Source: a virus
DNA: 64,000 nucleotides
Virus record (IMG/VR): IMGVR_UViG_3300025598_000021
Direction: 5' to 3' (one strand)
Shown here: positions 1-64,000 of the stretch, piece after piece
Layout of the letters: every line of letters starts with the position of its first letter
Numbering within the stretch: position 1 is the stretch's first letter
Notes under the pieces: generated by a model
The model's database searches: none
Told to the model about the DNA's origin: nothing
Seen by the model: only the letters and a program-made list of their open reading frames with translations
Made by a program: the position numbers and the translations under genes

Positions 1-4
1 CCAG

Positions 5-850
5 ATGCTGGACGAGGCTGGTCTAAATTGGACAGTCGAGAAGACCCCGACTTTCGCTCTCGTTAAAGAAGACCTAGTAGAGCTACCTCGCGCCGCTCTA
101 GTTCGCTCCTCTGACTCCAAGATCCTTGACATCGTGTCTGACGACTGGAACCCAGTGCAGAACCTAGAGGCCTTTGAGTTCTTCAACGACTTCATCGCCG
201 CAGGTGAGATGCAGATGCACACGGCCGGTTCTCTCAAGAACGGCCAGATCGTCTGGGCCCTCGCCAAGGTGAACGACTCCTTCGAGCTGTTCAAGGGCGA
301 CAAGATCGACTCCTACCTCCTATTCTCTAACTTCCACAAGTACGGGTTCTCTACAGATGTTCGCTTCACTCCTATCCGCGTTGTATGCAACAACACTCTA
401 TCTCTGTCTCTTAGCTCATCAGTCGAGAGAATGGCAAAGATCTCTCATCGCAAGCAGTTCGACGCGGACAACGTCAAGATCATGCTCGGCGTAGCTAAGG
501 ACAAGCTGGCTCAATACAAGGAGATGGCTCAGTTCCTTGGTGAGAAGATGTACAAGGAGGAGTCACTCGTCGAGTACTTCCAACGCCTGTTCCCTGTTGG
601 TGGATCAAATGAGAATAAGAAAGATCTTTCTCGTAACGCTTCACGTGCACTATCAATTGTTCATGAGCAGCCCGGAGCTGAGTATGCTGAGGGTAGCTGG
701 TGGAGCGCAGTTAATGCAGTTACGTACATGACCGATCATACGATGGGTCGTTCTGCTGATTCTAGATTAACATCGGCTTGGTATGGTACAAATAAAAATT
801 TAAAGCTTAAAGCTTTAGAACTAGCTATGGATTATGCGGCCGCCGCTTAA
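5..850 (+). CDS. DUF932-family phage/plasmid protein (probably 5'-truncated by the window)
   Basis: AGLNWTVEK, PVQNLEAFEFF, HTAGSLKNG, FTPIRVVCNNTL and WWSAVNAVT motifs typical of DUF932; the frame is open to the window edge. Confidence 0.8.
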   Translation: MLDEAGLNWTVEKTPTFALVKEDLVELPRAALVRSSDSKILDIVSDDWNPVQNLEAFEFFNDFIAAGEMQMHTAGSLKNGQIVWALAKVNDSFELFKGDKIDSYLLFSNFHKYGFSTDVRFTPIRVVCNNTLSLSLSSSVERMAKISHRKQFDADNVKIMLGVAKDKLAQYKEMAQFLGEKMYKEESLVEYFQRLFPVGGSNENKKDLSRNASRALSIVHEQPGAEYAEGSWWSAVNAVTYMTDHTMGRSADSRLTSAWYGTNKNLKLKALELAMDYAAAA

Positions 851-1352
851 TTCTACCTCTGACAAAATTGGTGCCAGGGCAGTCTATAGATTTTACTTCT
901 TTGGCACCATTATTCCACCAACCTCTACCAACTACTTTACTACGCCAATTTTCTACTATATCTCTAGATTTAGGACCGGTCTTTAAACCTTTATTCCATA
1001 CCGGATAGTTCTTTTTGGCTTTTGCATAAGCGCCGAGAACAGCATTTCTTTTATTAGCTTCTGCATTATAACCATTTGAACCACCATCACCATTTTCTTC
1101 TGTTAAGTTGGCCCAATCTTTAGATTCTACGACATTCCATAGTTTTGAATAGTGAAGACCTACATCTCTTAATAAGTCTTTATCTTCTGTCTCAAATAGT
1201 ATCTCGGTAGTAACGTCATAACCATGTTTTTTAATATGTAAAGACCATATTTTTCCAGATCCACGATACTTATGAGGATTAGATGATACAGTTTTACCGA
1301 GATATTTTAATCCCGTCTTGTTATGAGTTTTCTTGTAGAGGTAAATAGTCAT
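825..1352 (-). mobile_element. Free-standing GIY-YIG (Seg-like) homing endonuclease
   Basis: N-terminal IYLYKKTHNKTGLKYLGKT...YRGSG, C-terminal PVWNKG/WWNNG NUMOD-like motifs; AT-rich, opposite orientation, own late promoter. Confidence 0.85.
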
Positions 1353-1412
1353 GCTGTGTTCTCCTGTTTGAGCATAGAGTCCATGGGTATTGCAGTACCG
1401 CGATGGATATTA

Positions 1413-1420
1413 TATTTATA
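1413..1420 (-). promoter_or_regulatory. T4-type late promoter for the GIY-YIG gene
   Basis: Exact TATAAATA on the minus strand about 60 nt upstream of the ATG. Confidence 0.75.
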
Positions 1421-1449
1421 TTGACAAACTTTTCTATTTGTAGTATAAT
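1421..1449 (+). promoter_or_regulatory. Sigma70-type early promoter
   Basis: TTGACA-N17-TATAAT perfect consensus, followed by a GGAG SD and ATG. Confidence 0.85.
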
Positions 1450-1473
1450 ATGATATAACAATTGGAGATAATG

Positions 1474-2598
1474 ATGGCTCGTCGCCCTAACTTGATCAAG
1501 AGTAAGCCTAAAGTCGCTCGCACCACTAAGACCGAGCAGCAGGTGATCAACGGTAAGTATCTGGGCGACGAGCCAGTGATGGTCGGTGAGATCAACGTGG
1601 CGCGCGCGCTGACTTGGTACAACTACATGTGCAACTACTCAGACGCGCGCGACTACATCAAGGAGTACTTTAAGAACACCGGCAAGCCTGAGCTCGCTAA
1701 GAAGCTCTCTCGTATATCTGACACGGATATACCTATGACTGCTGCGTGGCTCTGTCGCATGATCAATCGCGGCTACCAGCCTGCCGGCACCACGATGCAG
1801 TTCATCGGTAGTCACTTCACGACCATGTGGTCTAAGGCTAAAGAAGAGATTAAAGAAGAGAAGAGCGACAAGCCTGTAGTATCTATTCAGGATCGCATGA
1901 GAGAGAAGACGCATGACATACTCGGTGAGATCGAGGGGATGATCGACGACTACGTTCATGAGAATCAAGAGTTCTCTCTATACAACTGGCTACAGAGTAA
2001 CAGCATACCGGCTACGTACTCTGCATCTATCATTGCTAAACTGGCACCAGTTCTTGATGAGCTGATCGAGGCGTACGAGGGTAAGGATGAGCAGCTCAAA
2101 GAGGGATATAGAAACTGCAAAAAGAGCGATCTTCAGAAACTTATTAAATTCTACTCTACTATGTGCGATGATGCCGAAAAGTATGCCGGAGTGGCGAAGA
2201 GAACTCGCGCGCCTAGAAAACCGAGAGTCCAGTCGGTCGAGAAGAAACTTAAGTCGTTCAAGTATCAGAAAGAAGACAACGCGTTCAAGATTGCGTCTGT
2301 TAATCCTGAAAAGATCATTGGCGCGCAAGAACTTTGGACGTTCAATACGAAGTACAAGACGATCTCGGTATTTCGCGCGCTTGATCGCGGAGGTCTCGAT
2401 GTTAAGGGGGCTTCGATCGTTAAATTCGATGAGGCATCGTCCTTTACCCTGCGAACTGGTCGCAAGCCGGAAGAAGTGGTCAAGAAAGTCTTGGATGGCG
2501 GAAAAATTATTCTTAGAAAGCTCGATCAAGAACTCAAACGCAATGCGGCGTTACAGTCGCGTATTAATGAAAGCACGATACTACTGAGGGTGATATAA
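1474..2598 (+). CDS. Hypothetical early protein (about 375 aa)
   Basis: Long ORF with SD at 1464-1467 directly behind a consensus promoter; function not recognised. Confidence 0.8.
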   Translation: MARRPNLIKSKPKVARTTKTEQQVINGKYLGDEPVMVGEINVARALTWYNYMCNYSDARDYIKEYFKNTGKPELAKKLSRISDTDIPMTAAWLCRMINRGYQPAGTTMQFIGSHFTTMWSKAKEEIKEEKSDKPVVSIQDRMREKTHDILGEIEGMIDDYVHENQEFSLYNWLQSNSIPATYSASIIAKLAPVLDELIEAYEGKDEQLKEGYRNCKKSDLQKLIKFYSTMCDDAEKYAGVAKRTRAPRKPRVQSVEKKLKSFKYQKEDNAFKIASVNPEKIIGAQELWTFNTKYKTISVFRALDRGGLDVKGASIVKFDEASSFTLRTGRKPEEVVKKVLDGGKIILRKLDQELKRNAALQSRINESTILLRVI

Positions 2599-2843
2599 TG
2601 AACATAGACAGAGAGTTAAAGCTGATAGACGTTTTGGTAAACACGATAATGGTACTTGGAGTCGTAGTCCTGCTCCTAGTTATGTATGGCACGTATGAGG
2701 ACTACAACCGCAAGCTGCAGTTCGACGCGGCGTGCTCAGACGCTGGAGGAATTCCTCTAAAGTATACGTATCACTACGATCGCAAACAGAACAGGATCGA
2801 GTTCACTTGTCTCAGCGTCAACGCTGTGCTCGATGTAGAATAG
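2598..2843 (+). CDS. Small membrane protein
   Basis: Hydrophobic stretch VLVNTIMVLGVVVLLLVMY; two Cys in the soluble part; overlapping stop/start. Confidence 0.7.
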   Translation: MNIDRELKLIDVLVNTIMVLGVVVLLLVMYGTYEDYNRKLQFDAACSDAGGIPLKYTYHYDRKQNRIEFTCLSVNAVLDVE

Positions 2844-2851
2844 GAGAGAAT

Positions 2852-3217
2852 ATGACAAAAGGTCTATACATATATGGCATTCTTGTTGGGGCGATGCTCG
2901 GTCTGACATTCGCGACAGCGCAGGAGTCAAAGCCAGAATACAAGTGCTACCCTAACAAGGAGTTCATGAAGTACATCGAGGACAACCACCTCGTAACCGT
3001 CTATGGTGGCGAGACGACTACCGGTAAGCGACACGAGCTCATGATCTCTAACGATCGTCGAGCGATAACCGTAGAGTACGACAAGACTAAAGACGGCAAC
3101 GCACTCGTGGCTGAGAAGTACTGTGTCACCAACGTGGTGCGCGACGTTACTTTCAACGATTCCGCTATTGAGTTTCTTTCTAAACTTCTAGACAAAGTAA
3201 GAGGACAAAAGGTATGA
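2852..3217 (+). CDS. Secreted/periplasmic hypothetical protein
   Basis: AGGAG SD, signal-peptide-like MTKGLYIYGILVGAMLGLTFATA, Cys pair. Confidence 0.7.
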   Translation: MTKGLYIYGILVGAMLGLTFATAQESKPEYKCYPNKEFMKYIEDNHLVTVYGGETTTGKRHELMISNDRRAITVEYDKTKDGNALVAEKYCVTNVVRDVTFNDSAIEFLSKLLDKVRGQKV

Positions 3218-3483
3218 GCGACGATCTACTCCTAAAGAACTTAAAGGCGTCTGCCGGCATCCCTACGGGGCTCGGTGGAAAGAAAGCAATCACGGACATG
3301 CGCGTCGTTATGTTTCCAAAGATGATGGTGCATCCACAGACTAAAGAGATGGTAATGGTCCCGATGCAGGACTTTCAGTACCAGCGCGAAGGATCAGACG
3401 AGTGGTTCTCAATGCCGATCATGGAAGCTGAGAAGCATGAGTTCAATCCTGAGAACAAGACTAGCACAATCGCCGGAGCGTGA
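3214..3483 (+). CDS. Hypothetical protein
   Basis: ATGA overlap with the upstream gene; phage-like codon usage. Confidence 0.7.
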   Translation: MSDDLLLKNLKASAGIPTGLGGKKAITDMRVVMFPKMMVHPQTKEMVMVPMQDFQYQREGSDEWFSMPIMEAEKHEFNPENKTSTIAGA

Positions 3484-3484
3484 C

Positions 3485-3721
3485 ATGAAGATTACTATCG
3501 ATGTCGGTGATAAGTTTGACGAGATCTATAATTCTATGCTGGTAGAAGACTGGGCTCGCGTTAATGAATCTATTAAAGAGATAGAGAGTAAGGAAGTCAT
3601 TCGTCTGTGTGAGCTAGAAGATCTTCTGTACTACAAGAAAGTCAAAGACGCTTATGCTGTAGTCATTCGCTATTGTCATCCTGCCGATGATGCAGACGAG
3701 ATCCTAGGAGTAGAAGAATGA
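3485..3721 (+). CDS. Hypothetical protein
   Basis: GGAG upstream; packed in the operon. Confidence 0.65.
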   Translation: MKITIDVGDKFDEIYNSMLVEDWARVNESIKEIESKEVIRLCELEDLLYYKKVKDAYAVVIRYCHPADDADEILGVEE

Positions 3722-3834
3722 AGTACGTACTAGTAATAATGGTGTTATCCTTTTGTGGCTTGGCTAGCTGTCAATCTGCAAAGTACGCAGAGTGCGCTAT
3801 ACGGGACAACACTTCAAACCCATGCAACTGGTAG
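3718..3834 (+). CDS. Small putative lipoprotein (38 aa; not in ORF track)
   Basis: MKYVLVIMVLSFCGLASC-QSAKYAECAIRDNTSNPCNW: signal plus LASC lipobox; ATGA overlap. Confidence 0.65.
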   Translation: MKYVLVIMVLSFCGLASCQSAKYAECAIRDNTSNPCNW

Positions 3835-3865
3835 TACTCTACCAGACGAAGAGGTGATAGACAGT

Positions 3866-3873
3866 TATAAATA
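3866..3873 (+). promoter_or_regulatory. T4-type late promoter driving the tmRNA
   Basis: TATAAATA about 5 nt before the predicted tmRNA 5' end. Confidence 0.75.
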
Positions 3874-3877
3874 GAGA

Positions 3878-4155
3878 TTGCCAAGGTCGTTGAGAGACGA
3901 AGAATAAGCATGCAGGACTCGGGGGCGGTACCCGACTGGTCCACCATAAGAACACTCGCATAAAACCGTTCCGGGATACGGAAGCAGGCAAACCGAGTGT
4001 TCTTAATTGGGCCAGAAATAGGATCGACTGATGTAGTAAAGTCGTAAGGAGACTAAAGGCAAACAACAGGTGCAGCAAATGATAATGCTCCATTTGAGAT
4101 TGCTCTAGCAGCATGATCATTGGGTCCGCCAGAACCTAGAAACAGAATCTGGCAA
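3878..4155 (+). ncRNA. ssrA: Circularly permuted two-piece tmRNA (alphaproteobacterial type)
   Basis: Acceptor piece first (T-arm TCGGG-GGCGGTA-CCCGA, CTGGTCC-A-CCA ending 3946), intervening segment 3947-4008, coding piece from GGGCCAG at 4009 (G3:U70 pair); tag ANDNAPFEIALAA* at 4075-4116; TTGCCA/TGGCAA end pairing. Confidence 0.93.
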
Positions 4156-4174
4156 CTAATTCTGGAGAAATCAA

Positions 4175-4321
4175 ATGTCTAAGAAGTTGAGTAAGACACA
4201 GCGTCTTATCATGAAGTTCTATAAGGCTATCATCGATAAGGACGCTAAGAAGGAGCGCAAGCTCTGGCTGAAGATCGTGAAGAAGAGCTTCAAGGGTAAA
4301 GACACTCACGCGATCAAATAA
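4175..4321 (+). CDS. Small basic hypothetical protein (48 aa; not in ORF track)
   Basis: GGAG SD; MSKKLSKTQRLIMKFYKAIIDKDAKKERKLWLKIVKKSFKGKDTHAIK. Confidence 0.65.
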   Translation: MSKKLSKTQRLIMKFYKAIIDKDAKKERKLWLKIVKKSFKGKDTHAIK

Positions 4322-4360
4322 TTGTACAAGACCAGCGGAACGTGATATTATATGTATAAT

Positions 4361-4435
4361 GGTTCCATGGTGAAAGGGATATCATAGGGGTCTTCTAAAC
4401 CTTAGGTCCAGGTTCGAATCCTGGTGGAACCACCA
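4361..4435 (+). tRNA. tRNA-Arg(UCU)
   Basis: Acceptor GGTTCCA/TGGAACC plus ACCA, anticodon loop CT-TCT-AA, T-arm containing GGTTCGAATCC. Confidence 0.92.
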
Positions 4436-4451
4436 TTGAACGTTCAACCTA

Positions 4452-4459
4452 TATAAATA
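4452..4459 (+). promoter_or_regulatory. T4-type late promoter for the HNH gene
   Basis: TATAAATA followed by an AGGAGG SD. Confidence 0.75.
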
Positions 4460-4482
4460 ATAATTTAAGGTAGGAGGTTCAA

Positions 4483-5010
4483 ATGTTTATAGATATAAAC
4501 GAATATATGTTGAAAGATAGAGACGAGAGAAGAAATCATCTTAATCTTGATGATTTATGTATTGAAATAGGTGGAGATTCTAGACTGTTTAGAGGTTTAT
4601 TAGCTCATCATCTTAAAACTACTGTAGGTGATAAAAAAGTTTATGTTTGTCATGCGTGTCATAATCATAAGTGCTCTAATCCAAATCATTTATATTGGGG
4701 AAATCCTACTGATAATTATATAGATCAAATTGAAAATGGGACATATCTTTCAATCTTTGAAAGAACTAAAAATAAATATGGTGAAGAAGAATATAAGAAA
4801 ATGATGAAAGAAGCAGGTAAAAAAGGTGGAAAAGCCGGAGGTGGTCATAATAAGTTAGGCAAAGAGATTATTCAATCTAGAATATATGACTATTTTAAAG
4901 ACCAAAGCACATGGGGTAAAACTGCTAGACTAAGTAAAAAATGGAATTGCAGTCATACACAAGTCAAAAGATTTGTTGATACATATATTAAATCTAATGG
5001 AGTATTATAA
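4483..5010 (+). mobile_element. Free-standing HNH (His-Me finger) homing endonuclease
   Basis: VCHACHNHKCSNPNHLYWGNPTDN motif; strongly AT-rich; sits right after the tRNA. Confidence 0.82.
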
Positions 5011-5741
5011 TGATCGTATATTGGTCTGCATTTACAGACGTATTCAATGAGTCACTAGATACATTTTCCACATCGAGCTGTTGCCCAGAACCAGAGAATA
5101 TCTTCAGTCGCATCTGCGACATGAACTTCATCGGCGAGCAGACAAAGATCAAGTACTGTCCAGCTGTAAAAGACTCCACTAAGAACGCGTACGCACTCAA
5201 GTTCCCATTTGAGTACGAGTTTACGATCGATCGAGAGAGCGAGAAGGTCGGCTCTGAGATGTACGATCAGAAGTTCTTCGACAACTATCTCCATCTTCGA
5301 AGCATCGCCGACGGTATGATTACGGCTAAGATCAGGTATATATTCTTCTGTGAAGAGTCTCTAGAGATCATGACGACGAGCCCGTACTTCGTCAACAACG
5401 ACTTCACGAAGTCGGCTAGACTCATTCCAGGCAGGTTCAACATCGGTAAGTGGTTCAGACCGCTCGAGTGTGCCATGCTTATCGATCCCGCGGCTGAAAG
5501 GGTAAGACTCGCTAAGGACGACGACTACTGCTACGTGAACTTCCTAACTGACGAGAACATCACGCTCAAGAAGTTCGGACTGACTCCTAAGCTGGCTAAG
5601 ATGATGTCAGAGAACGTTCTCCTCAAGGACTTCATCGGCATCAAGTACAGCCGCATGCCTTACTGGTACAAGTACTTTCAGGAGTCTAAGCAGCGAAGCA
5701 CTATTCTGAAAGAGATCAAGAACAACCTTATGGAGGGATGA
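5010..5741 (+). CDS. Hypothetical protein (243 aa)
   Basis: Clear ORF with phage codon usage; KYCPAV and IPGRFNIGKWFRP segments; function not recognised. Confidence 0.75.
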   Translation: MIVYWSAFTDVFNESLDTFSTSSCCPEPENIFSRICDMNFIGEQTKIKYCPAVKDSTKNAYALKFPFEYEFTIDRESEKVGSEMYDQKFFDNYLHLRSIADGMITAKIRYIFFCEESLEIMTTSPYFVNNDFTKSARLIPGRFNIGKWFRPLECAMLIDPAAERVRLAKDDDYCYVNFLTDENITLKKFGLTPKLAKMMSENVLLKDFIGIKYSRMPYWYKYFQESKQRSTILKEIKNNLMEG

Positions 5742-6143
5742 GTGAAGAGACTACTAATCGCTATCGCTATGTTTTCTACTCCCGCTCTAGCCGACGTCGA
5801 GCTGGTCGTCAGCAAGAAGCACCAGTCAATGGAGATCTATCAGGACGGTGAGCTGGTCGACGTGTGGCCTGTTTCCACCGCGCGGAAGGGTTACTACACA
5901 CCCACCGGAACCTACTATCCATACTCCCTTCAACGTATGCACTACTCAAAGAAGTACGACAATGCGCCCATGCCGAATTCAATCTTTTTTAACGGCGGCT
6001 ACGCTATTCACGCTACTCCTCATGTCAGTTACCTGGGTCGTCCAGCAAGTCACGGATGCGTCAGACTCTCCCCAGAAAACGCAGCAACGCTTTATGAACT
6101 AGTAAAAGACAACCGCAACGAAACGACAATCATTATCAAATAG
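5742..6143 (+). CDS. L,D-transpeptidase (YkuD family) with signal peptide
   Basis: WPVSTARKGYYTPTG, YAIHAT...PASHGCVRL catalytic His/Cys motif; signal MKRLLIAIAMFSTPALA. Confidence 0.92.
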   Translation: MKRLLIAIAMFSTPALADVELVVSKKHQSMEIYQDGELVDVWPVSTARKGYYTPTGTYYPYSLQRMHYSKKYDNAPMPNSIFFNGGYAIHATPHVSYLGRPASHGCVRLSPENAATLYELVKDNRNETTIIIK

Positions 6144-6152
6144 GAGCGCTCA

Positions 6153-6266
6153 ATGGGAAAATATGATCACTTCTTCTGGAACAGCGGCGCGATGAACTGG
6201 TTCGCCAGTAAGGTATCATCGCTAAACGCCTGGCTCTGGAGAAAACAATATGGACCGAAAGATTAA
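6153..6266 (+). CDS. Small Trp-rich hypothetical protein (37 aa)
   Basis: AGGAG SD; MGKYDHFFWNSGAMNWFASKVSSLNAWLWRKQYGPKD. Confidence 0.55.
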   Translation: MGKYDHFFWNSGAMNWFASKVSSLNAWLWRKQYGPKD

Positions 6267-6423
6267 TACATCACCATCTATAGCGTGGAACCTGAGATAC
6301 GCTTTTGAGTACGAGGTCAACGGCATTCTACAACTGGACAATACAATACCTGAGAGCGATAAGAAGATCATAGAGTCTTATCTTCGAATGCGCATCAAAG
6401 AACTAAAGGACAAGTACAAGTGA
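6250..6423 (+). CDS. Small hypothetical protein (57 aa)
   Basis: Fills the gap to gp33 with a GTGA overlap; MDRKINTSPSIAWNLRY... Confidence 0.55.
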   Translation: MDRKINTSPSIAWNLRYAFEYEVNGILQLDNTIPESDKKIIESYLRMRIKELKDKYK

Positions 6424-6638
6424 ACGAAGACTTTGCTAATGAGATAGAGGATCTAGTCTGGATGAAGGACATATCCTATACTGAGAGCGTTATAATGTGG
6501 TGTGAGAAGCACCGGTACGAGGTAGAGTCCATCGCCCTCCTGATCAAGAAAGATCCGGTGCTCAAGGCCAAGATCAAGGACGAGGCTGAGATAGCCAATA
6601 TGCTCAAGACCAAGCGAGGGAGCCGCCTTCCAATATAA
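6420..6638 (+). CDS. 33: Late transcription coactivator gp33
   Basis: FANEIEDLV...ISYTESVIMWCE...LKAKIKDEA...RLPI; position before gp59/gp32. Confidence 0.85.
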   Translation: MNEDFANEIEDLVWMKDISYTESVIMWCEKHRYEVESIALLIKKDPVLKAKIKDEAEIANMLKTKRGSRLPI

Positions 6639-6670
6639 ATAAGAGGTATTTTCAAAATACGGAGAGACCA

Positions 6671-7132
6671 ATGTTCGTAGAAATAGTTGGTAGATCTGTG
6701 AAAACACCTCATAATATAGTAGAAAAAGCGGCTACATTCTTTGTCCAATATCTTCTCACCAAGAGACTATCAGAGACCATCAATCTTACCATAGAGTTCG
6801 AGAGGTTCTCTAAGGGCTGTAACGACTACGCGTACTGCGACTACACCGGCGACAACCATCGCCCAAAAGACTTCGTCATAACAATAGATAAGACTCTCAG
6901 TAAGAGAGAGACCCTCATGGCCCTGGCTCATGAGTGCGTACACCTTCGACAGTACGCTACCGGAGAGTTGAAAGACATATTCCGGCCCGTTAGAATGATC
7001 AAGTGGAGAGGAGTGAAGTTCATTGATGGAGAACTGGACTATTGGGATCAGGAGTGGGAGTGGGAAGCCTACGGTCGTGAGAAGGGTTTATACATTAAAT
7101 TTATGGCGAGCTTGAAAGATGAACCCGTATGA
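6671..7132 (+). CDS. Putative zinc metallopeptidase (HExxH)
   Basis: LAHECVHLRQY plus WEWEAY; late promoter TATAAATA at 6634-6641. Confidence 0.7.
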   Translation: MFVEIVGRSVKTPHNIVEKAATFFVQYLLTKRLSETINLTIEFERFSKGCNDYAYCDYTGDNHRPKDFVITIDKTLSKRETLMALAHECVHLRQYATGELKDIFRPVRMIKWRGVKFIDGELDYWDQEWEWEAYGREKGLYIKFMASLKDEPV

Positions 7133-7700
7133 GTGCTACAACGAATATCTTGCTCTAAAGAATCACTTCACAAAACCAGGTTACGACTATCAAAAGTACA
7201 ACGGCAAGCTTCGAACCAAGGTAGACACGTTCCAGAAGAGAAAGGATCGTATCTTCTTTGAGAAGCTTGCCAAGCACGAGGACGTACATAACTTTCTGGT
7301 CGCGAACCTGGCTGAGAACCCTAAGGCGTGGATAAGAGATCTAGCGTACTCTCAGAAGGCTGAGGAGGTATATCAGAAGTGGCGTAAGAGAAACCAGTCT
7401 CTTGGATATATCTTCAAGAACGAAGTCGGCAGGATGATGACCCCGTTCAACGACAACTTTATCCACACAGACGGAGAGCACCCGCACTTTCTTAGAAACT
7501 ACCTGAGCGGTAGAGTCTCGATGGAGACTTTCTGCATCATGCTAGAGCTTACCAACTCTAAGAAGTACTGGGACAAGAAGATGGCGTACGACCCTATATG
7601 GGACGAGATAAGCATGAGAGTGGATAAGTACACGCCGTTTATAAGGTACGACAAGGACAAGTTTAGAAAGATAGTAGTTGACATATATGGAAAAGAGTAG
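7119..7700 (+). CDS. 59: Helicase loader gp59
   Basis: YLALKNHFT..YDYQKYNGK...FQKRKDRIFFEKLAK. Confidence 0.9.
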   Translation: MNPYECYNEYLALKNHFTKPGYDYQKYNGKLRTKVDTFQKRKDRIFFEKLAKHEDVHNFLVANLAENPKAWIRDLAYSQKAEEVYQKWRKRNQSLGYIFKNEVGRMMTPFNDNFIHTDGEHPHFLRNYLSGRVSMETFCIMLELTNSKKYWDKKMAYDPIWDEISMRVDKYTPFIRYDKDKFRKIVVDIYGKE

Positions 7701-7706
7701 TATAAT
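7678..7706 (+). promoter_or_regulatory. Sigma70-type promoter for gene 32
   Basis: TTGACA(7678)-N17-TATAAT(7701). Confidence 0.8.
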
Positions 7707-7775
7707 AAATAATATCGGGCGACACAAATGCCCTTTATACATCGCAACATACATCGCACATACAAGGAGATACAT

Positions 7776-8684
7776 ATGGACTTTAAGACGCTTAAATCAT
7801 CCTCCGGCAACAAGTCGCTAGAGGCTCTAACTTCAGAACTCAACAAGATCACAAACCAAGAAGGTGGCGGTAAGAAGGGCGACGATCGCTTCTGGTCACC
7901 TACGGTAGATAAGGCAGGTAACGGTTATGCTGTTATTCGTTTTCTCCCTGCTCCCCCTAATGAGGATGTACCTTTTGTACGAATCTTTGATCATGGCTTC
8001 CAGGGTCCGGGTGGATGGTACATCGAGAACTCGCTGACCACGATCGGTAAGCAGGATCCAGTATCTGAGTATAACTCAAAGCTCTGGAATTCAACCACAG
8101 ACGACAAGTCTCCAGAGCGCGAGCAGGCTCGTAAGCAGAAGCGCCGTCTGCACTTCGTATCAAACATCTACGTAGTCCAAGATCAGGCTAACCCAGCTAA
8201 CGAGGGCAAGGTGTTCCTCTACAAGTATGGTAAGAAGATCTTCGACAAGCTCAAGGAAGCAATGGAGCCTCAGTTCGAGGACGAGTCTCCAATGAACCCG
8301 TTCGATCTATGGGCGGGTGCACCGTTCAAGCTTAAGATTCGCCAGGTCGAGGGCTATCGCAACTACGACAAGTCCGAGTTTGATAAGCCGGGTCCGTTGT
8401 CGAAAGACGACGATATGCTCGAGAAGATCTGGAAGTCGGAACACTCGCTCCAGGATTTCTTGAAGCCAGAGAACTTCAAGAGCTACGAGGAGCTCAAGGC
8501 TAAGCTCGTTAAGGTACTATCCGGCGACGCGACGGCTAAGGTGAAGAAGGCTGAGGAGGAAGATGTTCCATGGGCTCGTGAAGAGTCCGCACCAACCTTC
8601 AAGGCGACTCACGCGCCTAAACACTCTGGCAGTGAGGACGATGACGACGAGAGCCTAGAGTTCTTTAAGTCACTCGCTGGCTAA
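7776..8684 (+). CDS. 32: Single-stranded DNA-binding protein gp32
   Basis: DDRFWSPTVDKAGNGYAVIRFLP, HGFQGPGGWYIENSLTT, acidic tail; AAGGAG SD favours the start at 7776. Confidence 0.97.
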   Translation: MDFKTLKSSSGNKSLEALTSELNKITNQEGGGKKGDDRFWSPTVDKAGNGYAVIRFLPAPPNEDVPFVRIFDHGFQGPGGWYIENSLTTIGKQDPVSEYNSKLWNSTTDDKSPEREQARKQKRRLHFVSNIYVVQDQANPANEGKVFLYKYGKKIFDKLKEAMEPQFEDESPMNPFDLWAGAPFKLKIRQVEGYRNYDKSEFDKPGPLSKDDDMLEKIWKSEHSLQDFLKPENFKSYEELKAKLVKVLSGDATAKVKKAEEEDVPWAREESAPTFKATHAPKHSGSEDDDDESLEFFKSLAG

Positions 8685-8693
8685 GATAAATTA

Positions 8694-8718
8694 GGGGAGC
8701 TTAAGCTCCCCTTTTTTT
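8694..8718. terminator. Rho-independent terminator between convergent genes
   Basis: GGGGAGC-TTAA-GCTCCCC followed by a T-run. Confidence 0.85.
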
Positions 8719-11170
8719 ATGCATATGAAGAACCTATCAGCAGATCTTTGATAGACCTTGCCCAGTCTGGAGCGGATGCAGGAGAGCGATCTGGTCCACC
8801 GGTACCGATGCCAAGATTCTCAGCGACGACCTTTGGAGTGTGTCGCGTCTGTTGAAACCCTTGGTTCAATACTGGCGCAGATCCGGGTATGTGCTTTCCG
8901 ACAGGGACATCAGCCATAGGAGCCGGCTCTAGATGCTTAGGTCTTATCGTTGGTTTTGGTATAGGCTTGTTGATATTATCTAATTCGTTCTGCGAAGGTC
9001 TAACAGGAGGAACTGGAACGTTGGCGACTACAGGCGGCGCCTGAACTTCAGCAGCCTCGGCTTCACCCATCCCAAACATATTACCAAACAGACCGCCGAG
9101 CAGCGGCATCGCCATGTTTAGTAACCCACTAAATCTTCCGGCGCCTGGGATCATACCCATCATTCCACCAAGCATTCCCATTCCACCCATACCAGGCATC
9201 ATGCCACCCATTCCCATTCCTGGAGTCATAGGCGAACGCGGACCTATTGGCGCTTGTATCGAAGGTGATGGGCTCGGGGTGGCTCCTACAGTTGGTGCTG
9301 GAGCTCCGGCTGATCCTGGAGTAGTGGCGCCGGCTTTAGAAGTTGGAGTAGACGTGGGTTCACCACCGCCTCCCGCCATTTCGATATGAACAGGATCGCC
9401 TCTGACAGGTCTAGCGAGACCGTACTTAGACAACAGTCCCATAGAGTCTAACTCTTGAGCCTGCTTCGTATTGACGTCTATCGCCAGTCCTCTCTCGTGC
9501 TTACTGGTACCGGGAGGCGCGACTGGATTAGGATTACTAAATCTATTAGCCCACAGTCTCTCCTGCTCTGCTCTTGATCTTAGACCAGAAGTGACGTTGA
9601 TGTATCTACCGGTCTTTTGAAAATACTCTGCAGCCGCTTTACCGAACGCTGTAGATAGAGACGAGTTGACTCCATCAAGAGACTTACCAACAAACGCTTT
9701 CTGCGTTGGTGATGCGTCCTGCTTGTTCTTTGTGTCTGAAGGCGTCGTGGCGCCAGTCGTTTCTGACGCTTTAGGAGTCTCAATACCCATCGCCTGCTCA
9801 GCGAATCTCTGACTCGCTCCATAGTGCTCTGCGCCGGGTCTTAAGAACCCGAATCCTTCTCTTGTAGATCCAGTAAATAGTCTAGAAGCTTCAGAAGCCG
9901 TCTTAGCCTGACGCAGTCTCTCTAGCTCTCCAGACTGAGACGTTCTTAACTCATGCGCTAGGAATTGGTAGTTGGCCTCGTCAGACGTTATGTCTAAACC
10001 TTTTTCCTTAGCGAAAGATTCGAACTCTCTTCTTCTAGGTCCGGTCCACTGCGCCCAACCATAACCGCCTCTGCCTGATCTAGGATTCTGCTCCTGCATG
10101 AGTCTAAAGCCGCCAGTCTCGGCTGCAAGACTACCAACGACACCGGCAGCCTGCTCTTTAGATATGCCAAAGTCTTTTTGGAGCCTTGCCATAATCGAAG
10201 GCGCCTTGTCTTTAAACGTGCCAGTTGCAGGTCCACCGGGACCCGTAGAGCCGGTTGAAGTAGTAAGATCAGTCTGCGGCGCCGGTTGGTCTCTTCTATC
10301 CCAAGGATTGACCTGCCCTCTTTTTCTCTGCTCTTCTGTTAGTTCGACACCGCCGTATCTAAAAGATCCTATGTCTTTTTGCAGCTGTGCGCGCCTGATG
10401 TCTTGTGATATCTCATTCTGACTCTTAGCTAGATGATGGCTCTCTTCGAACTCTTCTTTAGTCTTGCCGCCTAACATCGCCGGAATGCCGGTGCCGTACC
10501 AAGATCTTATCGCCTCGGTCAGTCCTGGTAGATTCTCTTGAGTCCAACCTATCTTTTTCTTTCCAGCCGAGAATATCTCACCGATGTTCTGACCGATATC
10601 GCTCTTGGTGAACTCCTTGATCTTTTCGTTTATGCCTGTGCCAATCTTAAGACCACCGTAGCCGGCGCCTGCAAATAATCCCATTCTGCCGAGCGTTGCT
10701 AGTTCTTTAAGAGCCTGCTGCTTAAACGAGAGTGCGTCTGCCTTTTCTCCTCTTCCGCCAACGCCAAGACCTTCGTTGTGCTTAATATCTCTATCAATCT
10801 TGTCAAGCTTTTCAACGAGCTCGTCGTCTTCGCGCTTCGTCAGTTTCTGAAGTTTCTGTACTTCGAGTAATAGCTTCTTTTGAATGTCTATTGAGTCAGT
10901 TAAGAGCTGCGTGGTAGACTTTTGAAGAGTACCGATACCGGTATCGATATTCTTCATCGCCTTCTCTATAGCGCCAAATGCAGCCTTCTGATCTTTAACG
11001 GCGCTAGATAGGTCTTTAAGAGACTTCATCGACGACGGATCCATAGCCTGAGCTGCTTTTCTAAAGTCGCTAGTCTTTATTGGATCTTTCTTAACGGCCT
11101 CTTCATAGGCCTCTCTTAAGGCCTGATTAGCCGATATGTCGCTGAATGGTATATTTCTCTTGGCTGCCAT
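8717..11170 (-). CDS. Baseplate hub/tape-measure-like protein with phage tail lysozyme and M15 (VanY-like) peptidase domains
   Basis: Helical N-terminus; QAAGVVGSLAAETGG...GYGWAQWTGPRR (tail lysozyme); VTSGLRSRAEQ...APPGTSKHERGLAIDV...DPVHIE (M15 zinc peptidase); follows gp26/gp51. Confidence 0.78.
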   Translation of the reverse strand: MAAKRNIPFSDISANQALREAYEEAVKKDPIKTSDFRKAAQAMDPSSMKSLKDLSSAVKDQKAAFGAIEKAMKNIDTGIGTLQKSTTQLLTDSIDIQKKLLLEVQKLQKLTKREDDELVEKLDKIDRDIKHNEGLGVGGRGEKADALSFKQQALKELATLGRMGLFAGAGYGGLKIGTGINEKIKEFTKSDIGQNIGEIFSAGKKKIGWTQENLPGLTEAIRSWYGTGIPAMLGGKTKEEFEESHHLAKSQNEISQDIRRAQLQKDIGSFRYGGVELTEEQRKRGQVNPWDRRDQPAPQTDLTTSTGSTGPGGPATGTFKDKAPSIMARLQKDFGISKEQAAGVVGSLAAETGGFRLMQEQNPRSGRGGYGWAQWTGPRRREFESFAKEKGLDITSDEANYQFLAHELRTSQSGELERLRQAKTASEASRLFTGSTREGFGFLRPGAEHYGASQRFAEQAMGIETPKASETTGATTPSDTKNKQDASPTQKAFVGKSLDGVNSSLSTAFGKAAAEYFQKTGRYINVTSGLRSRAEQERLWANRFSNPNPVAPPGTSKHERGLAIDVNTKQAQELDSMGLLSKYGLARPVRGDPVHIEMAGGGGEPTSTPTSKAGATTPGSAGAPAPTVGATPSPSPSIQAPIGPRSPMTPGMGMGGMMPGMGGMGMLGGMMGMIPGAGRFSGLLNMAMPLLGGLFGNMFGMGEAEAAEVQAPPVVANVPVPPVRPSQNELDNINKPIPKPTIRPKHLEPAPMADVPVGKHIPGSAPVLNQGFQQTRHTPKVVAENLGIGTGGPDRSPASAPDWARSIKDLLIGSSYA

Positions 11171-11173
11171 ATG

Positions 11174-11368
11174 TTACCTGTTCTGTAGACTCTTTTGTCT
11201 TTCTTCTTGATCTTTAATAAAGTTCACGAGCATAGTAACATAGACGTCTCTCTCAAAGGGCATAAGATTTTCAATCTCTGTGATTGAATATTTATGGTGC
11301 TGCGCCAAACTGAACACTGTCGAGAAGTAGTTGTCTAGTGTGTTGTGGTTTAGCGCAAGGTAAAAAAA
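11174..11368 (-). CDS. 51: gp51-like baseplate hub assembly segment, probably reached by -1 frameshift from gp26
   Basis: 64-codon frame FFYLALNHNTLDNYFSTVFSLAQHHKYSITEIENLMPFERDVYVTML...; no ATG before the conserved part; opens at a T7 run. Confidence 0.75.
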   Translation of the reverse strand, partial: FFYLALNHNTLDNYFSTVFSLAQHHKYSITEIENLMPFERDVYVTMLVNFIKDQEERQKSLQNR

Positions 11369-12060
11369 TCATTTAACGAGTTGAGTTCAATCTTTCTATC
11401 ATGTTCTAGCGAATTCTTATACTCGATGGTGTACTTGAGCTTTGGAATATTAAGAAGGAACTCTCTGATCTTATCGAAGGTCTTGATATCGAGATCTTCA
11501 AGGAACGTTCTAATATTCTCAAAAGTGTAGTCTTTCATCTCGTACACCGTCTCTTCTTCGTAGACCTTGTCGATGCAGCGAACGATTAGTTCAAAGATGT
11601 AGTCTTTATCGGCGCCGATCAGGTCCTTGTCGTCGTAGAGACTGGCCATAGGATACTTGAGCACTATGCCGGACGTCTTTGTGACCTCGATCTTGTTGTT
11701 GGTGTCTTTAGGAAATTCAATCTCTACGCTGTTCAGGTCCACCTCGAAGTCGTATACCTTCTCGTCCTCAGCGTCTTTATAAGATACCTTCACGACGTTG
11801 TCCACCGACATGGCTCTAAGCTTTAAGAACACGTACTCGAGATCAAAGATAGCGAGCTTGTCCACGTCGAACTTGTCGTCGACCGCGCAGTTGTTCACGA
11901 CCTGCTTGATCGCGTGGAGGATATCAGAAGGAGAATCACCTTCTTTAGCGATGAGTAGAATCTTCTCTTCTCTGACGAGAAATGGTCTGAACTTGAACGA
12001 CTTATTAAGCGAAGGTACTTTAATACTGTTAACAGGATAATTAAGTTTCGGTAGAGACAT
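11350..12060 (-). CDS. 26: Baseplate hub protein gp26
   Basis: MSLPKL...KFRPFLVREEKILL...FDLEYVFLKLRAMSV...NDFF. Confidence 0.88.
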   Translation of the reverse strand: MSLPKLNYPVNSIKVPSLNKSFKFRPFLVREEKILLIAKEGDSPSDILHAIKQVVNNCAVDDKFDVDKLAIFDLEYVFLKLRAMSVDNVVKVSYKDAEDEKVYDFEVDLNSVEIEFPKDTNNKIEVTKTSGIVLKYPMASLYDDKDLIGADKDYIFELIVRCIDKVYEEETVYEMKDYTFENIRTFLEDLDIKTFDKIREFLLNIPKLKYTIEYKNSLEHDRKIELNSLNDFFTLR

Positions 12061-12076
12061 ATTATACTCCAATCAT

Positions 12077-12781
12077 TTAACCAGTTGGTGTAGATCCATT
12101 CTGAGTAGCAGGAAATAATGTTGTAGGATTCTGAAGAGGTTGCGGTTGAGCCCCAACGATGTTAGAGCCGGCACCCATGATGGTGAACTCCTTGAAAGTA
12201 AATCCTACGGTGATTCTTAGCATGTTGTTGTTGTCACCCCATGCCAGCTGTGTGTCGTTGATAGAAACTGGAAACGCGTCATACATGTTGATGGTCTGAA
12301 TATCGTTTCCAATAACGTCGTATATCGTTATCGATATCTGAGTCGCGTAGTTATCTTTATATTCTAACTGATAAGAAGGAAGGCTGTTGAGCGCCCCTGA
12401 AGATCCACTAGCGTTGTCGTTGCCGGCAAAACCAAATATCGATCTAATCCAGAGATACCAGAAAGTCCAGATATCGCCATATCCGTCAGAGATGAAGGTT
12501 ATAACGTTGTCGGTGTAGTTAGCGTTGTACGGCATCGCCTGTCTAACACCCATACCGTAGCGATACGTGTCGTTGGTGAGTAGTGTGACGCCTGGCGCTT
12601 TGACCTGTTCTGCTCTAAAGGTGAGCAGGTTTGCTATACCACCCTGATTCACAGCGCCGTTCTGGTTTATGTTCATCTGGCCCTGCATGACGTCCGGGAC
12701 TGCTATGACCACCTTGAATCGATTTGTCTGCAGGTAGCCGTTACGAGCGAATCCGGACTTAAATGTGTCTATGTTAAACAT
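12077..12781 (-). CDS. Tail tube-fold protein (gp54-like tube initiator)
   Basis: NRFKVVI, VKAPG, DAFPVSI...L.W...ITVGFTF pattern; synteny between gp2 and gp26. Confidence 0.65.
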   Translation of the reverse strand: MFNIDTFKSGFARNGYLQTNRFKVVIAVPDVMQGQMNINQNGAVNQGGIANLLTFRAEQVKAPGVTLLTNDTYRYGMGVRQAMPYNANYTDNVITFISDGYGDIWTFWYLWIRSIFGFAGNDNASGSSGALNSLPSYQLEYKDNYATQISITIYDVIGNDIQTINMYDAFPVSINDTQLAWGDNNNMLRITVGFTFKEFTIMGAGSNIVGAQPQPLQNPTTLFPATQNGSTPTG

Positions 12782-13400
12782 GCGATTTACTTACCGATTC
12801 TTTATAAACTTGAGTTGCGCTGACAGAAATCTGAGAACCAGAGCTGGTAGTCTTAACAAACTTCTGTGTCGGAAGCATTAATGCTACATTCCACTCATCT
12901 GGCGCGATGTATAAGAAGTTAGATCTGACGTGGTTGAACAGGTACTTCTTAACGCACGGTCTAAAGAGATTAAATCTTGCAGACGTATTCAATATGTCGT
13001 ATGATATCTTCAGTTTAGTAGTCTTATCTTGCTTATCGTTATTTATTAGTGTAAACAGAGCGTCCATCAGTTTGGCCCTAGCCAACGGTGGTAGGTAGTG
13101 AAGGTTGATTCCTAGAAAACCGTCGTTGTGGTACTGGATAGGAAACACGAGCGGGTACACGTCGTAGTATGGAAGCTTGTCTTTGAGCTTTGGGTCGTAG
13201 GTAAACATGTACATCTTACCTATCGACGTCTCTGATAGCTTTACTAGTCTTTTGAATGGGCTTTTGGTGTTTAGTATCTCAGGCGTGTTGACGCGATTAA
13301 CGCCGAGCGCTAATTTTCTAAACCAATCGACCGAATTCTTCTGGTCTGACTGCAATTTAGCAGTAGACTGGTTTAATAGTTTTTGAAAGACTATGTCCAT
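12774..13400 (-). CDS. 2: DNA end protector gp2
   Basis: GKMYMFTYDPKLKDKLPYYDVYPLVF...GINLHYLPP; late promoter on the minus strand at 13426-13433. Confidence 0.93.
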   Translation of the reverse strand: MDIVFQKLLNQSTAKLQSDQKNSVDWFRKLALGVNRVNTPEILNTKSPFKRLVKLSETSIGKMYMFTYDPKLKDKLPYYDVYPLVFPIQYHNDGFLGINLHYLPPLARAKLMDALFTLINNDKQDKTTKLKISYDILNTSARFNLFRPCVKKYLFNHVRSNFLYIAPDEWNVALMLPTQKFVKTTSSGSQISVSATQVYKESVSKSHV

Positions 13401-13433
13401 TTAATTTCCAAAGTTAGATACATCATATTTATA

Positions 13434-13877
13434 TTAAAATTTGATACCCAGTTCTTTCTCTGTCAGTATGATAAACTCGTATCCTCTGTCCTTGCAGTAC
13501 TCCTCAGCCGCTTTCCACTTGGCTGAGTTCACGCCCCACGTCATCACCTCCTGTATGTATTTTCTAGACTTGCTCTCTTTGATCATCGGCGGCTGGGTCT
13601 GGGCGTGTGGCTTTACCTCTATCAATATAGTCCTAGTCCCGCCGTCCGGCTTCATGAGCTTGGCGCAGAAGTCGACAAAGTAGCGATGCCACCTGCCGTC
13701 GACTGGAGACTTATATGGTATTATTGTCTCTTCAGACTGCCACCATATGACTTTAGGATCGTCGTCTAGACGCGTCATCACCATGAGCTCCCACCGAGAG
13801 CGATACACAATATTTGTAGGATCGCCTTTATACTTCTGTGGATTCTTTGGTTTAAATTTTCCCTTGTATGTTCTCAT
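13434..13877 (-). CDS. 4: Head completion nuclease gp4
   Basis: YKGKFKPKNPQKYKGDPTNIVYRSRWE...HRYFVDF...IEVKP. Confidence 0.95.
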   Translation of the reverse strand: MRTYKGKFKPKNPQKYKGDPTNIVYRSRWELMVMTRLDDDPKVIWWQSEETIIPYKSPVDGRWHRYFVDFCAKLMKPDGGTRTILIEVKPHAQTQPPMIKESKSRKYIQEVMTWGVNSAKWKAAEEYCKDRGYEFIILTEKELGIKF

Positions 13878-13895
13878 TCTATCTCTCAGATACCA

Positions 13896-13903
13896 TATAA
13901 ATA
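13896..13903 (+). promoter_or_regulatory. T4-type late promoter of the baseplate operon
   Basis: TATAAATA in the divergent intergenic region. Confidence 0.8.
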
Positions 13904-13934
13904 ACTAATAAAATATTTAGTAGCAAGGAATATC

Positions 13935-14699
13935 ATGGCAGGAAATCCTCCTACAGCTCCATCGTATACAAACGCATCATATACATTTCCGAGTGATTTG
14001 GCTGACGACAGTAAGCAGTACTGGATGATGTTCTCGTTCTATGAGTATCAGAGATCAGATCTATCACAGGTCGCACAGCTTCAGTTTGCCGGTGGTGGTA
14101 CCAGCGTAGCGTTGCCAATGCCTGATAGAATAAACGACAATCCGACTATGAACTGGCAGTCTGAGAATCTAATAGACACCGCCGGTGATCTTGCGAGCAT
14201 GGTCGCGGACAAACTAGATCTAAGCACGGTATCTACTGCCCTCGGTGTGGGAGCTAAAGCGCAGAGCGTCGCTAGTTACTTTTCTGGCCAAGTAATTAAC
14301 CCATTTATGGTCATGCTGTTTAAGAGTCCAGAATTTAAAGACTTTCATTTTACTTGGCTCTTATCACCTAGAAATGAGAAAGAAAGTAGAGATCTCCAAA
14401 ACATAGTACAATCTTTTAGATACTACATGATGCCAGATTCTGGCATTGGAGCCGGAACACTAGGATCTAACGGCGCTACTCTCAAGTATCCGTATTTAGT
14501 CGTACCGCGTTTCTTTCCAGATAAGAATCTATTTGAAATGAAGCCGTGCGCCATTAGATCGGTAAACATAGACTATACAGGTGCTGGTATGCCGGCATTC
14601 TTTAGAAGCTCACAGGGTCCGGCGCAGGTAAGACTTACAGTCAACTTGACAGAAGTAGAGTACTGGATCAGAAGCGATATGCAGCCGCCATCAGGATAA
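13935..14699 (+). CDS. 48: Baseplate tail-tube cap gp48
   Basis: VINPFMVMLFKSPEFKDFHFTWLLSPRNEKES...CAIRSVNIDY. Confidence 0.8.
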   Translation: MAGNPPTAPSYTNASYTFPSDLADDSKQYWMMFSFYEYQRSDLSQVAQLQFAGGGTSVALPMPDRINDNPTMNWQSENLIDTAGDLASMVADKLDLSTVSTALGVGAKAQSVASYFSGQVINPFMVMLFKSPEFKDFHFTWLLSPRNEKESRDLQNIVQSFRYYMMPDSGIGAGTLGSNGATLKYPYLVVPRFFPDKNLFEMKPCAIRSVNIDYTGAGMPAFFRSSQGPAQVRLTVNLTEVEYWIRSDMQPPSG

Positions 14700-14708
14700 G
14701 GTAGTACA

Positions 14709-15677
14709 ATGCCGCAAAGATATTTTAGTATGTTTCCGACAACGACATACGCAAACAATAAAGTAGTAGACATTACCGAGCGCGTTGTATTTACAGACAA
14801 CACGCTGAAGAATCCTTACGTCTTCTATCCATACGATCTAAATGAGTACGAGAGACCGGATCAGTTTGCGAATAGGTACTACGACGACGCTTTCTACAGC
14901 TGGCTCCTGTACCTGTCTAACAACATGATCGATCCGTACTACAATTGGTATCTCACATATGATGAGTTTAACGCGTTCATCGTAGCAAAGTACGGCTCTA
15001 TAGAATCAGCGCAGTCCAGAATTAAATATTTTAGAAACAACTGGGCCGGAACTGACCCTATAAGCATTTCAGCTTACAACGCCCTTGCGCCTCAGGCTGT
15101 GAATTTCTGGGAGCCGCAGTACGGTCTAAATGGAAGCGTGATCAGCTACGTAAGAAAGCAAGAAGACGTAATCATAAACACGAACAGCATCGTGTCGTAC
15201 ACTCTTGATACCTCTTCTAACGCAAACGCGTTTATGATGGACGAGCTCTGCACGATTCAATTTAATACTAATCAGACCGGTACTGGACAGGTACTATTCG
15301 CTAATGGCAATAGTCTATATCTCCAGCACGTGTTTGGTTATGAGGTAGCTAACACTCTAGTGCAGTTCCCAGAGTCGTATGGAATTAAAGACGAACTTAA
15401 CGACTACATAACTGATGAGACGAGCGCCTATATCGTTCAAGAACAGCAGTACTATGGTCCTACATACATCTACGGACATCAGAGCGGCGCGAACATCGGA
15501 TTCACTGCCGCGGTGACACTAGTAAATAACTTTGACGACGCGACAGCTGCATACTTCTCGCCTGTCAACTACTACGACTATGAGAACGAAAAGAATGAGA
15601 GCAAGAAGACGCTGAACATTCTCGATAGCGCTTACGCTAAGACTGTAGCTCTAGATATAAAGGCTCTGTTGAAGTAA
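14709..15677 (+). CDS. 53: Baseplate wedge gp53 (extended)
   Basis: RYFSMFP...ERPDQFANRYYDD..YSWLLYLSNNMIDPYYNW...YENEKNESKK. Confidence 0.85.
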   Translation: MPQRYFSMFPTTTYANNKVVDITERVVFTDNTLKNPYVFYPYDLNEYERPDQFANRYYDDAFYSWLLYLSNNMIDPYYNWYLTYDEFNAFIVAKYGSIESAQSRIKYFRNNWAGTDPISISAYNALAPQAVNFWEPQYGLNGSVISYVRKQEDVIINTNSIVSYTLDTSSNANAFMMDELCTIQFNTNQTGTGQVLFANGNSLYLQHVFGYEVANTLVQFPESYGIKDELNDYITDETSAYIVQEQQYYGPTYIYGHQSGANIGFTAAVTLVNNFDDATAAYFSPVNYYDYENEKNESKKTLNILDSAYAKTVALDIKALLK

Positions 15678-15678
15678 C

Positions 15679-16947
15679 ATGGCATCATATACACCAGGTG
15701 ATATCGATATTCAAAAGTTTGAGATAAGTTCCGACAGAGGTACAATGGACTTCAACGGAAATGGAATAACTATACTCAGCTTTAATACTTATGAGAGCGT
15801 ACTAGACCATCATACGTATGCAGACGTGATCGTACTAGACTCGCAAGATATTCTTGGTCAAAACAAGCTCGCCGGCGATGAGAAGATAAAGATAAGCTTT
15901 AGCACTCCTGGTGGAGACTCACCCGCCAGCTTTAACTTTATGATGGTAGAGAACGCTAAGCTGCTACACACCGGCGCGATGAAGGCAAAGACATATGAGC
16001 TTCGTATGGTGTCTCCAGAGCTGCTCAAGGCTCAGAAGAACGTAGTCAATAAGAGCTACAACGATCAGACGTCGAACGTAGTCAAAGACATACTCAAGAA
16101 CTACACCGGCACTGAAGACGAGATAGACATCAGACAAGAGACTAACGGTAAGCAGATATTTCGTGCGAACAGCAAGAAGCCGTATGAGGTAATTAAGAAA
16201 TTAAGAAACCTACACGTGTCTCAAGACTATCAAAACGACGGATCTGCATTCGCACTCTATAAAGGAAGAAATCAGTCCGGCGATCAGGTTAACGTATTTA
16301 CTACGTTCAAGAAGATGATGGACGACGACATGGGTCTTGGATTTACGTACAAGCAGGACCCGACCGTCGGCAGCAAGACCACGTCAACGTCTGACGATTA
16401 TAAGAACATAATAAACTTCTACGTTCCTACGTCATTCTATACACCATTAAGATATAATTCTACACCTTCTCAGAGCGTGTACTGCGCCGCTTCAGGCAAG
16501 CAGGTAAAGAAAGACTTTACTAAGAATAATAACTTCCAACTGCCGACCGGACAGTCTCCAATATCTCAGCAGCAGGCGTCTGACGTCTCGTCTGTCACTG
16601 TTGAAGAGAAACCAATGGACGCGCACATAGCGTATGATAAGGCTAACGTTCCTAATCAGACATACATCGCAGAGTCCCTTCCATACAAACACGCGATGGC
16701 CGCAAGACTTACTAACGACAAGGGTTGGATGGAAGTGAACGGCAACTCTAAGATAACAGTAGGCCAGACATTTGACATAAATATACCGAATAAGTCTGCG
16801 TTCAGTGATGGTAACGCTGAGACTCAGATAACCGCGAAGGTTTTGGCTGTTAACGTTAGAAACAAAGTCAATCCCGCTGGATCAAAACCGCGTTGGACCA
16901 CGATAGTAGAGTTCATTAAAGCTGGGTTTGATGAGGGAGTTAGTTAA
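15679..16947 (+). CDS. Baseplate hub protein (gp27-like)
   Basis: Size and position between gp53 and gp5; YESVL and LAGDEKIKISF motifs. Confidence 0.6.
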   Translation: MASYTPGDIDIQKFEISSDRGTMDFNGNGITILSFNTYESVLDHHTYADVIVLDSQDILGQNKLAGDEKIKISFSTPGGDSPASFNFMMVENAKLLHTGAMKAKTYELRMVSPELLKAQKNVVNKSYNDQTSNVVKDILKNYTGTEDEIDIRQETNGKQIFRANSKKPYEVIKKLRNLHVSQDYQNDGSAFALYKGRNQSGDQVNVFTTFKKMMDDDMGLGFTYKQDPTVGSKTTSTSDDYKNIINFYVPTSFYTPLRYNSTPSQSVYCAASGKQVKKDFTKNNNFQLPTGQSPISQQQASDVSSVTVEEKPMDAHIAYDKANVPNQTYIAESLPYKHAMAARLTNDKGWMEVNGNSKITVGQTFDINIPNKSAFSDGNAETQITAKVLAVNVRNKVNPAGSKPRWTTIVEFIKAGFDEGVS

Positions 16948-18785
16948 TGAAGTATTTCATCGGTGAAGTCAGAAGTCTAAAAGACCCATGGCAGTCCGGA
17001 AGAATTCAAATAAGAATATACGGCTTTCAAGACGACGAGCAGAGCACTAAAGACGAGCATCTCGCTTGGGCGCTACCTCTACAACCAATAACTTCAGCAG
17101 CTACGCGCAAGATCGGCAAGTCGCCAACAGGCATGATCGTAGGATCCAGAGTAATGGGATTCTATATGGACGAGGAGCATCAGCATCCCGTCATACTCGG
17201 AACGTTCGCGCGCGCCGGTAAATTAAAAGATGAGCAGAAGAATACCGGCGCTAATAACGACATCGATAATAAGTACAACGACGTTCCTACTCACGCATTA
17301 GATAATCCTGATCCTCCACTTAACCCGTTCTCGATACTAACAAGATCATCTTCGTCTGACTCACAGAACCTGTTCAAGCTAACGCCAGACGCTTCTGAAT
17401 ATAATAAAGCAGATTATAAGTCTAGTGAAGATGGAAAAGAACTAACAGGCGAGGCGAAGAAGAAGTATTCTAGTACTGCAGAACTTCCTACGACTGCTAG
17501 TGTGAGTAAGAATAAAGCCTCTGATATATTCAGCATGCTTCAGTCTATAGACCCTAGCAATAAAAGCGGAGCCCTACTACAAGCGCCACAGAGTATTCAA
17601 CGGCTATTACAACTGTCCAATATGACTAGCATGAGTGGCATAAATGGCTTGACAGGAATGGGTATGGGTGGGGTACTCGGTCAACTGTCAAACCAGTTTG
17701 GTCTTGGACAGATCACAGGCATGCTCAGCGGTATGCTCGGTGGATTGATGAGTGGATCGGGTGGTGGAGGCGGTGGTGGCGGTGGAGGAGGTGCCGGACT
17801 GGGTTCGCCTCAGATCGGTGGCGCTGATGGTAACTACTATACGTACTACGTTCCACAGACTATTGGTCAGGTGGCTGCCACAGTCGCTGATATTTTGAGC
17901 ATGGTAAGTAATACAGTAACACAGAGTTCTCAAATAGCTAGTCTATCAGATTACGATAAAGAAGCTTTGTATACTGCTCTACTTGATCTTATGGACAGGG
18001 TCGATATAACTCCAAATTATACTACGACTGTTACTGCAAACGTTTCAGCTAACGCGTTCTACGTTACGACTCCACCATTCAGCGGGATCACACCTACAGA
18101 AATCATCAACGGTGTTCCTGTGTCTGTAGTAACAACAGTGACTCCATTAAATCCTGCAGTGCTACCTGGCGCGTTGATTGACATGTCTGAAGTTCCTAAT
18201 AGCTACTTTCAGGTGTTCACATACTCAAGCACGGATCCATATCCTGGTTATATTGAGTGGGAAGGTCCAAATGGAGAGATAGTGTTTACTCCTAGACCGC
18301 CGAGTCAACCATATGCCGCGACGCCAAACGAAGACGCAGTGAACGCGGGAATTAATATATTACTAGACGATCTGACTAAACTCGTAAAGGTAAATCAGAC
18401 TACCCTAGTGGCGGTCACAGGTCTACTCACAAACGCAAGATCTGCAGTGCAGTACCAAGGCAACCAACACTCACTCGGCAATAATTCTAATATGAATATA
18501 ATGGGAATGCTCATGCAGCTACTAGGTCTGCTTGGTCAGTTGATCCAGCAGTCGCAGCAGCAGCACCTGCCTAAGTCTGTACTAAACCAGGGTAAGATGC
18601 AAAAGACTCTAGAGAATGCCTCAAAGCAGATGGGTTATGCAAAACAGAAAAAGAATTTAGCGTCCGCAGCAGTTAAGACTAAAAATCAAAAACCAACAAG
18701 TAATTTTAATCCACAAAATATACAAAGTTTCTTAGACAATATAAAATCAAATAATTCAGCCGGATCTGGAAATCCAACAGCATGA
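16947..18785 (+). CDS. 5: Central spike gp5 N-terminal OB-fold part with long low-complexity extension
   Basis: FIGEVRSLKDPWQSGRIQIRIYG...LAWA...GSRVMGFYMD...PVILGT; no T4 lysozyme domain seen. Confidence 0.82.
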   Translation: MKYFIGEVRSLKDPWQSGRIQIRIYGFQDDEQSTKDEHLAWALPLQPITSAATRKIGKSPTGMIVGSRVMGFYMDEEHQHPVILGTFARAGKLKDEQKNTGANNDIDNKYNDVPTHALDNPDPPLNPFSILTRSSSSDSQNLFKLTPDASEYNKADYKSSEDGKELTGEAKKKYSSTAELPTTASVSKNKASDIFSMLQSIDPSNKSGALLQAPQSIQRLLQLSNMTSMSGINGLTGMGMGGVLGQLSNQFGLGQITGMLSGMLGGLMSGSGGGGGGGGGGGAGLGSPQIGGADGNYYTYYVPQTIGQVAATVADILSMVSNTVTQSSQIASLSDYDKEALYTALLDLMDRVDITPNYTTTVTANVSANAFYVTTPPFSGITPTEIINGVPVSVVTTVTPLNPAVLPGALIDMSEVPNSYFQVFTYSSTDPYPGYIEWEGPNGEIVFTPRPPSQPYAATPNEDAVNAGINILLDDLTKLVKVNQTTLVAVTGLLTNARSAVQYQGNQHSLGNNSNMNIMGMLMQLLGLLGQLIQQSQQQHLPKSVLNQGKMQKTLENASKQMGYAKQKKNLASAAVKTKNQKPTSNFNPQNIQSFLDNIKSNNSAGSGNPTA

Positions 18786-19711
18786 CGTCAGCTAATACCA
18801 ACCAGAAGCTACCGAACACCGATATCCAAGTGACGTATCCTTGGGCGTCTGTAGAGCAGACGATGTGTGGTCATGAGCACATCTGGAACAACACGCCAAA
18901 CAACGAGCTAATTAGAGTCGCTCACCAGATCGGTACGTTTAAAGAGTGGGGTGCAGACGGCGCTGAGAGAAAATTAGTAGCTAATACTTCGTATAAGGTA
19001 CACGCACAGGGTAAGTCTGATTCCACCGAAGGTCCTCGTGATAATATGTATGCGTCTTCTCTTAGACGCATCATATTTGGCGGAGACCACACCGAGGGCG
19101 ATAAAGATTCAACGTCAGCGTTTAAAGGAAACCTGCTCCATTTCACTGGACTAGAGAAGCACGAGTATCAAGGCTCGGGTGATATCTATAAAGGCGGTCA
19201 AGACGATCACGTCATGCACGTCGGGTCTGATTCAAATACGACCAGTCATCACGCTTATAACGCCGGCGATCAAACGCAGTGGACAGGCGGTAACTTCTAT
19301 AGTCAAGTGGCTGGTGAGTTTGGACTATATCTTCCTGGCGGCAACATGGACATGCAGCTGGACAAAGGTCAGTATAGACTCGCGGCGCAGGGAAACGTCC
19401 AGGTAATATCTAATTCGACTATAAATACTAATTCTAGTTCTGATACGAATATGACGTCAAATGCTAAGTTTGTAGTCAGCTCTTCAGGACAGATGAATTT
19501 AACGAGTAATTCGTCTATATCTATAACCGGTCAGAATGATATTACTATTACTTCACAGTCTACTATTACGTTGAAAGTTGGTTCTGCATCTATTAAAATA
19601 ACTAGTTCTGGTATTACTATCGACGCCGGCGGTGGTAACGTTGATATTAAGGGTCATCCGACAAAGATCAACGGTGGCGGCATGTCTTCACCACCAGTCA
19701 CATATCCATAG
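18782..19711 (+). CDS. gp5 C-terminal beta-helical spike part (separate gene)
   Basis: YPW...GHEHIWNNTPNNELIRVAHQIGTFKE, then short beta repeats ending ITLKVGSASIKITSSGITI. Confidence 0.75.
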   Translation: MTSANTNQKLPNTDIQVTYPWASVEQTMCGHEHIWNNTPNNELIRVAHQIGTFKEWGADGAERKLVANTSYKVHAQGKSDSTEGPRDNMYASSLRRIIFGGDHTEGDKDSTSAFKGNLLHFTGLEKHEYQGSGDIYKGGQDDHVMHVGSDSNTTSHHAYNAGDQTQWTGGNFYSQVAGEFGLYLPGGNMDMQLDKGQYRLAAQGNVQVISNSTINTNSSSDTNMTSNAKFVVSSSGQMNLTSNSSISITGQNDITITSQSTITLKVGSASIKITSSGITIDAGGGNVDIKGHPTKINGGGMSSPPVTYP

Positions 19712-19719
19712 GGACAAAA

Positions 19720-20148
19720 ATGGCAGTCACAAGAGCAGATACCTATACTTCTTCAAAGCAAAAGAAGATATTCTTTTCAGACTTTCTGGACTCGTTTGCC
19801 GCGTCTCCATACGGTGGAGCCTTAGCGATAACGCAGAATGAAAATTCTGTGAAACAGTCTGTAAAGAATCTAGTACTAACGAACGTCGGCGAGAGACTGT
19901 TTCAACCTAACATTGGAACTAACGTAAATAGAAGCCTGTTCGAGCCTAACGACGCGATCACTCAGGTAAACCTGCAGCTGTTCATCGAGAACACAATAAA
20001 GAACTATGAGCCTAGAGTGAACAACCTATCTGTCTCTGTAGTTCCATCAGACGAGCAGAACTACCTAAAGATAAACATTATTTTTTCTGTAATAAATAAT
20101 CCTAATACTCCAGTTAATCTCACAATAAACCTAAAAAGAGTCAGATAA
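19720..20148 (+). CDS. 25: Baseplate wedge gp25
   Basis: SVKQSVKNLVLTNVGERLFQPNIG...IKNYEPRV. Confidence 0.93.
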   Translation: MAVTRADTYTSSKQKKIFFSDFLDSFAASPYGGALAITQNENSVKQSVKNLVLTNVGERLFQPNIGTNVNRSLFEPNDAITQVNLQLFIENTIKNYEPRVNNLSVSVVPSDEQNYLKINIIFSVINNPNTPVNLTINLKRVR

Positions 20149-21981
20149 ATGGCCGCAAATAGTAGTCTTAATCTAACATCGCTTGACTTTGATACTCTAA
20201 AGAGTAACTTCGTTACTTTCTTACAGTCGCAGAACACATTTAAAGACTACGATTTCTCTGGCTCAAACATGAACGTCCTACTCGACGTCATGTCTTACAA
20301 CAGCTTCTTAAACTCGTTCTACCTCAACATGGTAGCTTCTGAGATGTTTCTTGATTCAGCTCAGAAATTAAACTCTGTCGTGTCTCACGCTAAAGAGCTG
20401 AACTATCTTCCGCAGTCTAACAGATCTTCAGTCGCGTTCATTGGATTCACTATCAACGCCACTGGAATAAGCGGTAGCTTTTCTATTCCAAAAGGCGCGG
20501 TGTTCGTAGGGACTAATTCTAATGGTACATACGCATTTACGACTGCTGAGAATACTACTTATGTATCACCAAATAGTACTTTTACTGTCGCTAATCTCGC
20601 TATCTATGAGGGTACGTTCGTAAACGACTCATACATCGTAGACTATACCAATCCTACACAGAGATTCATCCTCTCTAATCCAAACATCGACATCACCAAC
20701 ACGAGTCTGTCGGTGTCCGTATCACAGAACAACGGTCAGACTAATACGATATTCAATCAGGTATCTACACTCTACAACCTCAATTCTAATTCTAACATAT
20801 ACTTCTTGCAGCCGGCGCAGAACGGTCAGTACGAGCTGGTATTCGGTGACGGCGTGCTCGGTACGATTCCTCAGAACGGCGCTGTAGTAACTGCTAACTA
20901 TAGAATAGCACACGGGCCTGAGGCTGACGGAATATCAAACTTCACGTGCAGCCAGAATCTAGGCACGTTCAACGGTGGGCAGGCGACACTCTCTACTATC
21001 GTCGCTTCTTCTAATTCTTCTTCAGGCGGTCTTGCAGAATCGATAGAAACTATTAGATTCAGAGCGCCTCGATACTTTGCGACTCAGCAGAGAGCCGTCG
21101 CGACTGACGACTACGCCTCTCTCGTCCTTTCACAGTTTGGCGGTGAGATCGCAGACGTTAATGTATACGGCGGTGAGACTATCACGCCTGCACAGTTCGG
21201 CAAGGTCGTAGTCTGCGTCAAGCCAAAGGGTGTGAACAACCTCATCGCTCCTGACTATCTAAAAAACAGTATCGTTAGCTACCTACAGAACTATACTTCA
21301 GTCTCCACGAGAGTGCTAACGTCTGATCCAGACTATCTCTATGTAAAAGTAAACAGCACCGTCCAGTACGACACCACACTAACTAGTCTTTCACCATCTG
21401 ACATCTCCAGCGCCGTGCTACAGACTATTATAAACTACAGCAACACTAATCTCGGCATATTCAACAACGACTTTAGATATAGTAGATTCGTTAACGATAT
21501 CGACAACACAGACGTGAGTATAGTCAGTAATGATACTTCTGTGATTTTAGAAAAACGATTCTCGCCTACACCCGGCGTAGCGACTACGACCGTTCTTGAG
21601 TTCAACAACGCAGGTGAGAGAGAAGGCACGTACTACGGAAAGACTTATCCGGACGAACCTACTGTATACTCTACTTCATTCACTTACACTGACTCTCTAG
21701 GTAATGAGTATACTGACTCCTATCTAAGAGATGACGGCAACGGAAACATAATAGTCTATACAGTAAATAATAATAACTTCGTTACTATAAATTCAAACGT
21801 CGGAAGCATAAACTACGATACCGGCTTAGTCACTATAAACAACGTCATGCTTAACTATACCGGAACTTATATCGCTGTATACTACATGCCAGTCAGTAAA
21901 GATTTATATGCCAGTGTAAATAAGATTCTACTCATCGATCCAAATGACGTAATCATCAGCGTCATAAAGAAGCAAAACTAA
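20149..21981 (+). CDS. 6: Baseplate wedge gp6
   Basis: LDFDTLKSNF...FKDYDFSGS...EMFLDSA...QQRAVATDDY. Confidence 0.95.
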   Translation: MAANSSLNLTSLDFDTLKSNFVTFLQSQNTFKDYDFSGSNMNVLLDVMSYNSFLNSFYLNMVASEMFLDSAQKLNSVVSHAKELNYLPQSNRSSVAFIGFTINATGISGSFSIPKGAVFVGTNSNGTYAFTTAENTTYVSPNSTFTVANLAIYEGTFVNDSYIVDYTNPTQRFILSNPNIDITNTSLSVSVSQNNGQTNTIFNQVSTLYNLNSNSNIYFLQPAQNGQYELVFGDGVLGTIPQNGAVVTANYRIAHGPEADGISNFTCSQNLGTFNGGQATLSTIVASSNSSSGGLAESIETIRFRAPRYFATQQRAVATDDYASLVLSQFGGEIADVNVYGGETITPAQFGKVVVCVKPKGVNNLIAPDYLKNSIVSYLQNYTSVSTRVLTSDPDYLYVKVNSTVQYDTTLTSLSPSDISSAVLQTIINYSNTNLGIFNNDFRYSRFVNDIDNTDVSIVSNDTSVILEKRFSPTPGVATTTVLEFNNAGEREGTYYGKTYPDEPTVYSTSFTYTDSLGNEYTDSYLRDDGNGNIIVYTVNNNNFVTINSNVGSINYDTGLVTINNVMLNYTGTYIAVYYMPVSKDLYASVNKILLIDPNDVIISVIKKQN

Positions 21982-21985
21982 TAAT

Positions 21986-24529
21986 ATGCAATTCGATATA
22001 GAAAAATATATCAGTCCACTAATCCAGTCGCAGTTCCCTGCTTTCTACGAGGCCGAGGGTCCTAACTTTATACTATTCGTAAAAGCGTACTATGAGTGGT
22101 TAGAAGAAGACGGAAACGCAGTAGGTGAGGCTAGAAACCTATTCGACTATAGAGACATCGATAACACTCTTACTGAATTTCTATCACACTTTCAACAGAA
22201 GTATCTATACGGTATACCGTTTAACGTAATCGCTAATAAACGACTGCTTCTTAAACACATATTTGACGTATATCGATCAAAGGGATCGCTACAGTGTTAT
22301 AAGCTATTATTTAGACTTATCTACAACGAAGACATAGATATCTATAATCCAAGCTACGATATCTTTATTCCTTCAGACGGTACGTGGACTGAACCAAAGT
22401 ATATTGAAGTTAACTATAGCCCACTGTTGAAGTCGTACGTCGGTCAACAGGTCGTCGGTCTCAGCTCCGGCTATACGGCGGTCGTCGAGAGCGTCGTTCA
22501 AGAGCCGATCAATAAGAATATAGTCTATACGTTAAATCTTTCTAACATCAAGCCGGTAAAAGCTGAGTTTATCATCGGCGAGAAGATAGTTCTTGCGAAT
22601 CAAAACGTATCCGCGGAAGACATCGTTGCGGCGCCAAAAGTTCTTGGTTCTCTCAACTCTATTCAAGTAATCAACGGCGGCCAGGGATTCAACGTCGGCG
22701 ATATTCTGGCGATCGCACACACCGACATCAGCACCGGTAACGTAATATCATACGGCATCAACGGCTCTGTTAGAGTAAGTAGTCTCTCACGCGGCTTTGG
22801 CTCTATCAACTTCGATATCACCTCTGGTGGTTTTGGATACACCACTAACTCTCTATCTTTTACGTATCCATATTTCTCCAACTCATTTGCGATAACAGCA
22901 AATACCAAAGGCTTTGATAATACTCTCGATACAATCAGCATACCAAACGCTAATACTTACTTAGCGGTGAACACGCAGGTATACTACGAAGTACCAAATG
23001 GAAACACCGCGATAGCAGGTATGGGAGCGAACGTCAACTACTACGTGGTAGCATCAAACAGCTCTACCGTTACTCTATCTAGCACTCTAGGTGGTGGTCC
23101 TGTCAACATTACGGACACTAGAACTACTAACCCAGCAGAAATTCATTATCTATACATCGGTACTCCAATCAAGGATCACCAGAGCAACGGCGTGCAGGTC
23201 GGTGCTAACGCGTCGTTCTCTGTCGGCGCTCTTACTTATGTACAAGAGCTTTCATATAATACAGATCTGATATGCGACTACTATAATAATCAGTTAAATG
23301 CTCTGACATTCAACTTTCCTATAAGTTTTGCTGGAAATATATCTGCGAACTTAAGCGACTGTCTGTCGTTTGATACTAATTATTTTGGATCTATATCATC
23401 GCTCACGAACCTAAACACCGGTAACAACTACGCACAGCAGGCGTACGCTACTGCAGCGGCTACACAACTCTCTAACCCTCTTCCCGGTACTGTAACATAC
23501 GCGCCCACTGCAAACGTGGTGCAGGGTGTCGGTACTGCATTCACCTCATACTACTCAAACGGCGACGTTATCGTCATCAGGGCGAACGCCGGCTTCGCAT
23601 ATACTGAAGAAGCGATCGTAATCAAACAGGTCGTGAACGACAACTACATCGAGCTCTGGGGTCCACCGACATACGCGTCTGCTCCTACCGCACAGTATAA
23701 AATGGCGCCGCAGATCATACTATCACAGTTTACGTCTTATGATCCAGTCATAACTTCAGCTGTTAATTTCTCTAAGAGTCTTGCTGCAAAGATAACGGCG
23801 GCGCCTTCTATTGGTGCTAACGTCGTTAGTACAGTTGGACCGGTTAATTCTGGTAAGGGTTATGTAGACACTGAGTTCGTTACGCTATATCTGACAAGAG
23901 GTATAACGACTCCGACTGTATTAGTCGGTGGTTCTGGATACGTAACAGGCGATCCTCTAATCATCACCGGCGGCGGCACGACGTCGCAGGCTAGAGGTAC
24001 TATCATAGCTGGCTCCAACGGAGCTGTCGTTGGAACGACTCTAACCTACGCAGGTTCTGGCTACACGACGATACCATTCATAAGCGTTAAATCAAAGAAC
24101 GGCAAGGGCGCTGCTCTGACGACTACGATCTCCGAATTCAACACTCTCAGCCAGGTGACTGGAAGAGTGACGAAGTCAGGAACCGGTAAAGGACAGGGAT
24201 ACTGGTCTACATCTAGGAGCTTCCTAAGCGCTGATAAATATCTACAAGACAGCAACTACTATCAAGCCTTCTCTTATGAGATACAGGTACCTCTTACACT
24301 CGATAAATATAAAGATATCTTATACAATACTTTCCACGTAGCTGGAACTCGGCTTTTCGGTAAGTTTTCTGACACGATGGTTGAAACTGAACTGTTTGTT
24401 CCAGTATTTGAGAGCACGAGTCCAGAAATCACGTTGATAACAGACGAGTTACTAAACAACGTCATACCTGATATTCTCGAAACAGAAGACGTCCAGGGTG
24501 ATCTACCAATTCAACAAGAACAGAATTAA
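21986..24529 (+). CDS. 7: Baseplate wedge gp7-like
   Basis: IQSQFPAFY...FVKAYYEWLE...YRSKGS; C-terminal LQDSNYYQAFSYEI...HVAGTRLFG. Confidence 0.8.
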   Translation: MQFDIEKYISPLIQSQFPAFYEAEGPNFILFVKAYYEWLEEDGNAVGEARNLFDYRDIDNTLTEFLSHFQQKYLYGIPFNVIANKRLLLKHIFDVYRSKGSLQCYKLLFRLIYNEDIDIYNPSYDIFIPSDGTWTEPKYIEVNYSPLLKSYVGQQVVGLSSGYTAVVESVVQEPINKNIVYTLNLSNIKPVKAEFIIGEKIVLANQNVSAEDIVAAPKVLGSLNSIQVINGGQGFNVGDILAIAHTDISTGNVISYGINGSVRVSSLSRGFGSINFDITSGGFGYTTNSLSFTYPYFSNSFAITANTKGFDNTLDTISIPNANTYLAVNTQVYYEVPNGNTAIAGMGANVNYYVVASNSSTVTLSSTLGGGPVNITDTRTTNPAEIHYLYIGTPIKDHQSNGVQVGANASFSVGALTYVQELSYNTDLICDYYNNQLNALTFNFPISFAGNISANLSDCLSFDTNYFGSISSLTNLNTGNNYAQQAYATAAATQLSNPLPGTVTYAPTANVVQGVGTAFTSYYSNGDVIVIRANAGFAYTEEAIVIKQVVNDNYIELWGPPTYASAPTAQYKMAPQIILSQFTSYDPVITSAVNFSKSLAAKITAAPSIGANVVSTVGPVNSGKGYVDTEFVTLYLTRGITTPTVLVGGSGYVTGDPLIITGGGTTSQARGTIIAGSNGAVVGTTLTYAGSGYTTIPFISVKSKNGKGAALTTTISEFNTLSQVTGRVTKSGTGKGQGYWSTSRSFLSADKYLQDSNYYQAFSYEIQVPLTLDKYKDILYNTFHVAGTRLFGKFSDTMVETELFVPVFESTSPEITLITDELLNNVIPDILETEDVQGDLPIQQEQN

Positions 24530-24541
24530 TAGTGAGAATCT

Positions 24542-26218
24542 ATGGGAAATATACTACCCGGCTTTAAAGCTAGTATCGTAAACGATCTAATAACTAACAT
24601 CACGTCTGGTACTGACTCACTATACGCGTTTGCGTCTAATCCAGTAGCAGTTGCAAACGGTGGTGTTAACGCTCAACACTACGGCGATTATGATATGTAC
24701 TTTAATACCCTATGGACCATGACCATGGGTAAAAAGCTATCTAATAACGACGTCAAAGCGATGATCGTCAACAACCCATGGGTCAACAACCAAGTATACG
24801 CTCGCTACGACAACAACTCAAACGTGTATGCAGAAGCCGCTGGCACCTATACCAACACTAACTTTTATGCGGTGGTCCCTCCTGGCACTTACGGCGGTGG
24901 TTATAACATCTATATCTGCATCGATAACAACGGCAATTCTAACTCCACAGTCACGCCGACGCAGGTACAGCCTACGACGTTCCAGACTAGCGACGGATAT
25001 CTTTGGCGATACATAACGACTGTCAGCGCGGTAGATTATACTAGATTCACTTCTACCACGACTCCGATTGCGACTTTAGACAACACCGCGGTCAGCGTCG
25101 TTGGAAACTATATACCTGTATATCCAAATACGACTATATCTTCTGGCGCTTTCGTATACTCAGGCGTAGACGTCGTGTCTCTAATCAATTCCGGAAACGG
25201 ATACATCAGCTATCACGATGGATACGTTCGCGGTATCGTGAACTCAACTGTTATTCAGATCGAGTCTTCTTCTACAGATCCTCTCAACCCTCCGTCTGTC
25301 GATAAAGACTTCTATACTAACAACGGTATCTATATCTATAATACTACTACGGCCACGTCTCAATACTTTGGAGTAGCAGGATACCTGTCAAACACGATCG
25401 GCGGCGTACAGGTCAACCAGATAACCCTCGACGCACCTGCTAACACATTTAACATTACTCCTGGTGTAACACAGTATAAGATCTCTCCAAAGATAGTATT
25501 CCAGACTGATGGAACGAGAGACCCTGTAGCGTACTCTGTAATTAACACGACTTCTAATTCTATCAGCAACGTCGTCATCATCGATCCAGGTTCTCAGATC
25601 ACCTGGGCCAACGTAACGATTCAGAGTAATACAAGCTATCCTAATACTTCAAGCGGCACGAGAGCGAGTGCGTATGCGATCGTTCCACCTCCGGGTGGTC
25701 ATGGATATAACATCTATCGCGAACTAAAAGTTTCTGCTATAGGGTTCGCATTTAACTTTGCGAACAACGAGTCTGGAAACGTAGTAACTACAGGCACCTA
25801 TAATAAGATCGGCATAATGAAGAATCCTTATGCTAGTAACTTAACCACGAACAGCGTAGCCACTACGATAACTCGAGGTTCTCTCTATACTAACGCCGCG
25901 TTCAATCAGGTACTAATTGCAAACGTCACATCACAGGCTACTGCGTTTACGGTTGGATCGCAGGTATCAGGTATCACCAGCGGTGCGCTCGGCGTAGTGA
26001 TGTTCTCTAACAGCACGCAGATCGGGATAGTCGGCGATAAAAGCTTCATCCAACAAGAGACTATTACCGATGGAACTCATACGGCCAATCTTTACTATAT
26101 AAATACATATGGTAACATATACGCCAAAGACTGCGACGTCCTCTATACACAGAATATCAGCGACGTCGTTCGATCAAATAGCCAGACAGAGAGCTATAAA
26201 CTAATAATCCAAGTCTAA
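24542..26218 (+). CDS. 8: Baseplate wedge gp8-like
   Basis: YICIDNNGNSNSTVTPT...TSDGYLWRY...PPPGGHG...RSNSQTESYKLIIQ. Confidence 0.85.
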   Translation: MGNILPGFKASIVNDLITNITSGTDSLYAFASNPVAVANGGVNAQHYGDYDMYFNTLWTMTMGKKLSNNDVKAMIVNNPWVNNQVYARYDNNSNVYAEAAGTYTNTNFYAVVPPGTYGGGYNIYICIDNNGNSNSTVTPTQVQPTTFQTSDGYLWRYITTVSAVDYTRFTSTTTPIATLDNTAVSVVGNYIPVYPNTTISSGAFVYSGVDVVSLINSGNGYISYHDGYVRGIVNSTVIQIESSSTDPLNPPSVDKDFYTNNGIYIYNTTTATSQYFGVAGYLSNTIGGVQVNQITLDAPANTFNITPGVTQYKISPKIVFQTDGTRDPVAYSVINTTSNSISNVVIIDPGSQITWANVTIQSNTSYPNTSSGTRASAYAIVPPPGGHGYNIYRELKVSAIGFAFNFANNESGNVVTTGTYNKIGIMKNPYASNLTTNSVATTITRGSLYTNAAFNQVLIANVTSQATAFTVGSQVSGITSGALGVVMFSNSTQIGIVGDKSFIQQETITDGTHTANLYYINTYGNIYAKDCDVLYTQNISDVVRSNSQTESYKLIIQV

Positions 26219-26233
26219 CTGATGGAAGAATAA

Positions 26234-29200
26234 ATGCCTTTAAATACCGATTTAAACGTCTCTCCTTATTTTGACGACTTTAACGCCAACAACCAGTATT
26301 ATAGAATTCTGTTTAAGCCGGGTGTAGCAGTCCAAGCACGTGAGATGACACAGCTGCAGTCGACGCTTCAAAATCAGATTGAGAGCTTTGGCGACTGGGC
26401 ATTTAAAAACGGTGATATCGTCTCTGGCTGTACTATTACAGATATTCCAATCCTTCCATATGTTAGAATTTCAGACTATCAGGCAAATGGCGCAACGTTC
26501 GACATCACGGCTCTTCCAAACTCGCAGGTCATATGTCTGACTTCTAACCTACAGGCTAGAGTGCTGTTCTCTAACACCGGTCTTCAGACTAACTATCCTG
26601 CGACGAACATTATATATCTGAAGTATCTCAACACCGGCGTCAACGGTGAGACGCGTTTTGGTAACACTGACCAGCTGACTTTCAACAGCGCCGGCAACAC
26701 GGCAAACGTCATCGCGACTGTTAACGTATATCCTAATACGACTGCCGGGTATGTGACTACAGGTAACGCACACGGCATCTATCTAACAGACGGTGTGGTG
26801 TATCTATCCGGTACGTTTGTTAAAGTACTAACACCTACATATGGTCTAGTCAACGCATATGGTCTTGCAGCCGGTAACAACGTCGTAGGATTCCAGGCGA
26901 CTGAGACCATCATCAACTCAAACCAGGATCAGTCTCTTCTCGACAACGCACTCGGCTATCCTAACCAGAACGCTCCTGGCGCAGATCGTCTTAAGATCTC
27001 TCCTACTCTCGTTTCGCTCGATCCAAACACTGCAGCTAACACGGTTGGGTTCAATCCTATCGCGACTTATAACTATGGTTCTCTTGTATCTAAAGCTAAA
27101 GCTGGATCTAACTTATATTCTATCGTCGGCAACGCTATCGCTAAGAGAACCTACGATCAGTCTGGTAACTTCGTAACTAATCCATTCGTAATTGATACTG
27201 TCACAGACGTTCCTTCCGGAAGTCTTCCTTCTATTGACGCTAATACCGTATATGGTAGAGTCAATCCTGGTTCAGGCTACGCTCTTGGTCAGTCTGTAGG
27301 TAACGATCGCGTATTCTACATCAACATGAGAAGAGGTGTAGACACTAACGTAAACAAGCAGCAGCAGATTACGTTTAACTACGGCGGCTACTACATCGTA
27401 AAAGAAGTAGCAGGCACGTTCCCATTTAATAAAGCGCAATCTGTAGACTTGTATAACGCGCCACTACAAGCCGTTACTAATAGAAACTTCTCAAGTCTTA
27501 CTCCTATCACTTCTGGTAGTACTACGACCATCACACAGGGATCTACTGTAGCGACTAAGATTGGTACTGCACAGCTCAGATGTTTTACGTATAACTCTGG
27601 ATTCGTTGGCGCAAATAACACGCTGTATAACCTTCATATGTTCAACATCCAGATGAGCAATGGTTACAGCGCTAGTCAGATTGCTTCTATATTCTATAAC
27701 GGTTCTCCCGCTGCAGTAGCTGACGTTGCCTCTGGAAGTTATCTTGGCGTCGGTGCTTCACAGCTTTTCTCGTTTGGCGTACAGGGTGTTAAGAACTTAA
27801 GAGACAGCAGCAACAACAATAATTCAGAATATGTTTATCGCACGGTACAGTCTAGCAGCATCACTGGAACTGATTCAAACGGTAATACGATCGTAACTAT
27901 CACTACATCTTCGACGGGTGGTACTGACATACTTCCATACGGTAACGGCATATTGTCTACTCTAGATGCAGCGACGATAAACTTAATTGCTACCGCAAAC
28001 GTAGACACGACTGCCCTATCCGGCACTGTATCCGTATCAAACTCAAGTACACTCGTGACCGGCTCCGGCAGTACATTCACTCTCGTGTTTAATCCAGGAG
28101 ACCAGATCAAAGTAGGTTCTACTATTAAGACAGTTAATAACGTCGTTAATAGTACTGCTCTATATGTGGATTCGACATTCCCGTCTACCCTCGGCGGTCA
28201 GACATACTATAAGAGTATACTCAACGGTAAGATCATTCCTATCCAGAGCAATCTTAACAATCCATTTGGTTACGTCACAGTCACCAATACGACTTCATTT
28301 ACTATCACTACGAATCTTAACTTGCAGAGCAGCTGCCCAGTCAACGTCGTATTTGACGTAATGAGAACTACAGTATCTCCTGCTAAGAAAAACATCAACA
28401 AAGATAGATTCGTAAAGATTCAAGCAAACACTAATCCACTTGGACCATGGTGCTTGGGATTCAGCGACGTCAGCCAGGTTAAAGCCATCTATGGTTCGAC
28501 TACTACCACGTTTACGAACGCTAATGGTATCAACGCCGTCGATTTGACTTCTAATTTCTCGTTCGACAGCGGCCAAAAAGATAACTACTATGATCTTGGA
28601 TACATCTATAATGACGGCGGCTACAGCGCGACCGCGTATCCATACCTACTGGTCCAGCTCGATTATCTATCGACGAACACGAGCCCAGGCGTTGGATTCT
28701 TTACTGTAGAGTCTTATCCAATTGACGATGGCACTACGCTAACTGGTACTGCAACGGTATATTCTACTACTTCGCTAGTCACAGGTAACAACACGTCATT
28801 CGTCACAGACTTAAATGTCGGCGATACTATATCGGTTCTTGGCACTTCGAAGAATGTCGTTTCTATTACTAATTCTACTTCACTCACTGTAGATTCGCCG
28901 TTCTTAGCTAACTCACAGAGTCAGGTGTATGTCAGATATAGAAAGAATACTATTCTAACTAAAGACGTTCCACTCTATATAGACTCACAGGGTGGACAAA
29001 ATTATCTTAGAGACTATGTAGACTTTAGAATACCTTCTAATCCTACGGCTAATGACACGGGATCGGTCGACACCTCTAATGCCGCGCAGATCATCGCCGC
29101 AGTAGGATATGCGACACTCAATCCATCAAACACGCTATCGTTTATCGTACCTACTAACGGTCTCAACGTACCTTCGTATGGCAGAAACTTCCAGGCAGAC

Positions 29201-30373
29201 TATACTCAGTATCTTGCGAGAAAAGACTTAGTATATTTTACACCTGATAACGCGATCAAAGTTAAAGAAGGCGTATCTAGTACATCGCCGCAGACTCCAC
29301 TCTATCCGGACAACGGCATGGCAGTGGCTGTATTAAACGTTCCTCCATTCCCATCTTTATCTAGCGACCAGGTCCTACAAGACCAGAAAGTTAATCAGCT
29401 TTCTAAGAATCTAATAAGAGACACCACGACCGCTATCTCAAGCGCTATCGTCACCAATCGCGCATACAGCATGAGAGACATCGGCAAGCTAGATCAGAGA
29501 ATTACAAATCTAGAGTATTATACTTCTCTATCGCTATTAGAATCATCAGCCACCACGCTAACGGTCACCGACGCTAACGGGCTAAATAGATTTAAAAATG
29601 GTATTTTCGTAGACCCATTCAACGACTTTACGTATTCTGATGTAAGTAATCCCGAGTATTCTATAGCCATTGATTCGTCAAGAGGTATTGCAAGACCTAA
29701 ATTCGCTCAAGAGACTATTAACTTTGTCGTCAACAACACTCTATCTACTGTAGCGAATCAAGGTGTTCACTCTAATAGAAACTTCTTTGTAGACTCTACT
29801 AACAATATCCAAAAGACGGGTAGATGTTTAACGCTTCCATACAACGAAGTTACGTATCTTTCACAACCGTTCGCTACTAAATATAGATCATCTGCACACG
29901 TTCAAGCAGCGTGGAACGGCTCGATGATACTTCTTCCATCGTTCAATGATAATATTGATCTTAATAAGTCTTCAGTGAACATAACTCTCGATAATACCAC
30001 GCCGTGGAAACAGTTTGCTTCATCGCCGTTTGGCTCCATCTGGGGTCCTTGGCAGACGACTCAGTCTATTACTACAAATACTGTTGTATCTGGAGTGGCT
30101 AATACATACAGCATATCGCTTGGTTACTTCGGTAACGGCGGTGGCGCTGCGGGTGCTGCTGCTGCGACTGCCGCTGCGGTCGCTGCTCAATACGCTGCGC
30201 AGGGCTATCAGATCGGTTCTGCTAGCGCTCAGTTTGGTGGCGGTGGTGCTTTCACGAAGCTAGTATCCAGCGTTAACGCTTCCGGTGATACTTCGAATAC
30301 GATCATTATTAATAAAGGTAACACACCAAACTACCAGAATATCGGTGCCGGCTATCCTCTTTACACAGGATAA
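26234..30373 (+). CDS. Large virion structural protein, DUF4815/VrlC-like N-terminal part
   Basis: DLNVSPYFDDF...YRILFKPGVAVQAREMTQLQ; NAPGADRLKI; YSMRDIGKLDQRITNLEYYTSLSLLE...RFKNGIFVDPF; late promoter at 26098-26105. Confidence 0.82.
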   Translation: MPLNTDLNVSPYFDDFNANNQYYRILFKPGVAVQAREMTQLQSTLQNQIESFGDWAFKNGDIVSGCTITDIPILPYVRISDYQANGATFDITALPNSQVICLTSNLQARVLFSNTGLQTNYPATNIIYLKYLNTGVNGETRFGNTDQLTFNSAGNTANVIATVNVYPNTTAGYVTTGNAHGIYLTDGVVYLSGTFVKVLTPTYGLVNAYGLAAGNNVVGFQATETIINSNQDQSLLDNALGYPNQNAPGADRLKISPTLVSLDPNTAANTVGFNPIATYNYGSLVSKAKAGSNLYSIVGNAIAKRTYDQSGNFVTNPFVIDTVTDVPSGSLPSIDANTVYGRVNPGSGYALGQSVGNDRVFYINMRRGVDTNVNKQQQITFNYGGYYIVKEVAGTFPFNKAQSVDLYNAPLQAVTNRNFSSLTPITSGSTTTITQGSTVATKIGTAQLRCFTYNSGFVGANNTLYNLHMFNIQMSNGYSASQIASIFYNGSPAAVADVASGSYLGVGASQLFSFGVQGVKNLRDSSNNNNSEYVYRTVQSSSITGTDSNGNTIVTITTSSTGGTDILPYGNGILSTLDAATINLIATANVDTTALSGTVSVSNSSTLVTGSGSTFTLVFNPGDQIKVGSTIKTVNNVVNSTALYVDSTFPSTLGGQTYYKSILNGKIIPIQSNLNNPFGYVTVTNTTSFTITTNLNLQSSCPVNVVFDVMRTTVSPAKKNINKDRFVKIQANTNPLGPWCLGFSDVSQVKAIYGSTTTTFTNANGINAVDLTSNFSFDSGQKDNYYDLGYIYNDGGYSATAYPYLLVQLDYLSTNTSPGVGFFTVESYPIDDGTTLTGTATVYSTTSLVTGNNTSFVTDLNVGDTISVLGTSKNVVSITNSTSLTVDSPFLANSQSQVYVRYRKNTILTKDVPLYIDSQGGQNYLRDYVDFRIPSNPTANDTGSVDTSNAAQIIAAVGYATLNPSNTLSFIVPTNGLNVPSYGRNFQADYTQYLARKDLVYFTPDNAIKVKEGVSSTSPQTPLYPDNGMAVAVLNVPPFPSLSSDQVLQDQKVNQLSKNLIRDTTTAISSAIVTNRAYSMRDIGKLDQRITNLEYYTSLSLLESSATTLTVTDANGLNRFKNGIFVDPFNDFTYSDVSNPEYSIAIDSSRGIARPKFAQETINFVVNNTLSTVANQGVHSNRNFFVDSTNNIQKTGRCLTLPYNEVTYLSQPFATKYRSSAHVQAAWNGSMILLPSFNDNIDLNKSSVNITLDNTTPWKQFASSPFGSIWGPWQTTQSITTNTVVSGVANTYSISLGYFGNGGGAAGAAAATAAAVAAQYAAQGYQIGSASAQFGGGGAFTKLVSSVNASGDTSNTIIINKGNTPNYQNIGAGYPLYTG

Positions 30374-30403
30374 ATATTATATTATTGAATCAGGAGTTTT
30401 AAA

Positions 30404-33385
30404 TTGGCAGCAGTTAATACAACTACAACGACTACAGTCACTACTTCGACAAGTCAAGGAATTCAGCTCACAGTTGGTTCTCAGTCTAATACGATCGCAG
30501 TTGGTAACTTCGTAACAGACGTAGCAATTCAACCATATATTGCACCAATCACAATTGGTTTCTTTGCATATAACATGCGTCCTAATCAGACGTATCACGT
30601 ATTCTTTGACGGCGTTTTAGTTGATCAGTTCTGCGCTCCTGGAACTGTTGCCGCACTAGCATCTGCCGGTACCGGCGCGATCACTTCTGTAGATACTTCT
30701 AGCGCATCAACGATCTCATTGACTGGTACTTGGGGTTCTCCAATTACGTCAGATTCTAGAGGCTATGTCTTTGGTCAGTTCAACGTTCCTGCCGGCCAGT
30801 TTAGAACTGGCGAGAGAGTATTAGAAATCGCCGACGTTACAAGCCTCGTGCAGGGCAACGACGCTCTTACTTCTAAAGCTTCTGCAACATTCGTCGCTTC
30901 GAACCTAAACGTTACTAAGCAGGCAGTCACACTAACGACAGTCAACCCTGTTCTTGGAAATCGGCCGGTAACTAATACGGTAGTAACTACCAACGTTCAG
31001 ATCGTTAACACGACAATTCCTGATATCGTAAACATCGTCGGCTACTACGAGCCTATCGCTCAGGGTCTGACCATCAACACGCCGACTAGCGAAGCCGGTA
31101 TCTATGCGACTTCGCTAGACATATTCTTTAAGCAGAAGTCTCTAACTAGTAATACGAACGGCGTTACTACCTATCTCTGTGAAGTAAACAACGGCTACCC
31201 AGACGGTTCGCGCATCCTACCGTTCTCGACAGTTCATCTAAACTACGGTGATATCAGCACCAGCGCTGACGCGTCTGTTCCAACTACCTTCGCCTATGAG
31301 TCACCTGTATTCTTGAGCAGCGGCAAAGAATATGCGTTCATCGTTCGTCCGGACAACGGCGATCCAGACTATTTCGTGTACAGCGCTAACCTTGGTGATA
31401 CCGACATCAAGACAGGAACGCAAGTTTACAGCCAGCCTACTGTCGGCACGGCCTTCTACGGCGCCACCATGAACGAGTGGACTGCGCTGCAGACAGAATA
31501 TATCAAGTTCAACTTAAATAGAGCAGACTTTATTCATAATAGTTCTGGTTTCTATTCAGGGGACGCGTACTTTAACAACGCTAACACGGACTACCTGTCT
31601 GTATATAACATTACGTATTCAAACAGCACTTCGACACTTCTTCCCGGAGACACGGTCTATGTCGCAGCTAATGCGTGGGTGAATACAGTAACTACGAGCA
31701 TTCAGGGTACTCTAAGATACTACGACAACGTCAAAGGTCTGTTCTACGTAGAGAACTCCACTGCAAACTTTACTAACAACGCTTTCATACAGGTACATAG
31801 ATTCGCTAACGCCTCGCTTGCAGCGACAAACGCTGTAACGAACACCACGCTGGTCGCGTACGCCAACACTAATGCTATGTACAATCCAAAGATCAACGAC
31901 ATCGTTGGACAGTTCTCTTTCATCTCACCAGCAGGTACTGCCTTAACTTATAAGTATAAAGGAACCAGCAACACCTACGCGGTCGAGAGCAATGAGAATT
32001 CAATTACTCTCGGTTATGAGACAGAATTCTATGACCAAGAGAGAATGGTAGCGAGCGTATCTAACGAAGTAGCCCGTATGGGTGGCGCGAAGTCTATGAC
32101 TGTCCATTCTAACTTTACGACTGACACTCCTTTCGTGTCGCCTCTGATCGACACCGTTCGCGCGAACGCACTTATCATTAGAAACTTGGTAGACTATCCA
32201 CAGTTCTCATATAACGAGTATTATAACAACGGTCTATCTAGAACAAAGTATATATCAAAGGTAGTTACTCTAGCTGCTGGACAAGACGCGCAGGACCTGC
32301 AGGTAATTCTATCTGCCCATAGACCGCCTGGAACTGACATCAAGGTCTATGTTAAGCTTCTAAGCGGACAAGATCCAGACGTCATCAGCGCTAAGACTTG
32401 GACGCCATTGAACAATCTGTCGTACACCATCTATGCAGATCCGAGTAATCCATCTGACATGAGAGAGTATACGTACTCGTTCTACAACGGCTATAGCCTA
32501 GTTCCAACATCCGGAACCATCACCACGACAAGTGCGTGCACCGTGATCAACGGCGTAGGAACGCTGTTTGGCAGTGAGATCGACGTCGGGTACTACATCA
32601 ACATGGCCGCTAACGCGACTTACGGTGAGACTGCTAGACAGGTAGTGTCTATCGCTAACTCCACACAGCTCACGCTGAACGCCCCGTTTGGAACGACATA
32701 CACCGCTAACGCATACTACATCGTCCCTCCTCCAACAACTGCGTGGATGGCCACGAACGCTAACACGAGCATACTCGGCTCCGTCAGCATGTCGACCAGC
32801 AACAACACAATCACCGGTACTTTCCAGACCTTCACGGCAAACACGCTAACGGTTTTCAACAACTCGATCTACATCACAAACGCTAATTCGTACTTCAACG
32901 TAGGCGATAGAGTATACTACGCCGTACCTTCTGGTAATACTGCGATCGGCGGGTTGACCGGCAACACCAGCTACTACATCGCGACTTCTAATAGCACGGC
33001 CGTGACACTAAACATTCAGCAGAACAACACGTCACCGACTACTCTAACTGGAGCTACTACTAATCCTGGTCAGACGCACAGTCTCAACACGACGTACTTC
33101 ACTTCGCAGTTCAACGTCGGCAGCATAATCGGTATCGCCGGCGACAGACAGACTATCACAGCTATTCAGAACAACGTGTCTCTGTCTGTAGGTGAGCCTT
33201 GGAGCTCAACAGGCAGTCAAGTGAACGCCTATCTTGTAGCGTCAGGCGGTGCGTCGTATGTCTCTAACACTGGCGCTGCTTATACGAACTTCAAACAGTT
33301 CGCTATTAAGATCATTCTACAGTCAAAAGACAGCTCTAAGATTCCAATTATCGACAGTCTACAGGCACTGGCTCTACAACTATGA
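30404..33385 (+). CDS. Large virion structural protein, DUF4815/VrlC-like C-terminal part
   Basis: AGGAG SD plus TTG start; EPIAQG, SLDIFFKQK, KYISKVVTL, FKQFAIKIIL motifs. Confidence 0.78.
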   Translation: MAAVNTTTTTTVTTSTSQGIQLTVGSQSNTIAVGNFVTDVAIQPYIAPITIGFFAYNMRPNQTYHVFFDGVLVDQFCAPGTVAALASAGTGAITSVDTSSASTISLTGTWGSPITSDSRGYVFGQFNVPAGQFRTGERVLEIADVTSLVQGNDALTSKASATFVASNLNVTKQAVTLTTVNPVLGNRPVTNTVVTTNVQIVNTTIPDIVNIVGYYEPIAQGLTINTPTSEAGIYATSLDIFFKQKSLTSNTNGVTTYLCEVNNGYPDGSRILPFSTVHLNYGDISTSADASVPTTFAYESPVFLSSGKEYAFIVRPDNGDPDYFVYSANLGDTDIKTGTQVYSQPTVGTAFYGATMNEWTALQTEYIKFNLNRADFIHNSSGFYSGDAYFNNANTDYLSVYNITYSNSTSTLLPGDTVYVAANAWVNTVTTSIQGTLRYYDNVKGLFYVENSTANFTNNAFIQVHRFANASLAATNAVTNTTLVAYANTNAMYNPKINDIVGQFSFISPAGTALTYKYKGTSNTYAVESNENSITLGYETEFYDQERMVASVSNEVARMGGAKSMTVHSNFTTDTPFVSPLIDTVRANALIIRNLVDYPQFSYNEYYNNGLSRTKYISKVVTLAAGQDAQDLQVILSAHRPPGTDIKVYVKLLSGQDPDVISAKTWTPLNNLSYTIYADPSNPSDMREYTYSFYNGYSLVPTSGTITTTSACTVINGVGTLFGSEIDVGYYINMAANATYGETARQVVSIANSTQLTLNAPFGTTYTANAYYIVPPPTTAWMATNANTSILGSVSMSTSNNTITGTFQTFTANTLTVFNNSIYITNANSYFNVGDRVYYAVPSGNTAIGGLTGNTSYYIATSNSTAVTLNIQQNNTSPTTLTGATTNPGQTHSLNTTYFTSQFNVGSIIGIAGDRQTITAIQNNVSLSVGEPWSSTGSQVNAYLVASGGASYVSNTGAAYTNFKQFAIKIILQSKDSSKIPIIDSLQALALQL

Positions 33386-33612
33386 TCAATGAGACTCAAT
33401 ACATAAAAACAGACACAGAAGGGTTTGTTAAAGATCCTTCTTCTGGAGCGATTCTTAGCGTGGATAACGCAAAACTTGAAGCTTACAAGCGTCAGAAGCA
33501 GTTTATAAATAATACTACAAGAACTAATGAGAGAATCGAAAAAGTAGAGAAAGATCTCTCAGACATAAAAAATATGCTTCAAGCATTACTAAGAGAAAAT
33601 AATAAATGCTAA
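33382..33612 (+). CDS. Small protein following the VrlC-like gene
   Basis: FVKDPSSGAILSVD...DLSDIKNMLQALL. Confidence 0.7.
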   Translation: MINETQYIKTDTEGFVKDPSSGAILSVDNAKLEAYKRQKQFINNTTRTNERIEKVEKDLSDIKNMLQALLRENNKC

Positions 33613-34328
33613 CAATCGCAAACACGAATCTAACGAACACATTTGACTACTGGAGATCGCGTACAAACGAGTTAGCAACTGCTATGTCAACTTGTGTTGT
33701 GACCACTGACGCTAATACCAGTTCTACTACCGCCGTTGGTAACGCGAGTATAACTGGAACTTTTACCTCAAACAATCAAATTGTAAATAATAACATATTC
33801 GCAAATACGCTAACGGTAAACTCTGTAGCCGTAAGCGCTGCAGGAATGTACGTCGGCAACTCTACGACCAACACCGTAATCTCATACAACACTGTCAGCT
33901 TAGCCAACTCTTCAAGCACTCTGACGCTAGGCATTCCTACCACGACCCAGGTGTCGAACGGCCAGTTCTTCTTGAACGCTAACGGATCATGGGCTGCTCT
34001 TTCAGGCTTCCCGTACTTAGCGGCCACCACGTTTAATACCGTAGGTGTCGGCCTCCAGCTAGTAGACTCATTCAACGCCGGTAACTTCACCACGGCCGAC
34101 TATATCATTCACGTTCGCGATAACATCAACAACATCGACTTCTCAACTAAAATATTTGTCATGGCGCTATCCACGGGCGTCCAGATGACTGAATACGCTC
34201 AGTTGACGACTGGATCTTCTATCGGATACTTCAACGTCACATGTGACGGTACCACATCGATACTGTACTTCACACCAACTAATGGTACGACATCAGCTAC
34301 CATCCGATTTGTTAGGATCACGACGTAA
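33606..34328 (+). CDS. Virion structural/fibre anchor protein
   Basis: TNTFDYWRSRTN N-terminal motif; beta-rich C-terminal domain; late promoter at 33504-33511. Confidence 0.7.
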   Translation: MLTIANTNLTNTFDYWRSRTNELATAMSTCVVTTDANTSSTTAVGNASITGTFTSNNQIVNNNIFANTLTVNSVAVSAAGMYVGNSTTNTVISYNTVSLANSSSTLTLGIPTTTQVSNGQFFLNANGSWAALSGFPYLAATTFNTVGVGLQLVDSFNAGNFTTADYIIHVRDNINNIDFSTKIFVMALSTGVQMTEYAQLTTGSSIGYFNVTCDGTTSILYFTPTNGTTSATIRFVRITT

Positions 34329-34714
34329 TGGCTAGTAAGACAAATATAGTCATAGATCAGGGAACGACATTCTCGACAGACTTAAATCTGACGGACGACA
34401 CAGGCTTTCCTCTAAATCTGTCTGGATTTTACGCTAACTCTATGATGAAGAAGTGGTATACTTCTTCAAACTCTATAGTATTCACCACTTCAGTAAACGC
34501 CCTAGCTGGTATAATCACGCTCAGTCTGACGGCTAATGTAACTTCTAGCATAACACCCGGTAGATACGTATACGATGTGGACATTACAGAATCCGCGTCA
34601 GGTGCAGTATCTAGAGTCGTAGAGGGCTTGGTTACAGTTACTCCTTCTGCGACCGCCGTGACTTATCCAGCACCAAACACGAACATATATCCAAATAGCG
34701 CACCGTTAACATAA
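34328..34714 (+). CDS. Virion structural protein (Ig/BppU-like adaptor)
   Basis: NIVIDQGTTFS...GRYVYDV...SRVVEGLVTVTP. Confidence 0.7.
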   Translation: MASKTNIVIDQGTTFSTDLNLTDDTGFPLNLSGFYANSMMKKWYTSSNSIVFTTSVNALAGIITLSLTANVTSSITPGRYVYDVDITESASGAVSRVVEGLVTVTPSATAVTYPAPNTNIYPNSAPLT

Positions 34715-34983
34715 TGGTAAATGTAGTAGTATCCAGAAAGAGAACAGTCAATGTATCGACCCACGGAACTGGTGGGATCATCGATACATCTGTTCCAGTT
34801 ACTTTAAAGAATATTCCTGTACTATCCACCGGCGTGAATAGTATAGATCAGATGGTAGACGTTAATTTAACTCAAAGATCAGATGGATCTACTCTTATAT
34901 ACGATCAACCGACAGATACTTACATAGTAAAGCACGTTGATTTTACCGAGATAGATGGCAATTTAGATGGTGGCGTTTTTTAA
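34714..34983 (+). CDS. Short fibre-associated protein ending LDGGVF
   Basis: DVNLTQRSDGSTLIYD fibre motif. Confidence 0.65.
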   Translation: MVNVVVSRKRTVNVSTHGTGGIIDTSVPVTLKNIPVLSTGVNSIDQMVDVNLTQRSDGSTLIYDQPTDTYIVKHVDFTEIDGNLDGGVF

Positions 34984-35020
34984 AATATAAATAATTAAAA
35001 ATTTCAGGAGAACCATTTAA

Positions 35021-37138
35021 ATGGCCAATAACAAGATTCAAATCAAAAGATCGGTAGCCAACGCCGTTGTTACTGGTCTCTCAAATGGTGAGTTAGCATA
35101 TACCCAAGCCAGTAACACTCTCTGGATCGGCCTTCCAGATGGTTCGGGCGCAGCCGCAATCGCCGGAGCGCGTTATCCTGGTACGCTTACAGCCAACCAA
35201 GCGCTCGTAGCAAACGCCACTTCCGGCATCGATAGAATCATCGTCGCCAACGCCATCGTTACGACTCTTACCGCTAACGGCTCAGTTGGTACCAACGGAC
35301 AGGTTCTCGTCACAAACGGTACTGCGATATACTGGGGCACTGGTACTTCTGGCGCGAACACCAACATTCAGTTCAACGACTCTGGCGTCGCAAACGGCGT
35401 CGCCGGCTTTACGTTCGATAAGACTCAGAACAATCTATTCGTAGCTAATTCTCTATTCGTCGGCAACACCTCGCTCGTAAGTCCGACTGCAGTAGTTAAT
35501 ACTACAATAATGTACGTCGGTAACTCGGCCGGCAACACGACACAGAACACCACTTCATTCTTTATCTCCGGCAACGGCACGACTCTACCAACCGCCACTA
35601 TGACATCGAACGGTCTGGTCGTTGGTAACAGCTCGGTAATCGGCGCGCCGACACTCGTTCTTGCGAACTCAATAGGTAACACGGTCGTAAACACTACGTC
35701 CTATACCATGAGCAACGCGAACTACGTCGTTCTAGTAGCCAACACCTCCGGTTTCTTTGCCAACCAAGGCGCCATCCAATACGTCGGTAACACTACCGCT
35801 AACACAACTCAGAACTCATCGTCGTTCTTCATCACCGGTAATACTACCACACTACCGACTGCCACACTACTCGCTAACAACCTAACCATCGGTAACAGCT
35901 CAGTAACTGGTCTGCCAGGCATCAACATTGCCAACTCGACCGGCAATACTCTTATCTCAGTAACTTCATACGCTATAAGCAACTCTACAGCCAACGTAGT
36001 TACGATCAGCACGACTGGCATCGTCGGCAACACCGGCACGTCGATCGTCCTCGGTAACACTACGGTAAACACCGTAGCCAACTCATCTACTTTCCAGGTC
36101 GTCGGCAACACATCTACTCAGGCTACTGCTACTGTCAACTCTGCCGGTATCACGATCGGTAATACTACGATCACGAGCGCCGTCAACATCTACGTCGCTA
36201 ACACGACCGGTAACATATCAGTCAATACGACGTCGCTGGCCATCGGTGGTAATACTACCACGCTTGCAGCCGTATCGGTAACCGGCAACGGTGCGCTGTT
36301 CGGCAACGGTACGGTTACAGCGGCTCCTCAGCTCGCAGTATCTAACTCTACCGGCAACACGGTAATCAATACCACTTCGTTCTTGATGAGCAACGCCACA
36401 GGCACTGTCTACAGCATGAACACGACGTCTATGACGTTCAATGGTAACACATTCCTAAACGGTACAAACACGACTATCGCCTCTAACGTTACGATCTCCG
36501 GTGCGTACGTTAACGCTCCTGCTACTGATCTTACTATCAGAAACGTTTCGGTCGGTGGTAACCTCGTCGTCACTGGCACGGTATTCTCTGTTAATACCAT
36601 AACGCTTCAGGTAAACGACAACATCATCGAGCTCGGTGACAACAACACCACATCAGACGTCGTAGATACTGGCTGGTTCTCTCCTGCAGGTAACAGCACG
36701 AGCATCTGGTATTCTGGTATGGTTCGCGTCGCTAATAGATCGACGAACGCTAATCCATACTTCTGGCTATTTGGTTCTAATACTAATCCAAACACTGCAG
36801 TCAACATAGACACTTCTTCTAACTCAGCCACGGCTACCCTGCAGGCTTACCTAGTACCATACGGTGTCGGTGGTGGATTTGTAGCCAACTCTTCGAACGT
36901 CCAGATTACTGCCAACAGCACTCTCGGCGTTAATATAGTAGCAAATACTCTAACGTTATCAACTGCTCTTGCAGGAACTGAAGGTGGTACTGGTTATAAG
37001 ACTGTTACTAATAATGCGTTATTAGTTGGTAACTCAACAAATGGTTATAATCAACTAAGTCTTGGTACTTCTGGATACGTTCTTCAGTCTAACGGCACCA
37101 CTGTCGTTTACGATATTCTTGACGGTGGAGCTTTCTAA
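35021..37138 (+). CDS. Tail fibre-like protein (705 aa)
   Basis: IQIKRS...LSNGELAY N-terminus; N/T/S/G-rich beta repeats; ends LDGGAF; late promoter at 34986-34993. Confidence 0.8.
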   Translation: MANNKIQIKRSVANAVVTGLSNGELAYTQASNTLWIGLPDGSGAAAIAGARYPGTLTANQALVANATSGIDRIIVANAIVTTLTANGSVGTNGQVLVTNGTAIYWGTGTSGANTNIQFNDSGVANGVAGFTFDKTQNNLFVANSLFVGNTSLVSPTAVVNTTIMYVGNSAGNTTQNTTSFFISGNGTTLPTATMTSNGLVVGNSSVIGAPTLVLANSIGNTVVNTTSYTMSNANYVVLVANTSGFFANQGAIQYVGNTTANTTQNSSSFFITGNTTTLPTATLLANNLTIGNSSVTGLPGINIANSTGNTLISVTSYAISNSTANVVTISTTGIVGNTGTSIVLGNTTVNTVANSSTFQVVGNTSTQATATVNSAGITIGNTTITSAVNIYVANTTGNISVNTTSLAIGGNTTTLAAVSVTGNGALFGNGTVTAAPQLAVSNSTGNTVINTTSFLMSNATGTVYSMNTTSMTFNGNTFLNGTNTTIASNVTISGAYVNAPATDLTIRNVSVGGNLVVTGTVFSVNTITLQVNDNIIELGDNNTTSDVVDTGWFSPAGNSTSIWYSGMVRVANRSTNANPYFWLFGSNTNPNTAVNIDTSSNSATATLQAYLVPYGVGGGFVANSSNVQITANSTLGVNIVANTLTLSTALAGTEGGTGYKTVTNNALLVGNSTNGYNQLSLGTSGYVLQSNGTTVVYDILDGGAF

Positions 37139-37155
37139 ATAGGAGTGATTATATT

Positions 37156-37743
37156 ATGGAAAATGGTGATGAGGCGGCGAATATAGCAGTAGCGTATGTG
37201 CAGAGACAAGAACAGCTTCTAGTAGACTATATTAGAAAGACTATTCAGCTAGAAGTATCGTATGCCGGCCTTAAGGCTAAATTCGAAGAGCTCAGCGAAC
37301 ATAACTCCAATAATCTAAACATGATTAAAGAGTTATCCACCTCTCTAGAGCTTATAACTGTTGAGAGAAACGATCTAAAGAAAGCCGACACGAAGCTTCG
37401 CGATAGAATCGTTGAGATAGAAGAGATAAATAAACAAAAACTAATAGACGCAAAAGCCGAAGCCGACAAGAAGGTGAAAGAAGTAGAGGGTAAGACTTCT
37501 AACTATACCGTAGAATATACCAACCAGATCGGCGAACTAAATAATAATGTAACTGAATTAAAGACAAACTATGAATCTATAAAGAAGAATTTCGATACTC
37601 TAAATAGAGAATACGAGAGACAAAAGCAAGAACTACAGACTACATTTAATGAGAACGAATTATTAAAGTCAGAGCTGAGTAGATACTCAACAGATTTTAA
37701 GAAAGTAGCGAAGAAGAAGATACCAGAAGACAATACATTTTAA
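37156..37743 (+). CDS. Coiled-coil protein
   Basis: K/E/L-rich heptad pattern; AGGAG SD. Confidence 0.75.
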   Translation: MENGDEAANIAVAYVQRQEQLLVDYIRKTIQLEVSYAGLKAKFEELSEHNSNNLNMIKELSTSLELITVERNDLKKADTKLRDRIVEIEEINKQKLIDAKAEADKKVKEVEGKTSNYTVEYTNQIGELNNNVTELKTNYESIKKNFDTLNREYERQKQELQTTFNENELLKSELSRYSTDFKKVAKKKIPEDNTF

Positions 37744-37773
37744 CGCCGGTATATACTGGTCTGAGGGAGCCAT

Positions 37774-40700
37774 ATGGCAGGTAATACAGTATTTCAGCTC
37801 AAGCGCTCTAGCGTCGCAGGCAAGAAGCCTACAACATCAACGCTAAACACCGGCGAGCTCGCGTTAAACTTAACTGACCGCAAGCTGTATTCATCTGATG
37901 GCACGAACATCTTTGAGACCGGCGCGAATCTAACTACCCTAGTAGTCTCCACAAACACGACAGTCAACAACGTCATCTTTGGCACCGGCGGCATATACGC
38001 CAACGGTTCGTTCGGTGGCTCAGGTGCGACCCTGTTCTCTAACGGCTCTTCGGTGTACTGGGGAACTGGCGCAGGCACTGGTACTGTCACACAAGTAAAC
38101 AGCGGCAACGGCCTGTTCGGCGGTCCTGTCACGACAGTCGGTACGATATACGTACTAGCGAATACCGGTATCATATCTAATACGTCCGGCGTGTTCGTAG
38201 ATCCGGTGTACATCAACACGATCACCACGCCTCCTGGATCTAACACTCAGATCGTGTTCAACGACTCAGGCAAGTCTAACGCTCTAGCGTCGTTCACGTT
38301 CAACAAGACCACAAATACTCTATTCGTATCTAACACGATAAACACAATAACTGTCGTAGCGAATACTATCAACGCTAACGGCGGCGTCGGTACTCTCGGC
38401 CAGGTACTGACGTCTAACGGCACGAGCTCGTTCTGGAGCAGTCTAAACACATCCACGCCCGTCAGACAGCAGTACACAGGCGATGGGTCTACTACGTTAT
38501 TCTTTGTTACAGGCGGTTACACGCCTGGCACTCTATCAGTATACGTCAACGGCGTACTCTCGAGAAACACTACAGAAGTAACCGCGACAAACGGCAGCTC
38601 TATAACTTTTGCGACACCGCCGAACAACGGCGCGCTGATCGACGTCATAGGATACGTAAACAACCTCCCATACTCGAACTTCGGTCCGAGCATACTAGTA
38701 TCACAACAGTACACCGCGAACGGTACGGCTAACAGCTTCGCTATAACCGGCGGATACATTCCTGGCGGTGTTCAAGTATATCTAAACGGCGTCAAACAGA
38801 TACCGTTCGTTGACGTCGATATATCTTCTGGTGCCAACGTAAACTTCTATGTCACACCGTCTAACACATGGGCGATTGACGTATTTGGGTTTCAGTCTCA
38901 AATCATATCGGCATCTTCTGTTCCTGATCCGCTGGTGGCCAACAACCTCTATATCGGTGGTAACGTAACTGTAACTAAGAGCTCGTTTACTTTTGGCAAC
39001 AGCACAGTAAACACGAATATCAACACGAGCGGCATAACGTTTGGCAACAGCGTAGCCAACACGAGCATCAACTCCAACGGCGTCAATCTAAGTAACACAG
39101 TACTCTACATCGGTAACTCTTCAGTAAACGTCGTAATCAACTCATCTTCGGTTTATGTCAACGGCGGACCACTCAGCGGCACCAACACCAATGCCCAGTA
39201 CGTCTGGTCTAACGCTCATACGTTCAACGCGAACGTAAATATTAATGGCAACGTGACCATTAGTACATCTGCCGGCATATCGGCTAATGGTTCATATGGT
39301 ACTGCTGGTCAGGCGCTCCTGTCTAACGGCTCTACAGTATACTGGGGTGCCGCTGGGGTTAACACTTCCGCGCAGTACACTTGGACTAATACACAATCAT
39401 TTAGCGCTAATGTCGTACTAAACGGTAATGTCGTTATAAGCAATACTATATACGCTAACGGCTCGGCCGGTGTTGCTGGACAGATACTGGTATCCAATGG
39501 CGCTGGAGTATACTGGTCTAACGCCGCTACTACCATCAGACAGTCTTTTACAGGTAATGGTTCAGCGACGAACTTTGCGATCACCGGCGGCTATACGCCG
39601 TTGAATCTAGACGTGTACGTTAACGGCGTCAAGCAAGAGAGTGTAGTAGACGTAAACTTAAGCTCTGGCGCTAACATAGTATTCACCGTCGCTCCTCCAA
39701 ACGGGGCATACATTGACGTCGTAGGTCTATCGCCGACTACATACACCTATGCTAACACGTCTGCGCAGTATAGCTGGACTAACACTCAGACGTTCTCTAA
39801 CCTAGTTATGATATCGACTGCAGGTATATCTGCGAACGGCTCGTATGGCACGAACGGCCAGGTACTGACGTCTAACGGCAGCTCTGTATACTGGAGCAAC
39901 AGCTCAGTGTTTGTCAGACAGACATTCACCGGTACAGGTTCTGCAACAACGTTCACGGTCACCGGCGGTTATACGCCAAACAACCTAGACGTCTATCTTA
40001 ACGGCGTGAGACAGAGCAACCCGACCGACGTCAACACCGGTTCAGGATCGATCATAGTATTCTCTACACCGCCTATTAATGGTTCTACCATTGACGTAGT
40101 AGGCGTCGTGCCCCTAAACTATACTATAACTAATACCTCTGCGCAGTACACTTGGACTAACACACACTCATTCACCAACGCCATTACGGCCAACGTCATT
40201 AACGCTAATAATATTACATCATCTAATGGTCTATACTCTATCGGTCCATTTAATGGGAGTTATTCAGATGGTATAGTCACAGACTATGTTACAGGTAATG
40301 GCAGAATAAGCGTTGGTCCATTAGATAACTTAACTTTCTATACCGGAGGCGTCGCTGCAAATCAGACGATGATTATTAATGCGACTGGTGTGTTCGTTAA
40401 TGGTACGATAAACTCATATTCTACTACATCATCTAATGGTCTATACTCTATCGGTCCATTTAATGGAAGTTATTCAGATGGTACAGTAATAGACTATGTG
40501 ACAGGTAATGGACGTATATCTGTAGGTCCAGGAGATGGTTTAAGTATATATAATGCTGGTGTCGGAGCAAATGCAATGGTCACGATACTTGCTAATGGAA
40601 ATATGGGTATAGCCTGCACCTCTCCGACTGGATTATTAGACGTATCTTCACGTGGTATCACCAAAGGTTCGATGCCAGCTGGTTCTATTATTCAAGTAGT

Positions 40701-41106
40701 AAACGTTCCATTTACGAATGTTGTTTCTACAACTTCTGCAACTGCAACTAATGTACCAAATTTTGCAGTATCAATAACGCCAAGTTTAGTATCTAGTAAA
40801 ATTCTTTTAATAATAAATTGTCAAATTGGTATGTCTACTGCGGGTGACGCCTACTGTCGCGTACTACGCAATGGAACACTTATTGACTCTAGCACTTCCG
40901 GTTCGTTTGGACATACTGCAGGCCAATATAATTTATCAACTAGTGATGCAAGTATTTGTTTTTTAGATAGTCCGGCAACAACTTCTTCTGTGACTTATCA
41001 AGTTCAATTTTGGACTGGGGCTGGAACAGTTTACGTAAATGGTAGAGGATATGCAGGAGATCAAACTACTAGCAGTGATATCACAGTCATGGAGTTAGCT
41101 CAATGA
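37774..41106 (+). CDS. Long tail fibre/scaffold protein with four repeated beta domains (1110 aa)
   Basis: FQLKRS...GELALN N-terminus; four xQxYTG.G..T.F.VTGGY.P..L.VY.NGV repeats; C-terminal GSIIQVV...ITVMELA domain. Confidence 0.82.
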   Translation: MAGNTVFQLKRSSVAGKKPTTSTLNTGELALNLTDRKLYSSDGTNIFETGANLTTLVVSTNTTVNNVIFGTGGIYANGSFGGSGATLFSNGSSVYWGTGAGTGTVTQVNSGNGLFGGPVTTVGTIYVLANTGIISNTSGVFVDPVYINTITTPPGSNTQIVFNDSGKSNALASFTFNKTTNTLFVSNTINTITVVANTINANGGVGTLGQVLTSNGTSSFWSSLNTSTPVRQQYTGDGSTTLFFVTGGYTPGTLSVYVNGVLSRNTTEVTATNGSSITFATPPNNGALIDVIGYVNNLPYSNFGPSILVSQQYTANGTANSFAITGGYIPGGVQVYLNGVKQIPFVDVDISSGANVNFYVTPSNTWAIDVFGFQSQIISASSVPDPLVANNLYIGGNVTVTKSSFTFGNSTVNTNINTSGITFGNSVANTSINSNGVNLSNTVLYIGNSSVNVVINSSSVYVNGGPLSGTNTNAQYVWSNAHTFNANVNINGNVTISTSAGISANGSYGTAGQALLSNGSTVYWGAAGVNTSAQYTWTNTQSFSANVVLNGNVVISNTIYANGSAGVAGQILVSNGAGVYWSNAATTIRQSFTGNGSATNFAITGGYTPLNLDVYVNGVKQESVVDVNLSSGANIVFTVAPPNGAYIDVVGLSPTTYTYANTSAQYSWTNTQTFSNLVMISTAGISANGSYGTNGQVLTSNGSSVYWSNSSVFVRQTFTGTGSATTFTVTGGYTPNNLDVYLNGVRQSNPTDVNTGSGSIIVFSTPPINGSTIDVVGVVPLNYTITNTSAQYTWTNTHSFTNAITANVINANNITSSNGLYSIGPFNGSYSDGIVTDYVTGNGRISVGPLDNLTFYTGGVAANQTMIINATGVFVNGTINSYSTTSSNGLYSIGPFNGSYSDGTVIDYVTGNGRISVGPGDGLSIYNAGVGANAMVTILANGNMGIACTSPTGLLDVSSRGITKGSMPAGSIIQVVNVPFTNVVSTTSATATNVPNFAVSITPSLVSSKILLIINCQIGMSTAGDAYCRVLRNGTLIDSSTSGSFGHTAGQYNLSTSDASICFLDSPATTSSVTYQVQFWTGAGTVYVNGRGYAGDQTTSSDITVMELAQ
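40215..40530 (+). repeat. Internal direct duplication in the fibre gene (about 105 nt conserved, period 210 nt)
   Basis: TACATCATCTAATGGTCTATACTCTATCGGTCCATTTAATGG identical at 40215 and 40425. Confidence 0.9.
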
Positions 41107-41414
41107 TTCATGACGCAGTTAAAATAGTTCATCCTAATGCTGTAACTATATCTACAGGTAATGATATTATAGAAGCGTGGGATGAATCTGGTAAATTAAT
41201 CAATATTGATAAAAATAAAATAGATATCGAGATCGATCGTCTAAAGCAGGAGTACTTAAAGAGCGAGTACCAGAGATCTAGAAAGACAGAGTATCCGTCT
41301 ATAGAAGACCAGCTCGACATGCTCTGGCACGCGATAGACGAGGGTAAGCTGGACAAGAATTCAGAATTCTATACGTCTATCAAGACAGTTAAAAATAAAT
41401 ATAAGAAACCATAA
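41103..41414 (+). CDS. Fibre-associated chaperone-like protein
   Basis: YQRSRKTEYPSIEDQLDMLWH...VKNKYKKP; paralog of 53937..54260. Confidence 0.7.
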   Translation: MIHDAVKIVHPNAVTISTGNDIIEAWDESGKLINIDKNKIDIEIDRLKQEYLKSEYQRSRKTEYPSIEDQLDMLWHAIDEGKLDKNSEFYTSIKTVKNKYKKP

Positions 41415-41422
41415 GGTAAGTT

Positions 41423-42061
41423 ATGACACAGAACAGCCAACTAGGAACGCTAGCTCAGCTCGTCACGGTAAATACCGCGGCTAACTCTGTGCAATTTTCT
41501 AGTGGTTTTTCAGTAGGTAACGCTTCAGTTAATGTCGTTCATTCATCGACGGGATTTATAGTAAATGGAGTAAATGGATGGTTAGTACCGAGTGGTACTA
41601 TTCATACGTTTCAACAGTCTGCCGCTCCTACAGGATGGACAAAAGTTACTACATATCATGATTATGCGATGAGAATAGTATCTGGTTCTGTTGGAAATGG
41701 TGGATCTGTAGCATTCTCTTCCGCGTTTTCATCTCAGTCTGTCTCTGGTTCAATTAGTTCTGTTAGTGTTACTGGTACAAGTGATGGTCACACACTTTCT
41801 ACTTCAGAAATTCCAAGCCATCTTCATGGCGGCGGTGGTTATGAAACTATTCATATTCGTGGCAGCTTGGGTGGATATAGTAATGGTCCTCAAGCAGCTT
41901 CAGGAGGTGATGGATTTGCTGGATGGTATGATATAGGAGCGGGTGGTGGCGGTGCTCATAGCCATACATTCACGGCAACTTCTCATAATCACACATTCAC
42001 AGGTACTAATATAAATATGGCCGTAAATTATATTGACTTTATTCTAGCACAGGCAAATTAA
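41423..42061 (+). CDS. Short fibre with collar-like domain and His-x-His tip motifs
   Basis: PSGTIHTFQQSAAPTGWTK; HTLSTSEIPSHLH...GGAHSHT. Confidence 0.75.
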   Translation: MTQNSQLGTLAQLVTVNTAANSVQFSSGFSVGNASVNVVHSSTGFIVNGVNGWLVPSGTIHTFQQSAAPTGWTKVTTYHDYAMRIVSGSVGNGGSVAFSSAFSSQSVSGSISSVSVTGTSDGHTLSTSEIPSHLHGGGGYETIHIRGSLGGYSNGPQAASGGDGFAGWYDIGAGGGGAHSHTFTATSHNHTFTGTNINMAVNYIDFILAQAN

Positions 42062-42064
42062 ATT

Positions 42065-42388
42065 ATGGAATTAAAACCAGGAAAATATTGTCCTTTACTT
42101 AAAAAAGATTGTGTGCAGTTACAGTGTAACTGGTTCATTCAAGTTCGTGGTAAAGATATGAATACTGGTAAAGAGATTGATGAATGGGGATGTTCAATTG
42201 CGTGGTTACCACATTTATTGATTGAAAACGCAGGACAAGTTAGACAAGGTGCTGCTGCCACAGAAAGTTTTAGAAACGAAATGGTTAAAGCATCAGAGAA
42301 CAGTATTCAAGCTATGTTGCAAATAGCAAATAGTAATAGAGAAGAAAATAAAACTATGAGGCTGATAGATGCGTCTGACAATAATTAG
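42065..42388 (+). CDS. Cys-containing hypothetical protein
   Basis: CPLLKKDCVQLQCNW...WGCSIAWLP...ESFRNEMV. Confidence 0.7.
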   Translation: MELKPGKYCPLLKKDCVQLQCNWFIQVRGKDMNTGKEIDEWGCSIAWLPHLLIENAGQVRQGAAATESFRNEMVKASENSIQAMLQIANSNREENKTMRLIDASDNN

Positions 42389-42611
42389 AGAAGATAATGC
42401 TGTCTATGTAGATGGTATTGCTAAGAATATAGATTGTTCTGATTTACCTCCAGACTTTCATGCTTTACAATGGAATGGTTCTTCTGGTTGGATTGAATTT
42501 GTTAATAATTGTAAATTACAAGAAGAAATAACCGATATTTCAGATTATCAAAAATATATTGATATGTGGAATGCAAAAATCACACCAGTTTCTAATACAC
42601 AAGGTAACTAA
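42369..42611 (+). CDS. Small fibre-accessory protein
   Basis: MRLTIIREDNAVYVDG...HALQWNGSSGWIEF. Confidence 0.65.
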   Translation: MRLTIIREDNAVYVDGIAKNIDCSDLPPDFHALQWNGSSGWIEFVNNCKLQEEITDISDYQKYIDMWNAKITPVSNTQGN

Positions 42612-43105
42612 TGTCACAGAACCAACAGCTCAGTGTACTCGGTCAGTTCGTAACGGCAAACGCCACGACCAACACCGCCACGTTCTCAAACGCGGTAGTG
42701 GCTGTCACCGGCTCTTTCACTAACCACACTTATGCCAACGGTGAGGGTGTTGGTACCACATACCTGATAGACGACTTCTCTCATCAGTTCAACGGGTTCT
42801 CAAACACGTTCGCGCTTACAGTAAACAGCGTATCGATTACACCATCAAATCCGAGTATGATAAATATAGTTATAGGCGGGATTCCTGTCACTCCAGCCAG
42901 CTACATTAGAGACTTTCAGAACCTACCAGAGCTATATACGTTCAAGTCTGGGTTTGTAGTAAGTGGTTCCAACGTATCATTCTCGACCGCGCCGATGCCG
43001 GGCATGAGTTTCTACGGGACCTACAGGACCAGTCAAGACGCTGCACCCAGTTTTTCATATAAGCAGACCCCGTTTTCTGCGATAAATATAATGTTTGGAG
43101 CATAG
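42611..43105 (+). CDS. Virion adaptor protein
   Basis: MSQNQQL N-terminus; FNGFSNTFAL...VSFSTAP domain related to the repeats in 37774..41106. Confidence 0.65.
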   Translation: MSQNQQLSVLGQFVTANATTNTATFSNAVVAVTGSFTNHTYANGEGVGTTYLIDDFSHQFNGFSNTFALTVNSVSITPSNPSMINIVIGGIPVTPASYIRDFQNLPELYTFKSGFVVSGSNVSFSTAPMPGMSFYGTYRTSQDAAPSFSYKQTPFSAINIMFGA

Positions 43106-43117
43106 AGGAAATTTACA

Positions 43118-46100
43118 ATGGCAAGAAGAGTAATTCTCGATACACAATATACGTTCTCACCATCTACTCAGACAGTGACGATTCCAAGAGCGCTCCCGCG
43201 CGAGCGCCTACTTCTTATCACCAACGTTACTACCAATCAGGTGATCTACAACTTCAGCGATCCTGCGCTCACTGCTACTTCCTATTCCATAACACAGGGA
43301 ACGAACACGACCAATCCTGTAACTACGGTGACGCTGAGCTTCAACACCACTGCGATGCTTGCCACACATCAGCTCCAGATCGTAGTAGACGAACCCGCTG
43401 AGCTGTTCGCTCCAGATGAGGCGTTTCTAGATCCGGTAGGTAAGATCAGAACATCGCAACCTCAGGCCCTTATCGATACCGACTTTGAGTACGGTCTACA
43501 GCCTACCAAGTGGGAGACACTCACTCTCCTGAATAACCGCCCGAGCTTCTACGTCAACACTCAGTCGCCATTCGCGATCAACGGTGTGTTCGCTACAAAC
43601 AGCTCTACGACAGTATACGTATCTACACCGCTGCAGACTACTACCAGTATCCCGTTCCTGATGCAGGACTCTCTGTTCCAAGGCGGTAACGGCCCGTTCC
43701 TAGTTGAAAACTCATACGCAGCTGGTTCTAGCTACACCATCTCGGCCGCGGCCGCAGGAACATACGTAGCTGGACAGGGTCTCTCTGTCGTATTAAGCGT
43801 CACATCAGGTACCGGTTTCGTGGCGGGTGCGTACGTCACGATCGCCGGCATCACCGGCTCGCTCGCAGGCTACAACACCTCTTCTTCTAATCCAGCATAC
43901 GTTCTCGTCGGCGGCACTACTTCAATTACGGTGTTGTTCCCAGGTCTGACAAGCAGCCTAGGCACATCGATCGCCGGCTCACCTACTATCCAGCAGAGCT
44001 CGTACTTCACGTACACGGCCCGCTACGCGTTCACAGGCACAACGGGTCAGGTATACAACTCAGCGCTGACACAGGTCTATACTGGCTCGTTCTACACCGG
44101 CGCCGCGTACACCCTTCCATCTCAGCCGACAGTGTCCGGCAACACAATCACGGTGGCCACCACAGAGCCTCACGGCCTTCAGGTCGGTGACGGCTGCTAT
44201 CTTGCAAACTCATCGGTGACGTCTGGCGGACCTATCAACTCGTCGTATCAGGTCGCGGCCGTGACTAACAGCACGTCGTTCCAGATTCTGACTACGACTT
44301 CTCCTTCCGGCACGGTGACTAACGCAGCGGTCTATCCAAGACCTGACGGTGTGTACCTGCATCGCGCGTTCGACGGCGGTGTTCAGTTCACGACTGGTAA
44401 CCAGGCGCACAATAACCAGACGATTCGTCAGACTCGCAGATACTTCCGCTACCAGTCTGGTAAGGGCATTCAGATCTCTACTGGTACTATTCTCAAGCCA
44501 AACATAAACGTAGACGATATCAGCTCTTCCGGAACGACGGTGACTGTAACTACTAAAGTAGCGCACCAGATCAACCCAGGCGCGACCATCGTAGTTTCTA
44601 GCGCGAACGAGACGGCGTACAACGGCACGTTCGTGGTCACATCAGTGCTGAACGCTTTCCAGTTCACCTACACCGCTCTGTCTACTCCTTCTGCGACTCC
44701 GGCTACAGGCCTTCCGACAGTTTCAGTATCTAGTTGGTACGGGGCAGTTACTCGTCTCGGACTGTTTGATAACCAGAACGGAATGTTCTTTGAGTTCGAC
44801 GGTCAGACGCTGTATGCAGTTCGCAGGAGATCCACAGACCAGATCGCAGGTTGGGTGTCAGTCACCAACGGCTCGGCGGTGATCACCGGCGCTACAGTAA
44901 ACGGTGTTACGACTAAGTTCACCAAGCAGCTCGTTCCTGGAGACTTCATCGTCATCCGCGGCTCTTCTTATCGCGTTCTCGATATCCTGTCTGACACGTC
45001 GATGACGATAACTCCTCCGTATCGCGGCGCTACTCTAGTGGCTCCAAACTACGCCATCATATCTAAGACCGTAGAGGTGCGCGTGCCTCAGTCACAGTTC
45101 AACATCGACAAGCTAGACGGCACCGGTCCTTCCGGCCTAGTTCTAGACCTATCGAAGATGCAGATGTTCTACCTCGACTACTCGTGGTACGGCGCAGGCT
45201 CACTTCGCCTAGGGTTTAGAGACAGTCAGGGTAAAGTAATCTACGTGCACAGGTTCGTCAACAACAACCAAAACACCGAAGCGTGGATGCGCTCTGGTAA
45301 CCTACCTGCGCGATACGAGACAAACACGATCGCGCCAAAGACTCTACTCGGCGCTACTATAGACGGCGTCAACACTTCGATCCTTCAGGTGGCAAACACC
45401 ACAGGATTCCCAAGCAACGGCACGCTGCTGGTCGCAGACCCAGCGTCCTACGAGTACATCAGCTATACCGGACTGTCAGGCAACACATTCACCGGTCTAA
45501 CCAGAGGCAAGCTGTCTAACACGGTCGCCTCGGTGCTGACGACGAACAACTCAGCCACTCTTACAACGACCAGCGCGGTGACCGGCGTTCAACCCGGCAT
45601 GCTCGTGACAGGTACCGGCATTCCAAACGGCACGTACGTGTACTCTATCGTTCCTGGCGCTCCTAACAACAACATCGTCATGACTCAGGCGGCGACTGCG
45701 ACCGGCACTGTCACGATAAACGTAAATCAGATGGCGTCTGCCAACGCGCCTCACACGTACTCGGCCGCGGCTCCTATCGGCGTATATCTACACGCTCCAC
45801 AGTTCGCACCGACCATCTCTCACTGGGGTACTTCGGTCATCATGGACGGTCAGTTTGACAACGATAAGTCTTTGATCTTTACGTTCGGTGAGACGATCCA
45901 GACGACTGCCGTCGCCGGAAACGTATCGTCGGTGACTGTCACGTCTGGCTCTAACACGGTCAGCATCGCTAACACGGTTCCGATCTGGCCAGGAATGCTC
46001 GTGTCCGGCACGAACATCCCAGCAGGCACGTACGTGTACTCGGTGACTCCTGGGTCTACGAACAACAGCATCGTGTTGTCGCAGGCAGGTGCTGGAACAG

Positions 46101-46669
46101 GTTCCACTACGGTGCAGTACAACCAACAGGTAGCGATGTTCAGCGTGCGGTCTTCACCGGCGGTCGACTCCGGCGTTCCTAGCTCTCTAGGTCTTAAAGA
46201 GATCCTCAACCGCATGCAGCTGACTCTGAACTCGACAGACGCTCTCGTCAACGGCTCGTTCCTGATCCAGCTGATTCTAAACGGCACGCCGATAGCTTCT
46301 ACGTCGACGACCACCAGCTACACGGGTCCAAACGGCAACCTCAGCACGTTCGCGCGTATCGCTACCGGTACGTCTTCGCTCGCTCAGATCGCGGATCACA
46401 CCGGCCCGTGCTACGTATCAGGCGGTGAGGTGATCTACGGGTTCTACGCGGTTAACTCGGCGGGTTCTACCAACCAGTCGGTCATCACGGCCGATCTGAC
46501 GAAGCTCAGAGATCTTGGTAACTCTATCCTCGGCGGTGGTCTCACCAACACTCCAGGCACTAGTATCTACCCAGACGGGCCGGACGTACTGACAGTCGTC
46601 GCCACCAACATCGGCACGGCGAACGCAGTCGTTCAGGGTCGTCTATCTTGGACGGAAGCGCAGGCGTAG
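43118..46669 (+). CDS. Large virion structural protein (1183 aa)
   Basis: DPVGKIRTSQPQALIDTDFEYGLQPTKWE; RQTRRYFRYQSGKG; repeated beta inserts. Confidence 0.8.
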   Translation: MARRVILDTQYTFSPSTQTVTIPRALPRERLLLITNVTTNQVIYNFSDPALTATSYSITQGTNTTNPVTTVTLSFNTTAMLATHQLQIVVDEPAELFAPDEAFLDPVGKIRTSQPQALIDTDFEYGLQPTKWETLTLLNNRPSFYVNTQSPFAINGVFATNSSTTVYVSTPLQTTTSIPFLMQDSLFQGGNGPFLVENSYAAGSSYTISAAAAGTYVAGQGLSVVLSVTSGTGFVAGAYVTIAGITGSLAGYNTSSSNPAYVLVGGTTSITVLFPGLTSSLGTSIAGSPTIQQSSYFTYTARYAFTGTTGQVYNSALTQVYTGSFYTGAAYTLPSQPTVSGNTITVATTEPHGLQVGDGCYLANSSVTSGGPINSSYQVAAVTNSTSFQILTTTSPSGTVTNAAVYPRPDGVYLHRAFDGGVQFTTGNQAHNNQTIRQTRRYFRYQSGKGIQISTGTILKPNINVDDISSSGTTVTVTTKVAHQINPGATIVVSSANETAYNGTFVVTSVLNAFQFTYTALSTPSATPATGLPTVSVSSWYGAVTRLGLFDNQNGMFFEFDGQTLYAVRRRSTDQIAGWVSVTNGSAVITGATVNGVTTKFTKQLVPGDFIVIRGSSYRVLDILSDTSMTITPPYRGATLVAPNYAIISKTVEVRVPQSQFNIDKLDGTGPSGLVLDLSKMQMFYLDYSWYGAGSLRLGFRDSQGKVIYVHRFVNNNQNTEAWMRSGNLPARYETNTIAPKTLLGATIDGVNTSILQVANTTGFPSNGTLLVADPASYEYISYTGLSGNTFTGLTRGKLSNTVASVLTTNNSATLTTTSAVTGVQPGMLVTGTGIPNGTYVYSIVPGAPNNNIVMTQAATATGTVTINVNQMASANAPHTYSAAAPIGVYLHAPQFAPTISHWGTSVIMDGQFDNDKSLIFTFGETIQTTAVAGNVSSVTVTSGSNTVSIANTVPIWPGMLVSGTNIPAGTYVYSVTPGSTNNSIVLSQAGAGTGSTTVQYNQQVAMFSVRSSPAVDSGVPSSLGLKEILNRMQLTLNSTDALVNGSFLIQLILNGTPIASTSTTTSYTGPNGNLSTFARIATGTSSLAQIADHTGPCYVSGGEVIYGFYAVNSAGSTNQSVITADLTKLRDLGNSILGGGLTNTPGTSIYPDGPDVLTVVATNIGTANAVVQGRLSWTEAQA

Positions 46670-46672
46670 TAC

Positions 46673-47119
46673 ATGTCAGTAAACAAGCTACAGCTCGAGA
46701 CAGACGGACTGGTTGTTGGAGTCAACCAGCTCGTCACCTCGGGTAACGGTGTAAGCGTAGGAAACAACCTAGTAGTTCGCGGTAACACGTACCTCAGTCC
46801 GGCGTCCGGACTGTTCATCGGTAACTCGACGGTAAATGTGGTCGTCAACTCGTCCTCAGTGTACGTCAACGGCGGGCCACTGAGCGGCACAAACACTTCT
46901 GCCCAGTACACGTGGACCAACACGCACACGTTCAACGCGCAGGTCGTATTGAACTCACAGATAACGCTAGCTACTACGCCGTTCTACGAGAACGCGACTA
47001 ACGTTACAGCTAACTACACGATATCAAACGGCATGAACGCGTTCTCTGCAGGTCCTATAACGATAAACTCCGGCGTAGTGGTGACCGTACCGGTCGGCTC
47101 GACTTGGTCAGTAAGTTAG
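46673..47119 (+). CDS. Fibre connector protein
   Basis: Shares SSSVYVNGGPLSGTNT.AQY.W with the 1110 aa fibre; ends AGPITINSGVVVTVPVGSTWSVS. Confidence 0.7.
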   Translation: MSVNKLQLETDGLVVGVNQLVTSGNGVSVGNNLVVRGNTYLSPASGLFIGNSTVNVVVNSSSVYVNGGPLSGTNTSAQYTWTNTHTFNAQVVLNSQITLATTPFYENATNVTANYTISNGMNAFSAGPITINSGVVVTVPVGSTWSVS

Positions 47120-47129
47120 GAATTAAGAT

Positions 47130-48227
47130 ATGGCGTTAACACTCAGCGGTAACGGTGCGATAAGCGGTCCACTAAACCTAAACACAACCAACGCCGTGTC
47201 TATAGCTAACACGCTGAGCTTCGGCGACTCTACACAGATGAGTACGACTAACTCTCTTGGACCTAGAAATCGTATCATCAACGGTGACTTTAAGATATTT
47301 CAAAGATCAGCGACTGCTACAACAGTAACATTAAACGGTGTGGGTTATACAGGACCAGATAGGTTCTTTGTTTATCAGAATGGAACTGCCGGCGTACAAA
47401 CTACACAAGTTGCTTCAGGACTTACTGGATTTCAGTACGCACTAAAGTGGGGCAGACCAGTATCAAATACAACAACTGGTGTTACGGTTTTAGGTCAAGC
47501 ATTAGAAACTATAAATTCTGTAGATCTGCAAGGTCAGTCTGTCACTCTGTCTTTCTGGGCAAAAGCTGGCGCTAACTTCTCTGCTGCATCTAGTCAGATA
47601 TATGTTGCATTATACACTGGTACCGGAACAGATCAGTCTGCAGCAAATATGACTACAGGTTCATGGACAGGATCTGCTACACCTATAAGCGCGACTGCAA
47701 CTCTAACTACTTCATGGCAGAGGTTTTCATTTACTGCAACACTAGGTTCAACAGTAACACAGACAGGTGTCTATATAAACTGGTCTCCAGTGGGTACAGC
47801 AGGCGCTGATGACAACGTGTATATCACTGGTGTCCAACTAGAACAAGGTTCAGTAGCGACGCCGTTCGAACGTAGATCATATGGTATAGAGTTAGCGTTG
47901 TGTCAAAGATATTTCTTATCGTATTCAGGAAATAATCAAAATATTTGTTGTGGATCGGATAATGGCAATGCAGGCGCTCAAGGAAACGTTGTATTTCCTG
48001 TAACAATGAGGGTTGTACCTACTGCTTCTGTTAGTTCGGTAAGTCATTTCAGTTGGTATGCTAGTAAATCAGCGACAATTGTTGTTTTATCATCAATAAC
48101 TCATTGGAATTTATCTACTACTGGAGATGTTTTTGTTTTTACTGTAGGCAATCAAGGCGTTGGAGTTCCATACTCTGTATACATAAACACCGCTTCTGGT
48201 TATCTTTGGTACAACGCAGAATTATAA
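47130..48227 (+). CDS. Fibre/adhesin with carbohydrate-binding-like domain
   Basis: RNRIINGDF..FQR...VTLSFWAK...GVQLEQGSVATPFERR..ELALCQRY. Confidence 0.75.
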   Translation: MALTLSGNGAISGPLNLNTTNAVSIANTLSFGDSTQMSTTNSLGPRNRIINGDFKIFQRSATATTVTLNGVGYTGPDRFFVYQNGTAGVQTTQVASGLTGFQYALKWGRPVSNTTTGVTVLGQALETINSVDLQGQSVTLSFWAKAGANFSAASSQIYVALYTGTGTDQSAANMTTGSWTGSATPISATATLTTSWQRFSFTATLGSTVTQTGVYINWSPVGTAGADDNVYITGVQLEQGSVATPFERRSYGIELALCQRYFLSYSGNNQNICCGSDNGNAGAQGNVVFPVTMRVVPTASVSSVSHFSWYASKSATIVVLSSITHWNLSTTGDVFVFTVGNQGVGVPYSVYINTASGYLWYNAEL

Positions 48228-48237
48228 AGGTAATTAA

Positions 48238-48852
48238 ATGCCACTAAAACTACTATCACCAGGCGGAGGTTCGGTCACGCTAAACGCTGCGAGCACAGCT
48301 GCGACGACTACTCTTAATATTCCTGCTGTTAACGGAAACATCATCACTTCTGCTGATACTGGTACAGTTGTTCCTACATTATTAGCTAATCCTCTTACAA
48401 CACTTGGTTCTCAAACACTATCAGGAACTTATACAAATTTCACTAATATACCTTCTTGGGTTAGGCGAATTACTATTATGATAAGTTATTTACAAAATAA
48501 TAGCGGATCAGACAAATGTATTCAATTAGGAACATCAAGCGGATTTGTTACTACTGGATATGTTGGCGGAGAGGCTTATACTGGCGGATCAAGTGCCGCT
48601 GGTAACTGGAGTAGTGGAATAGTATTTCCAACAGGTTCTTCTAATGATATTATGCATGGTATAGTTACGATGTGTTTATTAACAGCAAACACTTGGGTAA
48701 TTTCTGGTTGTGGCGCTTATTCTAGTTCTAATAATACTTGGGAACTTGGTGGAACAATAGCACTTTCTTCAACACTAACTCAGTTTAGATTTGGATCCGT
48801 TGCTGGCACTGCGACTTGGACTCAAGGTACAGTCAACGCCTTATATGAATAA
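48238..48852 (+). CDS. Fibre-associated beta protein
   Basis: GGGSVTLNA...FTNIPSWVRRITI...GTVNALYE. Confidence 0.7.
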   Translation: MPLKLLSPGGGSVTLNAASTAATTTLNIPAVNGNIITSADTGTVVPTLLANPLTTLGSQTLSGTYTNFTNIPSWVRRITIMISYLQNNSGSDKCIQLGTSSGFVTTGYVGGEAYTGGSSAAGNWSSGIVFPTGSSNDIMHGIVTMCLLTANTWVISGCGAYSSSNNTWELGGTIALSSTLTQFRFGSVAGTATWTQGTVNALYE

Positions 48853-48861
48853 GGAACATTA

Positions 48862-49920
48862 ATGTCATATCTTAAAGTCGTAAACCTACAGCATCCAACT
48901 AGCGCGAACGTCAATATAACTCTCGACGCTAACAGCAACATGTATGTGAACAACACCGCGATAAACTACTATCAGGGTATGAAGAACCGTATCATCAACG
49001 GTGGTATGCAATTTTGGCAGAGAGGTACGTCTAATACTACAATTGGTAACGTTACAACGTATGTTGCAGACAGATGGTATGGATTTGTTGGAGCGCACGT
49101 CTTTCAACAGCAGATAGTTCAGAGCTCTAGCGTTCCTACTGGGTTTAATTACTCTGCAGCGTTTGGAAGACCATCGGGAAATACTAACGTAAATTCTGTA
49201 TGGTTTGCACAGAATATAGAATCAGTCAATATGATCGATCTGCAGTCTCAGTCTGTCACTCTGTCTTTCTGGGCAAAGACCGGAGCTAATTATTCTGGCG
49301 GCACAATGACAGTTCGCGTTTGTACTGGAACATCTGCAGACGAATCTGCTGCGACATTCAGTGCGGGTCCAGCGTCAGGGTATACTGGAAACGCTTATGT
49401 AGTGAACGCTACGCAGACTCTTACTGCTACTTGGACTAGATACTCATTCACTGGATCTGTAGCGTCTAATGCTCTAGAAATGGCAGTGGCTTTTGGATAT
49501 ACACCGACCGGTACAGCAGGTGCTGATGATAACATCTATATCACAGGAGTCCAACTCGAAGCGGGTTCTGCCGCTACTGCGTTTGAGAGAAGACTATATG
49601 GAACTGAATTAGCGCTGTGTCAGAGATATTATTATACTTCTGGAACATCTACAGCGCCTGGAGTCATGTTTCAAGCGCAAGGCACGACTACTACAGTTTC
49701 TTTTGTTCAGCATCCAGTCAAAATGAGAGTAACTCCAACATTTTCATATTCAGGAACTTGGACATATTCTATCAACGGAAGTGATACTTCAACTTCATCA
49801 GTAACTTCTAGTTCTATTACAGACTTTATTGCACAAATAGAAACAGCAACAAGTGGTTTAACTGTCGGTCAAGCTGGACGAATTAGAGGTGGTATATACA
49901 ACTTTTCAGCAGATTTTTAA
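48862..49920 (+). CDS. Fibre/adhesin paralog of 47130..48227
   Basis: KNRIINGGM..WQRG...VTLSFWAK...GVQLEAGSAATAFERR..ELALCQRY. Confidence 0.75.
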   Translation: MSYLKVVNLQHPTSANVNITLDANSNMYVNNTAINYYQGMKNRIINGGMQFWQRGTSNTTIGNVTTYVADRWYGFVGAHVFQQQIVQSSSVPTGFNYSAAFGRPSGNTNVNSVWFAQNIESVNMIDLQSQSVTLSFWAKTGANYSGGTMTVRVCTGTSADESAATFSAGPASGYTGNAYVVNATQTLTATWTRYSFTGSVASNALEMAVAFGYTPTGTAGADDNIYITGVQLEAGSAATAFERRLYGTELALCQRYYYTSGTSTAPGVMFQAQGTTTTVSFVQHPVKMRVTPTFSYSGTWTYSINGSDTSTSSVTSSSITDFIAQIETATSGLTVGQAGRIRGGIYNFSADF

Positions 49921-49930
49921 GGAATTGGAC

Positions 49931-50191
49931 ATGACATACACTCTTACATCAACATCAATTATTATCAGAGATGCTGATAAATCTTGTATTCCAGCTGATC
50001 CAGGTAACGTGGACTATCAGCAGTACCTAGCTTGGGTCGCAGACGGTAACACGCCAAACCCATACGTCCCTCCACCGCCGCCTCCCGCGTCTCCTCAGCC
50101 GACCATCGCAGAGCTGCAGGCTCAGCTCGCGGCTATAGCGGCTCAGATAGCGGCGCTGGCCAACACCTCGACATCTAACACGGGAAGCTAA
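49931..50191 (+). CDS. Fibre chaperone-like small protein
   Basis: IPADPGNVDYQQYLAWVADGNTP plus a short coiled coil. Confidence 0.7.
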   Translation: MTYTLTSTSIIIRDADKSCIPADPGNVDYQQYLAWVADGNTPNPYVPPPPPPASPQPTIAELQAQLAAIAAQIAALANTSTSNTGS

Positions 50192-51228
50192 TGTCACTAG
50201 AGAACGCACTCGCCAACCTAGCAAACTCTGCTAACGTACTCGCTACGGCGATCACGGTAAACGCTACTGCGATCACATCGATAAACGCTGCAAGTTATAG
50301 TGTCAGTACTAACGTCGTGGCGAACACGTCCGGCATATTCACTATCGGCGTGCCTATCGTATCTGGTAACGGGCTCTACTCTAACTCTACTTTCAATGGC
50401 ACGTATGGTGACGGTATAGTAGTCGACTACGTCACCGGCAATGGAAGAATCTCAGTTGGTGCAGCTGACTCACTGAGCTTCTATACCAACAACGTGGCCG
50501 GTAACCTGATGTTACAGATGAGCGCTACCGGTACTATCGTTAACGGTTCTATAAACGCCGCCTCTCATACGGTAGGAACTTCGTTTACTGCTAATTCTAC
50601 CATGACAAATACGGTGTCACTTGTCGTTTCTACTAACACTGCTACTATTGGAACTGGAACTTATTTTGTATCTAACGGTAACGTCGGTATAGGTAACTCT
50701 GCGCCGACTACTGCCCTGTCGGTGACAGGTGACATCAGCTATTCTGGTAACATAAACTTTCTGACCAACAACAAGTACCTGAACTTCAAGACCACAAACG
50801 GAAACACAGTCAACTTCGTCCAGCAGAACGACGACAACTTCGTCATGTACTCTACAAACACCGTCGGCGGTGCGAGACCAATATGGTCTGTGTACGCTAA
50901 CAGTATAACTTCTAATGTGAACTTTTCTGTGCCAGTAAATATATCAGGAAACATTCTAGGTCTTGGAAGTTCTTCTATAACCGCTAACGGATATACGTAT
51001 CTACCAAATGGATTACTACTTCAGTGGGGATCTGCACCTGCTTCTACTAGTGGTGTCACTTCTAACTTTCCTACACCATTTCCCACTAACGCTTTTGCAA
51101 TTGTGGCAGTAAACAACAATCAGACTAACCCTCCAGCCCCATCTGCAACTATTGTTAGCAGGTCTCAATTTAATCTAATCGTTTCAGCTGGATCGCCACA
51201 GTGTTATTATTTTGCGATAGGTAACTAG
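50191..51228 (+). CDS. Tail fibre with NGY.YLPNGLLLQWG C-terminal tip domain
   Basis: NGYTYLPNGLLLQWG...FPTPFPT...YYFAIGN. Confidence 0.78.
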   Translation: MSLENALANLANSANVLATAITVNATAITSINAASYSVSTNVVANTSGIFTIGVPIVSGNGLYSNSTFNGTYGDGIVVDYVTGNGRISVGAADSLSFYTNNVAGNLMLQMSATGTIVNGSINAASHTVGTSFTANSTMTNTVSLVVSTNTATIGTGTYFVSNGNVGIGNSAPTTALSVTGDISYSGNINFLTNNKYLNFKTTNGNTVNFVQQNDDNFVMYSTNTVGGARPIWSVYANSITSNVNFSVPVNISGNILGLGSSSITANGYTYLPNGLLLQWGSAPASTSGVTSNFPTPFPTNAFAIVAVNNNQTNPPAPSATIVSRSQFNLIVSAGSPQCYYFAIGN

Positions 51229-51255
51229 AGATATAAATATCTAAAAAGGTAATAG

Positions 51256-51597
51256 ATGGCACAGAACCAAAGACTAAGTTCACTCGGTGACGCGTTAAGT
51301 ACTGCGCAGTCTAACGGTCAGCTGTTAGCCGCTAATGGCGCCGGTGGATACTACTGGACCACACCTGGTGGTATACTAACTGTTAATACTACTCCACCCG
51401 CATCTGCTAACAGCGCGGACATGTGGCTGAACCCTTCTGATGGTATACTGTACACTTATATAAATACTGGATCGAGCAGTCAATGGATAGAATATGGTCC
51501 TAATGAGTTATATACTCCGACATACGTAGTCGATGGTGGCGCTGCTAATACGATCTATCAATTAACGCCATTGGTTGGCGGAGGAGCTGCTGGATGA
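51256..51597 (+). CDS. Small fibre adaptor protein
   Basis: MAQNQRL N-terminus; DMWLNPSDGILYTY...QWIE; late promoter at 51232-51239. Confidence 0.65.
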   Translation: MAQNQRLSSLGDALSTAQSNGQLLAANGAGGYYWTTPGGILTVNTTPPASANSADMWLNPSDGILYTYINTGSSSQWIEYGPNELYTPTYVVDGGAANTIYQLTPLVGGGAAG

Positions 51598-51959
51598 CGA
51601 TTCAATATCAATATCGTAGAGACACGTCTGCGAATTGGACTGCAAACAATACTACGCTCGCTGTCGGCGAACCAGGTTATGAGATCGATACAGGTCGTCT
51701 CAAGATCGGCACGGGTTCTACCCCATGGAACTCACTAGCGTATACTTCAGTAAACCCTGCAGGCTCTAACACCAACGTCATATTCAACGGATCCGGATCT
51801 TTCGCAGCTAACGCTTCTTTCAGCTTCAACCAGGCTACGACGACTCTTACGATCGGTAACTCCTCAGTGAACACGTCGATGTCTAATACTGGCATAGCGA
51901 TCAACGGCGTCGCTGTTCCGTCTATAGTCACCATGCTAACGTATAACCTAGCGTTCTAA
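51594..51959 (+). CDS. Small protein with Mtd N-terminal-like domain
   Basis: QYRRDTSANWTANNTTLAVGEPGYEIDTGRLKIGTGSTPWNSLAY. Confidence 0.75.
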   Translation: MTIQYQYRRDTSANWTANNTTLAVGEPGYEIDTGRLKIGTGSTPWNSLAYTSVNPAGSNTNVIFNGSGSFAANASFSFNQATTTLTIGNSSVNTSMSNTGIAINGVAVPSIVTMLTYNLAF

Positions 51960-52612
51960 TGGCAATAAGCTTCCCAACTAGTCCAACAGTAGGTCAGACG
52001 TATACTTATAACAACCGTACATGGATATGGAACGGTTCCGGTTGGGCTATTCAACAGACTACACTGAACGCTATAGAGATCGCCACCGGTCTCGGCTATA
52101 TCCCGTTCTCTGAGAACGGCGGGCGCATCAACACTCTAGGACAGTCCGGTGAGACCGTAATATACGGCAACAACGTCACGACACCAAACCTCTATACGGC
52201 TAATCACTTCTTTGAGTCCACGCAGAACAACTACATACAGTACAATGGTTCTAATGCGTATTCGTTCATAGCCGGCGGTGCGAACGTAGGGTATGCAAAC
52301 AGCAGCTCGTTTAACTTTGGCAACACGGTAAGTAACAACGTCGTCAGTAATACTATAATAGCAAACAGTTATATAATAAGTAACGGCTATATAACAGCTA
52401 ATAGCTATATGTCTGTTGGTAACACGACTGTTAATACTTCAGCAAACGGTCTAATGTTTCACGCGCATATGGGATACACGAACGAGAAGACATTTGGTCT
52501 TGGATCGTACTCCACTAACGCAAGCCTAAATATGGTAATAGTCGGTCCATACACGATCGCGACCGGAAATACTTTTGTAGTAACTACTGGATCTAGAGTA
52601 GTCATAGTCTAA
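51959..52612 (+). CDS. Fibre connector protein
   Basis: MAISFPTSPTVGQTYTYNNRTWIWNGSGW; ends VGPYTIATGNTFVVTTGSRVVIV. Confidence 0.7.
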   Translation: MAISFPTSPTVGQTYTYNNRTWIWNGSGWAIQQTTLNAIEIATGLGYIPFSENGGRINTLGQSGETVIYGNNVTTPNLYTANHFFESTQNNYIQYNGSNAYSFIAGGANVGYANSSSFNFGNTVSNNVVSNTIIANSYIISNGYITANSYMSVGNTTVNTSANGLMFHAHMGYTNEKTFGLGSYSTNASLNMVIVGPYTIATGNTFVVTTGSRVVIV

Positions 52613-52621
52613 GGAATTATT

Positions 52622-53929
52622 ATGAGTACTTTGTCTGTAACAACTATCACTTCAGCAAACGGAACGACCGATCTCACTCTATCTTCTGGCAATACGACCG
52701 CCGGACAGATGGTGGTGTTGTCGAACGGTGCCGGCGTGGTGCTAAAGAGCAACGCGACGTCTACTTCTCTTGGCGTATATTCTAACGGCACCATGACTCT
52801 GACTGGCAATCTAGTAGCCAGTAACATATCGTTTGGCACCAACACGAGCTTCGCGGCCAACGTAGGTATCGGCACGGCAAATCCAGCCGTCACGCTAGAC
52901 ATGAGTGCGAAGACAGACTCGATTCTTCTACCCATCGGTAACACTGCTAACAGAAACATTCTCACGTCCAACGGACAGCTCAGGTTCAACAACGACGTCG
53001 CTAGAAAAGAGTACTGCACTGCGGGTTTTTGGATAAACGAGCAGAACGGATATACGCAGGTCACCGGTAAGACTAGAGTAGCATTTCAGTACACTGGAGC
53101 TCTACAGTCTTGGACTATACCTTCTAACGTCAACTACATCTTCGTGAAGTTGTGGGGTGCAGGCGGTGGTGGTGGCTCATACGGCAGTTGGAGACAGGGT
53201 GCGACCGGCGGCGGTGGTGGATATTCTGAGGGAATAGTTCCGGTGGTCCCCGGTCAGACCCTGTACATTCGCGTCGGTCAGAACGGCTATGCCAGATGGT
53301 CTTCAAATAAAGCGTATCCGGACGGCGGCGCTTCTTCTACTTCTACAGGCGATAACCAGTACTGCGGAGCCGGTGGCGGCTCTACGAGCATCGCGACGCC
53401 AAACGTCAACGCAAATAACTGGTGTATGTACGCCGGAGGCGGTGGCGGTGGCGGATCCGTAAACGGTTGGGGTAGAAATCCTGGTGGCGCCGGCGGCGGT
53501 CTAACAGGTGAAGACGGTTTTACTGAGTTAACGTCCTATACACCATACGCGTACGTAGGCAAGGCAGGAACGCAGTCTGCAGGTGGAGCAGGTGGTACCG
53601 GCGGTACCGCAGTAGGTGGGGCTGGTTCAGCGAACCAAGGTGGTACTACTCAGAACGGTAACAGCTACGGTGGCGGTGGTGGCGGCGGCTACTACGGCGG
53701 TGGGTCTGGATCTTACGCAGGCTCTTCAATGGCTGGCGGCGGAGGTGGATCAGGCTACATTCATCCATCGATCATCAGAGGCGTGACTCTTACTGGCATT
53801 AGAGAATATCCAGCTATGCCTAACGACCCAGACGCTATAGCGTATTCACTTAACGGCATTAATAGGATAGGCGTCGGTGGCGACGAGGGTTCTAACGGCG
53901 GCTATGGTCTAGCCATAGTATACTACTGA
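52622..53929 (+). CDS. Glycine-rich adhesin (polyglycine-sandwich type)
   Basis: VKLWGAGGGGG and many GGGGG runs separated by variable loops. Confidence 0.75.
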   Translation: MSTLSVTTITSANGTTDLTLSSGNTTAGQMVVLSNGAGVVLKSNATSTSLGVYSNGTMTLTGNLVASNISFGTNTSFAANVGIGTANPAVTLDMSAKTDSILLPIGNTANRNILTSNGQLRFNNDVARKEYCTAGFWINEQNGYTQVTGKTRVAFQYTGALQSWTIPSNVNYIFVKLWGAGGGGGSYGSWRQGATGGGGGYSEGIVPVVPGQTLYIRVGQNGYARWSSNKAYPDGGASSTSTGDNQYCGAGGGSTSIATPNVNANNWCMYAGGGGGGGSVNGWGRNPGGAGGGLTGEDGFTELTSYTPYAYVGKAGTQSAGGAGGTGGTAVGGAGSANQGGTTQNGNSYGGGGGGGYYGGGSGSYAGSSMAGGGGGSGYIHPSIIRGVTLTGIREYPAMPNDPDAIAYSLNGINRIGVGGDEGSNGGYGLAIVYY

Positions 53930-53936
53930 GGTTGAG

Positions 53937-54260
53937 ATGAACAGAGATCAAATAACACAAGCTCTAATGTTCTACGCGCCTCAGGCAAAGTGGGAATTCA
54001 CTCCCATGATAGATATGGAGAACGCTGGATACACCAACATCATATGGAAAGATCCTTTCTATAAGAAGCCGACCATGAAAGAGCTTCAGCAGTACTACAG
54101 AGACTCTGTAGAGGCTTATAAGAATCAAGTGCTGTATAAGCTCGAGAGACAACACCACTATCCATCGGTAGAAGAGCAGCTAGACTTTATATATCACAAC
54201 GGTATCGACGCTTGGAAAGAAAGAATCAAAGCAGTTAAAGATAAGTTTCCAAAGAAGTAA
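53937..54260 (+). CDS. Fibre-associated chaperone-like protein
   Basis: YPSVEEQLDFIYHNG...VKDKFPK. Confidence 0.7.
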   Translation: MNRDQITQALMFYAPQAKWEFTPMIDMENAGYTNIIWKDPFYKKPTMKELQQYYRDSVEAYKNQVLYKLERQHHYPSVEEQLDFIYHNGIDAWKERIKAVKDKFPKK

Positions 54261-54273
54261 GCAGGATTAAAGT

Positions 54274-54936
54274 ATGTCTACGTTACAAGTCGCCAATATA
54301 TATTTTGAATCTTCTGGCAACAACAGGATCCAGTATCTTGGATCTAATAACTATTCTTTTTATGCCGGCGGCTTGCCTACACTCACTGTCAACACGTCCA
54401 CAGTACTGTTTACAGCTTCTATGTCGTTTACGAGCATCGGTGCAAACACAGCCAGCGCTAATACGCTTACAGCAAACTCGTTTACCGTCGTGAATAACTA
54501 CTTTGTAGCTAACGGCTGGGTAGGACTAGGCAACTCGACTCCGATAGATAAGTTCTACGTGCAGGGTAACATCGTCGCATCCGGCGACGTGACTACCTCA
54601 TACTCAGACGAGAGACTAAAGACTCTGCTCTATAAGATCGAGCGTCCTCTAGAAAAGATAAATAGTCTAAACGGCTGGGCCTATAGCCCATCTGCTCTAT
54701 CTCTGAAGTTAAATCCTGAACAGAAGAATGAAATAAAACTAGGTGTTATAGCGCAAGAAGTCGAGAGCGTACTGCCTGAGATAGTTTCTATCGCTCCTTT
54801 TGATAGAAACGCTAATGGAGAGTCTGTCTCTGGCGATAAATACCTTACGGTTAGTTATGATAGAATTGTACCTGTTTTAATTGAGGCTATAAAAGAACTG
54901 ACTTCTAGAATAGAGAAATTAGAATCTAGGAGGTAG
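54274..54936 (+). CDS. Short fibre with C-terminal intramolecular chaperone (peptidase S74-like)
   Basis: YSDERLK...GVIAQEVESVLPEIV...YDRIVPVLIEAIKEL. Confidence 0.85.
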   Translation: MSTLQVANIYFESSGNNRIQYLGSNNYSFYAGGLPTLTVNTSTVLFTASMSFTSIGANTASANTLTANSFTVVNNYFVANGWVGLGNSTPIDKFYVQGNIVASGDVTTSYSDERLKTLLYKIERPLEKINSLNGWAYSPSALSLKLNPEQKNEIKLGVIAQEVESVLPEIVSIAPFDRNANGESVSGDKYLTVSYDRIVPVLIEAIKELTSRIEKLESRR

Positions 54937-54938
54937 CT

Positions 54939-55112
54939 ATGGCGTTTAAGATTGGTTCGACTACTATAGTAAATAATAGTATTCAGATACCATGGTCTCA
55001 GATCGATCTTTCGTCGTATGGAAACTATATCAATTCAGTATATTTTACCGGTTCTGATAAGATCATCAACGTTTATAACTCCGGTTCAGTCTTATACATC
55101 ATAAGGACTTAA
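54939..55112 (+). CDS. Short peptide paralog A (57 aa; not in ORF track)
   Basis: AGGAGG SD; MAFKIGSTTIVNNSIQIPWSQIDLSSYGNYINSVYFTGSDKIINVYNSGSVLYIIRT. Confidence 0.8.
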   Translation: MAFKIGSTTIVNNSIQIPWSQIDLSSYGNYINSVYFTGSDKIINVYNSGSVLYIIRT

Positions 55113-55116
55113 TAGA

Positions 55117-55293
55117 ATGGCTTTTAAGATCGGAAGCACTGTCGTTATCGATAATTCCGGAAACGTTCCATGGTCTACTGTAGGATCCATTCCTTCTGGT
55201 ACCGTGATATCTATATCGGCGCCGAGCAGCGGCGGTGGCGTATATAGAGTAAGTGGGTGGGACGGTTACAATCTGACTTTCTATAGATCATAG
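55117..55293 (+). CDS. Short peptide paralog B (58 aa; not in ORF track)
   Basis: AAGGA SD; MAFKIGSTVVIDNSGNVPWSTVGSIPSGTVISISAPSSGGGVYRVSGWDGYNLTFYRS. Confidence 0.8.
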   Translation: MAFKIGSTVVIDNSGNVPWSTVGSIPSGTVISISAPSSGGGVYRVSGWDGYNLTFYRS

Positions 55294-55304
55294 GTCAACA
55301 CACG

Positions 55305-55562
55305 ATGGCGTTAAAAGTAAACACGACTACGGTCTTCAACAACAGCGCAAAGATTCCATACACGCAGGTGAGTGGTTTTCCACAGCTTGTGACTTCTGCT
55401 AGTTCTACTCCTACAGGTGATGGCACTAATCCGATCGGTGGCACAGGCACCTACTGCTACGCTTTCAGCTTCAGTGGTGGATCGCTAGTCGCTACATTTG
55501 ATACTAACTGTGCATGCGTTTGTGCGTGCTGCTGTTGTTGCGCCTGCTGTTGTAACTGTTAG
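55305..55562 (+). CDS. Cys-rich peptide paralog C, putative radical SAM substrate
   Basis: Related N-terminus MALKVNTTTVFNNSAKIPYTQV; C-terminus NCACVCACCCCCACCCNC. Confidence 0.8.
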   Translation: MALKVNTTTVFNNSAKIPYTQVSGFPQLVTSASSTPTGDGTNPIGGTGTYCYAFSFSGGSLVATFDTNCACVCACCCCCACCCNC

Positions 55563-55570
55563 TTAGAGTT

Positions 55571-56458
55571 ATGGCAACTAATTTAAAGATATTCACATAT
55601 GGTTCGAACAATCCATCAATAGCGTCGATTACAGAATCATCTAATGGAAATATTGAAATAAGAATTAAGGCGGTCGATCAGCTATCTTATGACATGCCTA
55701 ATGAAGACGCGTGCAACTATATTTGGAACTTCAATCCAAAAGAATTATTAAAGTCTAAAGACCAATGTCCAAATAAAGCAGGAGTCTTTGATCTAGTAGG
55801 TTTTTCGACCAAAGACATAGTGAAGGGGACACCGATAGTTACTCCTCCGCTAGTCAATAGACTTAAGACGTACTATCAGTCTAACTTTAAAAGACTAGAG
55901 AGTAATGACTTCTTTGGCTCAATAGATATAAATCCTAAACACACAAATATATCTCTGCGCATGCAGGCCAACTGCAAGATAATTTCAAACCTATCATATG
56001 ATACCTTTGATTATGTAAAAGACAATGGTTATACGCAAGCACTTGGCACGTCTATATTAATTACGCCGCCGTCGAATAAGCACCAAGGAAACACCACGCC
56101 AGTGCCACAAGACGTGTATCCTTTTACTCTTTCATACAGTGGTCCTACGCAGATACCACTAAGTGGCGGAATATTTAATATATCATTCGACTTTGATAAT
56201 CATGGAATAAAAGGTAAAGGTGGTAAGAACAAGAATCCAGGTAAAAAACCAGGTCAAGAGTATCATGACTTGTGCGACTACAACGTAGTATATGCCAACG
56301 CTGATAAAGGTAAGATCGATCCTTCTTGTAAGATAATAAATAAAAAAGGAAGTATAAGCTTTGATCCTACTGGGCTGTCAGTAGGAGACACAGTTACGGT
56401 AGATATTGGAGTGCACTGGTTTCTACTATCAATAAGAATACAGTTTCAAATAATATAA
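55571..56458 (+). CDS. Hypothetical protein of the radical SAM cassette (beta-rich C-terminus)
   Basis: 295 aa ORF between the Cys-rich peptide and the radical SAM gene; ISFDPTGLSVGDTVTVDIG. Confidence 0.75.
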   Translation: MATNLKIFTYGSNNPSIASITESSNGNIEIRIKAVDQLSYDMPNEDACNYIWNFNPKELLKSKDQCPNKAGVFDLVGFSTKDIVKGTPIVTPPLVNRLKTYYQSNFKRLESNDFFGSIDINPKHTNISLRMQANCKIISNLSYDTFDYVKDNGYTQALGTSILITPPSNKHQGNTTPVPQDVYPFTLSYSGPTQIPLSGGIFNISFDFDNHGIKGKGGKNKNPGKKPGQEYHDLCDYNVVYANADKGKIDPSCKIINKKGSISFDPTGLSVGDTVTVDIGVHWFLLSIRIQFQII

Positions 56459-56475
56459 ATGATAAGGATTTTATT

Positions 56476-57792
56476 ATGTTTGAATTGATTATGATAGATC
56501 AAGAAAATAAAAGACGTTCTATATTTTATGATCCACATAAGTCTACCGTCTCTGATAAAGATGGAAAAGATATACTAATAACTGATGTTAAACCTCATTC
56601 TTGCTTTAAGAAAGCAATAGGTATATCGCCGACAAATCCTGGCTCAAAGGTATCCAAATTAAGTAAAATTCGTATCCAGTTAGGACTCGGGTGTAACTAT
56701 TCATGCTCGTACTGTCTTCAGAAAGATCAAATTAAAGATTCAACAAAGACAAGTCTTAGAGACGCTGAAATATTCATGAAGAATCTAGACAAGTGGGTAG
56801 AAGGAGCTCCAGCAGAGATTGAGTTCTGGGGAGGTGAGCCTCTTCTTTATTGGAATAAGATTAAGTTTCTTCTTGAAAAATTAACTGAAAGATTTCCGGA
56901 AGTTTCATATCTTATTATCACCAACGGAAGCTTGATAGATGACGATTTTATTGAGACCGTAGAGAAATATAACATTAGAGTCGCTATATCTCATGATGGT
57001 CCTGGTCAGTATAACCGAGGACCAGATCCATTAGACAATCCTATACAGTTTGAGATGATTAAGAAGTTCTTCGATCGTAGAAAAAACAACATGAGTTTTA
57101 ACTCAGTGATCACCCCTTCTAATATGAATCTCGATAAGATAGAACAGTTCTTTAAATCAAAGTTTGGTCAAGAAGCGAGAATAAGTTTTGAAGGTGTAGT
57201 GATAAACTACGACGACGGTGAGTCAAATACTTTTACTACTGAGCAGTATAATGAACTTTCTAAGAACGTAGCGATGTCTTGTATGAGACCATTTGAGAAT
57301 CTACCTAATACGTTCCAGATAAAGATTCGCGAATTCATGAAGACTCTACAGAATAAGTTAAGTTCTGATTCTGTATTTCAGAAGTGCGGAATGGACAGAG
57401 AAGACTATATAGCCGTAGATCTATTAGGTAACGTCATGACGTGTCAGAATACTGGTTCTACTGGAAAGCATAGAATTGGACACGTCTATTCGCTAGATAA
57501 AGTTAAACTTAATACGTCGTGGCATTGGTCGCAGAGAGAAGAATGCTCCCACTGTCCCGTGCTGCAGCTATGTGCAGGATCGTGCATGTATGTTGAGGGT
57601 CCAAGCTGGTATCACTCGTGCAACAATGAATACTACTACAACATGGGAATACTCGCAGGAGCGATGTATCATATGACTGGAATGATCTTAGAAGAAGTAA
57701 AAGGAGAGACCTGGAGGCCGGATCCAGCTGACTATGGCGTTACTATTAAAGATCATAGTCAAAATATAGTTGATGGACTTTTAGAAGTATGA
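56476..57792 (+). CDS. Radical SAM enzyme with SPASM domain
   Basis: CNYSCSYC (CxxxCxxC), FWGGEPLL, ISHDGP; KCG...GNVMTC...CSHCPVLQLCAGSC (Cx2Cx5Cx3C)...SC. Confidence 0.93.
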   Translation: MFELIMIDQENKRRSIFYDPHKSTVSDKDGKDILITDVKPHSCFKKAIGISPTNPGSKVSKLSKIRIQLGLGCNYSCSYCLQKDQIKDSTKTSLRDAEIFMKNLDKWVEGAPAEIEFWGGEPLLYWNKIKFLLEKLTERFPEVSYLIITNGSLIDDDFIETVEKYNIRVAISHDGPGQYNRGPDPLDNPIQFEMIKKFFDRRKNNMSFNSVITPSNMNLDKIEQFFKSKFGQEARISFEGVVINYDDGESNTFTTEQYNELSKNVAMSCMRPFENLPNTFQIKIREFMKTLQNKLSSDSVFQKCGMDREDYIAVDLLGNVMTCQNTGSTGKHRIGHVYSLDKVKLNTSWHWSQREECSHCPVLQLCAGSCMYVEGPSWYHSCNNEYYYNMGILAGAMYHMTGMILEEVKGETWRPDPADYGVTIKDHSQNIVDGLLEV

Positions 57793-58535
57793 GACAGCTA
57801 AAGATAGATGAGACCGTTTGTCTTGATGATTTAGTAGATGTAGAAGAACTTAAGTCTCTTCATGATAGATTATGTGTGTCTATAGCCAATGCGTACGACG
57901 ACGGAAGAGTTTCAGTACAGTCTCTTGGAAATTTGCTGTCTGAGAGATATCCATATCCTAGCATACTAGATAAATTTATTCAATTTGGAAAAGCTAAAGT
58001 AAATATTCCTAAAGAAATAGACAATAATGACAAGCTATTAAGATACATAATGTTCACTGAAAAGACTACCGGAATAGCTAGTGTAATAAGTATATTTAAT
58101 TATAAAATCAGCGATGATCATAAAATTAGTAAAAACTATAAAGAATTTTATTCTATAATAGAGTGGATAAAGAAACAGGATCTATACTCAGAACTTATAC
58201 AGTGTAATCTAGTATTAAGTCAGAGCGGTGAACCAACACCTATTCACGATCATCCTAGACCAAAGAGTTTTCCAAATAGCTTTGAAGAAATAGACGAAGA
58301 GACAAGATTTTCTTTATGGATAAGACTTAACACTGATAGAAAATTATTCATGTACGATCATAAAACAAAAACTAAACACTATATAAAAGACAAAGATGGC
58401 GGTGGACTGGTGTTCTATTGGGATTCTAGCAGCTTCCATGGTGCCGATCCGTCATGGAACGCCACGTACGCGTTCGTGATAACGGGTATTCCATCAAAAA
58501 AACTGTTTGATTTTATTGATCAAAAACTCAAATAA
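57789..58535 (+). CDS. Putative cupin/2OG-Fe(II)-type oxygenase
   Basis: PTPIHDH...WDSSSFHG metal-ligand pattern in a beta-barrel-like context; ATGA-coupled to the radical SAM gene. Confidence 0.55.
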   Translation: MRQLKIDETVCLDDLVDVEELKSLHDRLCVSIANAYDDGRVSVQSLGNLLSERYPYPSILDKFIQFGKAKVNIPKEIDNNDKLLRYIMFTEKTTGIASVISIFNYKISDDHKISKNYKEFYSIIEWIKKQDLYSELIQCNLVLSQSGEPTPIHDHPRPKSFPNSFEEIDEETRFSLWIRLNTDRKLFMYDHKTKTKHYIKDKDGGGLVFYWDSSSFHGADPSWNATYAFVITGIPSKKLFDFIDQKLK

Positions 58536-58563
58536 ATAAATTAAAAAAAGATAGGATAAACAG

Positions 58564-59247
58564 ATGTCAACATTAACGGTAGGTAACATCACAGGAACGC
58601 CTATAATTAGTTCTGGACCTATAACAGGTACCGGTGATTTTACTACTACCGGCAATATAACTGCCAATAATCTAACAGCTAATGGTACTTTTACCGGTAA
58701 TAATCTTACAGGTAATAGCTTTTCTGGTAATAATTTTTACGGCATCAACGCATCGATTAATACTCTGCAGCCAAGATCTGGTAATCTTATAAGTGTTCCT
58801 GTTGGTTATAATATCTATTCTCCAGGTACTCCTGTGCAGACCGTTATAAACAGAGTCACGTCTTCATATAGTACATCGTCTTCAACTCTTAGTAATTTTT
58901 TTAATACTTCTATAACTATTAAAACGGTGGCTCCTATAATTATGGTTTTTCTACACTGTAAGCAGAGGTGTGACGTTAGTGGAACTTGGAATCTAGCGTA
59001 TTTTCAGATATACGAAAATCTTACAGCAACACCGGTAGCGTATTCTGGATATAACGGTGTTAACGCTTCTGGTTGGATTCATGATTATACTACAGAAAAA
59101 CCGTTCTATGCTCCTGGAGCTATAGGAACAACATATACATTTGCGCTTAATGTCGGTTCGTATAGTGGAACACAGTATTTTAATTCTCCATCAAACTCAT
59201 CAGATGATGGTTATGCAATAATGAAATTAACAGAGATAGCGAGATAA
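58564..59247 (+). CDS. Short fibre protein
   Basis: MSTLTVGNI; PGTPVQTV...MKLTEIA domain similar to the C-terminus of 37774..41106. Confidence 0.7.
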   Translation: MSTLTVGNITGTPIISSGPITGTGDFTTTGNITANNLTANGTFTGNNLTGNSFSGNNFYGINASINTLQPRSGNLISVPVGYNIYSPGTPVQTVINRVTSSYSTSSSTLSNFFNTSITIKTVAPIIMVFLHCKQRCDVSGTWNLAYFQIYENLTATPVAYSGYNGVNASGWIHDYTTEKPFYAPGAIGTTYTFALNVGSYSGTQYFNSPSNSSDDGYAIMKLTEIAR

Positions 59248-59249
59248 AG

Positions 59250-59633
59250 ATGAAATACACTATAATAGAAGCTCTTTCTGTTTTATCTCCTGGTTCAGAA
59301 TGGAGCATAAGAGACACTGATTACTCTTCAATCCAATGGATGAGTCCAGGTTATCCACCTTATTTAGAATCTCTAGAATCTAAAGTATTAGAACTAAACA
59401 CTGCTGAGCCGATGAGACTGCTTAGGTTGGAACGAGACAGAAGATTGTCAGAAACAGACTGGATGGCCGTGTCTGACAGGATTATGACAGACGATCAAAA
59501 GACTTATAGGCAGGCTCTTAGAGACCTACCAGATAAGATAACAACTTCTCCAAAATTAAATGAAATTTTTGAGCTAGATGTGTCCAGCGTAGACTGGCCT
59601 GTTCTGGGAAATACTGCGACGGCGACTAATTAA
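59250..59633 (+). CDS. Phage tail fibre assembly chaperone
   Basis: LRLERDRRLSETDW...YRQALRDLP...WP. Confidence 0.8.
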   Translation: MKYTIIEALSVLSPGSEWSIRDTDYSSIQWMSPGYPPYLESLESKVLELNTAEPMRLLRLERDRRLSETDWMAVSDRIMTDDQKTYRQALRDLPDKITTSPKLNEIFELDVSSVDWPVLGNTATATN

Positions 59634-59680
59634 ACCCTAAAACGTATAAATAAGATTATACCAAAACCAGGAAAAAAGCA

Positions 59681-61255
59681 TTGGCAACGACTTATCAGAA
59701 AATCTCGGGTTTAACCACCGCTTCTGGCGCGGGTGCGAACGATAGATTCGTAATCCTAACCAATGCCACGTCTACGCCTCTCCTGCAGACGATATCCTAC
59801 CCTGTAGTTCTTACTACAATATCTGGCAGCTTCGTCAACACGACGTCTCCTATTATCTCCAATTCTATTACCGTAAATACTTACTTCGCGGCTAATACCT
59901 CAGGCACATACACGGTAAACGCCTACGCCAATAACCTGACGGTAAACACCGCAAACGTCAACGTCAAGCTACAGGTCGGCAACGCTGCCGTAGGATTCGC
60001 GTTCGGCGCCGCGGCTTTGGTTCAGGTAGACGGCAACCAGAATACGTATGTACAGACTATCCTACAGAACGCTAACTCCGGCACAAACGCTACTACCGAT
60101 CTAATACTCACGGCCGATACTGGCACAGACTCTATAAACTATCTAGACATCGGCATCAACAGTTCTACTTATTCTAATACGCAGTATACCATCGGCAGCC
60201 CACTAGACGGCTACATATACGCTAGTAACTCTAATCTAACGATAGGCACCGCCACGGCGAATGAGCTAGTATTTCACGCTAACGGTACCACGAGCTCAGA
60301 TAGAAAATTAACCGTAAACGCCACTTCAGTATACGTATCAAATAACGTAAGCTTTATATCAAATTCCGGAACGTTCTATGGAGCGGTGACTGTAGGAACG
60401 AACCTAACGGTCAATGGAAACTTCTCAGTAACTGGCAACGTAACGTTCGCCGGTAACACCACGTTTATTAACGCCACCGTCATAACCACTAACGACAAGA
60501 ACTTCATACTAGCAAACAATGCCGCCACTGCTCTAGCGGCTGACGGTGCAGGTATCATCATTGGATCTTATGCCAACCTCGTATATGACAACGTAACAAA
60601 CTCTTGGCAGTCCAACGTAGGTATCACGCCTCTCACTAATAACTTAAATCTCGGCAATACCAGTCTAGTATGGAATATATTCTCTAATAATATCACAGCT
60701 GCAAACGTTCTAGTCGGCACTACTTCGGGCTTCACTAGAGCTAACTCTTCAGCGGTCTCAGTAGGTAACTCTACGGTAAACACCACCATCACGTCTACGA
60801 CTGTCACAATAGCAGCAAACAATCTAGGTGGATTCTACGTCGGTAACACCGTCAGTAACTCGTACGTAAACGCTACTGGATTCTTTACCACCGGTAAGAT
60901 CGGCGTCTCTAACGCTGCTTCTTCTGACACGATCAGAGTCGAGGGAACGATCAGCGCTCTAGCGTCACTCGCGGTCAGCAACTCGTCCGGCGTCATTACT
61001 CTCGCTAATACGTCTGGTCTCTTTATAAATAATGCATCTGGTTCAATAAACGTTGGTAACTCAACGGTAAATACATTTTCAAATTCTACTTACTTATTCT
61101 CAGGTAACTCGACATTCTACGGATTTGTCAATTCAACTGCAGAAGCTATAGTGAGTCCTACCAGTAATACGATAATTACCGCAAACGGAATAACCACAAA
61201 CGGAATACCGTATCCTACTGTAGTAACAATGTTAACTTATAATCTAGCCTTCTAA
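59681..61255 (+). CDS. Tail fibre-like protein (524 aa)
   Basis: KISGLT N-terminus, N/T-rich repeats, ends VTMLTYNLAF; late promoter at 59645-59652; TTG start. Confidence 0.75.
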   Translation: MATTYQKISGLTTASGAGANDRFVILTNATSTPLLQTISYPVVLTTISGSFVNTTSPIISNSITVNTYFAANTSGTYTVNAYANNLTVNTANVNVKLQVGNAAVGFAFGAAALVQVDGNQNTYVQTILQNANSGTNATTDLILTADTGTDSINYLDIGINSSTYSNTQYTIGSPLDGYIYASNSNLTIGTATANELVFHANGTTSSDRKLTVNATSVYVSNNVSFISNSGTFYGAVTVGTNLTVNGNFSVTGNVTFAGNTTFINATVITTNDKNFILANNAATALAADGAGIIIGSYANLVYDNVTNSWQSNVGITPLTNNLNLGNTSLVWNIFSNNITAANVLVGTTSGFTRANSSAVSVGNSTVNTTITSTTVTIAANNLGGFYVGNTVSNSYVNATGFFTTGKIGVSNAASSDTIRVEGTISALASLAVSNSSGVITLANTSGLFINNASGSINVGNSTVNTFSNSTYLFSGNSTFYGFVNSTAEAIVSPTSNTIITANGITTNGIPYPTVVTMLTYNLAF

Positions 61256-61266
61256 GGACTTGAACA

Positions 61267-61740
61267 ATGTCAAAACAATTAGTATCTAAATACGTAGCGG
61301 CGTTCAATCCAACAGCCCAGACTTTGGATTTTACTTCGATACCAAACTTTACTATCAGTAAGCTATACGCTGTCATCAACGTCACTAGAGGCACTCCGAT
61401 CTACGTCGCCGGCGCCCCTGGTCTTGGCGCCTCTGTCAGCGCGACCAGTCCTAACGTTATCAGTCTGACGTATAACACATCGACTCATGCGGCTTCTGAT
61501 ATACTAAATATCTACTACGATACTGCAGCCGGTGTTGAGAGTAATACGGTTGCGGAAACCGGCGGTCAGCTCGAGCTGATGCAGGAAAAGATGGATCAGA
61601 TACTTTCAGAACTTAAAGTAATGACCGAAGTGCTGATCCAAGGGTTTAACGGGTTTCCTCTTTCACAAGAAGATTCTCGCTCACTTCGCAATGATATAAA
61701 TAATCCATCGAATGTCGATAACATTGAAAATACTCAATAA
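61267..61740 (+). CDS. Virion protein homologous to the N-terminus of 43118..46669
   Basis: FNPTAQTLDF...VINVTRGTPIY...LTYNTS...LNIYYD. Confidence 0.7.
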   Translation: MSKQLVSKYVAAFNPTAQTLDFTSIPNFTISKLYAVINVTRGTPIYVAGAPGLGASVSATSPNVISLTYNTSTHAASDILNIYYDTAAGVESNTVAETGGQLELMQEKMDQILSELKVMTEVLIQGFNGFPLSQEDSRSLRNDINNPSNVDNIENTQ

Positions 61741-61753
61741 AGGAGAGTAAAAT

Positions 61754-62398
61754 ATGCTTATTCAAGGTCAGGTTGGTCAACCATCCGTTTCGTCTATTCA
61801 GGCCGGCGCTACGCCAGCCATTCGCCAGGGCCAACTTGGCGATGTGATCGTATCAGAACTCCATGGTCGTTATTACGAGTCCACTTATCGTAGAAATATG
61901 TACTCAGCTGTTCTTAACGCTGGTACTACTACTTCTGCCGGTCTCGCTACCACGTTCACTGGTCTTCTCCTCTTTAACCCACAGAACTCGACTGTCAACG
62001 TCGCGATCAACAAGGTCGGCTTGTCATTCCTAGTTGCTTTCGGTGCTGGCTCGACTGTCGGTCTTATGTCCGGTGTCGCTCCTACCAACCCAGGTACGTC
62101 GACTTCTAACATCACTGTTAGAGCTAACTACGTTGGTCTACCAAACGGTTCCGGTCAGGCTCTTGCCTACTCGACTGCTACCCTAACTGCAACTGGCGCG
62201 ACTCCTGTCCTCCATTCAGTATTCGGTGCTGGTCTAACTGGCGCAATCACTACTGTTCCACAGGTTCCTGGCTTCTTCTTCGACTACGAAGGCTCATTGA
62301 TCCTTCCACCAGGCACCTACATCGCTACTTACACTTCAACTGCTTCCGGTACGTCTTCATTGATCGCATCGTTCCAGTACGAAGAAATTCCTCTCTAA
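61754..62398 (+). CDS. Virion structural protein
   Basis: AAGGAG SD, late promoter at 61695-61702; SELHGRYYE, LILPPG. Confidence 0.7.
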   Translation: MLIQGQVGQPSVSSIQAGATPAIRQGQLGDVIVSELHGRYYESTYRRNMYSAVLNAGTTTSAGLATTFTGLLLFNPQNSTVNVAINKVGLSFLVAFGAGSTVGLMSGVAPTNPGTSTSNITVRANYVGLPNGSGQALAYSTATLTATGATPVLHSVFGAGLTGAITTVPQVPGFFFDYEGSLILPPGTYIATYTSTASGTSSLIASFQYEEIPL

Positions 62399-62420
62399 GC
62401 AATTAGAGTAATTAAGATCT

Positions 62421-62442
62421 GGGTTGTCCTACGGGACAACCC
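62421..62442 (+). terminator. Stable hairpin with cUACGg tetraloop
   Basis: GGGTTGTCC-TACG-GGACAACCC; lacks a clear U-tract. Confidence 0.55.
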
Positions 62443-62468
62443 TCTACTGTCAAAAGGGAGAGTGAACT

Positions 62469-63614
62469 TTGGCAACAAACACAGCGTTCGTAATCAAGAA
62501 CGGTCTAATAGTAAATACAAATGTCCTGTTTGCAAATGCCGGTCAAGTCGGCATCAACACGACTAGCCCATCATCAAATCTTACAGTAGTTGGTACTACC
62601 AACATCACCGGAAACACGTCACTGGGTGGTACACTTACTGTTACAGGTATAGCGACATTCGCTAACCAGCTCTCATTCTCAGGAAACGGTACATTTAGCA
62701 ACTCACTCTCAGTGACGGGCAATGCTACGTTCTCCAATCTAGTGACCATTGGAGGAAGTTTATCAGTAACTGGTAACTCTACTTTCTCAAATACTATATC
62801 AGTCACTGGTAACGCTACGTTCTCAAACTTAGTTACTATATCTGGTGGTCTTTCGGTAACTGGTCAGTCTACGTTCTCAAACACGATGACTATCACCGGT
62901 GCGGTAAACGCCGTATCTATCTCGATCGGCTCTAACACCTCTACGTCAAACTCAATTATCGCGTTTACTAACACCGGATATGCTATCAGCGGGTATTCAA
63001 ACTCGTCTGCCGGCATCTACGGCATATCCACATCAAATACCGGCGTCTATGGATTTTCAAACAACGCTACCGGTATTTCTGGACAGTCTAATTCTTCATA
63101 CGCTGGCTACTTCACTTCTAACACAGGCGCTCCACTATACGTAGGTAATAACAGCGCTGCGTTCTTAACAGTGTACGCTAATGGGTTGTCTGTTCCAATA
63201 CTGATGACAGTATCAGGTAACACACAGATACAGTCTCTCGGTGTCGGCACACCGGCGTCAGGAACCACAGGTGAGATTAGAGCCAACAACAACATCACAG
63301 CATACTATTCATCAGATCAGTCGCTAAAGACTAACGTTAAGAATATATCTAACGCTCTAGACAAGCTCAACATGATCAACGGCGTAGAGTTTGACTGGAC
63401 AGACGAGTGGATCGACGAGCACGGCGGTGAAGACGGCTACTTCGTTCGCAGACACGACGTCGGCGTAATCGCACAGCAGATCGAAAAGGTATTGCCAGAA
63501 GTCGTAGCTACTAGAGAAGACGGTATCAAGGCTGTCAAATATGATAGAATCGTTCCTCTACTAATAGAAGCTATTAAAGAGCTGTCAGGTAAGATTGAGA
63601 AACTAGATAAATGA
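62469..63614 (+). CDS. Fibre protein with C-terminal S74-like chaperone
   Basis: FVIKNGL N-terminus; repeated SVTGNATFSN units; YSSDQSLK...HDVGVIAQ...YDRIVPLLIEAIKEL. Confidence 0.85.
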   Translation: MATNTAFVIKNGLIVNTNVLFANAGQVGINTTSPSSNLTVVGTTNITGNTSLGGTLTVTGIATFANQLSFSGNGTFSNSLSVTGNATFSNLVTIGGSLSVTGNSTFSNTISVTGNATFSNLVTISGGLSVTGQSTFSNTMTITGAVNAVSISIGSNTSTSNSIIAFTNTGYAISGYSNSSAGIYGISTSNTGVYGFSNNATGISGQSNSSYAGYFTSNTGAPLYVGNNSAAFLTVYANGLSVPILMTVSGNTQIQSLGVGTPASGTTGEIRANNNITAYYSSDQSLKTNVKNISNALDKLNMINGVEFDWTDEWIDEHGGEDGYFVRRHDVGVIAQQIEKVLPEVVATREDGIKAVKYDRIVPLLIEAIKELSGKIEKLDK

Positions 63615-63661
63615 GACTCTGCCGTCAGATAAATAGATAGTATAATAAGCGGAGAGTTTAA

Positions 63662-64000
63662 ATGGCAATACCAGTAGATAGAGCGACGTTCACAGAGTAC
63701 TGTCTCAGACGTCTCGGAAAACCATTAAACGAGATAAACATAGACGACGATCAGCTACAAGATCGCGTCGATGACGCTCTCCAGTATTTCTGGGACTATC
63801 ACTTCTCCGGCTCAGAAAAGACGTACTACAAGTATCAGATTCAGCCGGCTGACAAGGTGAACAAGTACATCACTCTACCAGACAACATCGTCGGCGTAGT
63901 GAACATGTTTCCTGTTGGTCAGGCTCTCAACACGAACAATCTCTTCAACATCAGATATCAGATCGCTCTTAACGACCTATACACGCTCACTTCGGTGTCT
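63662..64000 (+). CDS. 13: Neck protein gp13 (3'-truncated by the window; not in ORF track)
   Basis: MAIPVDRATFTEYCLRRLGKPLNEINIDDDQLQDRVDDALQYFWDYHFSG. Confidence 0.9.
   Translation, partial: MAIPVDRATFTEYCLRRLGKPLNEINIDDDQLQDRVDDALQYFWDYHFSGSEKTYYKYQIQPADKVNKYITLPDNIVGVVNMFPVGQALNTNNLFNIRYQIALNDLYTLTSVS

Follow-up and report, generated by a model that had tools for sequence, protein, structure and literature searches.

The window is a stretch of 64,000 nucleotides from a freshwater T4-like phage (IMG/VR record IMGVR_UViG_3300025598_000021). The cassette analysed here sits inside the tail-fibre genes. A check of the open reading frames shows seven tightly packed genes on the + strand between fibre genes. 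The features are:

51459..51466, + strand: TATAAATA, the T4-type late-promoter consensus, nearest copy upstream of the cassette
54274..54936, + strand: S74 tail fibre, 220 aa (Pfam PF13884 at 1.1e-9; 40 tail-fibre PHROGs)
54939..55112, + strand: mini-protein A, 57 aa, open reading frame with the shared N-terminal motif, no Cys tail
55117..55293, + strand: mini-protein B, 58 aa, open reading frame with the shared N-terminal motif, no Cys tail
55305..55562, + strand: mini-protein C, 85 aa, open reading frame with the same N-terminal motif and a (Cys-X)n tail
55571..56458, + strand: 295-aa partner ("cluster 2"), from cluster membership and an AF2 model
56476..57792, + strand: radical SAM/SPASM enzyme, 438 aa, the presumed maturase (Pfam Radical_SAM, Fer4_12)
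57789..58535, + strand: 248-aa protein with an oxygenase-type fold, from an AF2 model and Foldseek
58564..59633, + strand: fibre-like protein of 227 aa and tail assembly chaperone of 127 aa, downstream in the same low-GC block

The reading frames of the initial annotation are all present at these coordinates, including the coupling of the last two cassette genes, in which the start of the 248-aa gene overlaps the stop of the enzyme gene as ATGA. The fibre genes reported on both sides are equally evident: the product of 54274-54936 matches S74 and tail-fibre PHROGs and 59250-59633 encodes Phage_tail_APC (Pfam, 4.7e-13). That the enzyme genes are more AT-rich than the flanks is only partly correct. 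GC is 0.31-0.42 over 55.5-59.3 kb versus 0.41-0.59 upstream and 0.44-0.48 downstream, yet the low-GC stretch takes in the next fibre-like gene as well. The late-promoter consensus TATAAATA occurs 16 times in the window against 3.56 expected; the next copy downstream is at 59645-59652 and none lies within the cassette. The cassette is presumably transcribed late, along with the fibre genes.

Mini-proteins A, B and C are paralogous, as previously suggested, with 32-34% identity among them and a common N-terminus, MA(F/L)K(I/V)..T....NS...P(W/Y). Mini-protein A starts 3 nt past the stop of the S74 fibre gene and has AGGAGG 6 nt upstream of its ATG. Only the third peptide, C, possesses the tail NCACVCACCCCCACCCNC, 17 residues with 12 Cys, encoded at 55509-55559 by mixed TGT and TGC codons. 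A short β-like stretch, GGSLVATFDT, lies between its N-terminal motif and the tail. The tail is the sole alternating-Cys repeat of the window and is identical in contigs of several metagenome runs. Homologues of C in other loci (L014, L009, L032 and others) have NC.C.C tail ends. An HMM of the N-terminal motif matched 48 ORFs in related loci, and BLASTP with mini-protein B gave hits in 25 loci, to Cys-tailed proteins at their N-termini. The C-terminal part of the S74 fibre product (54274..54936) is a Peptidase_S74 intramolecular chaperone, and at least 13 other loci also have a Cys-tailed mini-protein directly after an S74 fibre. The mini-proteins of the cassette probably dock on the 54274..54936 product, and mini-protein C is the presumed substrate of the radical SAM enzyme.

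The 438-aa protein is indeed a radical SAM enzyme with a SPASM motif. Residues 73-80, CNYSCSYC, contain the CX3CX2C motif (C73, C77, C80), and Pfam Radical_SAM (PF04055) matches at 4.6e-13 with 50.1 bits versus a cut-off of 29.5, which places the protein in the superfamily. Among 28 homologues C73 and C77 never vary and C80 hardly does; the seven SPASM cysteines C304, C323, C357, C360, C366, C370 and C382 are likewise invariant or nearly so. They follow the SPASM pattern C..G....C … CX2CX5CX3C … C for two auxiliary 4Fe-4S clusters and align with those of anSME and CteB; the Pfam SPASM model itself gave no match at E<=0.1. The enzyme matches phrog_1802 at 3.9e-59 and has 2258 homologues at E<=1e-10, and its profile matches in the PDB are 8vpo, anSME and CteB. 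The best NCBIfam match is PapB (NF047865, residues 62-373), at 95.6 bits versus a cut-off of 340. SCIFF maturase (TIGR03974, 63.5 versus 425 bits), CcpM (TIGR04068, 61.8 versus 500), QhpD (TIGR03906, 57 versus 453) and anSME (TIGR03942, 55.7 versus 349.45) score lower still, and the protein belongs to none of these families. The top curated matches, PapB, SCIFF maturase, CcpM and QhpD, are Cys-directed peptide cross-linkers. No curated radical SAM family comes near its cut-off, so the enzyme may catalyse a new reaction; grouping with sulfatase-maturation or cofactor enzymes, a possible objection raised at the outset, is likewise not favoured by these scores. The position of anSME Cys261, an additional auxiliary-cluster ligand, is occupied by Asp or Glu across the enzyme family (Asp in the window), and CteB also lacks this Cys. 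We take this pattern to fit thioether synthases, in which the substrate Cys is bound on auxiliary cluster I (CteB and anSME structures). An RRE (PqqD-like) was not detected in the cassette by sequence searches, a method insensitive for RREs, and the N-terminal extension of the enzyme is only ~65 aa long. In the tree the enzyme groups with those of L003, L004 and L006 at 100/95 support; L003 and L004 have the same gene order as the window, L006 is without a Cys-repeat neighbour.

All checks proposed at the outset that could be run favoured the initial interpretation. The expectation that a (CX)n-terminated reading frame is conserved upstream of homologous enzymes is borne out almost throughout. 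When viral loci with at least 2.5 kb of upstream DNA are considered, a (CX)3C repeat is found in 53 of 63, in a + strand ORF ending at most 4.5 kb upstream of the enzyme. The repeat density is 3.33 versus 0.15 per 10,000 aa in all other frames, i.e., 22 times. A looser repeat definition pairs 56 of 61 non-redundant enzymes, and the five unpaired ones are scattered singletons on the tree. The reverse comparison gives the same result: of the 31 non-redundant viral ORFs with NCNCNCNC as their end, 30 have a member of the enzyme family downstream, on the same strand and within 6 kb, versus 0 of 27 with the enzyme family nearby when matches to NCNCNCNC are internal or in short frames. The adjacency of enzyme and Cys tail is far beyond chance, and the pairing recurs in hundreds of unrelated phages. 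We define the module as a fibre-type protein with a mature C-terminal (Cys-X)n repeat and a same-strand radical SAM/SPASM gene of this family within a few kb, located inside a tail-fibre cluster; the window possesses all three features. This gene content and the two-way conservation of enzyme and tail are plain observations. Homologues without Cys-rich neighbours had been named as potential counter-evidence. Most enzymes are paired, but a few are not (L006/L088, L071, L078), and L006/L088 is a close homologue at 55% identity; because of these homologues the enzyme family is not strictly tied to Cys tails.

Could the tail be a metal-thiolate or disulfide knot which forms without an enzyme, while radical SAM enzyme and oxygenase serve the fibre cluster in some other way, for instance by modifying a sugar, a small molecule or a different residue? 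The CxC runs are reminiscent of metallothionein motifs, metal ions are common in fibre tips (T4 gp37 and gp12), and the L006/L088 enzyme is encoded among methyltransferase, aminotransferase, hydrolase and cupin genes with no Cys protein nearby. Yet the linkage in both directions is hard to explain if the enzyme can do without the tail, the Cys ORF directly abuts the enzyme gene in several loci (L008, L010, L113, L115), and SPASM enzymes, to our knowledge, modify proteins or peptides. We consider such a knot decidedly unlikely. The enzyme probably acts on the Cys tail.

The Cys-tailed proteins comprise T7-type, collagen-like, T4-, P2- and lambda-type fibres. In L049 a Phage_T7_tail N-domain is combined with collagen repeats, in L043 collagen repeats are present, the proteins of L042, L080 and L058 match tail-fibre PHROGs, and JWF gp028 and RSP15 ORF048 are annotated as fibres. 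In a Bradyrhizobium P2-like prophage the module lies between fibre and sheath genes. It occurs in all tailed morphotypes, always within fibre clusters. Internal repeats are directly followed by a self-cleaving domain, either Hint/Vint (…NCNCSC, then FPAGT) or S74 (…CACACW, then SDGRLK); therefore the repeat is always at the mature C-terminus. The substrates are fibre proteins, and the earlier proposal that the substrate is part of the virion gains support, as Cys tails of the same kind end undoubted tail fibres.

These findings also bear on a true RiPP, in which A to C would be leader-plus-core precursors of a released antimicrobial or signalling peptide and the fibre location incidental. Short paralogous peptides with a conserved 'leader-like' N-terminus and variable C-termini are in line with this, as is a ranthipeptide maturase as the best HMM match. 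However, the same tails terminate fibres of 300-726 aa which lack the N-terminal motif of the mini-proteins, in A and B the 'leader' stands without a Cys core, the Hint and S74 processing points to structural C-termini, and the fibre clusters are the invariable location. Further, the ORF list and Pfam matches of the cassette contain no protease, transporter or immunity gene. A released peptide is very improbable.

Which chemistry is performed on the cysteines? Of 247 residues between Cys, 119 are N, 47 A and 38 D, and in 44 of 57 repeats the first Cys comes after an Asn. Asn and Asp serve as acceptors in known Cys-Asn/Asp thioether enzymes such as NxxcB, PapB and QhpD. The tail in the window is Ala/Val/Cys-rich and has only two Asn, so Asn/Asp-directed chemistry suits it less than most of its relatives. 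By analogy with these enzymes the product may be a thioether, to which we give just under an even chance. An anSME-like conversion of the same cysteines to formylglycine or another Cys-derived product is rather unlikely; the reactive groups could then condense with neighbouring Asn/Lys or bind the host surface. It is favoured by the facts that anSME is the second-best solved relative of the enzyme (3e-17) and uses whole-protein substrates, that the JWF homologue is annotated as anSME, and that (Cys-Lys)n variants exist in L053 and L056. The residue between cysteines is widely variable (N, A, D, K, R, Q, V), which argues that only the Cys matters. On the other hand, the anSME model scores 55.7 bits versus a cut-off of 349, the ligand equivalent to Cys261 is absent from the enzyme family, and by direct reading the substrates are devoid of a CxPxR-type sulfatase motif.

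Two further proteins accompany the enzyme. The 295-aa protein, suspected earlier to be a conserved partner, belongs to a cluster of 50 non-redundant members in 82 loci, RSP15 ORF047 among them. It belongs to no known family and has no Pfam match. Its AF2 model has a pLDDT of 63.6 overall and >90 in much of the C-terminal domain, and in this model the C-terminal 115 residues form an Ig-like β-sandwich, matched by intimin-/macroglobulin-type Ig domains (Z 9.3, rmsd 2.7, 87 aligned). A BFVD search returned uncharacterised phage proteins only. Its role could be to present the substrate, as a chaperone, or to act as a structural partner.

The 248-aa protein was initially described as cupin-like with an HDH...H motif. 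The fold and the residues H153-D-H155 and H217 are as described; the ligand set is atypical and the protein is not a core part of the module. The AF2 model (pLDDT 81.1) has the double-stranded β-helix of 2OG-Fe(II) oxygenases, which places it in this superfamily by fold; Foldseek finds the prolyl hydroxylases P4H and PHD2 at about 5e-6 among 190 matches at E<=0.001, with TM scores of only 0.32-0.40. The ligands read H-x-H…H and not H-x-D…H, with His where relatives have Asp, and Val230 stands where 90% of relatives have the Arg which binds the 2OG C5 carboxylate. The H-x-D/E…H plus Arg/Lys signature of 2OG enzymes is thus incomplete, and with the 2OG-binding Arg absent the protein may not be a 2OG enzyme. 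Exhaustive phmmer found 21 relatives; the nearest, P0122, is encoded directly downstream of a radical SAM gene with an upstream Cys-tailed protein. The ESM Atlas lead is to viral Asp/Asn β-hydroxylase clusters. In most other loci PF13759 (2OG-FeII_Oxy_5) oxygenases stand in its place: 31 of 33 cluster-3 proteins match this family, the 248-aa protein matches neither Pfam nor the cluster-3 profile, and there is no PF13759-like ORF in the window. It is a lineage-specific accessory.

Taken together, we assign a probability of roughly 0.6 to the cassette being a phage-encoded maturation module for the tail-fibre tip. A, B and C would be very small fibre-type proteins, most likely docked on a fibre by their shared N-terminal motif, probably on the S74-processed fibre from the neighbouring upstream gene. 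The radical SAM/SPASM enzyme would be made late, with the fibre genes, and would carry out radical chemistry on or next to the tail cysteines. The most likely products are sulfur-to-carbon thioether cross-links like those of CteB, PapB and QhpD, by which the tail would become a compact knot, locked covalently, at the distal fibre end. The 295-aa Ig-like protein would be a conserved helper and the 248-aa protein a variable accessory; the PF13759 oxygenases elsewhere may hydroxylate Asn/Asp between the cysteines. The role would be to stabilise or arm the receptor-binding tip. A further point counts against this explanation: 2OG-type oxygenases need O2, radical SAM clusters are O2-labile, and the two would have to work on one substrate.

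Known systems resemble this module in part. PapB/PapA (freyrasin) shares a radical SAM/SPASM enzyme acting on several close Cys in a short repeated motif beside acidic or amide residues, yet there the repeat is C-X3-D and not of period 2 (C-X), and the substrate is a leader-core peptide and not a fibre-type protein or long fibre end encoded among phage structural genes with no RRE found. CteB/CteA (SCIFF, PDB 5WGG) has the 7-Cys SPASM without the extra auxiliary-cluster-I Cys and a Cys-rich C-terminal substrate. Unlike the enzyme here, with its ~65-aa extension and no detectable RRE, CteB has an N-terminal RRE of roughly 100 aa, and SCIFF is a 45-aa clostridial peptide. The closest functional analogy is QhpD/QhpC: QhpD, a radical SAM/SPASM enzyme, forms several Cys-to-Asp/Glu thioethers in a small protein, the gamma subunit of quinohemoprotein amine dehydrogenase, which remains in a larger assembly as a structural component and is not an exported antibiotic. 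However, QhpC is a periplasmic enzyme subunit, has no period-2 repeat and is not viral. anSME (PDB 4K36) is also a SPASM enzyme which modifies Cys of a full-length protein, but the Cys261 ligand and a sulfatase motif in the substrates are absent here. The His-Fe and His-Zn tips of T4 gp37 and gp12, respectively, are a structural analogy only, a periodic ligand residue at the distal end of a trimeric fibre, whereas their ligands are His and they have no dedicated enzyme and no radical SAM partner.

Since hundreds of unrelated phages have both the enzyme and a Cys-tailed protein, chemical modification of a host-binding fibre tip is very probable in these viruses. More tentatively, and at somewhat less than even odds, we propose that in tailed phages of all morphotypes (T4-, P2-, lambda-, T7-, ViI-like) a dedicated radical SAM enzyme makes a polycyclic cross-linked knot from a (Asn/Asp/Ala-Cys)n tail at the distal end of the receptor-binding fibre, often with 2OG oxygenases and an Ig-like helper. 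On this view three paralogous mini-chains, only one of them tailed, may make up a heterotrimeric tip in the phage of the window. We found no paper describing such a radical-SAM fibre-tip system.

The general view is that folding, proteolysis and occasionally glycosylation account for the maturation of virion proteins. If true, the rewriting of a host-recognition tip by a radical enzyme would be a new class of virion modification and yield the first enzymatically cross-linked virion adhesin. It would add thousands of uncharacterised SPASM enzymes which act on large, probably trimeric proteins, and without the maturase, attempts to engineer receptor-binding proteins or to express them in a foreign host could fail. 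Radical SAM/2OG-oxygenase cassettes have been noted in phages with no function given (PMC7029224); the module would account for such 'auxiliary' genes clustering where marine and freshwater phages encode host recognition.

Six tightly tiled genes were resolved by the ORF analysis of the window between 54939 and 58535 on the plus strand: three for mini-proteins of 57, 58 and 85 aa, then three for proteins of 295, 438 and 248 aa. The 438-aa product is a radical SAM (rSAM) enzyme, and the stop of its gene overlaps the start of the 248-aa gene (ATGA).

54274-54936 (+): 220-aa fibre with a Peptidase_S74 chaperone domain
54939-55112 (+): mini-protein A
55117-55293 (+): mini-protein B
55305-55562 (+): mini-protein C, the presumed substrate with a Cys tail
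55571-56458 (+): 295-aa protein
56476-57792 (+): radical SAM/SPASM enzyme
57789-58535 (+): 248-aa protein

The packed gene set between fibre genes which the initial annotation had described is confirmed: the ORFs are as it stated and fibre-type genes lie on both flanks, i.e., the S74 fibre on the 5' side and a fibre-like protein plus a tail assembly chaperone on the 3' side. The source, a T4-like myovirus, is uncultivated. Its hub, of gp5 type, shares about 31% identity with those of cyanophages, and a Megablast comparison of the region with isolated phages gave no match; the homologue search found the window's own enzyme again on a 161-kb contig. The fibre cluster also contains a 435-aa glycine-rich protein (52622-53929, +) with matches to Gly_rich_2 and to PF12810 (8.6e-20), the ALK/LTK glycine-rich domain, which is unusual in a phage fibre region.

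The T4 late-promoter consensus TATAAATA occurs 16 times in the window against 3.6 expected, 14 of the copies being on the plus strand. Examples are:

51459: T4 late-promoter consensus, one of the two copies closest to the cassette
59645: T4 late-promoter consensus, the other closest copy
61024: T4 late-promoter consensus
61695: T4 late-promoter consensus

The window scan found no copy inside the cassette, a placement which makes it likely that the cassette would be transcribed late together with the fibre genes. The enzyme genes had been called AT-rich. This holds in part, with a GC content of 0.31-0.42 over 55.5-59.3 kb versus 0.41-0.59 in the flanks, yet it is not peculiar to them: the low-GC block (55500-59300) runs beyond the cassette into the next, 227-aa fibre-like gene. 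Such a block would fit a mosaic insertion including that gene and, because it spans both, suggests that the enzymes and the fibre-like gene arrived together.

The mini-proteins share the N-terminus MA(F/L)K(I/V)..T....NS...P(W/Y) at 32-34% identity. Only C ends in the tail NCACVCACCCCCACCCNC, an Ala/Val/Cys-rich variant of an alternating-Cys repeat and the sole such repeat in the 64-kb window; A and B lack it. A microsatellite or an assembly artefact was ruled out because TGT and TGC codons are mixed, the tail is identical among separate contigs from several freshwater metagenome runs, and it is conserved at the protein level. Neither variants nor indels were seen in the cassette in contigs of four runs. 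An HMM built on the common N-terminal motif retrieved 48 ORFs across the loci compared, either as lone Cys-tailed genes or as triplets (the window, L008, L009, L010, L014, L016 and L039) in which one to three members are Cys-tailed. The window shares with at least 13 loci a first mini-gene that starts no more than a few bases from where an S74-type fibre gene stops. The motif was rejected as a recognition leader for the enzyme and is read as a putative docking motif, because many Cys-tailed fibres are devoid of it and A and B carry it without any Cys. The three chains may assemble as a single heterotrimer or serve as three alternative tips; a complex prediction of A, B and C favoured neither, as the control scored equally high.

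The nearest enzyme homologues among isolated phages, gp030 of Achromobacter phage JWF and ORF045 of Ralstonia phage RSP15 (36-37% identity), both reside within tail-fibre clusters. The JWF fibre gp028 carries ...NCNCDCNCNCSC with a Hint domain directly after it; the side tail fibre ORF048 of RSP15 ends in ...NTNCQCGN. A locus search with a single enzyme sequence found nothing; an alignment was needed as query and returned at least 518 stretches in viral contigs, from which 80 loci were taken. Of the loci, 63 offer 2.5 kb or more of DNA upstream; in 53 of these a (CX)3C repeat is present in a plus-strand ORF ending no more than 4.5 kb upstream, the density being 3.33 per 10,000 aa in upstream plus-strand ORFs versus 0.15 in all other frames. 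By a looser definition 56/61 non-redundant enzymes have a Cys-repeat neighbour; the remaining five do not form a clade but lie singly, scattered over the enzyme tree. The initial expectation that a (CX)n-terminated ORF lies upstream of the homologues is thus borne out. In the reverse direction, viral contigs were scanned for DNA encoding NCNCNCNC, which gave 31 non-redundant ORFs, each 50 aa or longer, with the repeat at the end and sufficient downstream DNA. The enzyme family is found on the same strand within 6 kb in 30 of them, and near none of 27 internal or short-frame matches. The pairing of enzyme and Cys tail is conserved both ways. Because of this linkage, the Cys tail of a virion fibre protein is very likely what the enzyme acts on, with a probability of roughly three in four. 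The two-way linkage makes it unlikely that the tail is a metal or disulfide knot beside an enzyme with an unrelated role.

The initial annotation had named enzymes without Cys-rich neighbours as an argument against its reading. Most homologues have such a neighbour; among the exceptions is the paralogue of L006 and L088, which is 55% identical to the window enzyme and sits in a different gene set without a Cys protein. The enzyme family can therefore, as judged from gene content, probably take other substrates. L005 and L006 are two rSAM paralogues on one viral contig, one with a Cys-tailed mini-protein, the other (L006) without a Cys neighbour; upstream of the latter are a 98-aa protein and two uncharacterised ones of about 350 aa each, and downstream is a gp34-like fibre. 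L071 likewise lacks a Cys neighbour. The L088 neighbourhood comprises methyltransferase, aminotransferase, hydrolase, PF13759 and cupin genes.

The Cys-tailed proteins, the presumed substrates, are fibres. The long Cys-ended protein of L049 has a T7-type fibre N-domain and collagen repeats, that of L043 collagen repeats, and those of L042, L080 and L058 have tail-fibre PHROG matches; in a Bradyrhizobium P2-like prophage the module sits between fibre and sheath genes. A secreted RiPP is unlikely since the substrates are fibres and the cassette has neither protease nor export genes. In a cyanophage paper a maturase of this kind is taken for a gene of antibiotic synthesis (PMC12801897). We found no description of the module in the literature searched, most subscription journals being outside its scope.

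An internal repeat is followed directly by a self-cleaving domain: Hint/Vint after ...C/F.(A)G(T) in L001, L010, L014, L023, L052, L063, L067 and L073, or S74 as in ...CACACW/SDGRLK (L053) and ...CACFW/SDDTLK (L203). Thus stop codon, Hint and S74 would be three routes to a fibre with the Cys repeat last, and the repeat appears always to be the mature C-terminus. L053 (116-910), L056 (1006-1713) and L047 encode fibre-type proteins with about 25 Cys-Lys repeats and then an S74 domain. The conserved gene set around them is larger: besides the rSAM it comprises four oxygenase-like genes, a second Cys-rich enzyme-like gene and genes for FAD-type proteins of 550-640 aa.

The enzyme has the motif CNYSCSYC and a Pfam Radical_SAM match, and belongs to a family of 2258 proteins at E<=1e-10. 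Seven C-terminal cysteines, conserved across 28 homologues, fall in the alignment on those of the SPASM domains of anSME and CteB. No curated family scores above its cut-off; the best, PapB, reaches 95.6 bits against a cut-off of 340, and the SCIFF maturase, CcpM, QhpD and anSME models each score below this. PHROGs matches phrog_1802 (3.9e-59), labelled only 'radical SAM domain-containing protein'. By profile the closest solved relatives are 8vpo (1e-20), anSME (3e-17) and CteB (4e-15). In anSME Cys261 is the fourth ligand of auxiliary cluster I; in the alignment the enzyme family lacks it (Asp in the window), as does CteB. In thioether synthases the open site on this cluster is where the substrate cysteine binds, and the missing Cys261 equivalent may slightly favour this chemistry. 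Asn (119), Ala (47) and Asp (38) are the majority of 247 residues between cysteines, and in 44 of 57 repeats an Asn stands before the first Cys. (N-C)n can be read as overlapping N-x-x-C motifs, the spacing used by the streptococcal Cys-Asn thioether enzyme NxxcB. Thioether cross-linking is rated first, tentatively and at a little below even odds, on three grounds: the closest families, a cysteine pattern like that of CteB, and the Asn/Asp acceptors that most tails offer. Formylglycine-type oxidation or other Cys chemistry is possible.

Two companions recurred when all plus-strand ORFs of the loci were clustered. The 295-aa protein belongs to cluster 2, and the 50 non-redundant members of this family, RSP15 ORF047 included, support the proposed conservation of this partner. 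The cluster was recovered solely by transitive clustering and has no Pfam family; in BLASTP neither the 295-aa nor the 248-aa protein showed clear similarity to JWF and RSP15 neighbours. The 295-aa model is confident in the C-terminal 115 residues only, which fold into an Ig-like sandwich resembling intimin and macroglobulin domains (Z 9.3, rmsd 2.7, 87 aligned); the N-terminal half is poorly modelled. Foldseek and VIA searches returned nothing more specific than generic Ig-like domains, and the top BFVD matches are phage proteins of equal size that are themselves uncharacterised. The protein may serve as a structural partner or, alternatively, as a chaperone that presents the substrate.

Cluster 3 corresponds to PF13759 (31/33 members match), a putative 2OG-Fe(II) oxygenase that is often encoded twice. 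No PF13759 gene is present in the window; where L003 carries one, the window has the 248-aa protein, for which hhalign, hmmsearch and BLASTP comparisons with PF13759 and cluster 3 were negative. A word-seeded search retrieved only itself, exhaustive phmmer 21 relatives with a common TPIH.D ... HG.DP ... R.DG.F; the window copy departs from this by H-D-H and by a Val replacing the Arg. The nearest relative lies directly 3' of an rSAM gene with a Cys-tailed protein upstream. The model (pLDDT 81) matches prolyl hydroxylases (about 5e-6), and ESM Atlas gives viral Asp/Asn beta-hydroxylase clusters as a lead. Of the claimed HDH...H oxygenase, H-D-H and the predicted oxygenase fold stand; the ligands are atypical, and the protein is a lineage-specific accessory, not a core part.

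JWF is a culturable siphovirus. In its gp028 (L001, 4835-6286) the repeat abuts the catalytic Cys of the Hint domain (...NCNCSC/FPAGTMVL), and self-cleavage would leave the repeat as C-terminus. JWF gp028 would be a ready experimental system.

What the first reader, a model, noticed from the sequence alone, without database searches (positions are those of the whole stretch)
55305..55562. Strict (CX)8C register in the peptide C-terminus
The last 17 residues CACVCACCCCCACCCNC hold 12 Cys. Every odd position is Cys and the even positions vary (A,V,A,C,C,A,C,N). Codons mix TGT and TGC, so this is protein-level selection and not a DNA microsatellite. Alternating Cys would line one face of a beta strand, which suits iterative crosslinking or, in a trimer, a stack of metal or Fe-S sites.
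Basis: partly seen in the sequence, partly recalled or inferred. Interest (0 to 1): 0.75.

Follow-up and report, generated by a model that had tools for sequence, protein, structure and literature searches.

The report
Cysteine-ladder tail on phage fibre protein
A small tail-fibre-type protein of a freshwater T4-like phage ends in a strict Cys-X-Cys-X ladder, and the same ladder recurs beside the same radical-SAM enzyme at the C-terminal tips of tail-fibre proteins in over a hundred phages and prophages, which points to an undescribed enzymatic modification of the phage's host-recognition gear.

Summary
ORF 55305-55562 (+, 85 aa) ends in 17 residues with Cys at all 9 odd positions, 12 Cys in total. 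The codons are mixed (TGT x7, TGC x5), there is no DNA tandem repeat, and about 1e-9 such tracts are expected by chance in the window.

The register is conserved. Of 142 related loci anchored on the neighbouring radical SAM/SPASM enzyme, 119 carry a same-strand upstream ORF with a (C-X)n-C tract. In 94 of 121 distinct cases the tract lies within 10 residues of the stop. In about 8 more it sits directly before a self-cleaving Hint domain.

Carriers are either small proteins like this one or true tail fibres of 300-730 aa. An Ig-like partner, the family of 55571-56458, co-occurs.

My reading is that the ladder is the C-terminal substrate tag of the phage maturase on virion fibre proteins, most likely for thioether crosslinking. 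A metal-thiolate stack in the trimer is not excluded. The chemistry is untested.

I found no paper and no curated family that describes this. This scan had already met the same theme on other DNA (e1-5336184, e1-5409011). The window's tract is an outlier of the family: it has 9 in-register Cys, the most found in either sample, and A/V/C at X where relatives have N/D.

The parts
54274..54936 (+). Tail-fibre protein (220 aa) with a C-terminal S74 intramolecular-chaperone domain. It lies directly upstream of the mini-protein trio.
   Evidence: PF13884 Peptidase_S74, 38.9 bits against a cutoff of 22. Many PHROG tail-fibre families match. The same gene order is seen in relatives L009, L166 and L171.
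54939..55112 (+). Ladder-less paralogue (57 aa) that shares the N-terminal fibre-repeat module.
   Evidence: It aligns with the carrier family and ends exactly where the ladder would begin. Its sequence is among the hits of the exhaustive profile search, as P0224.
55117..55293 (+). Ladder-less paralogue (58 aa) of the same family.
   Evidence: phmmer hits to ladder-bearing carriers of Rhodobacteraceae prophages down to E 2.8e-10. Alignment A3.
55305..55562 (+). Ladder carrier (85 aa): an N-terminal fibre-repeat module of about 25 aa, a beta-rich body, then Asn followed by the Cys ladder.
   Evidence: ORF. Homologues L009 (E 3.6e-17), L011, L016, L039 and L010. 137 cluster representatives in the exhaustive search. 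Homotrimer model ipSAE 0.58 against a best control of 0.00.
55509..55559 (+). The (C-X)8-C ladder, 17 residues with 12 Cys, ending at the stop codon and preceded by the family-typical Asn.
   Evidence: In the family, the residue before the ladder is Asn in 85 of 101 cases. The last in-register Cys is the C-terminal residue in 49 of 94 cases.
55571..56458 (+). Conserved partner 'M' (295 aa): tandem Ig-like beta-sandwiches, with no enzyme fold detected.
   Evidence: No Pfam, PHROG or NCBIfam hit. jackhmmer finds the family in 119 ORFs of the related loci, including RSP15 ORF047. AF2 model pLDDT 71, with only Ig/invasin-like matches in the PDB and uncharacterised phage proteins in BFVD.
56476..57792 (+). 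Radical SAM/SPASM enzyme (438 aa), the presumed maturase of the ladder.
   Evidence: PF04055, 50.1 bits against a cutoff of 29.5. phrog_1802, E 3.9e-59. Invariant C73/C77/C80 and seven further invariant Cys including CX2CX5CX3C at 357-370. Best NCBIfam hits are PapB, SCIFF and CcpM maturases, all far below their cutoffs. Nearest solved chains are 8vpo, anSME 4k37 and CteB 5wgg.
57789..58535 (+). Gene overlapping the rSAM stop (248 aa). Possibly a divergent double-stranded beta-helix (Asp/Asn hydroxylase-like) oxygenase. Unresolved.
   Evidence: It overlaps the rSAM gene by 4 nt. No Pfam hit and no sequence homologue. ESM Atlas lead to viral Asp_Arg_Hydrox/2OG clusters: features 0.95, TM 0.59-0.63. 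hhalign to the oxygenase families of other loci is negative, and the AF2 single-sequence model is unusable.
51232..51239 (+). T4-type late-promoter-like TATAAATA. This is the nearest such site but one upstream of the cassette; another lies at 51459.
   Evidence: 16 sites in the window against 3.6 expected, and 0 of 100 shuffles reach 16. No further site lies between 51466 and 59645, so the cassette sits inside a late structural transcription unit. This is inference.
59645..59652 (+). Next TATAAATA late-promoter-like site, downstream of the cassette and before fibre gene 59681.

Best explanation
The 85-aa ORF is a real small virion-fibre-type protein of a T4-like freshwater myovirus. Its C-terminal (Cys-X)n-Cys ladder is a conserved substrate tag for the phage's own radical SAM/SPASM enzyme, encoded two genes downstream. 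An Ig-like partner protein (55571-56458) travels with the pair. What is shown: the tag, the enzyme family and the partner family co-occur, in this order and on one strand, in over a hundred phage and prophage tail-fibre modules. The tag always sits at the extreme C-terminus or just before a Hint domain, whose self-cleavage would make it the C-terminus. What is inferred: a free, unfolded C-terminal tail of an otherwise folded, probably trimeric, fibre protein threads into the enzyme. The enzyme abstracts hydrogen atoms and joins the Cys sulfurs to nearby carbons as thioethers of sactionine/ranthionine type, within or between chains. This would give a reduction-proof covalent staple at the fibre tip, made in the cytoplasm where disulfides cannot form. 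My odds: about 0.75 that the ladder is the enzyme's substrate on a structural protein, and about 0.4 that the product is thioether crosslinks.
For: Association, enzyme to ladder: 119 of 142 loci anchored on rSAM homologues (34-59% identity; IMG/VR and GTDB genomes) hold a same-strand ORF with (C.)2+C within 3.5 kb upstream. Control: ladders of 7 or more residues number 134 upstream on the same strand, 5 upstream antisense, 0 downstream on the same strand and 1 downstream antisense, over similar amounts of DNA. Association, ladder to enzyme: of the 7 carriers looked up from a profile search not anchored on the enzyme, 3 lay on contigs with enough downstream DNA, and all 3 (L166, L169, L171) have the rSAM downstream. 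Position: 94 of 121 distinct ladders lie within 10 residues of the stop, and 49 end on the last Cys. About 8 are followed at once by a Hint-like domain starting CF(P/L)xG, with weak Vint/Hom_end_hint Pfam hits and the JWF gp028 annotation. Carriers are structural: long carriers hit PHROG tail-fibre families. The peptide's N-terminal module is a repeat unit inside a 1601-aa fibre that has six Phage_fiber_2 repeats and an S74 end. The cassette lies between fibre genes in a baseplate/fibre region, with late-promoter motifs on either side. Homotrimer model: score 0.58, best of 3 controls 0.00. That mark was reached by 20 of 30 proteins solved as pairs of one chain and by 1 of 23 solved as single chains. 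The runs agree in at least 80% of contacts and the partner pLDDT is at least 68. My own alignment and three copies were used, unlike the calibration, so this supports binding but does not show it. Enzyme type: CX3CX2C plus a full 7-Cys SPASM set. The nearest curated families are thioether-forming maturases: PapB 95.6 bits, SCIFF 63.5, CcpM 61.8, QhpD 57. The nearest structures include CteB. Chemical precedent: PapB joins Cys to the carbon alpha to a carboxylate, and can use a peptide's C-terminal carboxylate (PMC12373016). That would explain why the tag must be C-terminal and why X is often Asp or Asn.
Against: No chemistry has been observed. Every NCBIfam hit is far below its family cutoff, so the reaction type is extrapolated. 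X is variable (N 54%, A 16%, D 14%, R 7%), and in this window X is A/V/C with no Asp or Glu, so a PapB-like carboxylate-directed reaction could use only the C-terminal carboxylate. About 18 of 142 loci have the enzyme but no ladder in the fetched flank, and some phages carry a second rSAM paralogue without one. The closest relative's tail (L009) keeps only the first two Cys in register. No RiPP-recognition element was identified in the enzyme; I did not test for one. The trimer model gives no confident contacts for residues 69-85.
Confidence: 0.6

Rival explanations
1. The ladder is a metal-thiolate site. In the trimeric fibre the in-register Cys point to the axis and bind a column of metal ions or Fe-S units, as the His-X-His repeats of the T4 gp37 needle bind iron. 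The rSAM enzyme would then have a different or only auxiliary role.
For: Alternation is what a beta-strand needs to put every Cys on one face (inference). The trimer of the body is supported by the model. CXC and CC runs are typical of metallothionein-type clusters, and HxH iron sites are known in T4-type fibre tips (established knowledge, not tested here). This window's tract is unusually Cys-dense, with X = C three times, against 1 in about 420 X positions in the family.
Against: It does not explain the tight two-way linkage with an rSAM/SPASM enzyme of the peptide-maturase type. It does not explain the strict C-terminal placement or the Hint-fused forms. Many ladders have only 3-4 Cys. The model gives no confident interface for the ladder.
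Confidence: 0.15
2. The enzyme modifies the Cys without crosslinking them. Examples would be oxidation to formylglycine as in anaerobic sulfatase maturases, or another Cys-centred change. This would create a reactive or unusual chemical surface at the fibre tip.
For: The only invariant feature is Cys at alternate positions, while X varies widely. anSME is among the nearest solved relatives (4k37, E 2.5e-8), and JWF's enzyme was annotated as such by its depositors.
Against: The anSME family score is 55.7 against a cutoff of 349. The sulfatase motif (C/S-x-P/A-x-R) is absent from the ladders. The best curated hits are thioether formers.
Confidence: 0.12
3. The 85-aa product is a diffusible RiPP precursor, with the conserved N-terminus as leader and the Cys-rich C-terminus as core. 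The phage would make a sacti- or ranthipeptide-like bioactive peptide, not a virion part.
For: The size and layout, a conserved N-terminal 25 aa followed by a variable body and a Cys-rich end, together with an adjacent rSAM/SPASM enzyme, resemble RiPP cassettes.
Against: There is no protease or exporter in the cassette. The same tag ends true tail fibres that lack this N-terminus. The 'leader' is a repeat unit of a large tail fibre and also heads the ladder-less paralogues. The location is inside the late fibre cluster. A homotrimer is predicted.
Confidence: 0.07
4. The ladder simply forms interchain disulfides after lysis, a 'disulfide zipper'. The rSAM enzyme acts on another neighbour, such as the Ig-like protein or a fibre.
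For: Dense Cys would oxidise spontaneously outside the cell (inference). The Ig-like partner is as conserved as the ladder.
Against: The partner family has no conserved Cys or other obvious target; only G247 is invariant. The enzyme's co-occurrence follows the ladder across very different carriers.
Confidence: 0.05

Closest known systems
Ranthipeptide systems: PapA/PapB (freyrasin) and NxxcA/NxxcB
   Same: An rSAM/SPASM enzyme next to a precursor with repeated Cys motifs near the C-terminus. PapB is the best NCBIfam hit. PapB links Cys S to the carbon alpha to a carboxylate, including a C-terminal one (PMC12373016). (N-C)n is formally an overlapping array of N-x-x-C motifs, the NxxcB target as I recall it. 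That last point is a lead from memory.
   Different: The score is 95.6 against a cutoff of 340. The motif is C-X-C, not C-X3-D. There is no Asp or Glu in this window's tract. Carriers are virion fibre proteins of up to 730 aa. There is no exporter or protease, and an Ig-like partner is present instead.
SCIFF/CteB and sactipeptide maturases
   Same: A Cys-rich C-terminal core and a SPASM enzyme. CteB (5wgg) is among the nearest solved relatives. Acceptor residues are diverse, as X is here.
   Different: TIGR03974 scores 63.5 against a cutoff of 425. SCIFF precursors are about 45-aa peptides of anaerobes, not phage structural proteins. An alternating register is not a SCIFF feature.
QhpD/QhpC (quinohemoprotein amine dehydrogenase gamma subunit)
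   Same: A precedent for an rSAM/SPASM enzyme that installs several Cys-to-Asp/Glu thioethers in a small (about 80 aa) structural protein subunit, not in a secreted peptide (established knowledge). TIGR03906 hits at 57 bits.
   Different: The hit is far below the cutoff of 453. The context is a periplasmic enzyme, with no ladder register and no phage link.
His-X-His metal ladders of T4-type fibre and spike tips (gp37 needle, gp12, gp5-type spikes)
   Same: An alternating ligand-X repeat at the C-terminal tip of a trimeric phage fibre in a T4-like virus (established knowledge; a resemblance only).
   Different: Cys replaces His, a dedicated enzyme is attached, and metal binding was not tested here.
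Earlier finding of this scan: e1-5336184 (cyanophage (Cys-Lys)n fibre-type protein with rSAM and oxygenases)
   Same: The same theme, an alternating-Cys tail beside an rSAM/SPASM enzyme behind tail-fibre genes. A (C-K)n variant also appears in my profile search as P0254.
   Different: It is a different phage and a different X residue. Here the tract is short, strictly terminal and uses A/V/C at X.

Membership tests
Radical SAM superfamily (PF04055) | CX3CX2C cluster motif and a Pfam score above the gathering cutoff | tested here: met
   50.1 bits against 29.5. C73, C77 and C80 are invariant in 39 homologues.
SPASM-domain rSAM enzymes | C-terminal seven-Cys set including CX2CX5CX3C for two auxiliary 4Fe-4S clusters | tested here: met
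   Invariant C304, C323, C357, C360, C366, C370 and C382. TIGR04085 SPASM is met by homologue L095, 30.8 against 27.
PapB ranthipeptide maturase (NF047865) | Equivalog score of at least 340 bits | tested here: not met
   95.6 bits. It resembles this family but is not a member.
PapB-type ranthipeptide precursor | Repeated C-X3-D/E motifs | tested here: not met
   The tract has no D or E. The family register is C-X-C.
SCIFF maturase (TIGR03974) / CcpM (TIGR04068) | Equivalog score of at least 425 / 500 | tested here: not met
   63.5 and 61.8 bits.
Anaerobic sulfatase maturase (TIGR03942) | Equivalog score of at least 349, and a substrate motif C/S-x-P/A-x-R | tested here: not met
   55.7 bits. 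The motif is absent from the ladders.
Sacti-/ranthipeptide-type product | Thioether between Cys S and an alpha, beta or gamma carbon, shown chemically | not testable with these tools
   Needs MS or NMR of the modified protein.
Phage tail-fibre component | Homology to fibre modules, location in the fibre cluster, and trimerisation | tested here: inconclusive
   The N-terminal module repeats inside a fibre with Phage_fiber_2 repeats and an S74 end. The ORF lies between fibre genes. The trimer model passes, 0.58 against 0.00. The peptide has no direct Pfam or PHROG hit, and there are no virion proteomics data.
Hint-fused ladder carriers (not this window) | A Hint domain starting with Cys directly after the ladder | tested here: met
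   CF(P/L)xG follows the ladder in L001, L012, L016, L028, L065, L077, L081 and L125. Weak Vint/Hom_end_hint hits, below cutoff. The depositors' annotation of JWF gp028 agrees. The window's own carrier ends at a stop instead.
His-X-His metal-binding fibre needles (T4 gp37 type) | HxH repeats coordinating metal on the trimer axis | tested here: not met
   There is no HxH in the peptide. Metal binding by Cys is not testable here.

The most novel reading that the evidence does not exclude
Phages use a private radical-SAM enzyme to install covalent bonds in the Cys-ladder tips of their receptor-binding fibres. These could be inter-chain thioethers, or a new Cys chemistry that builds a metal-thiolate needle. 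It would be the first enzyme-installed post-translational crosslink known in a phage host-recognition protein. A Hint-domain variant would manufacture the required C-terminus by self-cleavage.
Probability: 0.35. Interest if true: 0.88.

Novelty: new variant of a known kind. Interest (0 to 1): 0.72.

Why it matters
Radical SAM/SPASM maturases are known for making small secreted peptides and a few enzyme cofactor subunits. Here the same kind of enzyme is tied, in over a hundred phage and prophage tail-fibre modules, to a C-terminal Cys ladder on the proteins that touch the host.

If the ladder is crosslinked or otherwise modified, that would be a new layer of virion maturation. It would bear on fibre stability, host range and phage engineering, and it would open a new substrate class, folded proteins with a terminal tag, for a much-studied enzyme family.

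The system is directly testable. Cultured phages (Achromobacter phage JWF, Ralstonia phage RSP15) and prophages of cultured Rhodoplanes, Bradyrhizobium and Rhodobacteraceae carry it. The tag is also routinely missed or left unannotated by gene callers.

Tried and rejected
- **DNA microsatellite:** rejected. TRF finds nothing and the codons are mixed.
- **Close relatives among cultured phages:** none by DNA. The peptide gives only chance tblastn hits.
- **Word-based homologue search with the peptide:** no candidates. Homologues were found only through locus context and a profile.
- **Single-sequence scan of IMG/VR with the rSAM:** nothing. The alignment-based scan worked.
- **D248 (57789-58535) as an oxygenase:** unresolved.
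  - No Pfam hit even at E 1 and no homologues.
  - jackhmmer and hhalign against the TIGR02466-like, Asp_Arg_Hydrox-like and RSP15-ORF046-like families of other loci were negative.
  - The AF2 single-sequence model has pLDDT 35 and is unusable.
  - Only the ESM Atlas gives a DSBH/Asp-Asn-hydroxylase-like lead.
- **Idea that the accessory 2OG-oxygenase-like genes hydroxylate Asn/Asp of the ladder:** not supported. They occur in 53 of 78 loci with N/D-rich ladders and in 17 of 23 with N/D-poor ladders.
- **M295 as an enzyme or known chaperone:** only Ig-like folds in the PDB, and uncharacterised phage proteins in BFVD.
- **His ladder next to Cys ladder in L015** (three H-V repeats then C-T repeats): most likely one hexanucleotide DNA repeat read in two frames. 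It is a single case and was not used.
- **Expression check:** No whole genome is held.
- **Literature:** eight full-text searches on radical SAM, SPASM or ranthipeptide together with tail fibre, phage or cysteine, plus the motif NCNCNC, found no description. Iyer et al. 2010 (PMC2938197) only notes dioxygenase clusters near tail-collar proteins.
- **NCBIfam:** no model for carriers, partner or enzyme.

Full report
**1. The observation**

- Cys occupies all nine odd positions, and the even positions are A, V, A, C, C, A, C, N.
- The 12 Cys use TGT seven times and TGC five times.
- Tandem Repeats Finder sees no repeat even at its lowest threshold.
- With 2.75% Cys in the six-frame translation, about 1e-9 such tracts are expected in the window.
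- The only other (C.)3C match in all six frames is a 7-residue tract in a 29-aa non-ORF.
- The DNA is identical in two other public assemblies from different projects.
- One of those assemblies has gene calls for the 57- and 58-aa neighbours but none for this ORF.

**2. Surroundings**

The window is a T4-like myovirus. It has a gp6-type baseplate wedge (phrog_219, E 1e-154), gp32 (phrog_224) and a gp5-type hub. The rSAM protein is seen on contigs of up to 161 kb.

The ORF sits in a dense cluster of fibre genes. The order on the + strand is as follows:

| Coordinates | Product | Evidence |
|---|---|---|
| 54274-54936 | Fibre ending in an S74 chaperone domain | |
| 54939-55112 | 57-aa mini-protein, no ladder | |
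| 55117-55293 | 58-aa mini-protein, no ladder | |
| 55305-55562 | 85-aa mini-protein with the ladder | |
| 55571-56458 | 295-aa protein with no family hit | |
| 56476-57792 | Radical SAM enzyme | |
| 57789-58535 | 248-aa gene overlapping the rSAM stop | |

More fibre genes follow. The three mini-proteins share about 25 N-terminal residues, and the two shorter ones stop exactly where the ladder of the third begins.

The T4 late-promoter motif TATAAATA is enriched in the window, 16 sites against 3.6 expected. Sites lie on both sides of the cassette, at 51232 and 51459 upstream and 59645 downstream, with none inside it. I infer late, structural co-expression from this.

**3. The enzyme**

The enzyme has the CX3CX2C motif and seven further invariant Cys, including CX2CX5CX3C. 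That is a full SPASM domain.
- Its best curated relatives are thioether-forming peptide maturases: PapB 95.6 bits, SCIFF 63.5, CcpM 61.8 and QhpD 57. Anaerobic sulfatase maturase scores 55.7.
- All of these are far below the family cutoffs of 340 to 500 bits.
- The nearest solved structures are 8vpo, anSME and CteB.

So it is a distinct family within the SPASM peptide and protein maturases. The family is large: more than 2,260 proteins at E 1e-3 or better. At least 592 stretches in IMG/VR and 345 stretches in the scanned GTDB genomes encode a relative.

**4. Is the register conserved?**

I fetched 160 loci around homologues of the enzyme (34-59% identical) from viral contigs and from bacterial genomes. 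The genomes are prophages of Rhodobacteraceae, Bradyrhizobium, Variovorax, Rhodoplanes, Magnetospirillum and others. I added two cultured phages, Achromobacter phage JWF and Ralstonia phage RSP15.
- In 119 of the 142 loci with enough upstream DNA, a same-strand ORF within 3.5 kb upstream holds a (C-X)n-C tract.
- As a control, tracts of 7 or more residues number 134 upstream on the same strand, 5 upstream antisense, 0 downstream on the same strand and 1 downstream antisense.
- Of 121 distinct tracts, 94 lie within 10 residues of the stop, and 49 of those end on the last Cys.
- About eight more are followed at once by a Hint-type domain that begins CF(P/L)xG. N-terminal self-cleavage of that domain would leave the ladder as the C-terminus. 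This is inference from how Hint domains work.
- X is Asn in 54% of positions, Ala in 16%, Asp in 14% and Arg in 7%.
- The residue before the first Cys is Asn in 85 of 101 tracts, as it is in this window.
- Tracts hold 3 to 9 in-register Cys.
- Three of the 23 'empty' loci have irregular ladders. About 18 have none in the fetched flank.

**5. The reverse test**

A profile of the small carriers (alignment A3) was searched without any word index against 1.84 billion cluster representatives. It returned 137 proteins.
- Of the 117 small ones, 76 end in an in-register ladder. Most of the rest are ladder-less paralogues, fragments or irregular variants.
- About a dozen proteins of 240-470 aa are ladder-plus-Hint forms.
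- I looked up seven of these carriers on their contigs. Most contigs are too short to judge.
- The three with enough downstream DNA (L166, L169, L171) all carry the rSAM enzyme, and five loci carry the Ig-like partner.
- L166 repeats the window's architecture gene for gene and has an eight-Cys ladder with A/V/D at X.

**6. What the carriers are**

Long carriers (284-726 aa) hit PHROG tail-fibre families, some strongly, for example E 2e-66. The window peptide's N-terminal module is nearly the same as a unit that recurs six times in a 1601-aa protein. That protein has six Phage_fiber_2 repeats and an S74 end. The module is therefore a fibre building block, not a RiPP leader.

A three-copy model of the peptide passed its controls.
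- The score was 0.58 and the best of 3 controls was 0.00.
- That mark was reached by 20 of 30 proteins solved as pairs of one chain and by 1 of 23 solved as single chains.
- The runs agree in at least 80% of contacts, and the partner pLDDT is at least 68.
- My own alignment and three copies were used, unlike the calibration.
- The confident contacts span residues 12-68 and stop just before the ladder. The model therefore says nothing about how the Cys pack.

**7. The partner proteins**

The 295-aa protein belongs to a family found in 119 ORFs of these loci. It folds as tandem Ig-like sandwiches (pLDDT 71). It matches only Ig/invasin-type domains in the PDB and uncharacterised phage proteins in BFVD. 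Its role is open; it might dock or present the substrate, or be a structural part.

A 2OG-oxygenase-like family (weak 2OG-FeII_Oxy_5 and TIGR02466 hits) occurs in 85 loci. Its presence does not follow the Asn/Asp content of the ladders.

The window's own 248-aa gene has no detectable sequence relatives. The only lead is a language-model and structure match to viral Asp/Asn-hydroxylase-like clusters.

**8. Mechanism**

Shown: the tag, the enzyme and the partner are linked in both directions. The tag is C-terminal. The carriers are fibre proteins.

Inferred: the enzyme acts on the free tail of an otherwise folded fibre protein. The most likely chemistry is Cys-to-carbon thioether formation, because the nearest characterised relatives all do this. 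PapB, the best hit, links Cys to the carbon next to a carboxylate and can use a peptide's C-terminal carboxylate (PMC12373016). That would explain both the terminal position and the frequent Asp and Asn.

Such bonds can be made in the reducing cytoplasm where virions assemble, unlike disulfides. The rivals are a metal-thiolate column in the trimer, a non-crosslinking Cys modification, a diffusible RiPP, and plain disulfides. Each is weighed in its own section of this report.

**9. Comparison and novelty**

The system works like a ranthi- or sactipeptide system, or like QhpD/QhpC. It fails the membership cutoffs of all those families and uses a different motif.

I found no paper and no NCBIfam, Pfam or PHROG family describing the tag, the partner or the pairing. 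This scan has met the same theme twice before on other DNA (e1-5336184, e1-5409011). My tests here were made independently and agree with those findings.

Within the family, this window's tract is an extreme. It has nine in-register Cys, the maximum seen in either sample. X is never Asp and only once Asn. X is Cys three times, against 1 in about 420 X positions elsewhere.

**10. Verdict**

I rate it a new variant of a known kind, of high interest, and directly testable in cultured phages.

Noticed in passing
L164:1818-2096 (same phage, ENA assembly ERZ27271999): The public gene call lists the 57- and 58-aa paralogues but skips the 85-aa Cys-tailed ORF, although the DNA is identical. Ladder carriers are probably under-called in databases, which would hide the family from protein-only searches.
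   Followed up: partly
L003 and L008 (both from IMGVR_UViG_3300025382_000007); also L005/L006: One viral contig carries two paralogous rSAM enzymes (59% and 55% identical to the window's). One has the ladder and the Ig-like partner upstream. The other has unrelated neighbours and no ladder, so the family may have a second substrate.
   Followed up: no
L015:169-450: An ORF reads three His-Val repeats directly followed by Cys-Thr and Cys-Lys repeats. This may be one hexanucleotide DNA repeat read in two frames (a frameshift or assembly slip) and not a true His-plus-Cys ladder.
   Followed up: no
P0125 (4676 aa) and P0122 (1601 aa), hits of the carrier profile: The roughly 25-50-residue N-terminal module of the mini-proteins recurs 28 times (weakly) in a 4676-aa protein with no Pfam hit. 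It recurs 6 times in a 1601-aa tail fibre, each time next to a Phage_fiber_2 repeat.
   Followed up: partly
P0254 (252 aa): A carrier relative has a long (Cys-Lys/Gln/Ala)n tract that is not terminal, with 121 residues following. It resembles the cyanophage (Cys-Lys)n protein of earlier finding e1-5336184.
   Followed up: no
window 1-64000: The T4 late-promoter motif TATAAATA occurs 16 times against 3.6 expected, 14 of them on the + strand ahead of structural genes.
   Followed up: partly
85 of the related loci, e.g. L095:4331-5071 and L095:5348-5992: A family with weak 2OG-FeII_Oxy_5/TIGR02466 similarity occurs once or twice per locus beside the rSAM enzyme (130 ORFs). Other loci have Asp_Arg_Hydrox-like genes instead (L021). 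Its presence does not track the Asn/Asp content of the ladder.
   Followed up: partly
window 52622-53929: A fibre-cluster protein carries an ALK/LTK-type glycine-rich domain (PF12810, 72 bits), an unusual domain for a phage fibre gene.
   Followed up: no
L010/L083 (Rhodoplanes tepidamans prophage) and L012: These loci hold three tandem small carriers in a row, each with its own ladder, directly upstream of one rSAM gene. L012 adds a fourth carrier with a Hint domain.
   Followed up: no
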